From NCBI GenBank assembly GCA_000708835.1, contig DF236962.1, positions 124,001 through 188,000 of the forward strand: DNA of 64,000 nucleotides. Reading direction: 5' to 3'. Both the position numbers and the translations under genes were made by a program. Every line of letters starts with the position of its first letter. Position 1 is the stretch's first letter. Below are positions 1 through 64,000 of the stretch, piece after piece. The DNA comes from Klebsormidium nitens. Lineage: Eukaryota; Plantae; Klebsormidiophyceae. The notes below the pieces were generated by a model. It was given only the letters and a program-made list of their open reading frames with translations, made no database searches and had not been told where the DNA came from.

Positions 1-3000
1 TCCTCCGCCCCGTGCTCTCGTCGAGCAGCGCCGTCAGGTCCACCAGGTCGGAGCCTTTGATGTGAATGCCCACCTCCTCCTCAACCTGCAGAAGGCGTCT
101 AGCTTCTAACTATGACTCCATTTTACAGCGTCCCTTTTGCAAGATCTCCAATGCTCTTCTTAGTGAAGCACTACCAAAGATGCGGATGAATCGCAACATG
201 GTTCAGAGAAGGATGGGAGAGTCACGGGCACGAAGCTATAGCGCGGCGTCGTCCAACCAGAAAGCGACAGCACGGAAAGCAATAGGCCACCAACGGTGTG
301 ACAATGAATTGAAGTCCACTTCCTCGCACATACCCACAGCGATGTTTCAAATCCAGATTCCATACCCTAAAAGATTATGATTGGAACGGTTCCACCGGAT
401 TCTGAGGTGCCCTAGCAGACTCGTTCTCTGGTGGGGTGTGTACGAAGCAGCCTCCTTCCTTCCGGTCAAAGCATGCAACCCCACAATAAACCTCCAGAGC
501 GCAACCCCCATAGTCCTATCACACCACATGGCAGATTTTCAGCAAAGGCGGCACCTCTTTGGCGGCCGTCCCGCTGAAGTCCCCCTCGTCGTCGTCCAGC
601 ATGCCAGCTGGCAGCTCCTTGAGCGCCCGACCCACGGGAACCCGCGCCTGCAATAAACAGCGAGAGATTCTCTTTATCAAGCAGCCACGTCATCAATCGT
701 ACGGACCAAGCTGACGTCGCACACTAAGGCGGGTTGGAACCCTGTTGGAACGGGTTTATGAAGGATCCGGGACGTTCTGATTACAGGCTGGGTTAAGGAA
801 GGTCAGTGTCGCGGCTTCAGCGCATAAATTCAGACTCTCTCACCCTTGACTCTTTATGGCGGTTCAGAATACAGAAGACACGCGATCACTATTGAGACAA
901 CAATTCGAGGGAACTCCAGATGACAACTTCGGCTCAAGTAGTAAAATCCCCAAGTGCTGCTCAGAAGAACTCGTGTCGGGTTCGCCGGAAGTGGCGCTCA
1001 TACTATATTCTTACCAACCATCTGATCTCAATGCCGCCATTACCGGTCCCTCGTTTCAATGATCGCTATGAGGCCCTTGCAGATGACCATTGAGGAGTTC
1101 AAGGAATGCTCCGAAGAGAGATCAGCGGATGGCCTGAAGCTCGATCCGGGGCATGAAGCATGCTGTCCGACATCTGCTTAAGAACCTCCTTTCTGACCAG
1201 CTTGAGATTGTCATGGCAGGTTACATCGCGACCTTAGAGTTTAAACCCTTAAAACCTTAAAACCCCTGTAAGATGGATTTCGCATATCTTATAATGTCCG
1301 TACCTGCTCTGTCAGGACAGCCCACGTGCGGCCCTCCGCCTTCAACAGCATGAGGATGCCCACAGCGCCTCCGCGCGCAAACACTATCCCCGGCAACTGC
1401 AGACGCATTCATTGGAAATGCGGCTTGACTTAGACTATAGATGCCGGATCGGGAGGTAAAAGCTTTACCAAACGTCGGTTCTAGGGGGCGGAATATCAAT
1501 GGGGCAGCAGTGTAGAACGATGTGAGCAGAACAGGGTTCCCAACTCTCCGAGAGTTGAATGTTGCTTCTTAGCGGCTCGTAAGATCTAGCAATTCCTATG
1601 CCTCGCCCCGTTAAAGACCAATGAGCTCAGTGGGAGTGCAACACATGCACAGCGGCAGATAGAAAAGACAGATTAAAAGACAAAGTAAGGAAGCCACGGG
1701 TTCGCAAGAACCGAAAGCGCAAAGCGTACTTGGATGCAGTGTTGTAAACACGCGCAACACCAGAAGCAATATAGGATCCGGTTTGCAGTGAGGCCCTTTT
1801 GAAGGACCCTGTCCAAGGTGACAAAGCTGTGGCATCAGAAAAAAACCGACATTATCTGAGCGCCGCCTCATGGCCCCCAACTAGTCCGCATCCTGGCCAC
1901 AAAGAGCATTCTTCTCAAGACAAAGCTTGACCGGGGGCTCTGTCAACAGAATTAAATCAAGAGAGGGCAGATCTTTCAACCTCGTTCCGCGAATGATTTC
2001 AAAGAGGGCATAGCCAAGGAGAAGGCTTGATCCCGGAAGCGAGCGTTGCACTGATTCTTAAGGCATGCTAACAGTGAAAGTCTCGGGGACAACATTGGTT
2101 GGCGCGAGGTTTTAAAGATGGGACTGAGCAGTATCAACTTTCACTAAGCATTCGGAGGAAAGAAACAGTTGGGCCCAACGTAAGGAGAACTGAGAGATTC
2201 AAAGTAAGAAGCAGACCGTGGGTGGCCTTTGAACTGATGCGGACCGTTGCAGCTTACACGAACCGGCTAGGAGCTTACAAATAAGCAAAGCAGGGCGACT
2301 GCCTTACAGCCAAACGACGGAAAGGACATCCTCGAAGCTGGCTGCACAAAAGAGAAGGAGAGAAGCCGGAGAGTTGAACAGCATAACTATTCAGCAGCGC
2401 CCAGAACTGAGTCGCTGCGACCACTCCCCAAGGCCACCAGATCTAGGCCCGTGCTCAACTCCAGACATGGTTGGCCGGGCATCCGACCGCCTCTCAACTT
2501 CTTCTCCACTTCGGAGGTTGGTGGTGTCGTCACGGCCGGAAATGGAATACATCATACGAAGGAAAGCATAACGAGGGACACGGCTTGCTGTTTATCCCAG
2601 CCGCCGAAGAGGTATGCGCCGATGAGTCAGGGACTTGAGCCGCAAAACAAAGATTCAGACGCTGTCCAATCTACGCGACAGACAAAGGAACAAAGCCAAG
2701 TTGAACGCCGCTCAGCACGCAGTTCAAAACTATCCAAACTTAACGAAGCTCTCAATGAAATTTGGATGTGCGAAACGTCGGGACAGCAGTGCTATGATCA
2801 GCTGCAGCGGCCGATTGGCGCCTGACAAAATGGTTCCGGCTGATAATCTTGCAGGGCGGGAGATTCAACAGGGGCTTCATCTGCTAAGACTCGAATTCGT
2901 GGACATGCGTTAAGGCAATTACTCCTCTTGCAAACGCACGACAGACTCAGAAAGTCTTGTTCATATTCTGAGGCACAGGAGTACATAACGACGCCTGGCT

Positions 3001-5454
3001 GGTTGGGCAACAAGATGGTGTCCCCAATCACCAAGAGCAGTTTTGGAACGTGGTCAGAGGAATTCAATGGGCGCGCAAAACAATATAACCGGTCCATAAC
3101 TTCTTGGAGGATCACGTGCTTTTGCCATTTTTGCTCATACCGCTCTAGTCCAAGGTGCCCTTCTCACCAAGACCGTTATCTGCCCACTAAAGTACCCGGA
3201 ACGTGACAAGTTTGCAGAACGGCTGCAGACAAACTCTTTGAGTTGATTGTTGGGCGGCGTTCTTGCCCACATTAAACAGCATCACGGCCTTGAACTTATT
3301 TCCTACTTTCGTTGATGTGCTAAAAGCACCTACATATCTGTCTAGTTTCGTATTTTGGGAACATAGAGCACTGGGGTTTTGGATCTCATTTCTTGGTACC
3401 CAGAACCGGGTTCGTTAAAGCACCTAGATCCGCTGTCCAAGAACAACGGTGGTCCCACTTGCCTATCGTGAAGCGAAATGTACGTTGGATCATGGGGTCA
3501 ATATTCGCAGGTTCCAACTAAGCACTTTGTCTTCGCTGGGCAAGCATCAACCATCGGGGCACCGTAAGGCCGCCAACTCAATCTGCATCAACCTCTGTTG
3601 TGCAACCGAAGTCTCATACGATAAGCAAACCTCGTGGCGTGGCTGCTACAAAGTGGAGAAGCGTGCGGAAGAAACTTTTCGCAGCGCTTCGACAAGTTGG
3701 GTCGCGGGATCCGTTTGTCCTTCTCTGGAACACTCCCGACTGGTTTCGGCTTTTGAGGTGCGCTTTCACAAGAGGGAAGGTGCAAAACACTTCGTAGTAA
3801 TTGCTTGACGACTGTCGCGGCCCCCGATGAGACGATCCTGATACCCTGTGACGTTATGGTGGGCTTCAACCTACCCAGACTAGGTAGCTGTGAGGTCCTG
3901 GACCTCGGGGCATGCGTATCGTGGCCATGCGAGCAAGCTCCCCCACTCTATTACTTCGAGTTCGTGTTATGTGAAAGCCTGTCCAGCCATTGCTGGACCT
4001 TTGAACGACCGAAAAGCAGGGCACACTCGACCTCGTGCTGGTGCCCTCGACGTTAATTTATCAGCTAGCAGTCAAGAAAGAAAGTTTGACACAAAAAGAA
4101 CAACAAGAATCCCGTGTGAAAGAACTTTCTTCAGTTCCAGCAACTTTCTCGTATCAAACGAGTTGAGAAATTAGCAACTGTGAAAACCCTTCCACAGAAA
4201 AGACTTCAGAGGTCACCGTCATCGTGACTGCACTTCCGCAGTCTCCGCTGAGCATCTCCTCGACGTGAAGAGATTGGTCTGGGTCGTCGGATTGGCCCCT
4301 CTCAGATACGTCCTCACCGTTTTCCCGGTGGCCTCGTCGACCACCTCCGCCTTGAACTTGACGAACCCGACGCGCTTGCCAAAGTGGTCCACGCTCTGCA
4401 CCAGCACGCTGCGCAGGGACACGCGCGCGCCACCGTTGCCCCCCAGCGTCAGCAGCCCCGACTTGGACCCCAGCGCTTTGAGCCACTGCTGAAACGGGAC
4501 GGAGTTTACCGCAGCGCTGGAAGCAGAAGGGGCGGGTGAGAACCGGCTTAGCCACTGTTTGGGGGCAAATTTGAAGGATTTGTCGGAGGGGAACTCATTG
4601 GGCAATTGAGAGCTGCGTCAATCGTCCCTTGGCACCAGGCACGAGGTGGACACGGGCTGTGCTTGACTATCTACCCTCTTAGTAATGCATCGTGAAAGCT
4701 CAACAATTGAAGGACGCAGGGCTATCATCCGCTTTGGTTCTTAAAGTGTTCTCAAGCATGGCTGATCTAAGTAGCCGCACTTGTGGAGAAGGTCAAGGCC
4801 AGAACGAGAACACAATTCCAACTGTACTGGAACAGAAGTGCCCTTTGTGATTACAAGTGATTACAAGGCGCCACGGCCTACTTGTACGGATACACCTCCT
4901 TGCAAACCACTTGCCCACATCCCAAAGAGGGCAGCTAAGAAGCAAGTCAATATACGCGGGCAAACTGCCCAAGCGCTCCTAAGAACTGTGCCGCTGTATT
5001 TTGAGCTCATGACACCGCCAGAGAAGCTCACTCAAGATCGCTTTCTGAGAGCCCCACGACCCCGTTGACTGGGACTGAATCGTCCCTTGGCGGGACCTTG
5101 ATTGTGATGCTGGGAGGGTTGGGGGAGGGTCCAGGAGCGGTGGCCATGGCAGCAAACGTGCGCTTCGCAAAAGAAGGGGTCTGCAGGAAAACAGGGCTTC
5201 TACTGTTGTCAAATTCATTCCTTCGAAGGAGTCGTAATTGATTCGAGAGAAATCATGGACAAGACAGAACTTGTAAAATCTAATAGCAAGGTTCGTCTCA
5301 AAGTAAGAAAGGTCTTACAAATTACTTGTTGCAGGTGTTGGGCACTTTGTGATTGAGCTGAGAAATGACCTCCTGGGTGCTTGCAGCGAGCAGAAAGAGG
5401 AAAACAAACCAAGCTTAGAAAAGCCAAAGATTGTTTCAGAGACCCACTGTGCAT
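1..5454 (-). CDS. NUDX14: Nudix hydrolase 14-like ADP-sugar pyrophosphatase, probably plastid-targeted; 3' end is outside the window
   Basis: Phase-consistent exons 5454-5326 (putative transit peptide, least certain), 5180-5032, 4516-4318, 1396-1304, 647-555 and 85-<1. They translate to ...GLSESDLDAAVNSVPFQQWLKAL...VQSVDHFGKRVGFVKFKAEVVDEATGKT/LPGIVFARGGAVGILMLLKAEGRTWAVLTEQ/ARVPVGRALKELPAGMLDDDEGDFSGTAAKE/VEEEVGIHIKGSDLVDLTALLDESTGR. This contains the Nudix box and closely matches plant NUDX14 as recalled. Confidence 0.92.
2720..3180 (-). pseudogene. Decayed P-loop NTPase fragment resembling the SF3/D5-type primase-helicase, inside NUDX14 intron 3
   Basis: Minus-strand pieces EKGTLD*SGMSKNGKST (Walker A GxxxxGKS), then after a frameshift ILQEVMDRLYCFARPLNSS...RIRVLADEAP (possible Walker B), then ALLSRRFAHPNFIESF (resembles the D5 'RR..ipF' arginine-finger segment). 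Broken by stops and frameshifts; identification is by motif recall only. Confidence 0.35.
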
Positions 5455-6443
5455 TAGATCCAAACCTCGATATGTAAGGCAATTTTTTGCTGCCAGGTCT
5501 GCAAGACACGTTAAGCTGATCGTTAGATCTATTTCAGCAGTCCAACAAGCCATGCATACTTCTACTCCACTTCCGTTCAGCTCAGAAAGTCTACACAATT
5601 TTTGTTACGGGCTAAAGGCAAGGAGGGAGAAAATATGATTGCAAAGGTGACATAACACCACCATTGTACAAGGAGGATCAAACAAGAGATGGACTACTGG
5701 TTCGACGACCCAATGGGGGAAAACAGCTGTCTCAAGTTACTCTCAACCAGACTTTCCACTCCTTGCATGCAAACATGTTCATACTTTGCGCATGGCCAGC
5801 TCACTTCTTCAAAATTGACAAGATCCAAGGCTTCATCGCCTGACCACCACTGCGTCGATGAAGCGAGCAGGATTGCAAGCACCACCAAGATGACAAATGC
5901 AGTCCACATTGTGGAACTCGTGCTGAAACCCCCCACTCTATTCAAGCAGACTTTTGAAATTTGTGGGCAGCTTTGATCGTGCTTGAATTGCCCAACAGGG
6001 TCAGACTAAAGTCTTTAAAGTAGAGACAATGAGAAGAGCAATGCTGGAGTGCCCACCGCTTTCTGGCGGACGTAATGCTGGGAGTAAAAGTTGACACACG
6101 AGCCAAATGCACTCCTTCTCGGTTTGCTCGCCCTCTGTAGCTGGAAGTTCCAATCAGAAGCTGTCTCTGGGCAATGCTGACTTGAAGTGTGTACCTCTGT
6201 TTGGATTGCCCTCTTCTCTGCTGCACCACCGCAGATCAGCGACTCGACGGTAGCCGAGAGACTGCCCAGCTGCGAGAGGGGCTGGAGCCTGAGGCCAGCG
6301 AGAGCCAAAGAACGACACATGAGAAGGAAAGGAGCTTCACCAAACGCTGGCCTTTTCTCAGTTTGTCATGCTGGCCCTTCGCCGCCGCAGGCGTCGGAAC
6401 TTTCTGAAAGTTTTTGTTCAGGGTGCGATCGAGGTGCGTCCCC

Positions 6444-6470
6444 GGGGGGCTCGGGGGGGCGGAGCCCCCC
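6444..6470. repeat. GC-rich hairpin GGGGGGCTC-GGGGGGGCG-GAGCCCCCC
   Basis: Perfect 9-bp inverted repeat (6444-6452 and 6462-6470) with a 9-nt loop. Confidence 0.7.
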
Positions 6471-6583
6471 CGATTTCTAAGTGAAAAGAAATGGGCAGTG
6501 AAGACTACCGGTCGTGATCTTTTTGTGGGCTCTATTTTTTGCCAAGATATATTTAGATGCCGCTGCCAACTTCATCCGAAGCA

Positions 6584-6682
6584 GCACCGGTGGTCTAGTG
6601 GTAGAATAGTACCCTGCCAACTGACGTCACCACGACGCAAGCGAGCTCGGTACAGACCCGGGTTCGATTCCCGGCCGGTGCA
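6584..6682 (+). tRNA. tRNA-Gly(GCC) with a 28-nt intron at the canonical 37/38 position (6620-6647)
   Basis: GCACCGGTGGTCTAGTGGTAGAATAGTACCCTGCCA[ACTGACGTCACCACGACGCAAGCGAGCT]CGGTACAGACCCGGGTTCGATTCCCGGCCGGTGCA. Removing the insert gives a 71-nt cloverleaf: acceptor stem GCACCGG/CCGGTGC, anticodon stem GTACC/GGTAC, intact A and B boxes. TATA-like TATATTTA at 6548-6555 and a T5 terminator at 6713-6717. Confidence 0.95.
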
Positions 6683-6765
6683 AAAAATTCACGTTCAATC
6701 CATGTCGTCCCCTTTTTACCCTACGATCGGATCGTTTTACCGCTGCGAAATTTCAAGTGATACGG

Positions 6766-7205
6766 NNNNNNNNNNNNNNNNNNNNNNNNNNNNNNNNNNN
6801 NNNNNNNNNNNNNNNNNNNNNNNNNNNNNNNNNNNNNNNNNNNNNNNNNNNNNNNNNNNNNNNNNNNNNNNNNNNNNNNNNNNNNNNNNNNNNNNNNNNN
6901 NNNNNNNNNNNNNNNNNNNNNNNNNNNNNNNNNNNNNNNNNNNNNNNNNNNNNNNNNNNNNNNNNNNNNNNNNNNNNNNNNNNNNNNNNNNNNNNNNNNN
7001 NNNNNNNNNNNNNNNNNNNNNNNNNNNNNNNNNNNNNNNNNNNNNNNNNNNNNNNNNNNNNNNNNNNNNNNNNNNNNNNNNNNNNNNNNNNNNNNNNNNN
7101 NNNNNNNNNNNNNNNNNNNNNNNNNNNNNNNNNNNNNNNNNNNNNNNNNNNNNNNNNNNNNNNNNNNNNNNNNNNNNNNNNNNNNNNNNNNNNNNNNNNN
7201 NNNNN
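6766..7205. other. Assembly gap (N run)
   Basis: Run of N. Confidence 1.
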
Positions 7206-7860
7206 NGCACATGCGCGTTAAGCTAGTTCTTTAAGCTCAGCCAATCTTGGTTTGCACATGTACGTCCTGTATGATTTGTGCGCGTGCTATGTCAGTGTAC
7301 CTATGGCTAGATTGAGTTGCACCATTGCCGCCGAGCCGACTGCGTCAGCTACACACGCAAATCTACATCCGATGATCTCTTGCTTCGACTGGAGCGCAAG
7401 ATACGCGGCGGCCGCAATTACTAGGGCGCCATACGCGGGCCTATATACATTCAAATGAAATCCAAAATACATGCATCTTGGGGTCGCACATCATGCATCG
7501 CGTACGACCCATGACTATGCACAATGGACGGCCCGGCCATAACCATAGTGTCAATCCTCTGGACGTTACACAATTGCTGGAGCAACCATGTGTATGTGAT
7601 CTTTGACTACCATGCTTAACGTCAATTCATTTGCAACTTGCGAAGGACTCCTTGGTCTCTTGTTTGTTGTACCACACAAAGACCAGTCTCAGCGCCAAGA
7701 CTCGAACCAAGTCCGGCCGCCGACATAGTTGCTTCTAGGTATATCACGATGGTTGTACACCAGCAACAAACGAGCCATTTGGATACTACCGCCATAATTG
7801 GTTAAATGAAAGCACATTGGTCAAGTTTCCGGTCTAAAATCCAACTAGTGTAGAAATGGG

Positions 7861-10800
7861 CTAAGCCAACGCGGCCTTCTCTTCGGCTTTCTTAAGGTTT
7901 CTCCACTTGTCTTTCAGATCCACACCCCTACGCTCTTGAAAGACGCCGTGGCGTAGCCCGTAAGCCCGGATAGCCTCCCACGGAATGCGGTGCTTGTTCT
8001 CGTCCTTTACATACATTGCAAAAGCATCCTACACGACGGATCAAAGGTGTGAGGACAAGCGATTGGGCTACCCGCCCAGGACCTCTTCACGAACATGAAA
8101 GACCCGTTGTGCGCAAGTCCAGGCAGTGAAAGCACATCCACAGCAGATATGTTCGGATCGCTTAGCCAAAAGAGCTCACGAGAGTATGCTGCTATCTCAG
8201 AGTGAATGAGAGCAATAGTATGGCATTACTTGCCAAAAGAAAACCCAGCCATTCTGAAAATTTGCGATGATCCTCTCGTTCTGCTCGTGACAGATCCAAC
8301 AATTGCTAACGTGCCTAGTAGGAAGCTTAACAAAATCTTGAGGGCTACGGATGCTGGGCTCACTTTCAGCCTCTTGATCTCCTCGTCGGACCAGTACCGG
8401 TTGTTCCGACGCCCCTCCTCACTCCTGCACGCGGGGATCTTTCAGCCGTCAGCAAATGCTCGATCAGTCAATCAAACATTCGTACTGTCAAACCGCACTT
8501 CCTGAAGAACGCTGGAAAGAGATTGTCATGCAACACCTTGAGATCTCACCAAACACCCAACAGCAGTCTGCAAAACATGCTTCTTCGTACCTGGTCCGCT
8601 CCTCAGCTTTCGCCTCCGCCTCTTCCTTCTTCGCGTCCCCGTTCTCGGCCGCCCCGGGCTCCTCGTCCGGCAGCTCCGGCATCTCTTCCTGGCCCGGAAT
8701 GTCCTGCCCGGTAGACGGCCCCGGGCGCTCGTCCGCCTCCCTAGGCTCAGACTGGCACTCCTCGGGGGGTGGGGGGGGCTGAGTGGACGGCCCAGGCTCG
8801 AGATGCTCTACGAGACGGGAGACGGGGCCTGGCGGGGGGGCGCTGGGGCCGGGCAGCGAAGCAGGGGGACCGTCGTGATTTAGCCTTCTGCAACGCAGTG
8901 GTTGGCAGGAGATTGACGTCAGAAGTGGCTTGCAAAAGTGTTATCAGTGCAATGACATGATAGGATCCTAAGCAGGTGCAAGCTTCTCCTGGTGAAATGT
9001 TGCGAGCTTTCTTCCAGGCAAATTCGGCCAGAGAGCGACAGCACTGTCTTTCACCAGCTTTTTGAGATGTGCCCAACTCAAGCGGCAACTGACAGAAGAT
9101 AAGACAGCACAAGGCCAAATGTTATTCTCACCGCGTAGCCTCTAGCTTGGCCCGAATCTCTTTCTCGCGCTTCTTCTTCAACTTCGCCAGGCACAACGGA
9201 CAAATGTACTCGAGCGGGGGTGTCTCGCTGACGCCCGCGCACGCATAGCAGGTCGCATCTGGAAGCACGCATCGTGTGTCAGCCGTTTGCTCGCCCCAAC
9301 GTGAATTCTCCTGGCTTTCTCGAATCCCGAAACCCACCTCTTTCGCGCCACAACACTTGGAAAGCCCAGGATCTTATGGTCGAACACGCATCGCTTCGGC
9401 CATTTGAGTAGGGAAGGTCAACTAAAGATTGCCTAAGGACGCAGGAGCTCATCGAAAAATGCTGGAGCCCACATTCATGAATTTCGAAGCCAAGGCGCAC
9501 ATTACCGGCCTGACCCAGTCTGAACCCTGGACAGCGCATTCGGTCTAGAGTAAATCATAGCAGACAATGAGCTTCGCCCAGTCTATCCTATTGTTTAGAC
9601 AAGCGCTCCAAGGGAAAGCACATTAAAAGGTCGGCTTCGCCCAGCCTATACCACGAACCAGATTATCAATCCAAGAAATACCAGAGCGAATAGATCGCCC
9701 CTGCAACGAAGCGCTCTGCCGCTTACTCGCACAGCCTGTGCACAGCAGCAGCGCCCCGACGTCCTCCACCTTGGCGTCGCAAAGGCAGCACCAGTCGTTA
9801 CTCCCGTCCTCTGTCAGCGTCAAGAACTGCGCATTGTGGTCCCCTCCCGCTTCCTCCTCAGGTCCGAGCTCCGGCATCGCAACATCCACCGCCTCGGCCC
9901 CCCTACTCGCCATCTCTAGTTCCTCCAACATTTTCAGGCCCTTCCGCCGGGCCCCCTCTCTGGGGGGAGCGCTGGCCCCCCCTGGTGGGAGATTTTCGGG
10001 AAGGGTTGGAGGGGGTTGGTGGTCCGGGGGGCTGAGGGCGTCGTCCATTTGAGAGTCCTGGGGGGGTGCGCCGACATCGTCGTCTACCGGAGGGAATTCA
10101 ACGTTCTCAGCCTGCACGGAATAACATCCAAAATCAGGGAACGTTATGCAACGGACTCGCAATGCGTATTTGCTATCCGTTTGACATAGTGGTGACATTC
10201 TGTGACGTGCTCAAGTCTGCTGCATCCAAAAAGCACAGTATCAACAACTATCAGAAACTCGTCGTGTCAAAAGACCCACACCGAACAGATCATCCACCTG
10301 TGGGCCAGCACGATCGCCGCCAACGCCGGCTCCCCGCTTATCCGCCACAACCCTCCTCCGCTTCAGGGGGGTCGTCTCCTCTTCCTCCTCGTCGGCAACA
10401 TTCACCGCCCCCCCTTGCACGGGCCCAGCTCCCCCCCCTCTCTCTGCCCTCCCCCCAAGCGGCGACGCCTGCTCTGGACTCGCCATCCCCGCCTTCGCAG
10501 GCCCGCTCTTGCGCCGCCTCATAGGCGACCGGGGGGGCGCGCCGTTTTCGTACACTCTCGGACGGCCCCTCGGGCGCTTCGGCTGCTCCGGATCCGGCTT
10601 CGGGTGGATCCTCGGCCGGCCGGGCCCTCGTTTTGGGGGGGACTCCATCAGTGCCAGCTCCATGCCGGGTGAACCCCCCTCCGAGTCGGAAAGGATCGCG
10701 CGTTTCCTCTTGCCGACCCCTGGTTTGCGGCCGCGTTTTGGAGGACCTAGATCCGGCGAGGATTGCAACGGAGAGTCCTCGAGAAGGCCCGGCGGCGCCT

Positions 10801-13800
10801 CCGGCCGCTTTTCGGTGACCTTGCGTCGGGGGCCAAGCTTCACAGCCGTGGGGGTGGGCGCGTCGTGAGTCGCCTCCGGAGGTTGATCTTCAGGAAAAGA
10901 GGGAAAGGTCTGGTTAGCGCTTGCTTGAGTTGGTGGTGCTGATCTAGAGTGAGGTGCGGTGGAAGCAGGGTCATAATTCTGTCGTTCTTATTCCTAGTCG
11001 CCTTCAATATCAGAAGCTGTTGTCAATTGCCCAGAAATCGAAATCAAGTTCCGACGAGCCGCAATCTATTTGAAGACTGGTCGACAAGTCCAACCTCAAG
11101 CGGACGTCTATAAACCTATTCCGTTCAATCAAATTCCACCTACGTTCGACCAGACTTGAATCAGACTCCCACCTTGATCATCTTCTGGTGCACCAAAGTC
11201 TGCAACCATCGCGTTGTCGGCCCCGCCATTCTGCACCTTTGTCGCCGCCCCGCCGCTGCCGTTTTCTAGAGCGCGGCCTCCCAAGGTGCCCTCCCTTACA
11301 GTATTGGTTGATGGGACGGGCTGGGGGGCATACGGGTTCTCTTCGAGCTGCAATGCAAGAGGTGACGAGTTCTTACCAACTACTTACGACACCTTGGAGA
11401 CTCGTAGAATGTTTTCAGCTGTCTGAAGAGGGTGTTTGAGCAGAACTCAACTGTCTTTTCCACTTTTCCACTTTTTCCAGGGATTGGAGGTCGCCATCAA
11501 TAAAGACGAAGTGTTTGCATGTCTGAAAAAGTTACATGTTTCAACACCGCCTTGTTTTTGCTTCCCCATGTCGCAGACTTGCCTAAGATCTTGAAGAGAA
11601 AGATGGATCATGCGATGGTGGTTAGAGGCGACCAAGTTTACTTGGCTTCTTGCAAAAACCGAACTCGTTCAAAGAAAATGTGCTTCAAGAAGACTACAAC
11701 CTACTATAATATGATTGACTCAGGCTGCCTTTTGCGGTCGTCAACGAAGTCTGGACGGGTTTTCCTCAAGCCCCACTTTGCACCGCTTATCTGATAAAAC
11801 CACCTCGGATAGAAACAGCACATGCAGCAGCAGATACGTCGGACTTGCCCGGGCAAAGTTGGCTGTTCTTCACAGCACCTCGGGGGTGTTGAGCTCCAAA
11901 AAAGATGATTCGAGCAGACTTCTGCCAGAACAACGGATGCCAAACACTCACCCGCTTAAGCGTCGTTGTTGTTGGCATGTGCTGTGTAGCCGTATCCAGG
12001 AGCGCCTTTAAGTCGTTCAAGACGTTGTCAACTGGGTGCTTCTCCAGGAGCTTCTCCAGAGCCGCTTCGCGGTGTTTCTTGGCAGTGGACTGCGATACCA
12101 GCAAAGGGAGAATGTCAGCCTCAAGGCACAGGACAAGCTTAGACGTGTTGGAAAAAGGCTAGCCAGAGGGAAACGTTTGGTGCTTGAGATCCAGGGGGGA
12201 TCATGATCCAAGAGATCACGAACCTAGACCGGAAGCAATTGGACGATTTACGACTTGTTTATGTCGATAAAGCTCGTAAAGGATATAAGCACTGGGCAGG
12301 TTACTAGCCATGAAACCGCCATTTTGGCAAAGAAGATGGTGCTGAAATCCGAGAAACAAGGAGCATCAGGATTGTCTTTCAAGCAGTGATTGTCTCCAGT
12401 TGCCCCTAAGTATTTGTCCAAGTGGTTGTGTGCAAGAAGCACAGGTGATCCCCCCAAATGGAGGCTACATCACAACATGGAGCAGAGTCAAAAATGGATG
12501 GCAAGTGTTGATCGCCCTTCACCAGGTGGTTTTGAAAACCCTAGCATCTTGGTTATATTAGGGTTTTGTGTCCCTGACCTGTAGCACTGTCTTCAGGTCG
12601 TCATGGGCAGCTTTTGCAGCTTCCGACTGGTCTTCCTCGTTCCCAAAGAGCTGGGTCACGCAGTTGGCAAAGCCCTTCCAGTTCCTGCGGGATGAGCCTT
12701 CTTCACCCTTCAGGATGCTGATACAAACCTGCAATAATGGGGTTGTACAACGTTCAAGATACAGATTGGAGCTGAACCAGAACGGCATTTCTGCTGCAGC
12801 AATTGGCCTACCAGATGGAGAATGATGGATTGGTTGTCTGCTCATTTGTACCGCTCATCGCTTGCGAATTAGGGTTTTGCCGCTAGGGTTAAACCCTACT
12901 TGCATCGATCCTCCTTTTAACATGCACTTTGGCTGAAATAGATGTCCTTTCTTGGATTGTCGGTATACGATGAGATGTCTAGTTTAGGGTTTAGGAAATG
13001 CGTATACTTTCAACAGACTTAGGGTTTTAGGGTTAGCGCGAGCATTAGGGCAACGTCTACGGTAAAGGAAGAGCAAGTCTTGCAGCATGCTGGTGCAGAC
13101 ATTGGTAAATGTGGACAGACCCAATGCCAAAGTTTATCCTTTTTCTGTATTAGGGCTTTGGGGGGAATAGATGAGCTTCTGAGAAGCAGAACCGGAATGC
13201 ACCAACAAAGCAATGCGCTACGTCCTATTTTTCCAGACTTCATCCTACGATATGTGCATGCAAGTAGGGACTATGACACCTGGGGCAGACAAATATACCA
13301 GAAGATTGATGATTTTTAGAACCATTTGAGAAAGCGCTGAGCTGCCTGAAGTCAATGCAGTACCGAAAACAAAGAACCGGCGCACTTACCTGCAGCTTGA
13401 CTTCTGACGTCAGCGAATCCGTGTTGTCTTCCCCACCCAGCTGGGGGACGGCCAGAAGCTTGACTAGCTGGAGCACAGCCCCAGGCACTCTGCCCCCCTG
13501 CAAAACGTCCCGGAGCAGGTGCAGCGCAAACCGCTGCTTCAACAGGAGGGGCGCAGCGTCCAGAACCTCCGCTGGGATCTGACAGGCTGGAAAGGGGAGA
13601 AAAAGGATGTTTTGCTTCTGTGCCCGTCTTACCAGTTGGTAAACCAGTTTTGCTTCTGTTGTTGGAAAATAGAAGTCCTCTGTGCATGTGAGGAGATGGC
13701 CCGCAAGCCTAGGCTGGTGCATTGTGTTGGGCAACGGAATCTGGTTGCCGGAAGTGGCAGCAGGTGATAAGCTACAGCCGCCTGCTAATGTCTGCCAGAT

Positions 13801-14212
13801 TCTGAGACATGAAGGCGACCGTCAGCATACACTCACATCAAAAGGCTAATAAGTATGGAGCGACAGACTAGATATGGACGTCGGGCTTACAATTGCACGT
13901 TACTATCCAGTTCGTCCAACCTTTTTGAGAAAGAAAAAGTAGGCGGGCAGCAGCCCAAATGTGAATGTCACATGATCTGGTTCACCATCTCTCTGGGACT
14001 GATCTGAGATTGTGGATGAAGTCAGCGCTGCTCCACAAGAGCTCCTTCCACAAAGAGAGACTGGGGGACATCAGGACGATCGGCTTTGATCGCTTGAACG
14101 TAGGGAATTGCCTCAGACCTTGTATCAGCTCCAATGAGGTGTCCCCCTCCGCCAGGAGCTCCTCCAGTACCCATGCTTTTGGGTCCGGGCCCATGCCCGC
14201 CTTCTCCAGCAT
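7861..14212 (-). CDS. TRF-like (telobox Myb) protein with N-terminal helical domain, AT-hooks and an ADD-type PHD finger, ~793 aa
   Basis: 11 phase-consistent exons: 14212-14119, 13586-13390, 12728-12579, 12089-11952, 11347-11173, 10887-10298, 10111-9727, 9258-9132, 8887-8591, 8424-8364, 8028-7861 (2382 nt). AT-hooks KRGPGRPR and KRPRGRPR; zinc finger CCLC-x12-CTGC-ANAT-C-YA-C-x12-CPLC; C-terminal Myb YWSDEEIKRLKDAFAMYV...IPWEAIRAYG...GVDLKDKWRNL with the telobox-type DLKDKWRNL. Confidence 0.85.
12536..13036. repeat. Cluster of telomere-like repeats/teloboxes in introns of the TRF-like gene
   Basis: AAAACCCTAG 12536; TTAGGGTTTT 12558 and 12869; CTAGGGTTAAACCCTA 12883-12898; TTTAGGGTTTAGG 12983-12995; TTAGGGTTTTAGGGTTAG 13019-13036. 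Confidence 0.65.
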
Positions 14213-15465
14213 CGCGGCTCAGCGAGCGCGTCGGCAATTTGTACTCCCACGTTCTCCTTTGGTCGAAGTTCTTGCACTGGCTTTCTCTGATGCCCCGGTT
14301 GAAACCGGTCTTTTGACAGTCTGTCTAAATTTAGAAGATGCAAACAACGAAGTAGGTACTCCTGTAGCGCCGGCCTCTCAACCCCGAAAGCCAATGCCAA
14401 GCAGTTCAAAAGGAACGCAGGTGGAGCGCACCGTGACAACAAACGCCCGCGCCCTCGTCAGGCCCAACGGCCAACCTCTAGCAGCTAGCTACCTACCGTA
14501 TGCTTCAAGTTCAAGTTGAAGTTCAGGACTCGCCAAGTTCAAGTTCCAAGCGAAGCGTTCGTACAAATTACAATTTCAAATAACTTTCAAACCGAGCACA
14601 GTTCGATCATCCATCGACGGTAGAGATGCTCACATATATTAGTGAGCCTTAGCCGTTCATAGATCAGTATCACTTACGGACGGCTGGATTTTGTGTCTAA
14701 CGTCAGCCTGCCACCTGGATGATGCATAAGTGCCAGCATACGGTGAGCCGTCCGATGGACAGTTCCATGATTTGCTCAATCTAAACCGTGATGTCAAAGC
14801 TGCCTCCCCCGGGTCAAACCAATGACAAAACTCCTGCCGAAACAGCAGCCGGCAAACCTTTTCCACCGTTACAACAGATCCAAACCCCCGGGGCTCCAAC
14901 TTGTGCGAGGCTAGGGTTTGAGCGCTCGCGCGCGTCGATCCGAGTCCATGCACGCCTGAACGGTTTCCCTGCACGGGGTGTACTGCACTGTCACAGGAGA
15001 TGATGACAAAATTTGCACAAGCTCCGTTTGGCAGAAGGTGAAAGGACGCGCTGTGGCTCTGACATCTTTGCAAGTTGCAATTGTGCAAACCTGCCAGGAG
15101 CAACTTGGGAAAGGATGCAATCCTGCGCTATCATGGGTGCCCAGGTGGGACGCAGGTGGGCAGAAGGGCAGAAGGTTGCAGGAGGGGTTCTGCATTGAGA
15201 AAAACGCATCTACCTAGGTGAAGGATTTGGGGGTTTTGCAGAGGTTTCAAAGTTTCCATGCTCGCGTTTGGTGACCAGCTGTAGCAGCCAGCTGTTTTTG
15301 AAACCATCAAATCAAGTTAGGGGTTTGTGTAGCATTTCTTAGCATGCTAAAGCCATGCGGTAGTTTGGCACCTCAAAAGGTGCAAGGAGGTGAGGAACAG
15401 ACTGATTACATCATGGGTTGAAGTGGAAGGGAGCGGATGCGCGCATGATTGCACGCGCAAGAGGG

Positions 15466-18400
15466 ATGTCAAGGGCAGGGGACAGTGTCATTTTGGAGGA
15501 GCAGCTGGATGAGAATTACGAGCCTAATCATGAAGGTGAGTTGGTTGGAAGGTCTTCTGTTTCATGAGTTTCCTGGTTTGCATCATTGTGACGTCTTGTA
15601 ACTCTGTCCGTCTTGAAGTTTCATCAAGTTCTGCTTTGCAGCTCTGGTAATATCTGAATACACCCGTTTATTTGTTTGCACTCTCTATTGTTTTTCTGTT
15701 GTTGTCTTTTTTTCGCTCTTTGCGAGATTGCTCCCCTTCTTCAGCAGTTTCTGCCATCAAGAAAGGTGAAGGTGAAGGTGAAGGAATGAAACAACCTACT
15801 TTTGCTCAAAGTCAAGCCCTGAGAAGTTGGAACATCCAGTCTCCAGTCCGAGTTCCAGGAAAGCTTTATTGAAATGGTGCCCTACTGTTTGGTGCGTTTG
15901 GCAAAAGGAGGCATCAACAGAATGTCTGGCGTGGCGTCGCACTAAGAACTTCTTCAAAATTGGCAGCCGCTATACATCACCTCTTCTCCCTTATCCTTTG
16001 TGGGTCATGTCTTCAAATGCAGAGAGGGCAACTGGCTATGGTCTTGGCTTGCAGTTGGTTTGTCGGTTGATCCATATCAACAGCATCCAGCATTCAGCTT
16101 ACTTTGTCAGCTGTAACGCCCATAGCTTTGGTGATTAAGAGAGCGTTCTCGTTGGAAATTGTTTGAGCTTCTCCGGGGGCAAAGCAGACACTTGCCTTGT
16201 CGTCAACAAATTGGGCCCAGTTAAAAGTCCAAGAAGGGAAGGGCAAGGGAAAGTGAGAATACTCTGGTTTTACACCGAAGAATGCTCCTGAATAGGAGCC
16301 CCGGCGTTTTTTAGGGTGGCACGAATTGATGTGCAAAAACCGTTTAGCTGGCACTACTTATGAAGTTGCCACATGTTTAGTGCCTTCAGATTTCTGCAAT
16401 CATATAGCATCTGTTGCTCGGGCATTGATTTTGGAGCGACTTCCGACACCTGGAGTGATAGGGGGCACCTGACACTTCTCAACTGTTTAGTGACTAGCCC
16501 CCCTCTGGGACATTAAGCTAGTTTCAATCACACCACTTTTGACACCTGTGAAACCGGACGACTGTCTTGATCAGTTCTCCAAGGAAGCTAGGAAGATTGC
16601 TATGGGTTCCTCTCACCAAAAGCAGCGCTTAAGCATTTTATGTGATTCGCCCATTCTTATGTCAATTGGTGCAAGCAATCAGGGCAACTAGCAGCAGGGT
16701 TTCTGTCGTCAAGCATGGTGCATCGCTCAATGTCACAATGAACAAGATGGCAAGAGTCATGCCTTCGTCTGGCAGCAAAGATGGTTGTGTGGGTGGCGGG
16801 GGTGACATCAGCGGGTTTGGCTACTTGTGTAGCGCCAGCAAATCTAGCCGCGTTCTGTGGAGCCATTTTGCTTTTTAGGGTTTTCAAAATGTTAAAAGCC
16901 GACTGCCTGATGCCCCACTTCATCTCTGTTGCAAAGCATATTGTGGATGGAGAAGAATGTTGTCCCCTCGAGCGTGTTTTGTGGGCAGACTCTCCAATCA
17001 AGCCATAGACCAATCGCCTTCAAAACAATTTTGCTACGTGAACTTGGCGGGTTGCAATGCACTTCCTCACAGGGTCACAGATATATCTTTTCTTCTTGTT
17101 GCAGGTGCAGTTTATCACCTTGCAGAGTCACGTTTGCATACCTTTCTCTTTTCCTCGCTGACATTTGTGAGCTCTTCAGATGGCTACAGAAGGGACGTAT
17201 CAACAGCTGTAATCTGACTTGCAGAAAAGACGCAACTCACGAGAGTACTTTCGTCTTGTTGCAGAGATCCTGGAATACGCAAAATGGCTGGGGATGGACG
17301 TACAGCGCGAGCCGGATCTTGTGTGGATTGCACGGGAGGGCCTCAAGGCGCCGCTGCCCGAGCACTGGAAGCCCTGGTCCGTGACCACTCTTTCTCGCTC
17401 CGCTTGCCATCATTCTCCTCGCTTCATTGTTGATCACTGTCACATAACATGAAACCCTTCAAAGTCTGATTCGTGACTAAACTATCGTGTGCCAGTGGTG
17501 TAATCAAGAGTCACAAACCCTGCAAGGAAAGGGTTGAGTTGGCAAATATGGCGCTCAAAGACTGGAGAGAGGCTCTTTGTATGAATCGGCAAGATGATCT
17601 CAGGACCTGGTGGAGCAGCTCAGTGCTTGACTCTGATTGCTTGTGGTCCTATGCCACCTGAGGATCTACGCTGTCTCTGTTTGTTGTATGGTTGCATGGC
17701 CATCTAAGTCAGCGTGAAGTTGTCAGCATTGAGGTCTGCACTTGGCCAGACCACTGCCTTACTGCCGCTTCCTGCCTACTCCTCTCCCCAGCAGTGTGAC
17801 AGTCATTCCAGAAAGTAAAGATCCTGACTTGCCAGAGTCTCAGATTCTGGGACTTCTTTTAAACGTCAGCGCGTGCTGTTAACTCTTGCCGCATCCCACA
17901 CAACAACATCAGCCCCCCCAAGTTTTTCAAATTGTGTACCGAGACCTCAAAGCTCACGGCCATACCGTCTCCGTAAGCCTGAAATTTTACAGCTTCCTGA
18001 TCTCCGCTCGTCTGCAGCCGCATGCCCGACAACGACATCTACTACTTCAACTTCCAGACGGGGGAGAGCACGTGGGACCACCCTTGCGATGATTACTACC
18101 GAAAGCTTTATGCGGAGGAAAAGAGGAAGCACGACTGGCACCTGCAGCGCGGCATGGCCCCCACAACTGCACCGGTATGCCGCTTCCTCCTTAGCAGAAC
18201 TTTGAAACCTGGAGTCGAGTTCTAGGCGGCCCTTAGAGGTGCTGAATTCTCTTCTTTCAGAGTTTGTAGATCTCGAGATTAAGGTCATGCATCACTTCTC
18301 ACCAGCAGACCTGATCATGTAGAGGCGTGTGGGGAGAGTCAGCACGAGAAGTCAAGTGGACATTAGCAGGGTTGTGGGCGGAAGAAGAGGAAGAAGAGGA

Positions 18401-21400
18401 CGCACGTATGCAATCCATGTGAAGCAGAAAGGAAGCAGAAGTTTTTTGTGTGGTCGGATCAGCGGGCTATAAAGAGGGGGTTGTCTTGTTTGAGGGCATC
18501 TGTACTTCTCTTCATTGTGCCCGGAGGGGACCCACTTCAGAGCAGCTGAAGCCTTCTTCCTGTCGTCTTGAGTAAGCACCGGTTGGCTCTTAAGGTCATG
18601 ACCATACGTGGTCAGGCTAAAACGCTCAAATCTTAACGCCCAAAGTCCAAAATACCAAGCTTTTGAATGGTATTCGAACATTGGAACCCGGATGTGCAAC
18701 CCTTGCAGCCGCAAGGACGGGGCCAGGGCGGCGAATCGGCCCGGAAACGGCTCCCCGCTCTCCCCCCCGAGTATGCCGGACACATGGAGGGTCCGCCGGC
18801 CCCCCGAGGATTTGATGAGAACCGCTCTCCGGAGATGCGATGGAACGGAGACATGAGGCCGCGCGCGGCGCAGGTGCGCACTTTTGCTACTAAACGCTTT
18901 ACAAGAATTGAAAGCATTTCTTGTATATCTGGCGATCCTGCTTATACTTTCTGTGCCACTTAAGTGAGACTTCTTCGTTTGACGTTTGGGTGTTGGTGCA
19001 AGAGGGATCTTGGTGAAGCTTATCATTGCAGGTTTCAGGATTCGTGCATGCGTCAGGGTGGTGTTTCCTCTGAGACATTTGGACTTCTAGATAGGCGACT
19101 GTGGCAATGTGCCATCGGCAATGGACAAATGCATAGTCTTGTAGCGCTGCTTAATCAGCAAGTAGCGGTTTCATTGGGGCGTTTTGCCTACGAAATAAGG
19201 CTAGCACATATCAAGTCGATGGCGGTCCTGATGTTCCCATGGCAAGACTTCAGACCACAACCCGCCCTTGCCTCTTTGCAACGCCAAATAGGCTTCACTG
19301 TGCTGAACAACGAGGCGGGATCCGGCAAAGCAACCACACGAATTTCGTTTGCAGGACGGAACTCCCCAGTCGTTGCGGCGCATGCCTGGAACCGGCGAAG
19401 GCCCCGGGGGGTCGCACGTGCGGCCCAGAATCATGTCTCCTCCGCTGCCCACGTCCGTGCTGGTTCCCAAGTATGAGCTATACGGGCAGCGGCAGGCGGC
19501 GGAACGGGCGTCGAGCACTCCCCCAACATTTGGCAAAGGTGACCGCCTGAGGGGAGGCAGAATATGATGATGTCAGCAGTCACAGAGAACAACCCGGGTG
19601 ATGGGGAGCTTTCCTCTACCTTTCGGTCATCATTGCAGCATTCGCTTCTTCCCAATGAAGACCCGTACGTTGCTCTGCCGGCCAGTATCTTCCTTCCGAA
19701 TGCTCGCCACCGACCTTTCTTTGGGATGCCGAATCTAGAACCGTATAAGACACATACTTCCCACGTTACACCCTGTAGGCGGGGCTGGAAATCTCTCTCA
19801 CTCCAAAATCTGGACTTGTACTTGCAATCGTGAGCCTACTCACATCCTGAAAAAAGCTCGCGTATGCTTCGTTCGGTACGCCTTCCTCTTGCTGTACACA
19901 ATTGGTACCGTTGTTGCGTTCTCCCTTATCGACTTCTGGGCTCTCTTGCTTGTCTAGGAGACGAAGAGTGGGGCCGCGACGCCCGCCCCCCCCCTGCCCA
20001 TCCCGGGGCTTTTCAGCAGTCGTCCCCCCTGACGCAACGCTCCATCTCCAGCACCCCCCGAGTCTCAAACAGCACCCCCAACTCTCTTAACCGTGGCGGG
20101 GGGAAGCAATGGGTGCAACCTCAGACGCAACCTCAGACCCCCCGTGCTAGCTCATCCATGGGGAACTCCCCGTACCATGGCGCTTCCCCCACCCAGACTT
20201 CTCTCCGCAATGGGGGGGTCGTTGCGGACTGGTCTGACAGTGAAACCAGTGACGAGGAAACGCACCCTGCGAGGGGGGGTTCTTTTGGACAGGTGGGCTC
20301 TTGGAGCCTCACGCTACAGAGCATGTTGTAATGCTGAAAGGCTTCCCAATGCTGTTTCGAAGGATTATGCTCCTCTACGGTGGATGGCTTGGGGTTTGGT
20401 CGGAGTCTGAAATTGTGCACGATCCCAGTGACGTCAACGATCATCAATTTGTGAGTCACCGCTGCAACGAATCAAGTCGAGTCAGAGCGTCCGTTGAGCT
20501 CTTCATCGCCTGGTTTGTTACCACTATTACAGGGAGTCTGAAGCGCTCTGGTTCCGCTTATCCTTCCTCTGTCGAGTGTACATTCTAAGTGTCGGAGTGG
20601 ATCCAACTGGAGGCTGGTCACTCCCATTGCACAGAAGAGCCATCCTGCTCAAGATGTGAGCTACCCGGGCAAACAAACTAAAAATCTCAACCGGCAGAAT
20701 CACCTGCTCAACCGGCAGAATCACCTGCACCGGACCCAAACCCACGTTAACCACCAAACTAACCCTACCCGTATCCCGAACGCCTATCCTAAGTGAAATG
20801 GCTCTTGAGTGTAATGGGAGTTACCAGAGTTCCAACTGGTCGTGACGCGAGAAGCTCTGCTTCCGGCTGCAAAGCACTGCTAATGTCCCCCGGCTTTTCC
20901 ATTTTACAGTCGGAGCAAAAGCGGCAGCCCAGCAAGGCGCCCGCGAGCGCCAACCCCGACGAGCACATCGTGAAGGCGCAGGAAGCCGCGTACCGGCGCG
21001 AGTTTTTGGCGCGGCAGAGGCAGGAGCGAGAGGAGTGGGAAATCGACGTGCGGCAAAAAGAGCGTGTGGCGCGCGAGGAGTGGGAGACCGACATGATGAA
21101 AGACACCGACAAGTGGAAGGTGGGTAGTTAAAGTTCCAGTGTAAGAGCCTCCGACCTCATTATTGCGAATTCACAAGCTACGCTTCTATTCTCAGATGTC
21201 AATGTGGAACGCCGACGACGTCATGCTTATGCTGCGAATACATGGGTTCTCAGCTAGACTGACCAGAAACTTCTTGAATCTGAATATCTGAAACGTTTCC
21301 GGAACTCAGTCCACCGCTTTTCAGGGACGACAATCGACTTTGAAAAGGTTTCGGGTTCTGCTTCGCGCTCCAAGCAGTGAAACGTGCGTGCTTCGCACTT

Positions 21401-24400
21401 TCAAATGAGAAGCACCAGAAAATCACCAGATATTTTGATCCGAAACACTCGCCTAGTGTTAAGCTGTGATCCATCGTGCTGGATTTGAGCTTGAAGCATG
21501 GGGAAGCAGTTCGAAGTTGCATAAGGTAAACACACACTCTTGAAAGGTCGAAGAAATGCACACTCAGATGCTGCGAGCTTTGTGCTGTTGCAGATGAGGC
21601 GGCGAGACGAGATTTTTCAGGAACGGCATTTGCTCGAGGAAGAGTATAACGAGCAGATTGCACGTTTGAAGGTGCGTTGTTGACATGCCACTGCGTAATC
21701 TACTTTTCCTTTCATTTCAGCATTCTATCCAATTCTTTTGACGGTTGGAGTCCCTTCGATCGAAAAAAAACATGATGGCAAAGTTTTGGCTTTACGACAT
21801 TCGCTTATAGTAGGAGCCGGCAGTACGAGGCAGGCTACTAAGGAAAGGATACTCGGAAGCATCCGATTCAGGATGTGGACCCCAAAATCAGCCTGGGGCC
21901 AAATTTATTAAGTCCTTCTGCACCTTGGGAAGCGGACAGAAGGAGAGCCAGACCTCAGAACCGTTGCTCTTCTTGTTTTGCGGTCCTTCCCGCTGCTTCA
22001 GGGTTGCCCTATTTCAGCTCGCAATGCTTCAGTCACAAACGAAGGTCTGAGCGAAGTGCTCATACCGAAGTGAGGCGGTTGTTTTCAGAGGTCAGGATAC
22101 GATAGCTTCATGTTCTTGGATGACAATCCTGTTCCGACCGTGCAGGATAAGGAAGACTCCACGCTCAACCAGATGGCGGCAGCCAGTCACGGCCGCATGG
22201 CGGTCATTGAGGAGCGCCACCTGGCGGGCCTCGATGCGCTGAAAAAGGTGGGCAGGCTACGTGTCAGCTTTTTGTGCCTCACCGCCATTAAGCGTTAGGT
22301 AGAGCGTTCGGATCTGTGTCTAGGCAGTTCGAGGTCATTTCCGATTGAATCTGCGAGTTCGTAATGTTCCTAGGAAAGTCAGCTCACTTTGATCGAACTG
22401 CTTCTTTCTCCCCAAGGACCTACTGCTTACTCCTCAAAAGTTTCCAGGAGGCGACATGGCTGCACAGGGCGTCTGTTGGTTTTCAAACGTGAGACCCTTC
22501 CTTTGGATGACCAAGAGCGCTGTTCGCTTGCTCGACTATCCAAAGTATTCAAATCGGATTCGGGCCGCTAGCCAGAGCTCTGTATTATTTGTACGAGAGC
22601 CTATCTTCGAGTGAGCGCAAACAGAGGGGAACCCTTAAGTGGAGATAAATCTAGCATTTCAGACCTCCCCGCTATAGCTCAGGAACCTCGAAGAGCAGAA
22701 ATCGGCGAGCAATTATCCAACGGCAATTTGAGGAAGGAGTCCGGCCAGGATACCGGTTCTCGACATCCCATACCCAATTACCTAAAAATTTCTGGCCTTG
22801 CAGGAACGGGAAGAGCTGTTGCAGAGAGCCGTCAATGAGAACCGGCAGCTGCGCGAGGCTTCTCATGGGGGCAAGGTACGTACGTTCCTTTCTTGCCAAA
22901 TTTCTCTAGAACGGTTTTGACAGATGCTATGAAGCCGCGACTGACCGATGAAACTTAGCTTTTCCATTACCGGTGTTTGCCGCTCAAACGACATGGCGAC
23001 GACCAAGGAAGTGTCGTCAAGGGGCAAACCAACGCTGAAGCCCATTTTCCTGTATATCTCATAAGTCAAGGATACACTTCTGGCTCGGAAAGTATAGCGA
23101 AGGTCAAGGCGCAGCTGTGGAACACACAGTCGGCGTTGAGAGGCCATCGGCAGCGAAATCCCTCGACAAACGCATAAATTTGGGCCTTATCCAAGACCCG
23201 AGAAGCGGTTGTCGAACCTTCGTGCAGTTTGCTGCCCAGAAATGTTTGAGTGACATCAAGCTAACGTGAAATGCAGAGGCAGCGTGGCAGGACCCTTAAT
23301 ATCCTAGTCGTCTCTAGTCCGAGATGCAGTATCGTTAGCTCCTCAGTTCTCGCTTCTAGTTGCTGCCTGGGAGCGTAGCGGCGGCAGAGGTGCTGATGCG
23401 GGAACACTAACCCGATCCTGGTGTTGAAAGCCATGTTGACACGCCAGATTTCTCTACTTTTACAGTCGCTGTCTGGGAGGGTGGCGGAAGCGGAGGCGCT
23501 GATGCGGGACGCTTCAAAAATCGAGCGTTAGTATTTTCAAATCCAACCCCCTTAACCGTCTCTATCTTTGAAACGTCTCGTCTTGCAGTCGCTGCCCGGG
23601 AGCGTGGCGGAAGCGGAGGCGCTGATGCACGGCGCGGAGGCGGCAAGACCACAAACAGTCGGCAATTAAACCCTAGTGTTTCGGGTCTCAAAACCCCATT
23701 ACTCTTATCTGCAAATCTCCTCTCTTGCAGTCGCTGCCGGGGAGCGTAGCTGAGGCTAAGGCGCTGATGCGGGACGCGGAGATACAAATGCTTAAAAGTT
23801 TGAGCGCTGATGTTTCAGAATCCAACCCCCTTAACCCTCTCTGATTTCAAAACCTCTCGTCTTACAGTCGCTGCCCGGGAGCGTGGCTGAGGCTGAGGCG
23901 CTGATCCGGGACGCGGAGGCGGCGGCCGAGGAGCGCAAGGCGGTGCTGCTGGAGGAGGCGCAGCAAGCGGTGGATGAGGCCAAGCAGAGGATGTTGCAGC
24001 AAGCGCGGGCGGAGGTGGAGGGAGAGAAGCAGAGGATGATGCAACGGGTGAGGTTTTTGTCGTGGGGTTCTCAAGAAATGCTTTTGGGGAGGAGTGTCTT
24101 TGGAGCCGGAAGAGGACGGGGAGACGCAGAGGCTGATGCAATTGGTGAGGCGTTTGGAAGGGGAGGGGGTCGAGGAGTTCTCTTGAGTCTTGTGGGGGGG
24201 GAGGATGAGGACGGAACATCACATTTCAGAGTCTTACCCAAAGCCTGCCAAACCGCCATTCATCACATTTGCGGTCGGCAAACCAGACGGTTGCAGCATC
24301 AGGCAGAGACGGAGCCTATGCTGTCAAACCGGCGACAGTGACACGACAACCACCAGTCCAACTTCCAGAATCAGTTTCGAAACCTTGCACTGTACACGTG

Positions 24401-27400
24401 GACTCTAGACTCCGAATCCGAAACCCTGCAGTTGCGGAAGGAGTTGGAGCAGCGCCAGGCGGAGATGGAGCCCGCATCGCCCCACTACTCCCCAACCGAC
24501 GACCGACCGGCAGACCCGAGCGAGAAGGTGGTGCGCTGGAAAGCCATTATGCAAGAGGAGAAGGTGTCAGCGCGCCAACGAGAGGGCCTCGCAGAGAAGG
24601 TGAAGCAGTCTAAGCAACGAGTATTGTCTCTGCTTTTCAATCATGGCCGTTGCGTGGAGGAGAAGTGTCGGTGTCGGCGCGCTAACGAGAGGGCCTCGCA
24701 GAGAAGTGAAGCTGTTTTACTTTTTGAGTGGTCACTTTGAGACTTCGATTGTAGCCACTGTGCGACCGACAACGCCACTGGAACGATAGGGGTCGATCAG
24801 GCTCTGCGCTCAGGTCATGCGATTTGCTGGCAAGAGAGAAGCCGATTGCGTCAGAGTGGGACATGCACGCGAACTCCGTTTCTTTATCACCTTCTGCTGC
24901 ATTGTGATTCAGTTGGTCGCCCTGGTGACACAATTTCTGCCGCAATCGGGTTTGCCTCCTTCAGAAGACCAAAAATACGCTGGCAGATTAAGCCTTCTGG
25001 GATCGGTTGATGAGTTCGATAATGAATTGTTTCAGATTCAAATTTCTTACATCATCTGACTGCGGACAGGCTTCTCAATCAAGCTGCCCTGTGATGAGGT
25101 TCGAAGTCAATCTCTGACCCCTTCCGAATCGGTCGGGAGGAAGATCGGAGTTCAAAGATTATCTTTGACCCCTGATATTCCTGTTCGAACCCATCAGTTT
25201 GATTATTCTTTGTATCAGATTCATTAGGATTCAAACCCCTTTTCCGACCCCTCATACTCTTTTCCGGCCCCATCCAGGTGGCGCAGATGATGGCGGGCAA
25301 GGAGGCGCATATGCTGGAGGGTGTCCGATCGATCTCTCTTCGGTTGGGGTTTAGAACCCAATCTTCAACGCCTTATAACGGATTGGGTCATAAGAGAGAC
25401 TGGGTTTGAGCTAATTTCTGACCCCCCATATTCCTTTCCAACGACGTCCAAGTGGCCCAGATGATGGCGGGCATGTCGGAGGGTTTCCACTTGATCGCTC
25501 TTGGGATGGGGTTCCAAACCCAGTCTTCGCTTCTTTAACGAAGTACACCCGATTTTGAATTGATAACCCAGTGTCCGACCCCTTATATCCCTTTCGGCTC
25601 CGTCCAGGTGGCCCAGATGATGGCGGGCGAGGAGGCGCGCATGCTGGATGCGGAGCGGCGGCGTGTGCAGGCGCGCATTGAGGCGCGGCTCGGGGCCGAG
25701 GAACAGCGGCTGGTGCAGGAGCGGATGCAGGTGATCGAGGCGCAGCTGCGGCAGGACGAAGAGACGGTGTACGGCAAGCGGAGGCAGGAACTGGAGGAGC
25801 GCATCCAGGAGCGCGTGCGCGGCGAGGAGGAGGCGGCCGTGCTGCGGAAGCGCGCAGAGCTGGAGGCCAAGTGAGAAGTGTTTTCTTTCAGGTTTTGTGG
25901 CCATTTTTATAGGGTCTTGGAATCGAGGGAGGACTTGGAGAAGCGGATCCAGGAGGGTAGACACGTAAAGGAGGATGCGGAAGCGCAGAAGAAGGGCGTG
26001 CCACCTTAGAGGTTCTTAAGTCTGGGTTTGACCGTTCAGATCTCTCCGACTTGGTGTTTAGGTCCCGAAGCCTTCTTGTTTTCAGGCGCTTTGAGATGTT
26101 CTGGACCCGACTGACGTCTTGGTGATTCTTAGTAGGAAATGTAAAGTTCTTGTGCGGAACCGCACTTCTTGCAGAATTTAATGTATCCTGAAGAAGGTCT
26201 GCAAATGTTGGAACGAGAGATGGGACTCTTTCTGCTCTAATGTTTGGGGGATAACTCTGGGCAGGTCATGCCAGTTGCCAGTTGTGAAGCAAAAGGTTTG
26301 CTCGATTGGCTGCTGTCAAGAGTTTGCACAAGACTTGGCTCAAAACAAAATAATCAAACCTTACGTCCGCTCTTCCGCAGTCTTGCGCGAACGTTTGAGA
26401 AGGAGCGCGGCGACCGAGAGATCAGCTTGCGTTTCGAGCTCGAGAAGGAGATGCAGGCGCGGCGCAAGGCTCTGAAAACCGAGATGGAAAAGAAGTCACA
26501 AAGCGATTCCTCCGGCTCCGGTAGCCCGAGCGGGTTTATGGCTAACCTTCTGCCGGGTCAAGCGCTGACCGAGACACAGCTAGTAGACCAAGAGCGAGCG
26601 CAAATGCTGGAGCGGGTGAGGGTTCTGGTCGCGAAAGAAGAGGAGCAACTGCTCAAAGAACAGAGGGAATCGCTGACGGAGAAAGTCAAGCAGACGTTGT
26701 CGGAGGAGGGCGGCGGCGTTGTGGAAGACAAGCGCATGAGCGAGGGTGAGAATAAGGCCCAGGAGGAGTTCACACTAGAACGGAGCCTGTCCATGGAGGG
26801 GTTACAGGAAGGGTTGCGGGAGGGTTTGGGACGGGGCGAAGAAATTGCGAGGGCGGAGGAGGAGGGGCGGGCGCGGTTAGCGCGGGTTAAGGAGGAGGTT
26901 GAGGAGCAGGTTAGGGTGGCGAGGGAGAAGGAGCTTGCGGAGTGGGAAGCGAGGACGAAGGGAGAACTAGAGGCGGCGAAAGAGCGGCGCGTTGCGCAGA
27001 TGCGGGGCGAGATGGATATGCTGGTCAAGTCGGAGAGGCTCAAGGTAGGCAGTGATCGGCTTTGCAAGGTTTTGGTAAGTATAAACCTTGATAGTCGACT
27101 GTCGTGAGACACTCTGCAGCATCTGTGAACTTCACAATTGCGTGAGCTCCGGTGCGTCCATCAGGCATCTGCAAATGTCTGGTTTCTGTAAGCCAATTTT
27201 TTATTGTGAAAAGCCAATCTTTACGGAAGCAGACCATAGTTGCTCTGTTAGTTGCTCGGACACAACCGTCACAAGTGACCATCCTCAAACTTCGTTTCTT
27301 CGATCTGGTGAGTTGCTTGATAGCAAGGGCTGCAGTTCAAAGCCGGAAGAACAAGTTTGAGTTTCTCCTGACAGTTGGCGAAGCAGCGCGAGAAGGACGT

Positions 27401-30400
27401 TGCGGAAGCCAAACGCAAAGCCGAAGAAGAGCGGCTGAGCGCAGAGTCAAGCCCTACGCCAGTCTCTGTTCTTCCGGGGTCTGTGGATCAGTTGGTCAAT
27501 GAAGCCGAGCTTCGGAATGAAAACGAGCGCGCACTAAGCGAGCTTCGGGAAACGTTAAAGCAGGAGCATGCGCACGCAGTGGAGCAACTAGAGGCGGAGC
27601 ACAAACAGTCGCGAGCAGAGTTTGAGAAGGAACGGGCAGAGCTGCGGGAGCAACTAGAGGCGGCCAGAAAGGAGAAGCTAGAGTGGGAGGAGAGTGAGGA
27701 ACTCGAGAGGAAGAAACGGGAGGCGGAGAAGGAGGAGAGACTAGAACAGGAGAAACTAGAGGGGGCGGAAAAGGAGGGCGAGAGGGCGGCCGCGGAGAAC
27801 GAGGGCCGGGAACAGCTGGAGGCGGTGCGGAAACGGTTAGACGAGCAGTTGGCGGAGCTGAATCGGACGGCGGAGGAGGGGCTAGAGGCGGCGCGGAAAA
27901 AAATGGAGGGTGAGCGTGATGCCGAGGAGCAGCGGCAGAGGGAAGCGATGGAGGCGGAGGTCGCGGAGAAGGTGCGCAAGGACAGGCGGCGCATCCTGGA
28001 GGACGAGAAGAAGAAGGAAGCGGAGCTCAAGAAGGAGATGAAGGTGGGCCGTTTGGAACCTTTTCCAGAACGTCTGCTCTTTATTGCGAGGTGGGCTCTG
28101 ATAGTAGGAGCAAGGAACTCGTCAACTGGCGTTTGGCAACGCTTCGGTGTCTTGGGGCCGTGGTCGCTTGGTCAATGATAGGGATAGTTTTGGGTTGAAA
28201 TAAGCTGTTGTTCGGTGCGCCAGATGTGGATTGAGTTTGAGCGCACGGGATTTTTTCTCCTCCGATGACTGTTTAGGCTAGTTTTGATCGATTCGAAACC
28301 CTTTGTATCTATCGATAAGCCTGACAAGGATCGCGACGGTATGACAGGCGCGGCAAGAGTTCCAGCGCGCCAAGATGGAGGCGGAATTAGAGCGGGAGAT
28401 CCGGCGGGAGCGCGAGAAGCGGCGCGAGGCGCTGCGCAAGGAGCTCGAGACGCAGGAGCACGACAGGAAGCGCCAGGCCGACGAGGTGCGCAACGTCACC
28501 TTGGAAACGCAGAGCTCGGTGCAGGACGCGCCGTTTTGAAAGTGTCGGCTTCTCCGTAACAACGGTGTCAAGAGAGGCTCTGTTGCCGAGAAGCTCGGTG
28601 CCCATTTGGCCTTTGAAGTTCGTGAATTCTTCGATTTTGCACCGGTCACTTTTCGAGCTTCAGGGTTTCTGGGTTAGAATGCAAGTCCATTTTTTAGGCT
28701 TGCAAGTGGTTGCACGGGGCCGGAGTCGTACTCTATGGAGACCCAGTATCAAAGTCGTGGTGAGCACTTTCTCGGCAGCTGCGTGCTAAGAGACGCAGCA
28801 GCGCTCGAGGAACAGAGTTTGAACGCAAAACGGTCTGGCTGCAGACAACGACCGATGAACGACGACCGGTTCATATGGGAAGCGGGTTCAAAGTTGACCG
28901 TTAAAATCCGCTGATTGGCCCTGAAACCGCTGGTTTCCGCGCAGGAGTGGCGGGGCAAGGCCGCCAAGATTGAGGAAGACGCGGCGGCGGAGCTGAAGAA
29001 GGTGCGCGCTGCGAAGTCACGCGAGCTGAAAGAAGATCAGGAGTGGCTGGAGAAGGAGGCGGAGGCGGAACTAGACCGGGCGCGCGAGGAAATTGGGCGC
29101 GCCAAAGACCTGCGGCTGGAGCGGCTGAAGCGAGAGACGCAGGCAAGGAACCGCCCTACGACCCTAGCAAATAGATATAGTGTCTCTTCTAGTCATTTCA
29201 AAAACTTGATCGCACAAAAGAAGAAGTGGTAGTCGAGCTCTTCTGCATATTCAGGGTTCAATTCTCGACCTCAAGTTTCTTTCAAGAGAGTGGCCTTGAG
29301 ACAAGGCGTGTACATGTCGATATGAAAGATATCAGAATTGGTCTTCTAGACTGCCATTTTACCATTCCTTGTAGCCTTAGGATTTAAAAGAAAGTTGGAT
29401 TGAAAAGTTGGCAGCTTATTGCTTATGTGAATCGTTACCAGGGCTAGACTCGATGATCATTCCGGATCCGTGTCGGTGTCTTCAAAATTGACTTCAGGTC
29501 GACGGGCTGAGAGTTTGTACAATATGTCCTGACGTTGTTGGCTGCTTCAAAGCTCATTCCAGTTGACTGCAAACAACTGTAGACGTACTCCCTTTCGGAA
29601 GTTCAAACCCCTGTTTCTTTGATAACAGGACGACATTGAGAGGGAGGAGGAGCGTGCGGAGGTGCGCAAGGCGGAGCGATCAAAGCAACTCGAGCGCTCG
29701 TTGCAAGACCTCGAGAGGGACGGCGCGCGCGCGCTCGAAGATGCGCAGCGCAGGGCGGCAGAACACCGATCGCATGTTTCCGCAGAAGCGGCGGAGGGGC
29801 GTGTGCTGACGTCAGCGCGAGTCACGGATGACGACACGGAGCGGAGGCTGACAAGAGGAGGCGGGAGCAGGGGAGCAGAGATGGAGGCTTGGCTCACGCA
29901 GCCTGTCGGTGATAATGGAGAAGCGAGGGACCCGAGAACTCCGGCGGCCAGGTTGCAAGCGGCTGCACCGGTGTCAGAATCAGGTACCCAAACGGCGGAG
30001 GTCGGAAAGAGACTGGGTAGGGAGCCGCCCGGGGAGTTGAACCGGGCGCGAGACGAAGCGGAGGGGCAGGAGCTTCAGGGCCTGGAGCAAGTCCGAGAGG
30101 AGGCCAACTCGGAGCGGTCCGAGATTCTGCAGCACTTCATGCGGGACGCGCTGGCGAAGCAGTCTCAGATGTTGCGGCACGCGACGTGGGATGCGGAGGA
30201 AGGAAGGGTTGACTCCAAGGGGCAGCGGGGAAGCGGGCCGAAGAAGGGTGGCAGTGTGCGAGGCTCCGGCAGTTTGTCTGGGTCGATTACGGACGGTCTG
30301 GGTCCTGCGTGGAGTCCGCATGCCAGGTCTGAGGGGGGCAGCCCCGTCCGACGAGTGCACAATGTCTTGCCACGTGGCCAGTCGTTACCCGGGCACACGG

Positions 30401-33400
30401 GGGATCCCCTCACCCCGGAAAGGCTTGATCGAGTGCAGAATGTCTTGCCACGTGGCCAGTCGTTACCTGGGCACACGGGGGATCCCCTCACCCCCGAGAG
30501 AAAAACACCGCAAGGGGGGGGTCCAGTATTCGGCCGACCGGGGACGGTTGACGATGTGTCTAATGGAGGGGAAAGTTTCGGGGCGGAAAGCGCGCCCCCT
30601 AGATTGGGGAGAAGCCCCGAGGGCCAGCGGCAAGTACTCCCGGGAGACCCCGACATTTCGACCGCGCAGCTGATGGAGGACCTGCGGAAGCACAAGGTGA
30701 CGTCACCGGAACGGATGGTCCGGCACGGGCTCGAAAGCGAATCCGTAAAGAGTAGTAATGGCAATGGTAGCCTGGCGCACAGCGGAGGGAGCGGCGCGAG
30801 CCCCGAGATGAGCAGCGGGTGGTCGCTTTTGCTCGACGAGCAGAACGAGAAGGAGGGGAATGTGGAGATGAGGCTCGGGCGGTTGAAGACCAGGAGTCCC
30901 GAGCCAAACCTAACCCCTGTGGTTAAGCTAGCGTTCCACGATAAACCAGACAATGAGGCAGGAGTTGATCACATAGGGGACAATAACCCTGGCTACGGTT
31001 TAGCAATCCAGGCGACGATCATGGCCCCCATTTCGCCCCTTCCCCACAAAGACCTTGTTTCGGGGGGGGCCTCGTCGATCATCCTAGAGGCGAAGGTCCC
31101 TTCTGGTGCCCACTTTGCGATCAGTGATGCACCGTCCGGCGCTGCAAAGGCGCATGCGCTACCCTATGACGTCAGCCGTCCGTCAGCTGCGCCACTCCTG
31201 CCCGACGCCCCCTGGAACAAGAGCACCGACCGGCACAAGCCTCCACTTCCGGGCCAGTCGCCCGCTTTCCGCATATCCGAAGAGGCCTTCTTCGTCGAGC
31301 CAGCCCCCGATTTGGTGCCCGAGGGGGGGTCGTTGCTGGACGAGATCACCCCCCCAGAAAGCGAGAACCCTCACGAGGATTTCGAAGACATGGAGAGCCT
31401 GGCGAGCACGGTGACGTCAGCGCGTGCGAGCGGGGTCGACGGGGCCCGGCACGTGTGGGAGGAGCACTTCGGGGAGCGCGGGAGCAGTGCGATGCTTCGA
31501 GCCAATTCGTTGCCCGTGCAGGTAAGAATCGCGACCGGATTATCATCAGATTGGTCCCCGTCTTGTTTCTGTCCTGGATTACAAGACGACGTGCTTCAGA
31601 GTCGTGTCGCCCAACTTGCGGTTGTGGGCGAGGTTCAGTTATGCCTGGCTTGCGAGTAACAAGAGCGGACTCTTCTTCTTGTTAAGTTCGGGAACACATA
31701 CGTAGCCGCATCCCTACTTAGCTTTTCTTTCTCACACGCTTTCTGTGGCTTGAATTTAGCAACGAGCAGAAAAGGGGCTTTCGACTTTGCTGGCTGAGGG
31801 CTCAACTCCTAGAAACTTGACTGGTGGGTTACAAAGGCGTGTACCCCAATCGGAGACGGATCAGATGGTCCACACATTCGAGCAAATCAACAGTCTTGAG
31901 TGCTGCACCTGGGACCCGGGTTCAACACTTTATCCTTTACTTAGACTTAATTTCGTACAAAAGCCGCCGATCCGCACGGTGGTACCGAGCGCGAACAAAG
32001 TGCATTAAGTGTAGAGCCTTCCGGCCTGCCCACCTCGAATGTAAAAGGCATGGCATCATCCGCAACGGTCTGACTCGTGTCGTTTGCTTTTGTCAGCGAA
32101 CGGAGGACGTCCCGCCCGCGCCACCTGGCGGGCTGTCGTTGGCGGAGAAGGCGCACGTGTTCCTGACCCACCAGCGCAAGTTCCTCAAGGAGCGGCAGCT
32201 CATCATTGAGCAGGCGCGGGCCGACTGGAAGAAGCGGCTCCAGGAACTAGACCAGGTGAAAACGACATTCCGAGATCCAGAACGTTAATACTTTTGAGTC
32301 TCTGGATGATTCCAGATCAAAAACCCTAAGTTTCTGCTAAATCTTAGACCGACTCATTTGCGACCAGTCTGCTTGTTTAATCATAGATTCTATCTCTGGA
32401 TGCATACGAGCACGAGGATATATTAAGCTAGTCGATTCTTGTGAGGCAGGAAATTTAGCTTTAAAAGCGTATTCAAAAACTGAGGCGGCTTTCCTTTACA
32501 GTGAAGCTCCGGCAACAAGAAAGATTCCCCGCTGCCTTTCAAACTCCTTTTCGTAGTCTCGGCTTTCTACGTCCATCGACAGCACACGATGTTTTGAAGG
32601 GAGTGCTGGCAATACGTTACTGATGAGTACACGAACTTCGCGAAATAATACTGAAGCATTGCCCATTGACATATCCCCAGGCGCTTCTCACGATTTAGGA
32701 ATGGTCGACCCGTGGCGACAGTTCAGGAGTTAAGACAGGATGCGACAAGGAGAATCAGCAGAGTCCAGTCACTTTTACTGCGTTGCTTCTTCTGTGGACA
32801 GATGTCTAGTGAGGAGCGGGTGCGCAAACGCGGGTCATACCGTCCGATCATAATATCGGAACGTACCAGACAACTCAAAGCCCTGATTTTACAGAACCGT
32901 GATTCTTTCCCTGAAGCAGCTAAACTCACGGTGTAACATTGTGTCATTCGTGGTGACAGCTGGCGGCGGGCGAGGAGCGGCAGCGCAAGCGCGGCTTTTT
33001 GATGCAGCTCAAGGTGACGCTCGAGGACGCGGCACATCGGGTCAACCAGGAGGCGCGCCAGATGCGCGCGCTCAAGCACGAGCTTCTAGGGGAGGTGAGC
33101 ATCGCTTATAGCGTCGAATAGCGTATTTGATGCCCGCGCTTTTGACTGAGCGGCGCTCGAGATCGAGCGATGAGCGCCTTGTATGCATCGGCTGGCTTAT
33201 CGGACACTAACGACTGTTGAGCAACGGGCGCGCCAAATCTGCGCGCTCAAGACCGAGCTCTTGAGGAGGTGCTACCCGCCATAGCTTATGTGTCTTCCAC
33301 GAGCCTATGACCATCCCTCCTGGTCATCCGGTTGCTGAGACTTTTAATTACCTACTTGTACAATACCTCGTCGGAACCAGCGTCGAGCGCACAGGGAACA

Positions 33401-34368
33401 CGTGCAGTGTTCGACGACTGTGAAACTCTGCATCCCTCCTGCCAAAAGGAGCAACACGACGGAAGAGTTCTCGTTGTGGAATGCACATCCTTTCCCGCTT
33501 CTTTCCAAGTAAAAGGCTGGCCCGTTTGGAGTCCGCTCTCCCCCTTCGGCCATGCAAGGCTCGTCATCTTTTGCCAGTCTTCAGGCCCTAAAGTCAGCCG
33601 CATCATGTTTTTGCCAGGCCGCTCCGCCCGCCGGAGTTCCGGTGTTCCGGACCACCCTTCCAGCCCGGAACGGCGGCACCCGCCAGCGTTGGTCTGGTAC
33701 CGAAGAGTTGCAGCGGCCCCGGACGGCGGACGCCGCGGAAAGACAGAGAGCCAGCTGGTCGGGGCCGTCCGGTGCGCCGCCCGAAAGTGCCCGCTCTAGT
33801 TTGAGGTGAGCGGTTCGGCCCTTCGTGCAACTACAAAATCCTCCCTTTTGCTAGTCTTATTCCTACCTGGGGGTTAGTAGGAAGGTTTGCAAAATTCCGA
33901 TTTCACGAGTGAAAACCAGCTTGTGGTTGTCAGAGGGTTAGTCGCCCTTTCTCGCTGCCGTTTCGCGTGATCAACCCAGTAACATTACCGGCCATGTACA
34001 GAAGGAAAAATTGCTTTCACCGCTTTCAATACTTGTCAGGTGAATAAGGGCGGCAAGAAGCCCGCTCGCTTCTCAAGACCTCTTGATCGCCATTCTGAAT
34101 CCAGCAGCACTCTCGCGGACTGTTCTACTTGGCGTGGAAATAGCGTGGAAATACCGTGGAAATAGCGTCTTCTTGCCTGATTTGCAGGTCGGCCGGGCCA
34201 CGTGACCCGGTGCCTAGCAAACTGATGGGCCTCTTGGTCCGGTGGACCACCGAGCGGCAGATCGCCGGCGACCTGGCGCAGGAGCACTCGCTCTGGATGG
34301 CCGCCTCCCAAGAGAGACTGCGCACGGCCGGGGCGGTTCTCAATATCAGAGCGCCCATCAAGCAATGA
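15466..34368 (+). CDS. CEP164: CEP164-like centriolar distal-appendage protein (N-terminal WW domain plus long coiled coils), ~2,100 aa
   Basis: 22 phase-consistent exons: 15466-15535 (alternative in-frame ATG at 15445), 17265-17376, 18018-18174, 18709-18873, 19355-19538, 19958-20292, 20910-21119, 21594-21671, 22146-22247, 22804-22875, 23868-24047, 24432-24599, 25608-25870, 26381-27044, 27375-28043, 28348-28485, 28945-29142 (GC donor), 29629-31521, 32097-32255, 32960-33094, 33618-33805, 34188-34368. N-terminus [87 protein letters not shown] is the CEP164 signature. Confidence 0.9.
20686..20727. repeat. Perfect 21-bp tandem duplication (CTCAACCGGCAGAATCACCTG x2), intronic
   Basis: Seen directly in the sequence. 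Confidence 0.85.
23345..23915 (+). repeat. Five tandem ~106-142 bp copies of a 3' splice site plus exon start; only the last precedes a full exon
   Basis: AG|T(C/T)GCTG(C/T)C..GGAG.GT.GC.G..GC..AGG.GCTGAT with exon-like starts at 23360, 23466, 23589, 23731 and 23868. Confidence 0.9.
25260..25650 (+). repeat. Three tandem copies of an acceptor plus exon start (GTGGC[G/C]CAGATGATGGCGGGC)
   Basis: Copies start at 25278 (AG intact), 25452 (AA, acceptor lost) and 25608 (real exon). Confidence 0.85.
30352..30501 (+). repeat. 78-nt (26-aa) in-frame tandem repeat inside the large CEP164 exon
   Basis: [26 protein letters not shown] followed by [24 protein letters not shown]; units start at 30352 and 30430. 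Confidence 0.9.
34132..34168. repeat. 11-bp tandem repeat (GCGTGGAAATA x3) just upstream of the last CEP164 acceptor
   Basis: Seen directly; one unit starts with C instead of G. Confidence 0.8.
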
Positions 34369-35862
34369 AGGTGAGTTCGAGGTGCGGTATAGATTTGTTG
34401 GCGGAACGAATTGCGAGTGTCTGTAACTCGGGTACAAAGTTCTGTTCGTTTTAGTCGAATCCGCAAAGCCATATCTAGCAGAGAGCTCGCAAGGATCCTG
34501 AAAGTGCTCTGGATATGTTGCTCTGTGAGAGGAGACGCTCGACCAAACGAAACGGAAAAGGTCGACTCTTCGGCGGCAGCTTTGGCATGGGCCTCTGCAG
34601 TGTCGCACAAAAGTACTTTGGTCTCTCGACCCGATATTCGAGCTCTGCTCTTGTAAGGCTCGCAATCGCTAACCTTGTGAATTACTCTTCATGCAGGTTG
34701 GACTCGGTTCTACGATCACGATCCTGGTGCGGGGCCAAAGCGAACTTGAAACTTCACTGCCTTCTGATCAAGGTTAGCACTAAACAGCTTAGGTGGAAGC
34801 CAGGCGAACCGAGGATCATGCGTCAAGCAGCACCGCCAAAAAACCCTTAAATATCTGCGCATCTTAGAAAGCTGGGCTCAGCTTACAAATAGGTACATAA
34901 ACGGTCATAGCTATGGGTGACCTACAAGGTGGTGCCTGCTTCATGTTGATACTGAAGTTTCGCCGTTTCCTTGCCTACCAAGGATCTGGTTCTTGTCTTC
35001 AGTTAGGTTCGTCTTCGGTGGTAGAAAAGGAAAATTTCAAACCGATTCGATCATTAGTGTTGAGTATCAAGGTGACGCAAGGCCCCTGGACTTCAGGACA
35101 TTATCTTTCTTACAAAACCTTTGTGCTTTATCTATATGTAAGTAAGACCCCTAAGTCGTCACAACTAAATCCTGTGCAAACCAAAGGCGCGTTGCTCTGT
35201 GACAGACTGCACCACCTGGTTTGAATTCTAGTTGTCTTTTGACTAGAAAATGAAGCCATGAAATCTTGAACGAGCAGATTGCACTTATGGTCCCAGCCCA
35301 TATGCTGGTGCTCCTGCCGGCATGCAGCGGCCTTACTGCCTTGCGTTATAGCGATTCGCAGGGTGTTCAACGTATATGACCATCGGAACCCAACCACGGG
35401 GTATGGGGCTAGCGACGGCCCTTGGTTTTGACTCTTTCGATCGAGACCCGGGCCTGCGCCAGACCATAACAATTGGGATTGATCATTCGATCATGATCAT
35501 CTGCGACATGTACGAACTGAGCGCTGATGCCTGAAACTGGTACGTAAACAACGTGATATCATGCAGGGCACATGGCACGTATACTGTAGACCAGCGAGCT
35601 TTCGTCCACGTCGTGCTGCGCAACGTGCATGTATGATCAAATTCATATGGGCCTGGTTTTTCCTTGCAGGTATGTGCTCTGGTTTGACCGAAGCTCGCAT
35701 GCAAATGCAGGTACACATATGAAGGTATGCAACATTCAACTGCTAAGGTACGGCCTGGTGCATTCATGTTTGCATCAAAGCACAATCATGGACCGTCATG
35801 GACCGTGCATACATCTGGCAGATTTGCTTGGCAACTTCACCACTTCTTGTGCCTGATGAGAG

Positions 35863-35922
35863 GTGCTAGCTCGTGCTAGCTCGTGCTAGCTCGGTGCTAG
35901 CTAGGTGCTAGCTCGGTGCTAG
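35863..35922. repeat. Minisatellite of GTGCTAGCTC(G) units (~6 copies), intergenic
   Basis: Seen directly in the sequence. Confidence 0.85.
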
Positions 35923-36472
35923 AGATGATGTAAGCAGTCACTGAGATTCAGAACACCCAAACTCAGAGCAGGCCAAAGCCTACAGTACCTACTACGATTC
36001 GACGGGCGCCGCAGTAAGCGCGGCCGCGCCTACATCAGCACCGCGGCCGCGCGTGCCACTTGGGAAAAAGGATGCGGCTGCACACTCGACAAGTTGCATA
36101 CATGGCGCGAATGAAGCCTCATGAGCGCGGGCGAGTAGCACACGTGAGGAACTGTGGCGGTCAATGTTATGGTCTTGACAAGCCTGATATATTCCAGGCT
36201 CAGGCAATCACAATGATAGGAGGTCTGAATGGGCCTAGGGGAGCCCTGTCGGGGGCTCTGGATGCGAGAGATTTGCTGTGAAGCGACAAGTGTCACAAAA
36301 GAAGCCTGAACTCCATAAAGTGCTGCAGAATTGGGGGATTATGGGGAAGTAGCATGAAAGACACAAGGTGCTTGAGCCGGCCAAAAATCATCAGTAAGGG
36401 TGGGCCGCATGCCTGAAGCAGATTCTAAAATGAAAAGATCATAGAGGGCGCGGAGTTTGCAGATTGGCATCA

Positions 36473-39400
36473 ATGTTGGGCAACGTTGAGCGATACGTGC
36501 TCACTCCGGTGAGGTGTTCCTCCATTTGCATCAGCAGAAGATGTAGCACAGTATGCTTGTCTCTGTTGATATATCTTGTGTGTTGTGTCGGTCTGCTTGT
36601 AGAATGGAGGTTTTAAAACTGTTGTGGAAGGACTGTTTAGCCACCTTTCGGTAAATGCCTCAAGTATACCACTTAAGGCCTTTGTTTCTTTAGACTAGCC
36701 TGTCTCAATTGCCTCATCGGTTGCTCCCATATTGCAGTTCCTCTCTTCTCTGGATGGCAATGTTAGCATCCTTCAAAGTTACAGATATAGCATATTGAAG
36801 GCCCCATTTGATGCAGCTTAGGCTTGAAGAAGCAAATACTTCAAGTATGGTGGTGCAGAAGCCTGATTCGTCGAATGCGTGGGCTTACGTGTCTGCAGGA
36901 AGGTCTGCGGCAAATGAATGATTTTTTGACTCAAAACACGAATAGTTTCATAAGCCACTGAGGTGGTTCAATGCCACCTCAGCGTTTAAGAGGCTCCCAA
37001 GATGCGCAACTCCTGTCGTTTACAGCATTTGTTAAGATGGTGCGATCAATATAGAAAAGGAAGTCAGGAACAGTCAAGTCTAGCTGGTGTAGGACTTGCG
37101 CATTCAGGTCCCGTGTCGTGTTACCATTATTCTTCCTACTGATTGTTTGATCGAGTGCTTTGCTCAGTAAACAATAAGCCCCTCTTCCCCACTTGCCAGG
37201 TGGTGCTCCGGTTTGCCCGCAAGTACATCAAAAATGTGGAGGGAGCCGCAGCAAGTGACCTGCAGGTCTCCTTGTCGGGGGGCTCGCTCGTCTTCCGCAA
37301 CTTCGAACTCAACCTTGAAGGTGCGTAAGGGCCTGGTCTGTATTCTGACAGTGCGTTGCAATAGCAGCGGACAGGGGGTGGCTTCAGAAGATTGCCCAAT
37401 GGATGCTAATAACATACAGAGTCAGGGACTTTAATCGTCAAAGGATGTGGTTTGGGACGTGAAGACGAGTTTGACGCCAAGATTTTGACTCCAATCAGTT
37501 GCTGTTCCTTGCAGCCCCGACCATTCAAACTTGACAGCTGTACGCGAGTCAGAGTCCGGTCTTACAGATTTCAAGGAACCAGAATGGCATGGAGCATCGT
37601 TATGGAAACAACGACAGTGCTTCTTCGGCCCAATCGAATCCTATGTGACAGTTCTTCACCCATTACTTCTGAAGTTGACTGTAGAAAGTACCGTTGTGTG
37701 GTTAAGTTGACCATCTCTAACCACCTGTCAACATGAACGAGCTCTAACTAGCTCGGATGTTTCTACAAGAGCTCTTGAGGACCTATGATGTTCCTAATTC
37801 ATAATATATTAAGTTAGTTGGAATCGGCCTTGAATAGACCCAGCATACTTCTGGCTCTTCTTTCATGGATTATTATGACGTTGACCCGTTCTAACCAGAC
37901 CCTAACCCCGCAGAGGTCGTGAAGAACCTGCCCTGCTCGGTGGTGCGCACATTCGCCCGTGAGCTTCAGATCAAGATTCCTTGGACCAGGCTCGCGACCG
38001 ACCCCATCGAAATCGTCCTCGACACTGTGGAATGCGTCTTTGCAAAGGGCAAGGGGCCTCGGCCCGCTCCAGGAGAGTCGTCTGAGAAGGAGGCTGCGGA
38101 ACAGGAAGCGAGCAAGGGCGACGATGCCGATCCTGGTTAGTTTCTCAAAGATTTTGGGTTGTTTGTCTGCTGCTCCAGAGACAAGAAAGTTCTACCGCAT
38201 TGTCCGGCTCTGGCCGCTTTCCGAATTGAATTAAGACCATGTGCAGACAAATAAGCATTGCCACCTACTTGCGGAAAGTGCTTTCTTTACTGATATATAT
38301 TTTATTTCATGGCAAAAAAGGAGGGTTAAATGTAGGGGCTGTCTGTGGCTTCGAGATTGCTTCCACGAGCCTGAGCTGCTTGCAACGTGACTTGTCTAGC
38401 TTGTTCAAAAATTAGTCCCTCGTTCTTCGTGCTTGTTTTGAAATCTTCGAAGTTGCAGATGCAGTCCAAGTATGCTGTCCCCGGGCATTGACTGACTGCC
38501 TACTCCTCTCTTTCAGGCGATCACGAGGCTTATTCGCAGACCTGGGTCGGCTCCCTGCTCCAGTCCGCGCTCGCCAACGTCACTGTCCGCGTCAAGAACT
38601 CCGTCATCAAATACATCGCCGACGGGGCGGTGGCCACTGTCTCGGTCGAATCCGCGGTCGCGTACTCGGCCGGGAAAGACTGGCAGCCGATCACCGATCC
38701 GCTTCTCGGACTGCGCCGCGTGTGCGCTCTCAACAACATCTCGGTGTGTCTGGACGAGTTGGATTCGTTCGGGCGGGTCGCAGAGTACCAGGAGGCCCTG
38801 CTGAAGGAGCGGTTGGTGAGCGTGCGGCTGTCTCTGGTGCCAGCACGGGGGGGAAACAAGGCCCGGCGATGCGAAGCGGAAGTGATCGTCGGCCCACTCG
38901 ATGCCTCCGTGAGCAATTCCCAGTTGGACCAGATCCGCCGGATCGTGAGTGGGTTCCGGAGCGGGGCAGGGGAGGTGCGGGGCAGAGAGCAAAACGTAAC
39001 AGAGGGGGAAGAGGCGAAGAGAAGAGAGATTGACGGAAATTTAGTAGAGGCGTCACAGGTTGCTCGAGATGACGGGGATGAGAGCGGTATCCAAAGGAAA
39101 GGACTGGATGGCGAGAACTCGAGGAGTACTGGTCTAGTTTCGAGTGGGGACAGGCTATCTCCACCTGAGTCGGAGGGCTCCACCGGTGATGACTTGGACG
39201 GACGGAATGTCGACGAGCGGACTGCGGACGGAGCCGGACACGAGCCCCTCAAAAGCAACGCGCTGGTGCAGGCCGCCGCAGCAGGGTGGCGCCCCATNNN
39301 NNNNNNNNNNNNNNNNNNNNNNNNNNNNNNNNNNNNNNNNNNNNNNNNNNNNNNNNNNNNNNNNNNNNNNNNNNNNNNNNNNNNNNNNNNNNNNNNNNNN

Positions 39401-42400
39401 NNNNNNNNNNNNNNNNNNNNNNNNNNNNNNNNNNNNNNNNNNNNNNNNNNNNNNNNNNNNNNNNNNNNNNNNNNNNNNNNNNNNNNNNNNNNNNNNNNNN
39501 NNNNNNNNNNNNNNNNNNNNNNNNNNNNNNNNNNNNNNNNNNNNNNNNNNNNNNNNNNNNNNNNNNNNNNNNNNNNNNNNNNNNNNNNNNNNNNNNNNNN
39601 NNNNNNNNNNNNNNNNNNNNNNNNNNNNNNNNNNNNNNNNNNNNNNNNNNNNNNNNNNNNNNNNNNNNNNNNNNNNNNNNNNNNNNNNNNNNNNNNNNNN
39701 NNNNNNNNNNNNNNNNNNNNNNNNNNNNNNNNNNNNNNNNNNNNNNNNNNNNNNNNNNNNNNNNNNNNNNNNNNNNNNNNNNNNNNNNNNNNNNNNNNNN
39801 NNNNNNNNNNNNNNNNNNNNNNNNNNNNNNNNNNNNNNNNNNNNNNNNNNNNNNNNNNNNNNNNNNNNNNNNNNGGCTGGGCGTGGAACTTTTTGGCCAA
39901 TGAGGAGGCGACAGCTGGCGCGGCCGAAGCGGCGGCGCAGCGAAGGGAGGCGCTTCAGCAGATGGAAGAAGAAGCTGACGTGTTGGGTCTCCTCGGTTCG
40001 GGGGGGCCGCTCGACCTGGCGTTCCGGTTGAAGCTTACCGGGGGGGAGGTGAAGCTGCGCCACGTGCCCCCCCCTGAAGTGAAAAAGGGACCGGTCCGGC
40101 ATTCGAGCGCCGGGGGGAGTGCGTCTGAAGATGGTGGAGTGTCCGAGAAAGATGACGACAGCACTACGGTGGTGGACAAGGCCGTGATAGAGCAGACTCT
40201 CAGCCCCCCCGCCGCGGGCGTATTCATCCCGACCCCGGACCTCTTCTCGAGCCTTCCGGACGTCCGCAGCCCGCGCTTTCGGAATTCTGAATCCGGCGCT
40301 AAGGCCCAGTTTGCGGTCCTGGCCTGGGGAGGGCTCTCGGTGGATGCTGACGTGGCACAGGAGGCCCTGCAATCGGTTAGCGCTCGGTTAGACTGGGCGC
40401 GGGTTACGAAGCCCGGTGCGGTGGCAAACGAGGGCCCTTCGGACGTGTTGCTAGCGATTCTGCCCGACCGGGATGGGGGCCAATTCGCTGCGCGACGGCA
40501 GCTCTCTTTTCCGGGGAGTCCCGTCTCAGACTTCGGTACAGATGCTGCATCCCAAGCTTCTAGACTGAGCGCGCAGGTCGAAAAGTCCCGGGCTACCGAG
40601 GCGCAGCAACCGACTCCCTCCGGTGCGACCAAGTTCCGTTCCGCTTCCTCCAGCCTCGCTTCGCCCCAACTCGCAACCCCCTCGGCGAAGTCACCTTCCG
40701 ACGAGGCTACGTCCCCCGAGCGGAAGGCCCTGCAAATCACGTGGCAGAGCGAGGAACGTCCCATAGATTCGGGCGAAGCAGGAAACGACAAGGCCCCGAA
40801 GCTACAGGCTTTGGTGGGACACGTGGCAGTCGCCTACAGGCCGGGGCTCGTGGCTGGCCTGAAGAGCTTCATGCAGAGCGGGCGGGACGGAATGGAAGCG
40901 GCTGACGTCATCGTCGGCCAGGATGACGGTGATGGCTTGGAGAAAGGGGGAAAGGCTGGTAGCAGTGGACACGTCAGCGAGGCGGAGAGATTGGCCCCCG
41001 GGTGGTACTCGGAGGCGGCCAATCAGGTGGTAGATGAAACCCCCTCAGGGGATAACGGTGAAATCGGTGAACTTTCCTTCTTAGCACGGGTCCGTGAGAG
41101 GGTGTCCGCTTTGCCGGCCTTTGAGGTCTCGGTCGAAACTTGCGAGTTGGCGGCGCTTGGCGCGGAATCGGAAAGTGGCCCGCCGGCAGTGGTGCTGAGT
41201 TCCGGACAATTGGAGTGTCGTCTTTCGGACCTTCTGGACGGTGCCAAAGAAGGGGAGGGAGGCGGGGCACGGGCGTTCGAGGTGGTTTTGCGAGAAGTGA
41301 AAGCGGATGCGGTTCCAGACTGGGCGCGTCAGCAGGTAAGAATAGTCCCCGTCCTGCATCGGCGCCTTCAATACGACTTGCAGGCTTTGTGTTGGTGTTG
41401 CCTTCGACTTACCTGTCTGCCTGCATTATCTTTGATTCACCTTCACGCTGTACCTATGGAGGCGATTAACTGGCTCACAAGCCTCGCAGAATGTCAAAGC
41501 CTTATGTGGTTCTTCAGGACTTTGGAATGAGATATAGACCTTAGAGCATTCTTGGAACTTCGTCAAGCAATTTTTTCGCCTAGTCTTCTTCGCGTTCGTA
41601 GGTTGGGTCAATTCAGGACTGCCCAGTATGTCCGAGGCTCCTGCAATTCCTTGCTTTTCCAGATATTGGTGCGAACGCCTCTTTCAAGGCAGACTTCTCA
41701 TTCCGCAAAAGGACCAGGTACTTATGAAACCGAATCTGCGACCAGCGCTAACCTCGCCAGACTTCCTTGCAGGAGTGCACTCAGATCTTGGACCCCACGA
41801 CTCTCTCGTGCTCGCTCTCTCTGCCCGGGTCACCACCCGGACCGACTTCGCCTACAACGCCGAACACTACTGTATCCTCCAACCGGTTCCGATTTCAATT
41901 GGGTGGCCCCGACTGCCGCTTGCTCGCACGGGTCGCAGACTCGACCCTCCACGACCTGACCGGGAAACAGCTCCCGGTGCAATTGCCCAAGGAAGCTTTT
42001 CACCAAGGTGAGGTTTATAGACGTCGGGAAGGACATCAGAGGAGCGGCCCACCTTCGATGTGAAGAATAGAGGAAGAACAGCCGTCAAGACCCTTCTTTT
42101 GGTGCCACGTTTTCGTTGGTGGCAACCGAAGATTGCTGGCGCTGCCTCGCAACATGGTGCCAATACCCTTTCACAGTTCCAATCACTTGTTCTGGACTTT
42201 TCTGGACAAGGAGTTTCGTCAAATTTTTCACCTTCGAAAGGAGCTTTCTTTAATGACTGTTTAAAAGGCAAGTGCTTTGAGAGAGGGAAAATGCACGAGA
42301 AAGGACGATGCCCCCTGATCGTCATCCGTAATATGCTTTTGTTCTTTCTGCAGGGACGTGGCTGGCAGTGGGGTGGACCGGCGCTTCCCTGACTGCCCAC

Positions 42401-45400
42401 GAAAGCGGTAACGAGGCGTTAGCGCTTGCTTTCCAAGCGGTGGAAGCAGAGGCGCTGGGCTCCAAGTACGCCACTCCCTTAACTTCTCCGCATCCGGCTC
42501 ATTCTGTGGACGCTAGAAATTGTTTACGAATTGAAGTCGGGGGCGGGCTTGGTTGTGCTCGGACAACGGGCAAGCTATGTAGGGATCGAGCACAGTTTCG
42601 CTGACAGCTCCGGTAATCCATCTTAAGAGGCCGTGGACAAGTTGGTTTTCAAAGAATCCCTGGCTGTTTTGGCGACTTGAAATTAACCGGAGGTGCGACT
42701 TGTATGTAAGGGTGGACCCGAGCATTCTGCGTAGTCACTACAGAAAAGCTTTCCATTGTGCGGAGTTTGGTGATGTATCGATTCACTTTCCAGGCCATCG
42801 ATCAAAGCTGATTGTGTCGTTCAAGAGCTATGCCGTTGGCGGAGTCAGGAGCGATGTGGGTTTGCGAAGGCATCTTGCGACAAGCCACCGGTTGCCGCTT
42901 GCGCGCTTACAACTCCCTTCAGCGCAGAACTTGAGTTGGAAGGCTTCTTTCTACCATCAACGTGCAGCTTTCCAAGTTTTCCTGCCAAAGAAGGACAAAA
43001 TTTGACGAAGAGAACATTTGAACTTTCCAGAAACGAAGTTTTTTTGGGTATCATTGGGGAACAACTGAACGGTCCAGCCAAAGCAGTCATGTAAAGCAAT
43101 TATTGATGCCATTTTCTTATGTAACCAATCTGGTTCTATGCTCCCGTGTCTCCACAGGCGCCTTCAATGCTGCCTTCTTTCTTTGCAGGTTATCCCTTTT
43201 CCCAAGAACTGGAGAGACTGACAGCATCCGAGTCACCATGACGTCAGCCGGAGGCGTCGACCGCCATTGTATAATAGCAGTAGGGCAAGTAGCGACAGTT
43301 GTAGACCTCCAGACCCTCCAAGCGCTCCGTGCTTTCCGCTCTGTTGACACCGCGGTCAGCAGCGGTAATCAGACAAAGACGGAGGCCACAGTTCCTAGTG
43401 TCAAGAGCCCCTCCCAAACCGAGGGGTCCATTGCCAGCCCCGCTCTATTCGGGCTGTTTGACACCGTCGCTTTAGACATCTCAAAGGTTCAGCTAAACAT
43501 CGCAAGCGCACGCAGCGAGAGCGAGGACAAGACGCCTCTTGTGATCGCTCCCACTTTCGCTTTGGCCAAAATCAGCCTCTCAATAAAAGGGTCAGCGAGC
43601 CACTCAGCCAGTCGGGAAACCTTTTCGCCTTCAGAAGTCGGTCGCTTGAACCACCGAGTGATCGTCACAAGCGTGACGTGGCGGGTGACGTCAGCGAGCG
43701 CGCGGCTGTTGTGTCTCAGCGGAGGCACGCCAGTCGACCTGGGGGCGCCGCTGCTGCACGTTGCTGACGTCAGCGGGAGCATCGAGCACGAAGAGTGGCG
43801 GGACAGCGCGCACGTGGCGCACAGTAAAAAGGTGAGGGCGGTAGCGCATCAGCTCTGGACCGGATTGCAAGCTCAGGATTTTGGCTTTGGAAAGACCCTT
43901 TGTGTTTTGCGAAGTCGTGCTTTCGAGGACCTCCAGCCTGACCTGCAAAATCATCTATGATGCTCATCTACGTCATCTGCACTATGACCAGCCTTGATGT
44001 CCCACGTTGAGGCCTCTGCTCAGTAGAAAATCCAGCTGACGAGCTAGACTCCGGCCTCTCGACTGACCCTTTTGATTTGTACAAGAGCATCAGATTGACA
44101 TGCTTGGATCGATGGATTGTGCAGGCAAGCGTGCTGCGGATAAGGGCCCTCAGCGGAGGCCTCACCCGCCAGCAACACGTGGCGCTGCTCCTCTTCCTCA
44201 AGGGCGCCTCCTCGAGCCACGTGTTACCTGAAGCGTCAGGCCACGTGGGCAGCGACTCTGCGGCCCCTGCTTCGGCGACAGCCCCTCCGAGTGCCACGTG
44301 TCGGATGGAGTCGAGGTCGCGGGTCGAGATCGACGGTCTGGAATTGAAGTTGGGGCTGTGGAAGGACAGGGGAGATGTGCTTTGGCCGGAGGCAGTGCAC
44401 GGGGACAGCTCGGTGCTGCGGATCGTCGCAACTGCTTTCAGAATAGAGGACGTTGAGACGCTTAGTATACGGGACCGCCCCTCGCCCCAATCCTCGTCCA
44501 CTGCTCCGGAATCCGCTCCTCGAGACTCGATTCCGCCGGACTCCGCTCGTTTGCATTCTGGTGCGCACGTGAGACCGGCGCTCCTCGAGAAAGATAGAAC
44601 GGTTACGTTGGTGACGGGCGATCTCAAAGTGCTCCTAGACCGGCGTGCTAGTCAGAACGACTCAGTAGAAGATACTCTAATTGCCACTGAGAATCCTGCG
44701 TTCGTTCATGCGATCCTTGAGCGCCGCCCCGGGAAAGGGCCGCCCGTCGAGGTGACGTGGCGCAGCAAAGGGGAGCAGCCCGGCAAGCTGGAGCTGAGCC
44801 TGGCGGAACTAGACTGGAGGCTCGATGCGCAACTGATCCAGGAGGTGAGGGTCGCGGTAGATATGATGACATCCTCAAGCGCTGTTGCTTTTGGAAGAAC
44901 GTCAGTGGTCCTCTTCTTTCAAGTCTCCGGTGGGCAGGACGAGTCGCTCTGTGGATCGTGAGCGGTCAGGTCGTTTTGTACGGTCACCTTTGCTGTTCTT
45001 AAGAGCTCTTTTGGTCACGAAGGAAAGGTCTGGGGCAGGTTCTAAGGGGCAGGTTCCGATTTTTTAGAACCAAGCACGTGCCTATGCAACACCCTGAGCG
45101 GATGGCTAACACTCATGATTCATTGATTGAAAACCACGGTTCGAGGTTTCTGTTGACGATTTTGTCATCTCACTGCTTGTTGTCTCAGACAATGTCTCGG
45201 ACAATGTCTGACGTCCGTTGCGCCGTTTCGAAGCGAATCCATACAATTTGATCCGTTTGGAGAATTTCGGTGGGGGCCTGCCTACTTTTACTCACACCCC
45301 GCTCTCACCATAGCCTGCAGATTGTCTGCTTTCGCTGACCTATCTGCCCTTGGGCAGGCCCGTTCGACAGTCCTACAAACTCCCTTGGATCCGTTTGCAG

Positions 45401-48400
45401 AGGCGACCAACTAATCACCTTCCGGAAACGCTGTACTACAATTAAAACCTCCCTGCTTGTCTCTCCGTTCATCACTCTCGCCTACGAACGCCGCAAGCAC
45501 TCTTTTTTGGACTCGTTTGCAGAGGCGACCATCGAAATACCTTCGTACTGTAATCTCAACCTTTCTTGCTTGTCTCTCCCCTCCAGTTCATCACCTTCGC
45601 CTACGAACGCCGCAAGCACTTCCCCAACCCGGGCGGACCGGACGTCCTCCCCGCCATCCCGACCGTCCGAATCATTACCGGCGCCTACCGCTGCCACGTT
45701 CTCTCCTCCCTCGAAGCCTTCCACGTGGCAGGCCCCAACGTCTCGAGCCGGGGTATTCACACCCCCGCCTTCGGTGCCCTACTCTTCAGCGAGAGCAGCG
45801 TGACACTTGTCAGTCCATCAGTCGATCCGGACGTCCGGCAGTGGGCGGGCGTACACGACTCGTCCGAACCCCTGAATCCTTCCACGGAAGCACGTGCCCT
45901 GGAGCTCGACTTCTCGCTACTGGGTTTCGGCCTTTCTCTGGTGGAGTCCCCGGTTGCGAGTGTCGCCCAAACTCACCCCCAAAATGTCACCCAAAGCTTA
46001 CCCCAAGAACAAACGTTCCAAACCCTCTCACAGAACCCGCTAACGACCAACCAAACCCCCCCAAAACCTCCTCCAAACCCCGTCCAAACCGCCCTCCCGT
46101 TTCTCCTTCCCCGGGACCTACGACTCGGTCTTACTATAGTGGGCTGCCCCTTCCCGCTCTCCCTCAGACTCGACACCCGCCGCTTAGAGCTGGCGGCCTG
46201 CGGGGAGCGACTCTCCGTTTTACAGGGCCTCTTTGGGTCACTCCTTGGGGGGTGGAGCGCGACCTGGCCGCTGAGGCAACGGTGCGCGGGCCCTGTTTTG
46301 CCCGCGGACGACCTGCGGTGTGGGCTGTTCAAGAAGGCAAGGGGAGACACGATGGCGCTGCCAGGGCCCGGCGAAGTGGGGTGGGGGGACGGGGCGGAAG
46401 AGGGCTGGATCGCTTGGAGGTGAGGAACCGGGATCTGCAGTAAGCACCCTTTGCGGCGTCGCTTTGATCGGTTGATGAGGTTGTGGTCGATTACCGACCG
46501 CAGTCGGACTTCAAGGCGAGTTTGCTCCTGAGTCGCCCAGAGAACTCCAGGTCGATAAGCGTTGACTGATGTTCTGTCGTTTGGAAACCCTACGAGGCTG
46601 GTAATGTCTTAATTGGGATATTTCTTGCTTGCGGTTGCACCAGACTCTCAGCAAGCTCTCTTGGCTTGCACACACATCCAGTTGTTGGAGGCTAAGCTGA
46701 CCTTGCAATCTGGTGCTGGTGCACATGCCAGCAGTAACGACGGCAGCTTGATTTCGCTTGACACATCTTGTCATAAGCCCAACCTTATCAACCGAGAGTG
46801 TATTGCAAGCAAGTCGAATCGGTCGCTTCTTTAATCTTCTATAGGCCATCTTCCATCTAAAGTGCGTTAGGAACAGCATCCAAACCCTTAACGCCGAAAA
46901 GCCGTGTCCGCCGCAACAGAGTTGGACCAGAACTTGCGAGCGCCAAGGAGTCTGTTGGTGACAGCTGTTCCAACTCTGCTCAACGTGCTTAACTTGATCC
47001 AATCCGTCACCGACTGCAGCCTGACAAGTTACGGCCTAACTGTGTTGCAGTTACCCCTACCCCGGAGCGGTCGGGCAAATCTTGGTCGACCTGCGGACCC
47101 TATCTTCAAGCGCCCCCCCGCTTATGTTCCGAGTCAGCTACCAGGCACAGCCAGCGAATCCTTCTACCCCCCCTGCGAGCGCAGAGGACTTCCAATGGAT
47201 CAACTGTGCAACAGCCACGTCAGCAGATGCAGCTGCCACGTCAGCGGGGGGTTTCCTGCTCATTACAACCGGCTCAGACGTCGAAGCAGTATGTTGGCGC
47301 CTCTCCTGGCTTTCAGCAACCGGGAACCCGGGGACCGCTGATCGGGACCTCACAGACCTCTCTCGGGGGGTACTGATTGCCCCTGAAAAGAACCCCCGTA
47401 GCTTGAACCCGCCTTCTCCCGGCTACTCAGGCTCTCCCTCTAGTGCTCACTCCTCCCCTGAGTTTCATAACCTCTCTTCCACCAACCATGAAACAAGCGC
47501 CCGGGCGAGACTCCCCCGGGCAGTCGACATGCTGCGCCAAGTCCAGGTTAACCCGACCGGTTCTCCGGCCAATTCGTGTCCGGTTCCCTCTCTCCCAGTG
47601 CTGGCGCCGCTTACAATCGAGCTGACGGCCGACTCGTTTGAGCTCGGGCTTCTTCACCGGGCACAAGACGGGGAAGACGAGGAGCGGGGGGCGTTGTCAA
47701 TCCGAGGGCTGAGGCTGGGCTATCATTGGTGGGCCTCGACTGCCATGACACTGGCGGTGGTCGGGGAGTGGGCGGGGGAGTATGTGGACACAGCGTGCCA
47801 GACCTACGTAAGACAATCGTTTCCTACAACCTTTTCTACGAATCGCGCAAGTAGCAGTTTCGATCGAGCTTTTGTGTGTATCAGATCGGGCGTTTGACCG
47901 TCAACTACAGCGAACGTATTGCAGCGCTGGTTTGCACTCCCTTCCTGCTGAAGGCAGGGTAGCTACATTCCTCTGTGCATAAGACCCTTCCGTGCGGGTT
48001 TTACGGGCTGACATGTGGGGTTGCCCATTTATGTCTCCCCTTACATTTAGTCCATGATAGTGTCACAACTAATAGACTTCAATGATGCTGAAGGATGGGA
48101 GTTTGCTGGAGGACTTGACATATCCTGTTCTGAGCTTGCGCCGAGCAAAGCGCTAAGTGCGTAGTTGCGTACACGTTGTCGAAAATACTCGGGTCTGCTT
48201 CCCGTATTCGCGGTTCCCTTTGACTGGGACGGCGGTCGATAACTGAGGGAGGGAGGAGCCTCGGACCAGGTTTGTCCGGTTGTCAGAATCCCTCGGTTTT
48301 CCGCTTCCTAGCAGCCCGTTTAGAAACTCCCTTCTGCTTATGCAGGAGCGGCTAGTGGAGCCTGTGGAATGCGCCCTCGTCGCCGACATCTGCTCGGTCT

Positions 48401-51400
48401 TGCTTCCCGGAACCCCTCTGGATGCCGCTGACCCCGCCCCCAAGACTCCAGCTTCTGCTGCCCCCCTTTTGGAAGGCCTTCCGGTGGCGCATCCCCGCAA
48501 GCCCCCCGCCGGTGTGGGCTACTCTTTCGACGTTCGAACCGAAGGCGATGTCCGAGTAAGGTTACAGAAGTCCGGACTGGAAGAAGCGCAGCGGCGCTGG
48601 GGGAAGAAAGAAGTGGCCGGGGAAAGTTCCTCGGAGGTAGAAGGAGAGATTTCGGAGGGGACGGAAAGTCGGTCGGAAGAGGAGCGGATACAATTGGGGA
48701 AGGTCTCGGGTGCTGAGAAAGGAATGGAGGGAGACGCGAAACGCGGTGAAGACATGGCAACGGGCGAGTCTGGGGGCAACGTAACGGACAGAAGCCCTGC
48801 GATCGTGCTTAGAAACGAGTCCCCAGTTCCGCTCCACTTCGGCCAGCTCGACACTAACGAAGCGTTGCTCGTTCGCCCTGGGGGGGCTTATCCTTACAAT
48901 TGGGCAGACCCCCCTGTTCTTGTTCCGGGAGCCAAACGGAAACTGCGGGTCAGGATCGCAGCGCCCTCATATGTAGATCTCCGGGAAAGTGTGGGTCCGG
49001 CTAGTTTGTGGAGTGAAGCCTTTCGTCTGAAGGCGAGCGGTGGGTTGGAGAGGCGCGTAGTGATTGACGGTCGGGGAGTTGCCCCTCTGGTTTTGAAGAT
49101 AGGCAAGGGGCGAAGGGGGGAGTGGAACGTATCGGTCAGTCCGGGGCTGCAGTTCGTAAACAGAACAGCGGGAGTGTTGTCGATCAGGTACCGGGGTTTG
49201 CTGCCCAAGGAGGGGTCGGATCAGGCGGACCTAGAAAGCGGTGTGGAGCTTATGACCCCTCCTCAGGACCGCGAACCGTCGAATTGCGACCAGCTGAATG
49301 GCGCTGAGGAGATAGCAAGCACTCGCATTGGGGACAAGCCCCAGAGGCAGTCTTCCCAGGAAGAGTTTGCGAGCTACTGGCATGCGGGGGAGCGCATTCT
49401 CACCGTCCCGCCGAGCGGACGAACGGCCCCCGGCGTCGGAGTGCTTCTCGTGAACCCCTCCAGCGGCGACGTCAGCGGTGACGTCAGCGACGACGATTGC
49501 CACGTGGCGCCTTCCGTGAGCGTGCTTCTGGGCTCGACGGCAGAGCAAGAGGAGGCCCAATCGGAGGGCGCCATTTGGTCTCCCTGGCTCGGTTTGGATC
49601 CCGCTCCCCCGGGGGGGCAGGCGGTACAACTCTTGACGGTTGACACTCAGAGCACGCCCGTGAGAGGGGTGCAGAGGGGGCTTCCCTCGGTGTGGTGTCA
49701 GTTGGTGTCAAGCCCCGAGGGATGCTTAACCGTCACGATTTGGCCGCTGTTCATGGCGTACAATGGGCTCCACCGGAGCGTGGATCTTCGGGTTGGGGAG
49801 GAGGGTTTCGAGTCGGTTAGCGTGCGGGTTAACGAACAGGAAGAAGTCCCGCTGCGGGCCTTGACGTCGGGCGTGGATTCCGTCGCGTTCCGGCTCGCTG
49901 CGGAAAAGGAGACTGATCCGGGGCGGAATAGCAGCGGAAACCCTGGGGACTCCGCTTTGGAGCTTAGCCAAGAGCGCTTCGGTTTACTAGACGGGTCGGG
50001 TCTGCCTGGCACAGATATTGCCGCCACTGAGAAGGGGTGTGTGGGAGGGCAGAGCGGTTTGGACGCAGAAAGTGGGGTGTGGTCTGCTCCGTTGTTGCTG
50101 GCTTCCGTTTCGGGAGTGGGGGGGCCGCTCGAGAGCGGAATGGTGGGAGAGGAGTTCAGGATACCTTCGCTGGGGGCAGTGCGCCAGCTACTGCTGACTG
50201 GAGAGGACAAGGTGAGACTCTCTTTGCATGCTGGGAATTAAGGCGATGGGGATTGCTAAGGGTTGCCAACGGCTCTCTGCTTGTATATTTTTCACACAGT
50301 TTGGTTCAATTCCAAGTGATAAAGACTGAATGGCGCAATGGTGATGAATACGATTTGTGATCCGCTTGAGGAAGAGGCACAAAGAGATCAACAGATGCTT
50401 TCGAAGTCCTTGCAGTTACAATTCGACATCGGCTGGCGCCACATGGCGTGGAGCAGCTGGGCTGTGCACTGACTGTTGCTTGTACTTTGCTGGACTGGAA
50501 TCAAAGTTGCGATACGCACTCCTGCTTGCAGCGCTTTGCTGTTACCTGGTCGGAAGGCATCAGAATCCCAAAGCATAACAAAAGGACACTTGAAAGCCTT
50601 GTGCATTCACTACGCAAATCCGCATGCTTTTTGGACAGGAGCTGGGCTGCGTCCTGGCGTCCGAGCCTTTCTCCCCGGACGTCCCCACGGTTGTCCTCTC
50701 CCTCCTCCCATACGCCGTCCTCCACAACGCGACCCACCACCCCGTCTGTATCGCCGCTGTCAGCCCACGTGGCGAAACAACGCCCGTCGCGGTCGCTCAA
50801 CCGGAGGGACACGTGGCGTTCTCCTGGCCGTCCGCTTCTTCCAGCGGCCGGCCCCGCAGGGTTCGGAGGGCGAAGATTGGCCTCAGCTTTGATCTGAGCC
50901 AACGGGGGGGTGTTCTGAGTGAATCTTTGGGGGGGGATGCCGGGACAGAGGCGAGGGGGGGTGCGGAAGCAGAAGAGATTGGGCTGTCTGCGGGGGGGGC
51001 AGGCGGAGCGTTCGTGTGGTCGAGCCCGGTATCGTTGGATGAAGGGGGACTTCACGAGGGGTCCGTGTGGGTGCCGGCAGGGGATCTGGTGGCGGAGTGC
51101 TGCTTCCTCGTGCGGATTGAAAACGTCAGGTGAGCTTTAAAATCGGTTAGCCCCGTAAAGACTGATGACCCAATTCAGCATATTATAGCCGCTTTGAATT
51201 CTTATTCAAGCACGAGAGAATCTGAGTTGTCTTGAGTTCGGCTTGTGGAGCAGAATATTTCGTTTTCTTAAAGGTGGTCTTCCTTTCAGCAGCCAAATTG
51301 TTTGCTGTCACTGTATCACGTATCGCGTCAAGTCTGCCTCTAAAGGAAGTCCGCGTTCGAAGTGCTTTCATCGTCACTCCGAGTATCCATCAAAACACAT

Positions 51401-54400
51401 CCCAATGCTGAATCACCCATCACTAACAACAAGCATATCTGCAAGACCTCTCGACTAGAACCCCGTATTCTTCGGCCCCTACTTCTGAACACCAACTGCG
51501 CTCCTTGCTTTTGCAGCCACAAGGACGCCTCGAGCCACTCCCCCAGTCACGTGACCTGCCACGTCAGCATCTACCCCTGGGCGCTAGCGTCCAACTTGAC
51601 CCCCTACGCGCTTTACCTCCACCCTTTCCACGCCACTTACCCGGGGGCTCCCCCCGCCGCATCTCTGGTCTGGCCCGCGCAAACCCTTCCGGGGGGGCAG
51701 AAAGAAGCCCACGTCCTGGTGCGCCGCCTGGTAAAAGAACCCCCCCCGGAGCTGACCCCCGGGCTGTCGTCAATCACGTATCGGAGCTTGTTAGACGCGC
51801 CAACAGCGGAAATCGGTTTGGAGGTAGAAGCTTTAGAATCGGTCGAACGGACGGCGTGGAGCCAGGGACCGTTGGAACCCGGTTCTAAACTTGGCACGAT
51901 TTTAGGTATCGCTGGCAATGTTGATCTTGGAACCGGGAAAAGGGATGTTTCGGAAAGAAATGTTGAGCGGCTCGGGCTGTCGTACCCCCCCGGAGGAGTC
52001 CAGGCGCTCTCCCCCTCGTTCCAGCTCGGCATGCCCGCCACTCAGCGCCGCATGCTGCTGACGTCATCCCCAGGGGGCCACGACGTCATGCTGACGTGGC
52101 ACGTGGTCAGCGCGGACGGCCAGGCGCATCTGGTGCTGCACGAGGACGCGCAGCCGCCGGGGGCCGTCCGGAACGAGTCGGACGCTGCGCTCGAGGTCCG
52201 AAAGGCGTCCGAAGAGGGGGAGGAAGAAAATTGCCCCACGCTAGTTGCGCCGCGCTGCGTGGCGCACTTTGATTGGGAGGGGTTGGCGGGGTTGGGGGGG
52301 GGGGGGACGTCGAAGAGGAAATGGATGAGGCGCTTCTGGTGCAGATGCGGCAGGGGGGCCGTGGTGTCAAGCTCCAGATCAGGATGGGAAATGGCTTCTG
52401 GAGCGAACCTTTTAACACTGATGGAGCGCTGAGTTTCGAGTATCCGCCGTCTTCAAAGGAGAACGCGCAAGCAGGGGGGTGGGAAGAACAAGAGGCGCTG
52501 TCGGAAGGACGGAAAACGGAAGGCGGTCAGAGCGGGATTGTAAAGGGCAATGAGAAGGGAACCGGAGACGAGGCATCGGCGGTCGACGTTTTGCAAATTC
52601 ACGAGCCGCGAGGTTCGGAAGAAACGCTGACGGTGCAAGTCGAGAGGCAGGGGGCGACCTGCTGCATTCTGGTGCGCCGCTCAGGAGGACACGCAGCGGC
52701 GGGATCCTCAGAAGCGGAAGCCTCGAGACCGGAACGATTGGAAACCGCAACGGAAACCGAAAAGGAGTTAGCTCTCCCTTCGAACCTCGCGGTCAACCTC
52801 TCCTTCGGTTCCCTGCAAGCGGCCCTCTTCGATGACGAAAGCCGCCTCTTCAGGGGGCCCGTTTCAACCACCGAAACACCCCCCCAAAACAACCCCAGCA
52901 GCCCTTCTCTCGCGTTCCTGTTCACGCTAGACGGGCTCCAATTCGAAGCCTCCCGGGTCTCCTCCCCCCGCTCGGTAGGCCTTCCCCCGGTCACGTCCTA
53001 CGATTGCCACGTGGCAGTCGCGGCCCTCCAGCTGGACAACCATCTGCTCGGGGCGAAGCTACCGGTCGTTTTGACGGTCGACTTGGGGGAGACGGGGCTT
53101 GCGGCCGCGAAACTTCGTGGCCACCCGAGCTCCAAAACCGACCCCTTCCCTGCCGCCCGGTGCTCGGTCACTTTCTTCCAACCAGTCCCTGGCCCCTCCC
53201 CCGATCTGTCCGCAGCTTGGGTCCAAAGTCTGGACGTCCGAATCCAGCCACTCGTGCTAAACATCGACGACTCGCTGCTCGCACTGTTTACACGTCTCCG
53301 GAGGCCCCCATTTCCTGCCGATGCCCTCGAGTCCTCAGCCAAATCCGCGCGGCATCCTCAGTCACAGGGCCTCCTAATCCGGACGTCTGACCTCGCCCTG
53401 GCCGACCCGCAGCTGTACGTACACTCCCTAGCGGTTTCGGACGTCCGGTTAGCGCTAACCGCGTGCGTGACCCGGCCCGTGGTTCTAGACGTCCGCGCGG
53501 CGCCGGTGCGGCTGTCCGAACTGGAGCTGCGGACGGTGTTGTTCCCGTCCGTGGTGTTAGCCCGGGGCGTCCTAGGCCACTATGTTACGGAGGCCATTTG
53601 TAACGTGCACCGGGTGGTGGGCTCTCTGGAGCTGCTCTTCAACCCCACGGGTAAGCTATCGTTCCTACCGGGGGGACGCACGTTTGGCGACCTTTTGGCT
53701 GAGCGCCTGACGCAGCTTCGCCGGGCTTGCGTAGCTCGGACACTGGTCAAAAGAGAGCCCTTTTGCGGTAGAATCCAATCAGGGCTTTTTTAAGTCCCTT
53801 TTTTCACCCGCCCCACCCACCCCTTACATCCAACACAAACAATGCTTCGCCTCCACTTGTTCATACTCCCTCATCTTGTGTCGCTGAAATGACTCCAAAG
53901 CTCTAATTGCCGTCTCCTCGAACGCTCTCTTCGGCTACACGTTGTGAAAGGCCCTCCCTGTTCTCTGGTTCTGCAGGCTTGGTGAAGAGCGTGCGCGCCG
54001 GTCTGCGCGACCTCATTCAATTGCCGCTGCAAGGCAGCCAGAACGGCGCCTTCGGCTTCCTTTGGGGACTTGGGGCAGGTGGCGCCTCTCTGTCGCGCCA
54101 CGTGTCCCGCTGGACGCTTTCCTCGGTCGCCGGCTTCAGCTCCTCGCTCTCCCGTATCTTGACCCAAGCGGGGGGGCGGGGACCCGGGCAGAACGACCCC
54201 TCTTCGGAGGAGACGGGCAACTCGGCTCAGGCCCTGTCGAGCGAGGGACCCATGTCTCCAAAGACTGGGGCTCCGACTGGCGGAGTGCTGAGCGGCGTCA
54301 GGCGGGGCCTTATCGGCGTTCTGGTGGCGCCTCTGCAGCTTGTGGCGCACACTTCCTCGGGGCTGCTCGGGCGGGAAACAGGGCCCCAGCCGCGCTTGCT

Positions 54401-54902
54401 GCGGGTGTCGAGCTCGCTGAGCGTGACGTCAGAGAGTGTGAATACGGGCGTTTTAGAAGAGGAGGCGGTCGAAGAGGGATCCCCCGTCCGGAGTGCGTTG
54501 CGCAGACTACGGAGCCACATTCTCACAGGCGAGCGCTTTATGCGCCACGTTGTGGTTAACTCACTAACCGTAGTGCGGGTTACCGGTCCCGTCGAGGATG
54601 TGCGTCCTATGGTTCTCGACCGGGGGAGCCTGCTCCTGAGCGACAGAGCGGTGTATGTGCTCGAATGTGGGGGCGCCCGGTTAGCGGCCCGGCTCCCTTT
54701 AACCGGCTTGTTGCTGGAAGAGGAATACGCGAGCTATGAGATTGTCCTAATCGCCGGTGCAACCGCCGGTCAGCTTCAGGCTGCGCGCACCGAGTCGGAA
54801 GCCCAAGAAGGGCGTGCTTCCGTCCAGGTTCTCGCTCGGCTTGACCGGGACACGTGGCAAGCTGTGATCCCTGTTTTTAAGCAGAGACTGTTGTACGAGT
54901 AG
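36473..54902 (+). CDS. VPS13B: VPS13B/COH1-like bridge lipid-transfer protein (Chorein-N to VPS13-C), ~3,900 aa; spans an assembly gap and has a frameshift in a G13 run
   Basis: Exons 36473-36508, 37200-37320, 37914-38135, 38517-41335 (includes gap), 41773-42007, 42354-~42407 (3' boundary unresolved), 43189-43831, 44125-44844, 45587-46419, 47051-47807, 48346-50211, 50639-51129, 51517-53650, 53977-54902. N-terminus MLGNVERYVLTPVVLRFARKYIKN...SDLQVSLSGGSLVFRNFELNLE...RELQIKIPWTRLATDPIEIVLDTVECV and SVCLDELDSFGRVAEYQEALL parallel metazoan VPS13B as recalled. C-terminal LQLDNHL...PVVL and VVGSLELLFNPTGLVKSVRAGLRDLIQLP are VPS13-C motifs. Confidence 0.85.
39298..39875. other. Assembly gap (N run) inside a VPS13 exon
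   Basis: Run of N; the reading frame is compatible on both sides. Confidence 1.
45388..45625 (+). repeat. Tandem duplication of intron 3' end plus exon start in the VPS13 gene
   Basis: TGCTTGTCTCTCCG-TTCATCACTCTCGCCTACGAACGCCGCAAGCACT at ~45454-45501 versus TGCTTGTCTCTCCCCTCCAG|TTCATCACCTTCGCCTACGAACGCCGCAAGCACT at the real junction (45587); CGTTTGCAGAGGCGACCA is also present twice. Confidence 0.85.
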
Positions 54903-55720
54903 CCTGTCAGATGAAAGTAGAAGCACGTCGAAAGCGTTGCTCTTGTGCCTCTGCTACCAATTAATACTGATTTCTGCTCCTGGTGGAGTTTTGCAACTCA
55001 AGCTTTGACTTCTAAAAGCAGTGATACTTACTTACAAGCTCAGAAGGAGCAGGCTCGCAAAAGATGAGAATCTGACTCTGAAAAGGTGAATTCCATGTGA
55101 TTCCGACGTGCCGCCAGGCAATGATCCTCTGGCATGCCAGTCTCAGAGTCAGCCCCCATATGCATTGATGGTAACTTCCATGCGCAATCGATCAACGGAC
55201 CATGTCTCAAAGAATTTGTGTGTGGCATTGCATTGCGGGGATATAGCAGCTCGCGAGACCATTAGTGTTCGCACTGATTGGTCCCATGCAAACAGTCATG
55301 CATGCAAAAGGTACGGATGCGCGAGCTTCGAAACATTAACCCGACGAGATTTTTGATCTACGTTTAAGTGGCTCTATTTTGATGCATGTACTTGGGCATA
55401 TGACATCGATCATGATCCTGTAGTAAATGATTATGTACCTTAAAAGAAGATGATTACAATTTGAATTGTGGTCGCACCGAGCTATCATGCATGCATTCTG
55501 CCCATGACCATTACAATTTGCCAAAGGGTTATTTGCAATTGAATGGTCCTAGCTAGTCTTAAAAAGGGAAGAATGAACGGTATGATCCACACAATCTGAC
55601 TTCGCAGAAAATCTCTATTGCAATTTGAACCTTGTTAGCTTGTCCGGAGTTCAATTCCCTAGAGCCTTGCATCCGTCAGTGGCTCCAGGTTTAACAAACA
55701 TTCCAGATCGTCATATCTAC

Positions 55721-58700
55721 CTACGAGGTAAGACACAGGCCAGCGCTAAAGCACCGAAAGTACATCAGGTCCTCGTAAGAAATGCTCCCGCACTCCTTCG
55801 TTGTAGAGACCTGCAGAGCCTTTTCCTGAAACAAGGCAAACTTCTCGCAAGTCTGTTTCCAATCAACCAGCTCTTGGTCTACCTCATTCTTTGCCTCGAG
55901 CAACGCCTTCTCCTTGTCCGCATCCCACAGCACTTTTCGAATGCCGTTCAGACTCGCTTGCTTGGATTCTGCCACTCCGACCTTTTCCCGAATAGCCTGA
56001 AGAAGGGCCTCCAGAATGTCCTGAGGGGATCCCGTGTCCTGAGGGGAGCCCGTATTTTGAGAGGGCCCCACGTCCTGTTGGGCGCCCATGGCCTGAGGTG
56101 GTCCCGTGTCCCGAGGGGGGCCCGTCGAGGGGGCGCGGCATATCGCCCTGATCAGAGGGGCCACCTTGGAAAAAGCGGCGACCAGCACGACCCACGTCAC
56201 CAGGTGTATCCTCCATCTGGTGTACAAGGTGCCGCTCACGTGATCTCGCTGCAGTAGAACTCGATATGCGAGGCGGTAATTGTTGATCATCGACTTGATC
56301 TGGCGCGGGTTATCCGGCAGGAAGGCAACGTAGTATGTGCCCAACAGCTCGGCTGCGACTCCGTCCCGCCCCTCCACTCCTACGGTCATTTCCTCCCCGT
56401 CCTCGACCCGCTGATCACCGTCCTTGACCCGCTGATAACCGCCCAGTCTTCGTTGCAGATATAGAAGTTTCCGCCACGCTCCAAACTCCGCCATTCTTGG
56501 TTTATGAGGAGATGCAATATCATCTTCGGGTGCTGCGGCTGCCCGATATTGAGTTACCAAGTCGTCCCTTGCTGTAGCAGCTCGAGCGTCTCCTTCTCAA
56601 CGTAGCGACCGAGCGGCTGGAAGTGAGCTCGCGACCCCGTCGTCCTCTAATCCTCGAGATCCAGAAGCTCCCGTCACTGCCTGGTTCTCGTGATCTGATA
56701 CTCCCACCAACTTCTGGACATAAGACTCGCGCTCCGCCTCTGTTAATGGGGGCAGCTCAATGGACAGTTGGATGATCTTCTGAAGGAAACGCCTCGACTC
56801 ATCCCGGCTGACTTCAGACAATCTGGAGGCCCCAGTAACGCCCTTGAAGTGGTTATATATAGCGCGGGTCGTCATCTCGAGGTCGAGCCCGAAAATCGTA
56901 TATATACCCAGGTCCTTGTTATCGCAGCCGCCCAGGACGATGTTGACGGCCTCCAAAACGGACACAACCGCATCGTCCTGCGAACGATCCAGGTCGTCGA
57001 TGAAGACTATCACCTTGGTCCTTTCAGAGCCCACGCAACGCCCCAGGAATTGGAGATCCTGGATAACCCTGTTCTGGTAGCCCACATACCCCAGGTGCTC
57101 AGTGGTCGGCGAGACGACGTACCCCGCAATCTGCTGGCTGACCGGCTTGAAGATGGCGTACATCCTCCAAACGAAGAACGCCAGCCAGCCCACCACACCG
57201 AAAGCGACCAAGCTTCCGTACAGCGCGTCACTGGTCCTTGCTTTGGCGCTCTTTAGGGACGTGGGGACACCCAGTGCGACTACGAGAGCGGCAGCCAGCG
57301 AGCTCAAGAGGAGCGAGACAATATTGACAATCAACTCGCTCTTCCGTTTCTCGAAAGCATAAGCGGCATAAGCCCAGAGCCGCCAGCCCCAGCTAAGCCG
57401 TCCTTCGATTGCCCGCCCCACCTCGACTGCAAGCCCGGCCCAGATCTCCTTGGAATCCCGGTGGAGCCAGGCCTTGAACCACACCACAATCATTCTCGAC
57501 TTGACCTTCCTCTCCAGTAACTTCATTGCGGTCGACTTGCCCTTGCCCCAGACCCCATGGAACGCCATAGTGACTGGCGCCTTCGTGCCCTTGTCTAAGA
57601 GAAAGCCCGCCACAGCTTCGCACGTACCCGTGGTGTTGATGAGGTCTGCGTTGCTCGGATTGTCGCTAAGGGTGTCGCTAGGTGGGGCAAGGGAGCGACA
57701 CCCTTTCAAATTGAGTACCTTGAGCATATTGTTCTTTCCCTGGGGTAATTGAAGCTCCCGGATGCTCGTGCAGTCGCCCAGGTCAAGCTTCCGGAGGTTG
57801 GTCAGGGCTGCCAGGCCACGGAGCGCCGTCAGCTTGCGGCACTCCCTTAAGTCCAGGGTTTGGAGCTCCAGGCACTCGCTCAGGTCCGGAACCGACGTCA
57901 GCGCCCAACACTTCCTCAGGGACAGCGTCCGGAGCGCCGCGCACCCGCTCAGGTCTAAGACTGCCGTCAGCTCAACGCACTCGCTCAAGTCCAGCGTTTG
58001 GAGCATTGAGCACCCTCTTAGGTCCAAGGCCGCCGTCAGCGCCATACACCCACTCAGGTTCAGAAACTGGAGCGCCGAGCACTTGCTCAGGCCCGGGATT
58101 GCCGTTACCGCCAAACACCCCCACAAGGACAGCGTCTGGAGCGCCGTAAACCCACTCAGGTCCGGAATTTGCGTCAGCTTGCGGCACTCCCTTAAGTTCA
58201 GCGTCTGGAGCGCCAAGCACTCACTCAGAACCGGGGCCGCCGTCATCCCCGAACAACCCCACAAGGACAGCGTCTGGAGCGCCGCAAATCCGCTCAGGTC
58301 CGGAATCTCCGTCAGTTTGAGGCACTCCCTCAAGTTCAGCTTCTGGAGCGCCGAGCACCCTCTCAGATCTGGGGCCACCGTCAGATTGTCGCACAGGCTC
58401 AAGTTCAGCGTCTGGAGTGCCGAGCACCTGCTCAGATTCGGGGCCGCCGTCAGCTCAACGCAACCGCTCAAATCCAGCATCTGGAGCACCGAGCACCCGC
58501 TCAGGTCCAAGGCTGCCGTCAGTGCCAAACATTCCCTCAAGTTCAGGGTCTGGAGCGCCGAGCACCTGCTCAGTCCCGGGATTGCTGTCAGTGCCCGACA
58601 CTCACTCAAGTTCAGCGTCCGCAAAATTGAGCACCCGCTCAGGTCCGGGGCTGCCGTCAGCGCCGAACACCCCCACAAGGACAGCGTTTGGAGAGTCGCG

Positions 58701-59869
58701 CACCCGCTCAGGTCGGTGACCTCCGTCAGCTTGCTGCACTCGCTCAAGTCCAGCGTCCGGAGCGCCAAGCACCCTCCCAGATCCGGGGCCGCCGTCAAGT
58801 TGTCGCACAGGCTCAAGTCCAGGGTCTGGAGCCCCGAAAACCTGCTCAGGTCTGGGGCCGCCATTAGCGCCTGGCACCGGCTCAATTCCAGCGTCTGGAG
58901 CGCCGAGCACCCGCTCAGGCCTGAGGTTTCTGTGAGCGCCTTGCACCACCCCAAGTCCAGCGTCTGGAGGGTCGAGCACCCGCGCAGATCCGGAACCGCC
59001 GTCAGCTTGCGGCACTGCCTCATATCTAGCGTCTGGAGCGCCGAGCACCCACTCAGGTCCGGGGGTTGCGTTAGAGCCTCGCACCAGCTCAAATCCAGCG
59101 TTCGAAGCGCCAAGCACCCGCTCAGGTCCGGGGGTTCCGTCAGCGCCTCGCACCAGCTCAAGTTCAGCGTCTGAAGCGCCGAGCACCCGCTCAGGCTCCC
59201 AAGTCTTGTCAATCTCTTGCACTTTTTAAGGTCTATGAGGCGGTAAGCAATGCCAGTGGAGGTCAAATCCAGTTCCGTGAGGTCAGCATCGTGTATCTGC
59301 AGACATGGACACATGCATGTGATTTACCTTTCATATGTCAACTGTTGCTCCCAACATGTCTTACAGGGCCTGAAATATTCGGCAACCATCCTTTAAATGC
59401 CAAAGCACACTGGCTGTCCCTCAAACCCCAGGCATTCTTTCTTAGGCGTCGTAGCCAATTTAAATGCCGCCACAGACTACTGTTTGCTTTGAGAAGAACA
59501 GATATCAGACACGCTAAGACCTGCATTATACTTGCAAACAGAAGCCAAACAACCCTGTGCACAGCACAGAGGGCAAACACGTGTAAAGACAAGGAAGTTC
59601 TGAGCAGGCTGAAAGGCTGACAAGTGCAATCTTTTGAGTGGACACGCTTACGGCACAACTTACTGAAGACATTTCAGGATTAGATTAAAAGAAAACGTCG
59701 AAGGCATGGATGTTACGGAGCTGATCAAAATGGATACACGAGTTGCATACATTGACTGCATTTCACACTGCTTACGAATCCATGCAGTTTGGCAGTTGAT
59801 TCTACAACTTCAAGAGCCGCACTGCCAATGCAGGATGAGAAGACGCACCTCAAGATGGTCCTCCGCCAT
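55721..59869 (-). CDS. LRR-KAP protein: ~22 N-terminal 23-aa leucine-rich repeats, KAP-family P-loop NTPase with two transmembrane helices, C-terminal coiled coil; one in-frame TGA at 56597-56599 (possible pseudogene allele)
   Basis: Putative micro-exon 59869-59849 (MAEDHLE|GTGCGT) plus exon 59296-55721. Repeat consensus LQTLDLSxCxxLTxxPDLSGCSA; Walker A MAFHGVWGKGKST; VVWFKAWLH; TM segments LIVNIVSLLLSSLAAALVVALGV and ALYGSLVAFGVVGWLAFFVW; Walker B KVIVFIDDLDRS; FLQKIIQLSIELPP; LPDNPRQIKSMIN. ORFs 56597-59314 and 55721-56560 are in the same frame, separated only by the TGA. Confidence 0.85.
57690..59230 (-). repeat. 69-bp coding tandem repeat array (LRR units)
   Basis: About 20 strictly 23-aa units plus degenerate flanking units. 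Confidence 0.95.
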
Positions 59870-61899
59870 TGTTGCCCACAACCAGAGGATAGAGTAAGCA
59901 GCGTGGCACGTCCTCAGCTAGCAATAGAGGCCCAATATTGGCCCTTCACGGGTCAGCTAAGCTGGCCCTGGCAAAATATGAGAACAAAAACCCGGAAACA
60001 TGCCGTTGCAAAGCAGGCGGGTAAATATCAAGGACCCCGTGAGAAGCTGCGGAACACAAGCCGGCCCTGCCCTCGCGGATCCAGCTCGCCTGCGTCTCCT
60101 GTCAATGAGAGACCGTCAAAGACGTTTTTGAAAGAGAGTAGAGCCTAGAGATTGAAGTAGGAAGGACAATGTCCTAGTACAAGGTAGGTAGTAGGCAGAG
60201 AGGACATTGTCATGTTGACATTCATCATGATGAGCCGACACACTTTAAAGAGGGCGTCTTGGGACCCGTCACGTCTCGGCGTCGGGCGACCGGATACCGC
60301 GAAAATGGGCAAAGTGGTCGCTGAGGCAGATTTCGATGATGCATTGTAGTCCGTCCGATGAGGTTTTCCCTCTGGACTCAGATGCCACTAGTGCGCTTTG
60401 AAATCTGACGCCCTTTACATCGGTAGGTCAATCGATTTTTCCTTCGGCCCGTCGCTTATAAGTGGTCGGGAAGTCAGCAAAAGCGGGGACTTTGAGGGGC
60501 AAGAGTGCTCGGTGTGATGCAATAACTGTATGAAGTTAGGTATTAGATGACTAGGTTACCGGTACTTGTTGTCCGGCCTGTACCATCATGATTGCATGAC
60601 CGGACTCCGGTACTGAATTCCAAATGGAGGTATTAGGTAATATGCAGTTAGGCTGCAAGGAAGCGTCACACGCCGCCACTGGCCCACATCTTGGGATGGC
60701 GCAGCCTGCCGAAAGCCCGCCAGCAAACTTGCCTCTTCAATTTTTCCAACTGAGGAGAAGACGGTCGGGGGCCGGCCAGACATGACGGAGCCGTTGTGCC
60801 AAACTTAATCCTGTCTCAATTAAGGTACCCATCACCTGTGTGCATCAGTGCATCAATGGGGGAATGATTGAGGGGAAGAAAGATAAGCTCGAGTACGTCA
60901 GCGGCTACACGAAGATCGACCTTGAACAAATGGGTGGCCTGCAGGCCCCAAAATAAATACTCGAGGCTGGGGCTAACACGTCGCAACGTCGAAAGGACGG
61001 GGGAATTAGAAAAGTATGTCTGCAAGCAGCTAGGAACTAGCTTGCTGACATCAGCCAAAAGCTGGGAGCCATCTTGACCATACATGCATCGTCTGCATCA
61101 CGATCAGGTTCGTGTACTGATATTGCCATTAGTGTGAGTCGATGTGCGTGATGTTGCACTCCCGTTGCAGTACCGATTCACCGATTAGTCGGATAGAATT
61201 CGAAATGGAGCCGTTATATATACAGAGCATCCGAAAAACTTCTTCAAGACAAGCATATTTAACCGGCGAGCTGTAAGAGAAGCAAACGGCCAGTCCTTTT
61301 GTGAACTAATTAAGGTTTTCCTCTCCTGCCAGAATGATTGGTACCGGTACGCTTCAAGGCTACGGTTGAAGCTCTATACAAAGCGCCGAGAATCAGAGGG
61401 GGCGATTGTGAGACAGGCAACCTTGAAATCTTAACACCCAAGAAGGCCCGGCAGGCGAAGCCCGGCCATACTACAAAACAATACTAAGGAATCGAAAAGG
61501 TCTGAATGAATATTGTGCTGAAAGACAGGGAACGCTCGGGACTTTGTCACGAACTGTAGCAATCATCTATATAAATGCTGAGCTGCTCACTTCTCAATGC
61601 AGAGCACTCGCAAAGAGCATGTAAGATGCTATATATTCGTGAAGCAAGTAATGGAAACCTGCCAAACGGCTTATCATGAGGATGCATTTCGAATCGTTCA
61701 ATCTTCGTCGGGGCACGTCGAAGGTAGGCTCGAGTCCACTGATTACGAAGCTGGCACTGACTGGCTGGCTTCTTTGATATGAATCTGCCAGCTTCTAGGA
61801 GGCGACTGGCATTCAAGACTGGGTTTCACAAGCATCCGGCCGGCAATCTGATTGGCTCGCACATTTAAAATGGGTACACGTGTACAAGATCTTTGCCCG

Positions 61900-62476
61900 G
61901 CAGTTTTTCCGGACGATCCAATAGGAGGCGAGCTTGCACGAAGTATCCGAACCAAGGCTTAGCCTCTACTCGGAAGCACGTGCCCTGGATCCCGACTTCT
62001 CGCGATCGCTCCTAGAATCTGCTGAATCTGGCTTGTCTGATCTGCTGGAGCCCCCAAGGAAGACAACCTCCAAACCGACCCCCACATAATGATTCCCCAA
62101 AGCTTACCCCACGAACAACGTTCTGAAATCCTCTCAGTGAATCCGCAAAAGGCCGACCAGAGCTTCCTGAGACCTCCTCCAAACCTTGTCCAATCCCTTT
62201 CCAAACCCCGTCCCGTTTCTCCTATCCCGGGACAGGCCCGGGACCTCCGACTTGGTCTTACCGTAGTGGGCTGCCCCTACCCACTCTCCCTCAGACTTGA
62301 TACCCGCCGCTTAGAGCTGGCGGCCTGTGGGGAGCGACTGTCTGTTCTACAGGGCCTCTTCGTGTCACTCTTGGGGGGTCGAGTGCGACCTGGCCGCTGA
62401 GGCAACGGTGCGCGGCCCCCCCTTATTGTTTTACCTGCGGACGACTTGCGGTTATGCGGTGTGGGCTGTTCAAGAG
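61900..62476 (+). pseudogene. Diverged dispersed copy of part of a VPS13 exon (source ~45825-46333)
   Basis: Shared stretches include CGGAAGCACGTGCCCTGGA, CCCAAAGCTTACCCCA, GTGGGCTGCCCCT.CCC.CTCTCCCTCAGACT.GA.ACCCGCCGCTTAGAGCTGGCGGCCTG.GGGGAGCGACT, GCGACCTGGCCGCTGAGGCAACGGTGCGCGG and GCGGTGTGGGCTGTTCAAGA. The copy has indels and a frameshift near 62380. Confidence 0.9.
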
Positions 62477-63538
62477 AAATGCGCTGGAGCACAGTCGCGC
62501 CGGGCCATTGCGGAAGCTGCGGCGGGCGAACTGGCGGTGGTCCCAATGCCCCCAAACAACGAAGACGTGATCCCGGATCTGATCTACAACCGCGAAACCG
62601 CTTCCGCAAGGAAAAAGACAAATAGAAAACTTCTAGTGTCCCCAGGCTTAGCACGGACAATCTGCCCCGTAGCAGCATTGAAACATCTCATTCGCACATG
62701 ACATTCGATCCATGCATGCAGATCTGGTACATGCTCGCTAGAACAACTCGAGTTTGCAAATAATGTAGGTTACTTGCAACTTCCCGGATATGCCTTGCAG
62801 CCGTAGCAAGCTGTCTAGAGTCGAATCCACCCGTCCCGGATCGCAGTCGGAGGTACCGTGCTTGATGACGGACCATGAGGGTAATGGCGTTAGTAAAGAA
62901 AAGGATGCTGCATTGACTGGATATGCAGGCAACAATTGCATGCATGCTTTATGGATGGACGTATGCGTACATACAAACTCAGACCCATTCAACGCCGAAC
63001 GATGAGGCATAAATACGTGCACCGTCCGTAAAAGTTTAATAAAGCGATTCAAGTCGAGTATTGTTCTCCAAATGGCTTTGCACTAACCTGTCGACTTCAA
63101 CCTACATACGTTAAGCTCTGCCGTTGAAGCTCTTTGTAAATGACCATCACCTCTGTAGCGCGTGCTAATACCGTAATTTATGGCAAAGGCTCTTTAATCA
63201 GCTCAGAAGGTGTGATGGATCGCGCCCGCGCACTTATCTCGATTAAATCTTCGCTACAACCGGTGACCTTGTATTGACAAGAGCCTACGTTTTCTATATC
63301 CATTGCTCCGAGTTCCACCCCCAAATCTTTTTTGGACGACAGCTGACGTAAAGTGATAAGGCATTGGTCGCCAACTACTAGTCCCTAGCCAGCTTGAAAG
63401 GAACTCCATACCTAGATTCACATGCTTATAAAATGCAAAGTTCTGTATGCGAAAAACTTGAATGCAGTGTGGACTCGACTGATTATCGAAAACAACTGAG
63501 TGCGCGCCGCGAGCTTAAAGATAATAAGGAGTAACACA

Positions 63539-63632
63539 CTAGCTTGCGCTCTCGACTTTGAATCCCGTCCCCTTGACGAAGTCTTTCAAAACGACAACCA
63601 CATCCTGGAACGCGGGCCGTCCCCGAGGATCC
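63539..63632 (-). CDS. Probable last exon of a protein kinase (subdomain XI); the rest of the gene would lie beyond the right edge
   Basis: CGCGCAG|G-GAT-CCT-CGG... reads DPRGRPAFQDVVVVLKDFVKGTGFKVESAS*, matching the kinase C-terminal 'DP..RP.F..iv..L' motif. Only a short fragment is visible. Confidence 0.5.
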
Positions 63633-64000
63633 CTGCGCGCGAGATATGTTACGATTCACATTGTAGTAGAATTTGGAAGCTCGAACAAACGAGTAAATCA
63701 TGATTGTCCATCGCTGAGAAGCGAACGTTCACAGCCCAGGCAACGACTGACGATCAGCCGCGTAAAACGGACACTGTCTTTTTCAGGTTACAAATGTGAA
63801 ACCTTTCAGCGAACTGTTCGACCAGTATTTTCCTTAAGCAGGAAGAGGACGAATTGCTGATTTGCGACATACCACTTATGGCCCTCTTAAAAACAACCGA
63901 GCACGTTCACTGCACCACAATTACCGCAAAGCAACGCAACTGGACAACCTGTTACTCAACACCGAGCCTCACCGTTTCCAACAGTTGCGTATGAGCGAAG

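Follow-up and report, generated by a model that had tools for sequence, protein, structure and literature searches.

An expressed LRR-KAP gene with an in-frame stop codon in Klebsormidium nitens

Structure and transcription of the locus

The window analysed, which is the whole stretch of 64,000 nt, carries a nuclear, transcribed gene of Klebsormidium nitens that encodes an array of LRRs followed by a KAP NTPase (LRR-KAP). The gene has two exons on the minus strand, on which all features given below lie, and runs from an ATG at 59869 to a last stop at 55721. Exon 1 (59849..60354) begins with about 485 nt of 5' UTR, in which at least one short ORF precedes the CDS, and ends with the first 7 codons (MAEDHLE; ATG at 59869-59867). 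The sole intron (59297..59848, 552 nt) is of the GT..AG type on the minus strand, and exon 2 (55470..59296) holds the remaining CDS, including the terminal TAG (55721-55723), and the 3' UTR. RNA contigs from four studies have their 5' ends between 60117 and 60354 and are spliced at 59849; four runs each yielded one contig with the joint 59296/59849, which reads CT..AC at its ends on the plus strand. Transcript 3' ends fall between 55470 and 55546, and over exon 2 the contigs follow the genome colinearly, showing 0 differences and 0 gaps. At least half of the words sampled from the stretch were present in 18 runs from six studies, and expression was seen in at least four studies and was steady across several, with all RNA runs probably coming from one strain. 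A preliminary description, made from the sequence, had given CDS coordinates that proved exact to the base, with all listed features in their places, and had called the CDS almost intron-free, as the spliced contigs bear out (one 552-nt intron, 7 codons in exon 1). Its putative streptophyte-algal source was supported, with a nuclear eukaryotic gene indicated by the spliced GT-AG intron and expression.

The same description had named contamination as a concern. The closest non-plant relatives are bacterial and the CDS has only one intron, as might be expected of a bacterial contaminant or a recent bacterial transfer, but the transcripts have long UTRs and are spliced at a GT-AG intron, GC3 is host-like (0.73 for the LRR-KAP gene vs 0.70 for the neighbouring ORF) and, within the window, the locus adjoins multi-exon neighbours without a break. 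Furthermore, the bacterial proteins are only about 30% identical to the window protein, and the gene falls inside a streptophyte clade that also holds land-plant genes (see below). Considering the intron, GC3 and the tree, we rejected this origin as highly improbable. No second copy of the gene was present inside the 64,000-nt window, and a comparison of the window with L001, the contig of a homologue, gave no synteny outside the coding region.

Domain architecture of the encoded protein

The N-terminal part of the protein is an LRR array (57656..59176, residues 48-554) preceded by a degenerate cap (59177-59296). We counted 22 units in exact 23-residue register, in line with the roughly 22 regular repeats described earlier, with the consensus LQTL[DN]LSxCxxLTxxPDLSGCSA and a Pfam LRR_4 match (E 4e-46); the DNA has a tandem period of 69 nt (19.7 copies). 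The repeats are of the TNL/ROCO intracellular type, with the closest LRRs found in plant TNLs, algal NB-ARC-LRRs and bacterial Roc-COR-LRRs. Positions on the concave face (LQTLxLS) are nearly invariant from repeat to repeat, which is unlike the usual hypervariable pattern of a ligand surface. On the other hand, the array differs in length from that of an intact homologue (22 vs about 15 LRRs), and its dN/dS is 0.66 vs 0.20 for the KAP core upstream of the stop codon discussed below.

The array is followed by the KAP NTPase core (56678..57652, residues 556-880), which lies upstream of this stop. The ORF before the stop matches KAP_NTPase (PF07693) with 70.2 bits (cut-off 20; E 2.2e-19) over profile positions 7-240 of 293, and its KAP core is 76% identical to that of the intact homologue, P0001. 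An N-terminal DNPxxxDL motif is followed in order by Walker A (GVWGKGKS, 57533..57556, residues 588-595), a membrane hairpin insert, Walker B (IVFIDDLDR, 56984..57010, residues 770-778) and a sensor region. The insert, a predicted hairpin, comprises two hydrophobic helices (57149..57334; residues ~662-688 and ~699-723) with hydropathy peaks of 2.55 and 1.99. All 5 algal proteins have kept it, as have most relatives from land plants and bacteria, and the intact homologue, as modelled by AlphaFold, has two 30-residue helices at this site, so that this insert between Walker A and B is predicted to tether the NTPase in the membrane as a helical hairpin. Beyond the stop, the frame continues unchanged and open for 291 codons (55724..56596), aligning with the C-terminal parts of the homologues P0001-P0004, and carries the C-terminal half of the KAP domain and a conserved tail. 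This half includes an NPRQIK motif (56294-56311; NPRQIKSMINN from residue 1003) and a hydrophobic helix (56135-56209), and these are followed by a Pro/Gly-rich hexapeptide repeat (56027-56134) and a helical coiled-coil tail (55808-56026). Thus, each KAP hallmark that had been read from the letters was recovered: the G-x-WG-x-GKS type Walker A at residue 588, two transmembrane helices between Walker A and B, IDDLDR at residue 770, NPRxIK..N at residue 1003 and a coiled coil after the domain.

Pfam recovered both LRR and PF07693 on the protein, as the preliminary description had predicted, and gave zero matches to NB-ARC, NACHT (E <= 0.01 for these two), Roc or COR, and none to SAM. The candidate assignment of the NTPase as NB-ARC or NACHT was rejected on this basis. 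PADLOC returned partial matches to QatA (4e-20) and PifA (3e-9), and the NCBIfam QatA match (75.7 bits) is below the equivalog cut-off of 600. No PDB chain was matched by sequence with the KAP profile, and Foldseek alone gave weak rows only. In structural comparison, the modelled KAP domain matched RdrA (Z 17.9, 361 residues aligned), ORC/Cdc6 (Z 16) and CED-4 (Z 12). RdrA, the best of these and a ring-forming ATPase of the RADAR anti-phage immune system, has no detectable sequence relationship to the window protein and is without the membrane hairpin, and no RdrB-like partner was seen at the window locus.

Among repeat-bearing NTPases, ROCO proteins also place LRRs N-terminal to the NTPase, and bacterial and brown-algal ROCO proteins as well as plant TNL NLRs have LRRs of the same subtype. 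However, the window protein has KAP rather than Roc-COR. It likewise differs from NLRs in having KAP instead of NB-ARC and in its inverted domain order, with LRRs N-terminal rather than C-terminal. Kidins220/ARMS, the KAP prototype, is a signalling scaffold with N-terminal ankyrin repeats, four transmembrane helices and a SAM/KIM tail, and KAP family P-loop NTPases were reportedly the subject of work by Aravind et al. in 2004. Kidins220 and the window protein share N-terminal repeats followed by a KAP NTPase interrupted by transmembrane helices, and the motifs Walker A GxWGxGKS, DDLDR and NPRxxK (the last encoded beyond the stop in the window gene) are common to both. In the window protein, however, LRRs replace the ankyrin repeats, two membrane helices are clear (a third is possible) as opposed to four, and neither a SAM nor a KIM tail was detected, which argues against orthology.

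An in-frame TGA within the KAP domain

The preliminary description had treated LRR-KAP as a single read-through frame. All of its domains are indeed encoded, but a TGA at codon 907 (56597-56599), which that description left out, is present in the mRNA. This is the sole in-frame stop before the terminal one, and it splits the KAP domain in a variable linker that separates the NTPase core from the NPR motif, leaving the conserved NPRxxK..N motif beyond a TGA that the mRNA retains. RNA contigs from four studies are unspliced and unchanged at the TGA, so full-length protein is probably not made in the sequenced strain, and the intact homologue P0001 has no stop in the matching region. As dN/dS after the stop (0.18-0.21) equals that before it (0.20), the stop would be young relative to the divergence from this homologue, and a recent inactivation is suggested. 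Considering that the RNA runs probably represent one strain, the TGA could also be a mutation of the culture line.

Several ways around the stop were considered. For introns, the sole GT..AG pair directly around the TGA spans 30 nt, too short for a normal intron, and longer in-frame candidates had weak sites or would delete the conserved core; 0/4 transcript contigs use any of these. For recoding, selenocysteine or a known recoding RNA was rejected since Rfam (including SECIS and recoding RNAs) gave no match at E <= 1 over 55300-60500. Neither was a stimulatory structure found, as the predicted fold of a 126-nt segment around and downstream of the stop was no more stable than those of shuffled sequences (z 0.04). 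The stop context, read from the sequence, is UGA-G, in which the G at +4 is unfavourable for readthrough.

These results bear on whether the gene is fully functional, with programmed readthrough, or else a minor splice form, carrying expression past the TGA to give both a short LRR-NTPase-core product and a full-length one. The 291 open, in-frame codons with pre-stop levels of constraint would fit such a bypass, as would the steady expression across studies and the existence of a 276 nt GT..AG pair, removal of which would cost only the variable linker; RNA contigs also drop minor variants, and low-level readthrough or a rare splice form could escape them. However, a very recent nonsense mutation would give the identical dN/dS pattern, and the poor UGA-G context, the lack of a downstream structure or SECIS at the TGA, the four unspliced contigs and the intact homologue without a stop all count against a bypass, which we consider unlikely. 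The likeliest reading of the TGA copy is a young allele, null or truncated, whose transcription continues, and such a stop is in keeping with the birth-and-death turnover that typifies immune receptor genes. Overall, we lean modestly towards an expressed LRR-KAP gene whose intact form would be a membrane-tethered NLR-like switch and whose sequenced copy has recently been inactivated or truncated.

A streptophyte KAP clade and its possible role

The LRR-KAP fusion is rare, and the earlier call to search for this architecture yielded one other example among 1.8 billion representatives. Of 1.84 billion representatives, 4 scored above 760 bits, and LRRs were present in 1/183 proteins collected at that stage. 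When JGI metagenome contigs and GTDB genomes were scanned by pattern for further algal-type members, the relatives obtained were all bacterial-type (<=34% identity). The fusion had been thought undescribed in green lineages, although a KAP on a green-algal NLR-like gene was already mentioned in 2019: UNPLg00127 of Chromochloris zofingiensis, noted in passing, has a KAP with two transmembrane helices at the C-terminus of an NB-LRR gene (Andolfo et al. 2019, PMC7145615). Compared by description only, this case differs in coming from a chlorophyte and in being an NB-encoding NLR-like gene with KAP as an extra C-terminal module.

In the KAP-domain phylogeny that had also been proposed, which covered algal, land-plant and bacterial proteins, the window protein and four other alga-type proteins form a clade (99/97) that joins land-plant proteins (96/97) next to bacterial MAG proteins. 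This wider clade spans large ANK-KAP gene families of lycophytes, ferns and gymnosperms (Cryptomeria japonica XP_057841088, Taxus chinensis KAH9294881, Ginkgo Gb_26217, Diphasiastrum, Adiantum), which are uncharacterised. Like the algal proteins, they have the hairpin between Walker A and B and the blocks NAWxY..WAGLAVEI and PVSxxxxxY, but they carry ankyrin repeats instead of LRRs, are 1,000-2,300 residues long and reach dozens of paralogues per gymnosperm genome. Accordingly, KAP NTPases, earlier described as mostly prokaryotic and animal, are not foreign to the green lineage. The gene belongs to a streptophyte-wide KAP clade that includes algal LRR-KAP and ANK-KAP and multi-copy land-plant ANK-KAP. 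As the algal proteins share this clade, the low intron count is no evidence for a recent bacterial origin, contrary to what had been argued from scarce introns; at most, the bacterial sister group would fit an ancient transfer of the KAP module from bacteria.

Bacterial KAP proteins bear on function. KAP fusions of bacteria are antiphage proteins dependent on Walker B (10.1101/2025.10.07.681051), and PifA causes membrane depolarisation (PMC13001434). PifA (F plasmid), QatA (QatABCD) and EF_KAP have the KAP NTPase in common with the window protein, and phage defence by EF_KAP needs Walker B, while the output of PifA is linked to the membrane; these proteins differ in being without LRRs and in giving partial matches, with identity of about 30% at best. 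Bacterial TIR-KAP fusions exist. In algal relatives, ANK ORFs and a TIR ORF lie upstream of KAP in L002 as candidate gene parts, and an NB-ARC-like ORF beside the KAP gene in L003 is putatively linked to it. Because of the TNL-type LRRs, the TIR-bearing relatives, the bacterial KAP defence proteins and the RdrA-like fold, the LRR-KAP protein may act as an immune sensor.

Alternatively, the family could have no part in immunity and act as a membrane signalling scaffold, as animal Kidins220/ARMS does, in which the repeats recruit endogenous partners. The two share a layout of N-terminal repeats and a KAP domain with a membrane insert, land-plant KAPs are mainly ANK-KAP, the concave LRR face is almost invariant between repeats, and Kidins220, the best-studied repeat-bearing KAP, is a scaffold rather than an immune receptor. 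However, the dN/dS of 0.66 in the LRRs and their differing number suggest a fast-evolving sensor, the family is multi-copy in gymnosperms, a TIR ORF adjoins the KAP of a relative (L002), and bacterial KAPs act in defence. In addition, no Kidins220 occurred among the best 150 of 16,923 KAP matches. We give the scaffold a low probability.

As an NLR-like switch, the intact protein would hold a cytosolic array of 22 TNL-type LRRs joined to a membrane-held KAP NTPase, after which would come a helical lid, bearing the NPR motif, and then the coiled coil. Ligand binding to the LRRs would release the NTPase, which might then oligomerise in an NTP-dependent manner, in the way of the ring-forming RdrA, ORC/Cdc6 and STAND proteins. 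The oligomer would cluster the membrane hairpins and coiled-coil tails, and could act by perturbing the membrane, as PifA reportedly does, or by recruiting partners.

In the prevailing view, plants rely on NB-ARC NLRs for intracellular immunity. The streptophyte-algal protein couples another kind of switch ATPase to the type of LRR used by TNLs; its membrane-inserted KAP module is an ATPase that bacteria use against phages, and its relatives are large, unstudied families in non-flowering land plants. We tentatively put forward, as a possibility short of an even chance, a second, KAP-based streptophyte class of membrane-tethered NLR-like immune receptors, with a single bacterial KAP origin before land plants, swaps of sensors and effectors, and loss in angiosperms. 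Through such swaps, Klebsormidium would have gained LRR-KAP and a related alga TIR-ANK-KAP, and ANK-KAP families would have expanded in lycophytes, ferns and gymnosperms. The angiosperm loss would account for KAP receptors having escaped plant immunity research. If these proteins are receptors, they would be a parallel, membrane-based branch of plant immunity missing from model angiosperms, and another immune module passed from bacteria to eukaryotes.

A spliced, expressed gene for an LRR-KAP protein

Transcript contigs and open-reading-frame analysis reveal one expressed minus-strand gene at 55721–60354. Logan contigs from four public runs (four studies) were placed on 55400–60900, where every run yielded just one contig of 4.0–4.3 kb, covering about 55470–59296 plus 59849 to about 60117–60354, with no base differences and no gaps relative to the genome. 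Each contig contains one joint, where 552 bases are skipped (ends CT..AC as read on the plus strand and GT..AG on the minus). Colinear contigs with such a joint indicate that the runs are RNA-derived and that this is a spliced eukaryotic nuclear gene. Overall, 18/24 listed runs, from six studies, contain at least half of the sampled words of the stretch. The spliced mRNA is opened by an ATG at 59869, with seven codons in exon 1 and the remainder in exon 2, and the final stop is at 55721–55723 (minus strand), so the preliminary description had the coding extent (55721–59869) exactly right. The 5′ UTR of about 485 nt (59870–60354, minus strand) includes one or more short upstream ORFs (MMNVNMTMSS..., about 27 codons), which may restrict translation of the main ORF. 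On the plus strand, a 470-residue ORF (57762–59174), antisense to the LRR array and itself repetitive, appears to be a side effect of the 69-nt repeat and not a gene.

The protein starts without a signal peptide, which puts its LRRs on the cytosolic side. The LRR array (residues 48–554) comprises 22 units in an exact 23-residue register (consensus LQTL[DN]LSxCxxLTxxPDLSGCSA, mean pairwise identity of units 57%), seen as a 69-nt tandem period in the DNA. The LRR subtype matches that of plant TNLs (SNC1, L6, TAO1, RPV1) and is also found in algal NB-ARC-LRR and bacterial Roc-COR-TIR-LRR proteins. A Pfam search matched several LRR families (including RPS4B-like and R13L1/DRL21 types) and KAP_NTPase (PF07693; E 2.2e-19, 70 bits where the threshold is 20), as had been expected, and there was no match to NB-ARC, NACHT, Roc or COR; the NTPase is thus a KAP domain, as first proposed. 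Its Walker A (GVWGKGKS, from residue 588) and Walker B (IVFIDDLDR, from residue 770) flank two strongly hydrophobic helices (about 662–688 and 699–723). Beyond the NPR motif (NPRQIKSMINN, from residue 1003) lie a third hydrophobic helix, a hexapeptide repeat rich in Pro and Gly, a coiled coil and a tail that is conserved. Every detail of the layout described previously (about 22 LRRs, KAP NTPase, two TM helices, NPR motif, coiled coil) was found. Matches to the bacterial KAP defence proteins QatA and PifA (PADLOC and NCBIfam) were partial and far under the equivalog thresholds.

An in-frame TGA

Codon 907 is a TGA (56597–56599), located in a variable linker that joins the NTPase core to the NPR-bearing C-terminal half, and the 291 codons beyond it are open in an unchanged frame. 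P0001, an LRR-KAP homologue and the nearest relative, is open through this region. Compared with P0001 DNA (dS about 0.7–1.0), dN/dS is 0.20 for the core upstream of the TGA; downstream, the NPR region has 0.18 and the C-terminal region 0.21. For the LRRs it is 0.66. The similar values on both sides of the TGA indicate that the part after the stop was equally constrained over almost the whole divergence. Read most simply, the TGA is a recent nonsense mutation in this strain, giving a null or truncated allele that is still transcribed. The RNA data probably all derive from one strain. Less probably, the TGA could be bypassed through programmed recoding, a little readthrough or an infrequent splice form, as contigs hide minor forms. 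However, 4/4 contigs keep the TGA, with neither splicing nor editing; Rfam/SECIS searches gave no match around it, RNA downstream is no more stably folded than shuffled sequence (z 0.04), and the in-frame GT..AG pairs listed as spanning the TGA include no convincing cryptic intron. The base directly after the TGA is also a G, a poor readthrough context in eukaryotic termination.

Two short repeats lie 3′ of the TGA. In the variable linker, a 21-nt tandem duplication (56397–56441; 2.1 copies, 91% match) gives YQRVKDG/DQRVEDG, and an 18-nt tandem repeat (6 copies, about 56017–56125) encodes GPPRDT/GSPQDT-like hexapeptides. As the hexapeptide array is missing from P0001, it is considered a recent in-frame expansion.

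Relatives and origin of the KAP module

When the KAP part was used as query in a word-based search of 5.8 billion clusters, only four close proteins came up (P0001–P0004), the remaining matches being metagenomic bacterial KAPs of about 30% identity. P0001 (958 residues, from a Logan contig) is an LRR-KAP whose KAP core is 76% identical to the window protein, while P0002 is an ANK-KAP on a JGI metagenome contig whose genes are fragmented and eukaryote-like. Exhaustive profile searching of 1.84 billion representatives yielded 16,923 KAP proteins, with only P0001–P0004 above 760 bits and the next match at 339 bits. LRRs were present in 1/183 examined relatives (P0001), making LRR-KAP very rare in public data. 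The P0001 ORF starts with the IHD motif found just after the intron of the window gene, which suggests, from sequence, a conserved intron position. P0001 and P0004, the latter a short KAP that stands alone, share a sample (contigs L001, L029 and L030; Logan SRR14092358, SRR14092360), so two or more KAP paralogues are present in that organism.

Upstream of P0002, on the same strand and within 2 kb, are a TIR ORF (TIR_2, E 1e-21) and two ankyrin ORFs (L002:8084-12652, JGI metagenome 3300060285), suggesting a candidate multi-exon TIR-ANK-KAP gene of a eukaryote (GC3 0.54). On the strand of P0003, 430 nt upstream of it, is a 325-residue ORF (L003:6594-7571, Logan SRR23617307). With its helical N-terminus, sub-threshold NB-ARC match (E 1e-4) and degenerate P-loop, it may be a portion of the P0003 gene or a neighbouring NLR fragment. 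Three bacterial metagenomic KAPs of about 1,000 residues (P0183, P0149, P0181) carry N-terminal TIR_2 or EVE domains, so effector-KAP fusions occur outside eukaryotes.

The long profile-search matches were land-plant ANK-KAPs, from Ginkgo, Cryptomeria (dozens of loci), Taxus, the lycophyte Diphasiastrum and the fern Adiantum. These many genes (among P0106–P0223) encode 1,000–2,300 residues and are annotated as uncharacterised throughout; a few annotations are fused to retrotransposon or ALOG domains. The relatives retrieved, part of the 16,923 matches, included no angiosperm, bryophyte or animal KAPs. In a maximum-likelihood tree of algal, land-plant and bacterial KAP proteins (40 rows, 542 columns, LG+C20), the five algal proteins (the window protein and P0001–P0004) were monophyletic (support 99/97), as were the land-plant proteins (100/100), and together they formed one clade (96/97) beside or within a bacterial MAG group (Chthoniobacterales, Marinimicrobia, Calditrichaeota); larger quick trees were concordant. 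All algal and most land-plant and bacterial members have the membrane hairpin between Walker A and B. This clade indicates that the KAP module is old in streptophytes, and the near-absence of introns, previously taken as a sign of a possible bacterial origin, is therefore uninformative about a recent one. A recent import is contradicted by the streptophyte clade, and a bacterial origin, given the MAG neighbours, is plausible solely as an ancient event. Contamination was excluded by the spliced GT-AG intron in transcripts and by the clade shared with land-plant genes.

Predicted fold, proposed mechanism and precedents

An AlphaFold2 model of the KAP part of the intact homologue (mean pLDDT 80.7, pTM 0.77) has a P-loop core, a long hairpin of two helices and a C-terminal part that is helical. 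A sequence-level PDB search found no relative of the KAP domain. By structure, the best solved match was RdrA (Z 17.9, 361 residues), the RADAR anti-phage ATPase that forms rings, followed by archaeal ORC/Cdc6 (Z 16), BrxC (12.6) and CED-4 (12.1). These matches point to a predicted ORC/STAND-like oligomerising switch ATPase. When intact, the protein would act as a sensor with cytosolic LRRs, anchored in a membrane through the KAP hairpin, in which ligand binding would free the NTPase and NTP-dependent ring assembly would gather hairpins and coiled-coil tails, with membrane perturbation or partner recruitment (e.g. TIR-type effectors) as the output. Concave-face LRR positions are near-invariant across repeats, whereas typical sensors are hypervariable; the rival to a sensor is a Kidins220-like scaffold, Kidins220 being a known precedent for a KAP module with a repeat array.

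Bacterial KAP NTPases with uncharacterised C-terminal fusions are antiphage and need Walker B (2025-26 preprint, 10.1101/2025.10.07.681051), and PifA causes membrane depolarisation, as summarised in another preprint (PMC13001434). No paper on KAP NTPases of Klebsormidium or land plants emerged from our literature search. That the fusion is undescribed in the green lineage appears to hold for LRR-KAP without NB-ARC, but a KAP with two TM helices at the C-terminus of a green-algal NB-LRR (NLR-like) gene, UNPLg00127 of Chromochloris zofingiensis, has a single mention (Andolfo et al. 2019, PMC7145615). Thus, the initial observation is confirmed and its interpretation partly supported. Neither LRR-KAP lacking NB-ARC nor a KAP clade that spans streptophytes, with ANK-KAP families expanded in non-flowering plants, appears to have been described before, and the stop codon lessens the functional weight of the window copy, not that of the KAP family.
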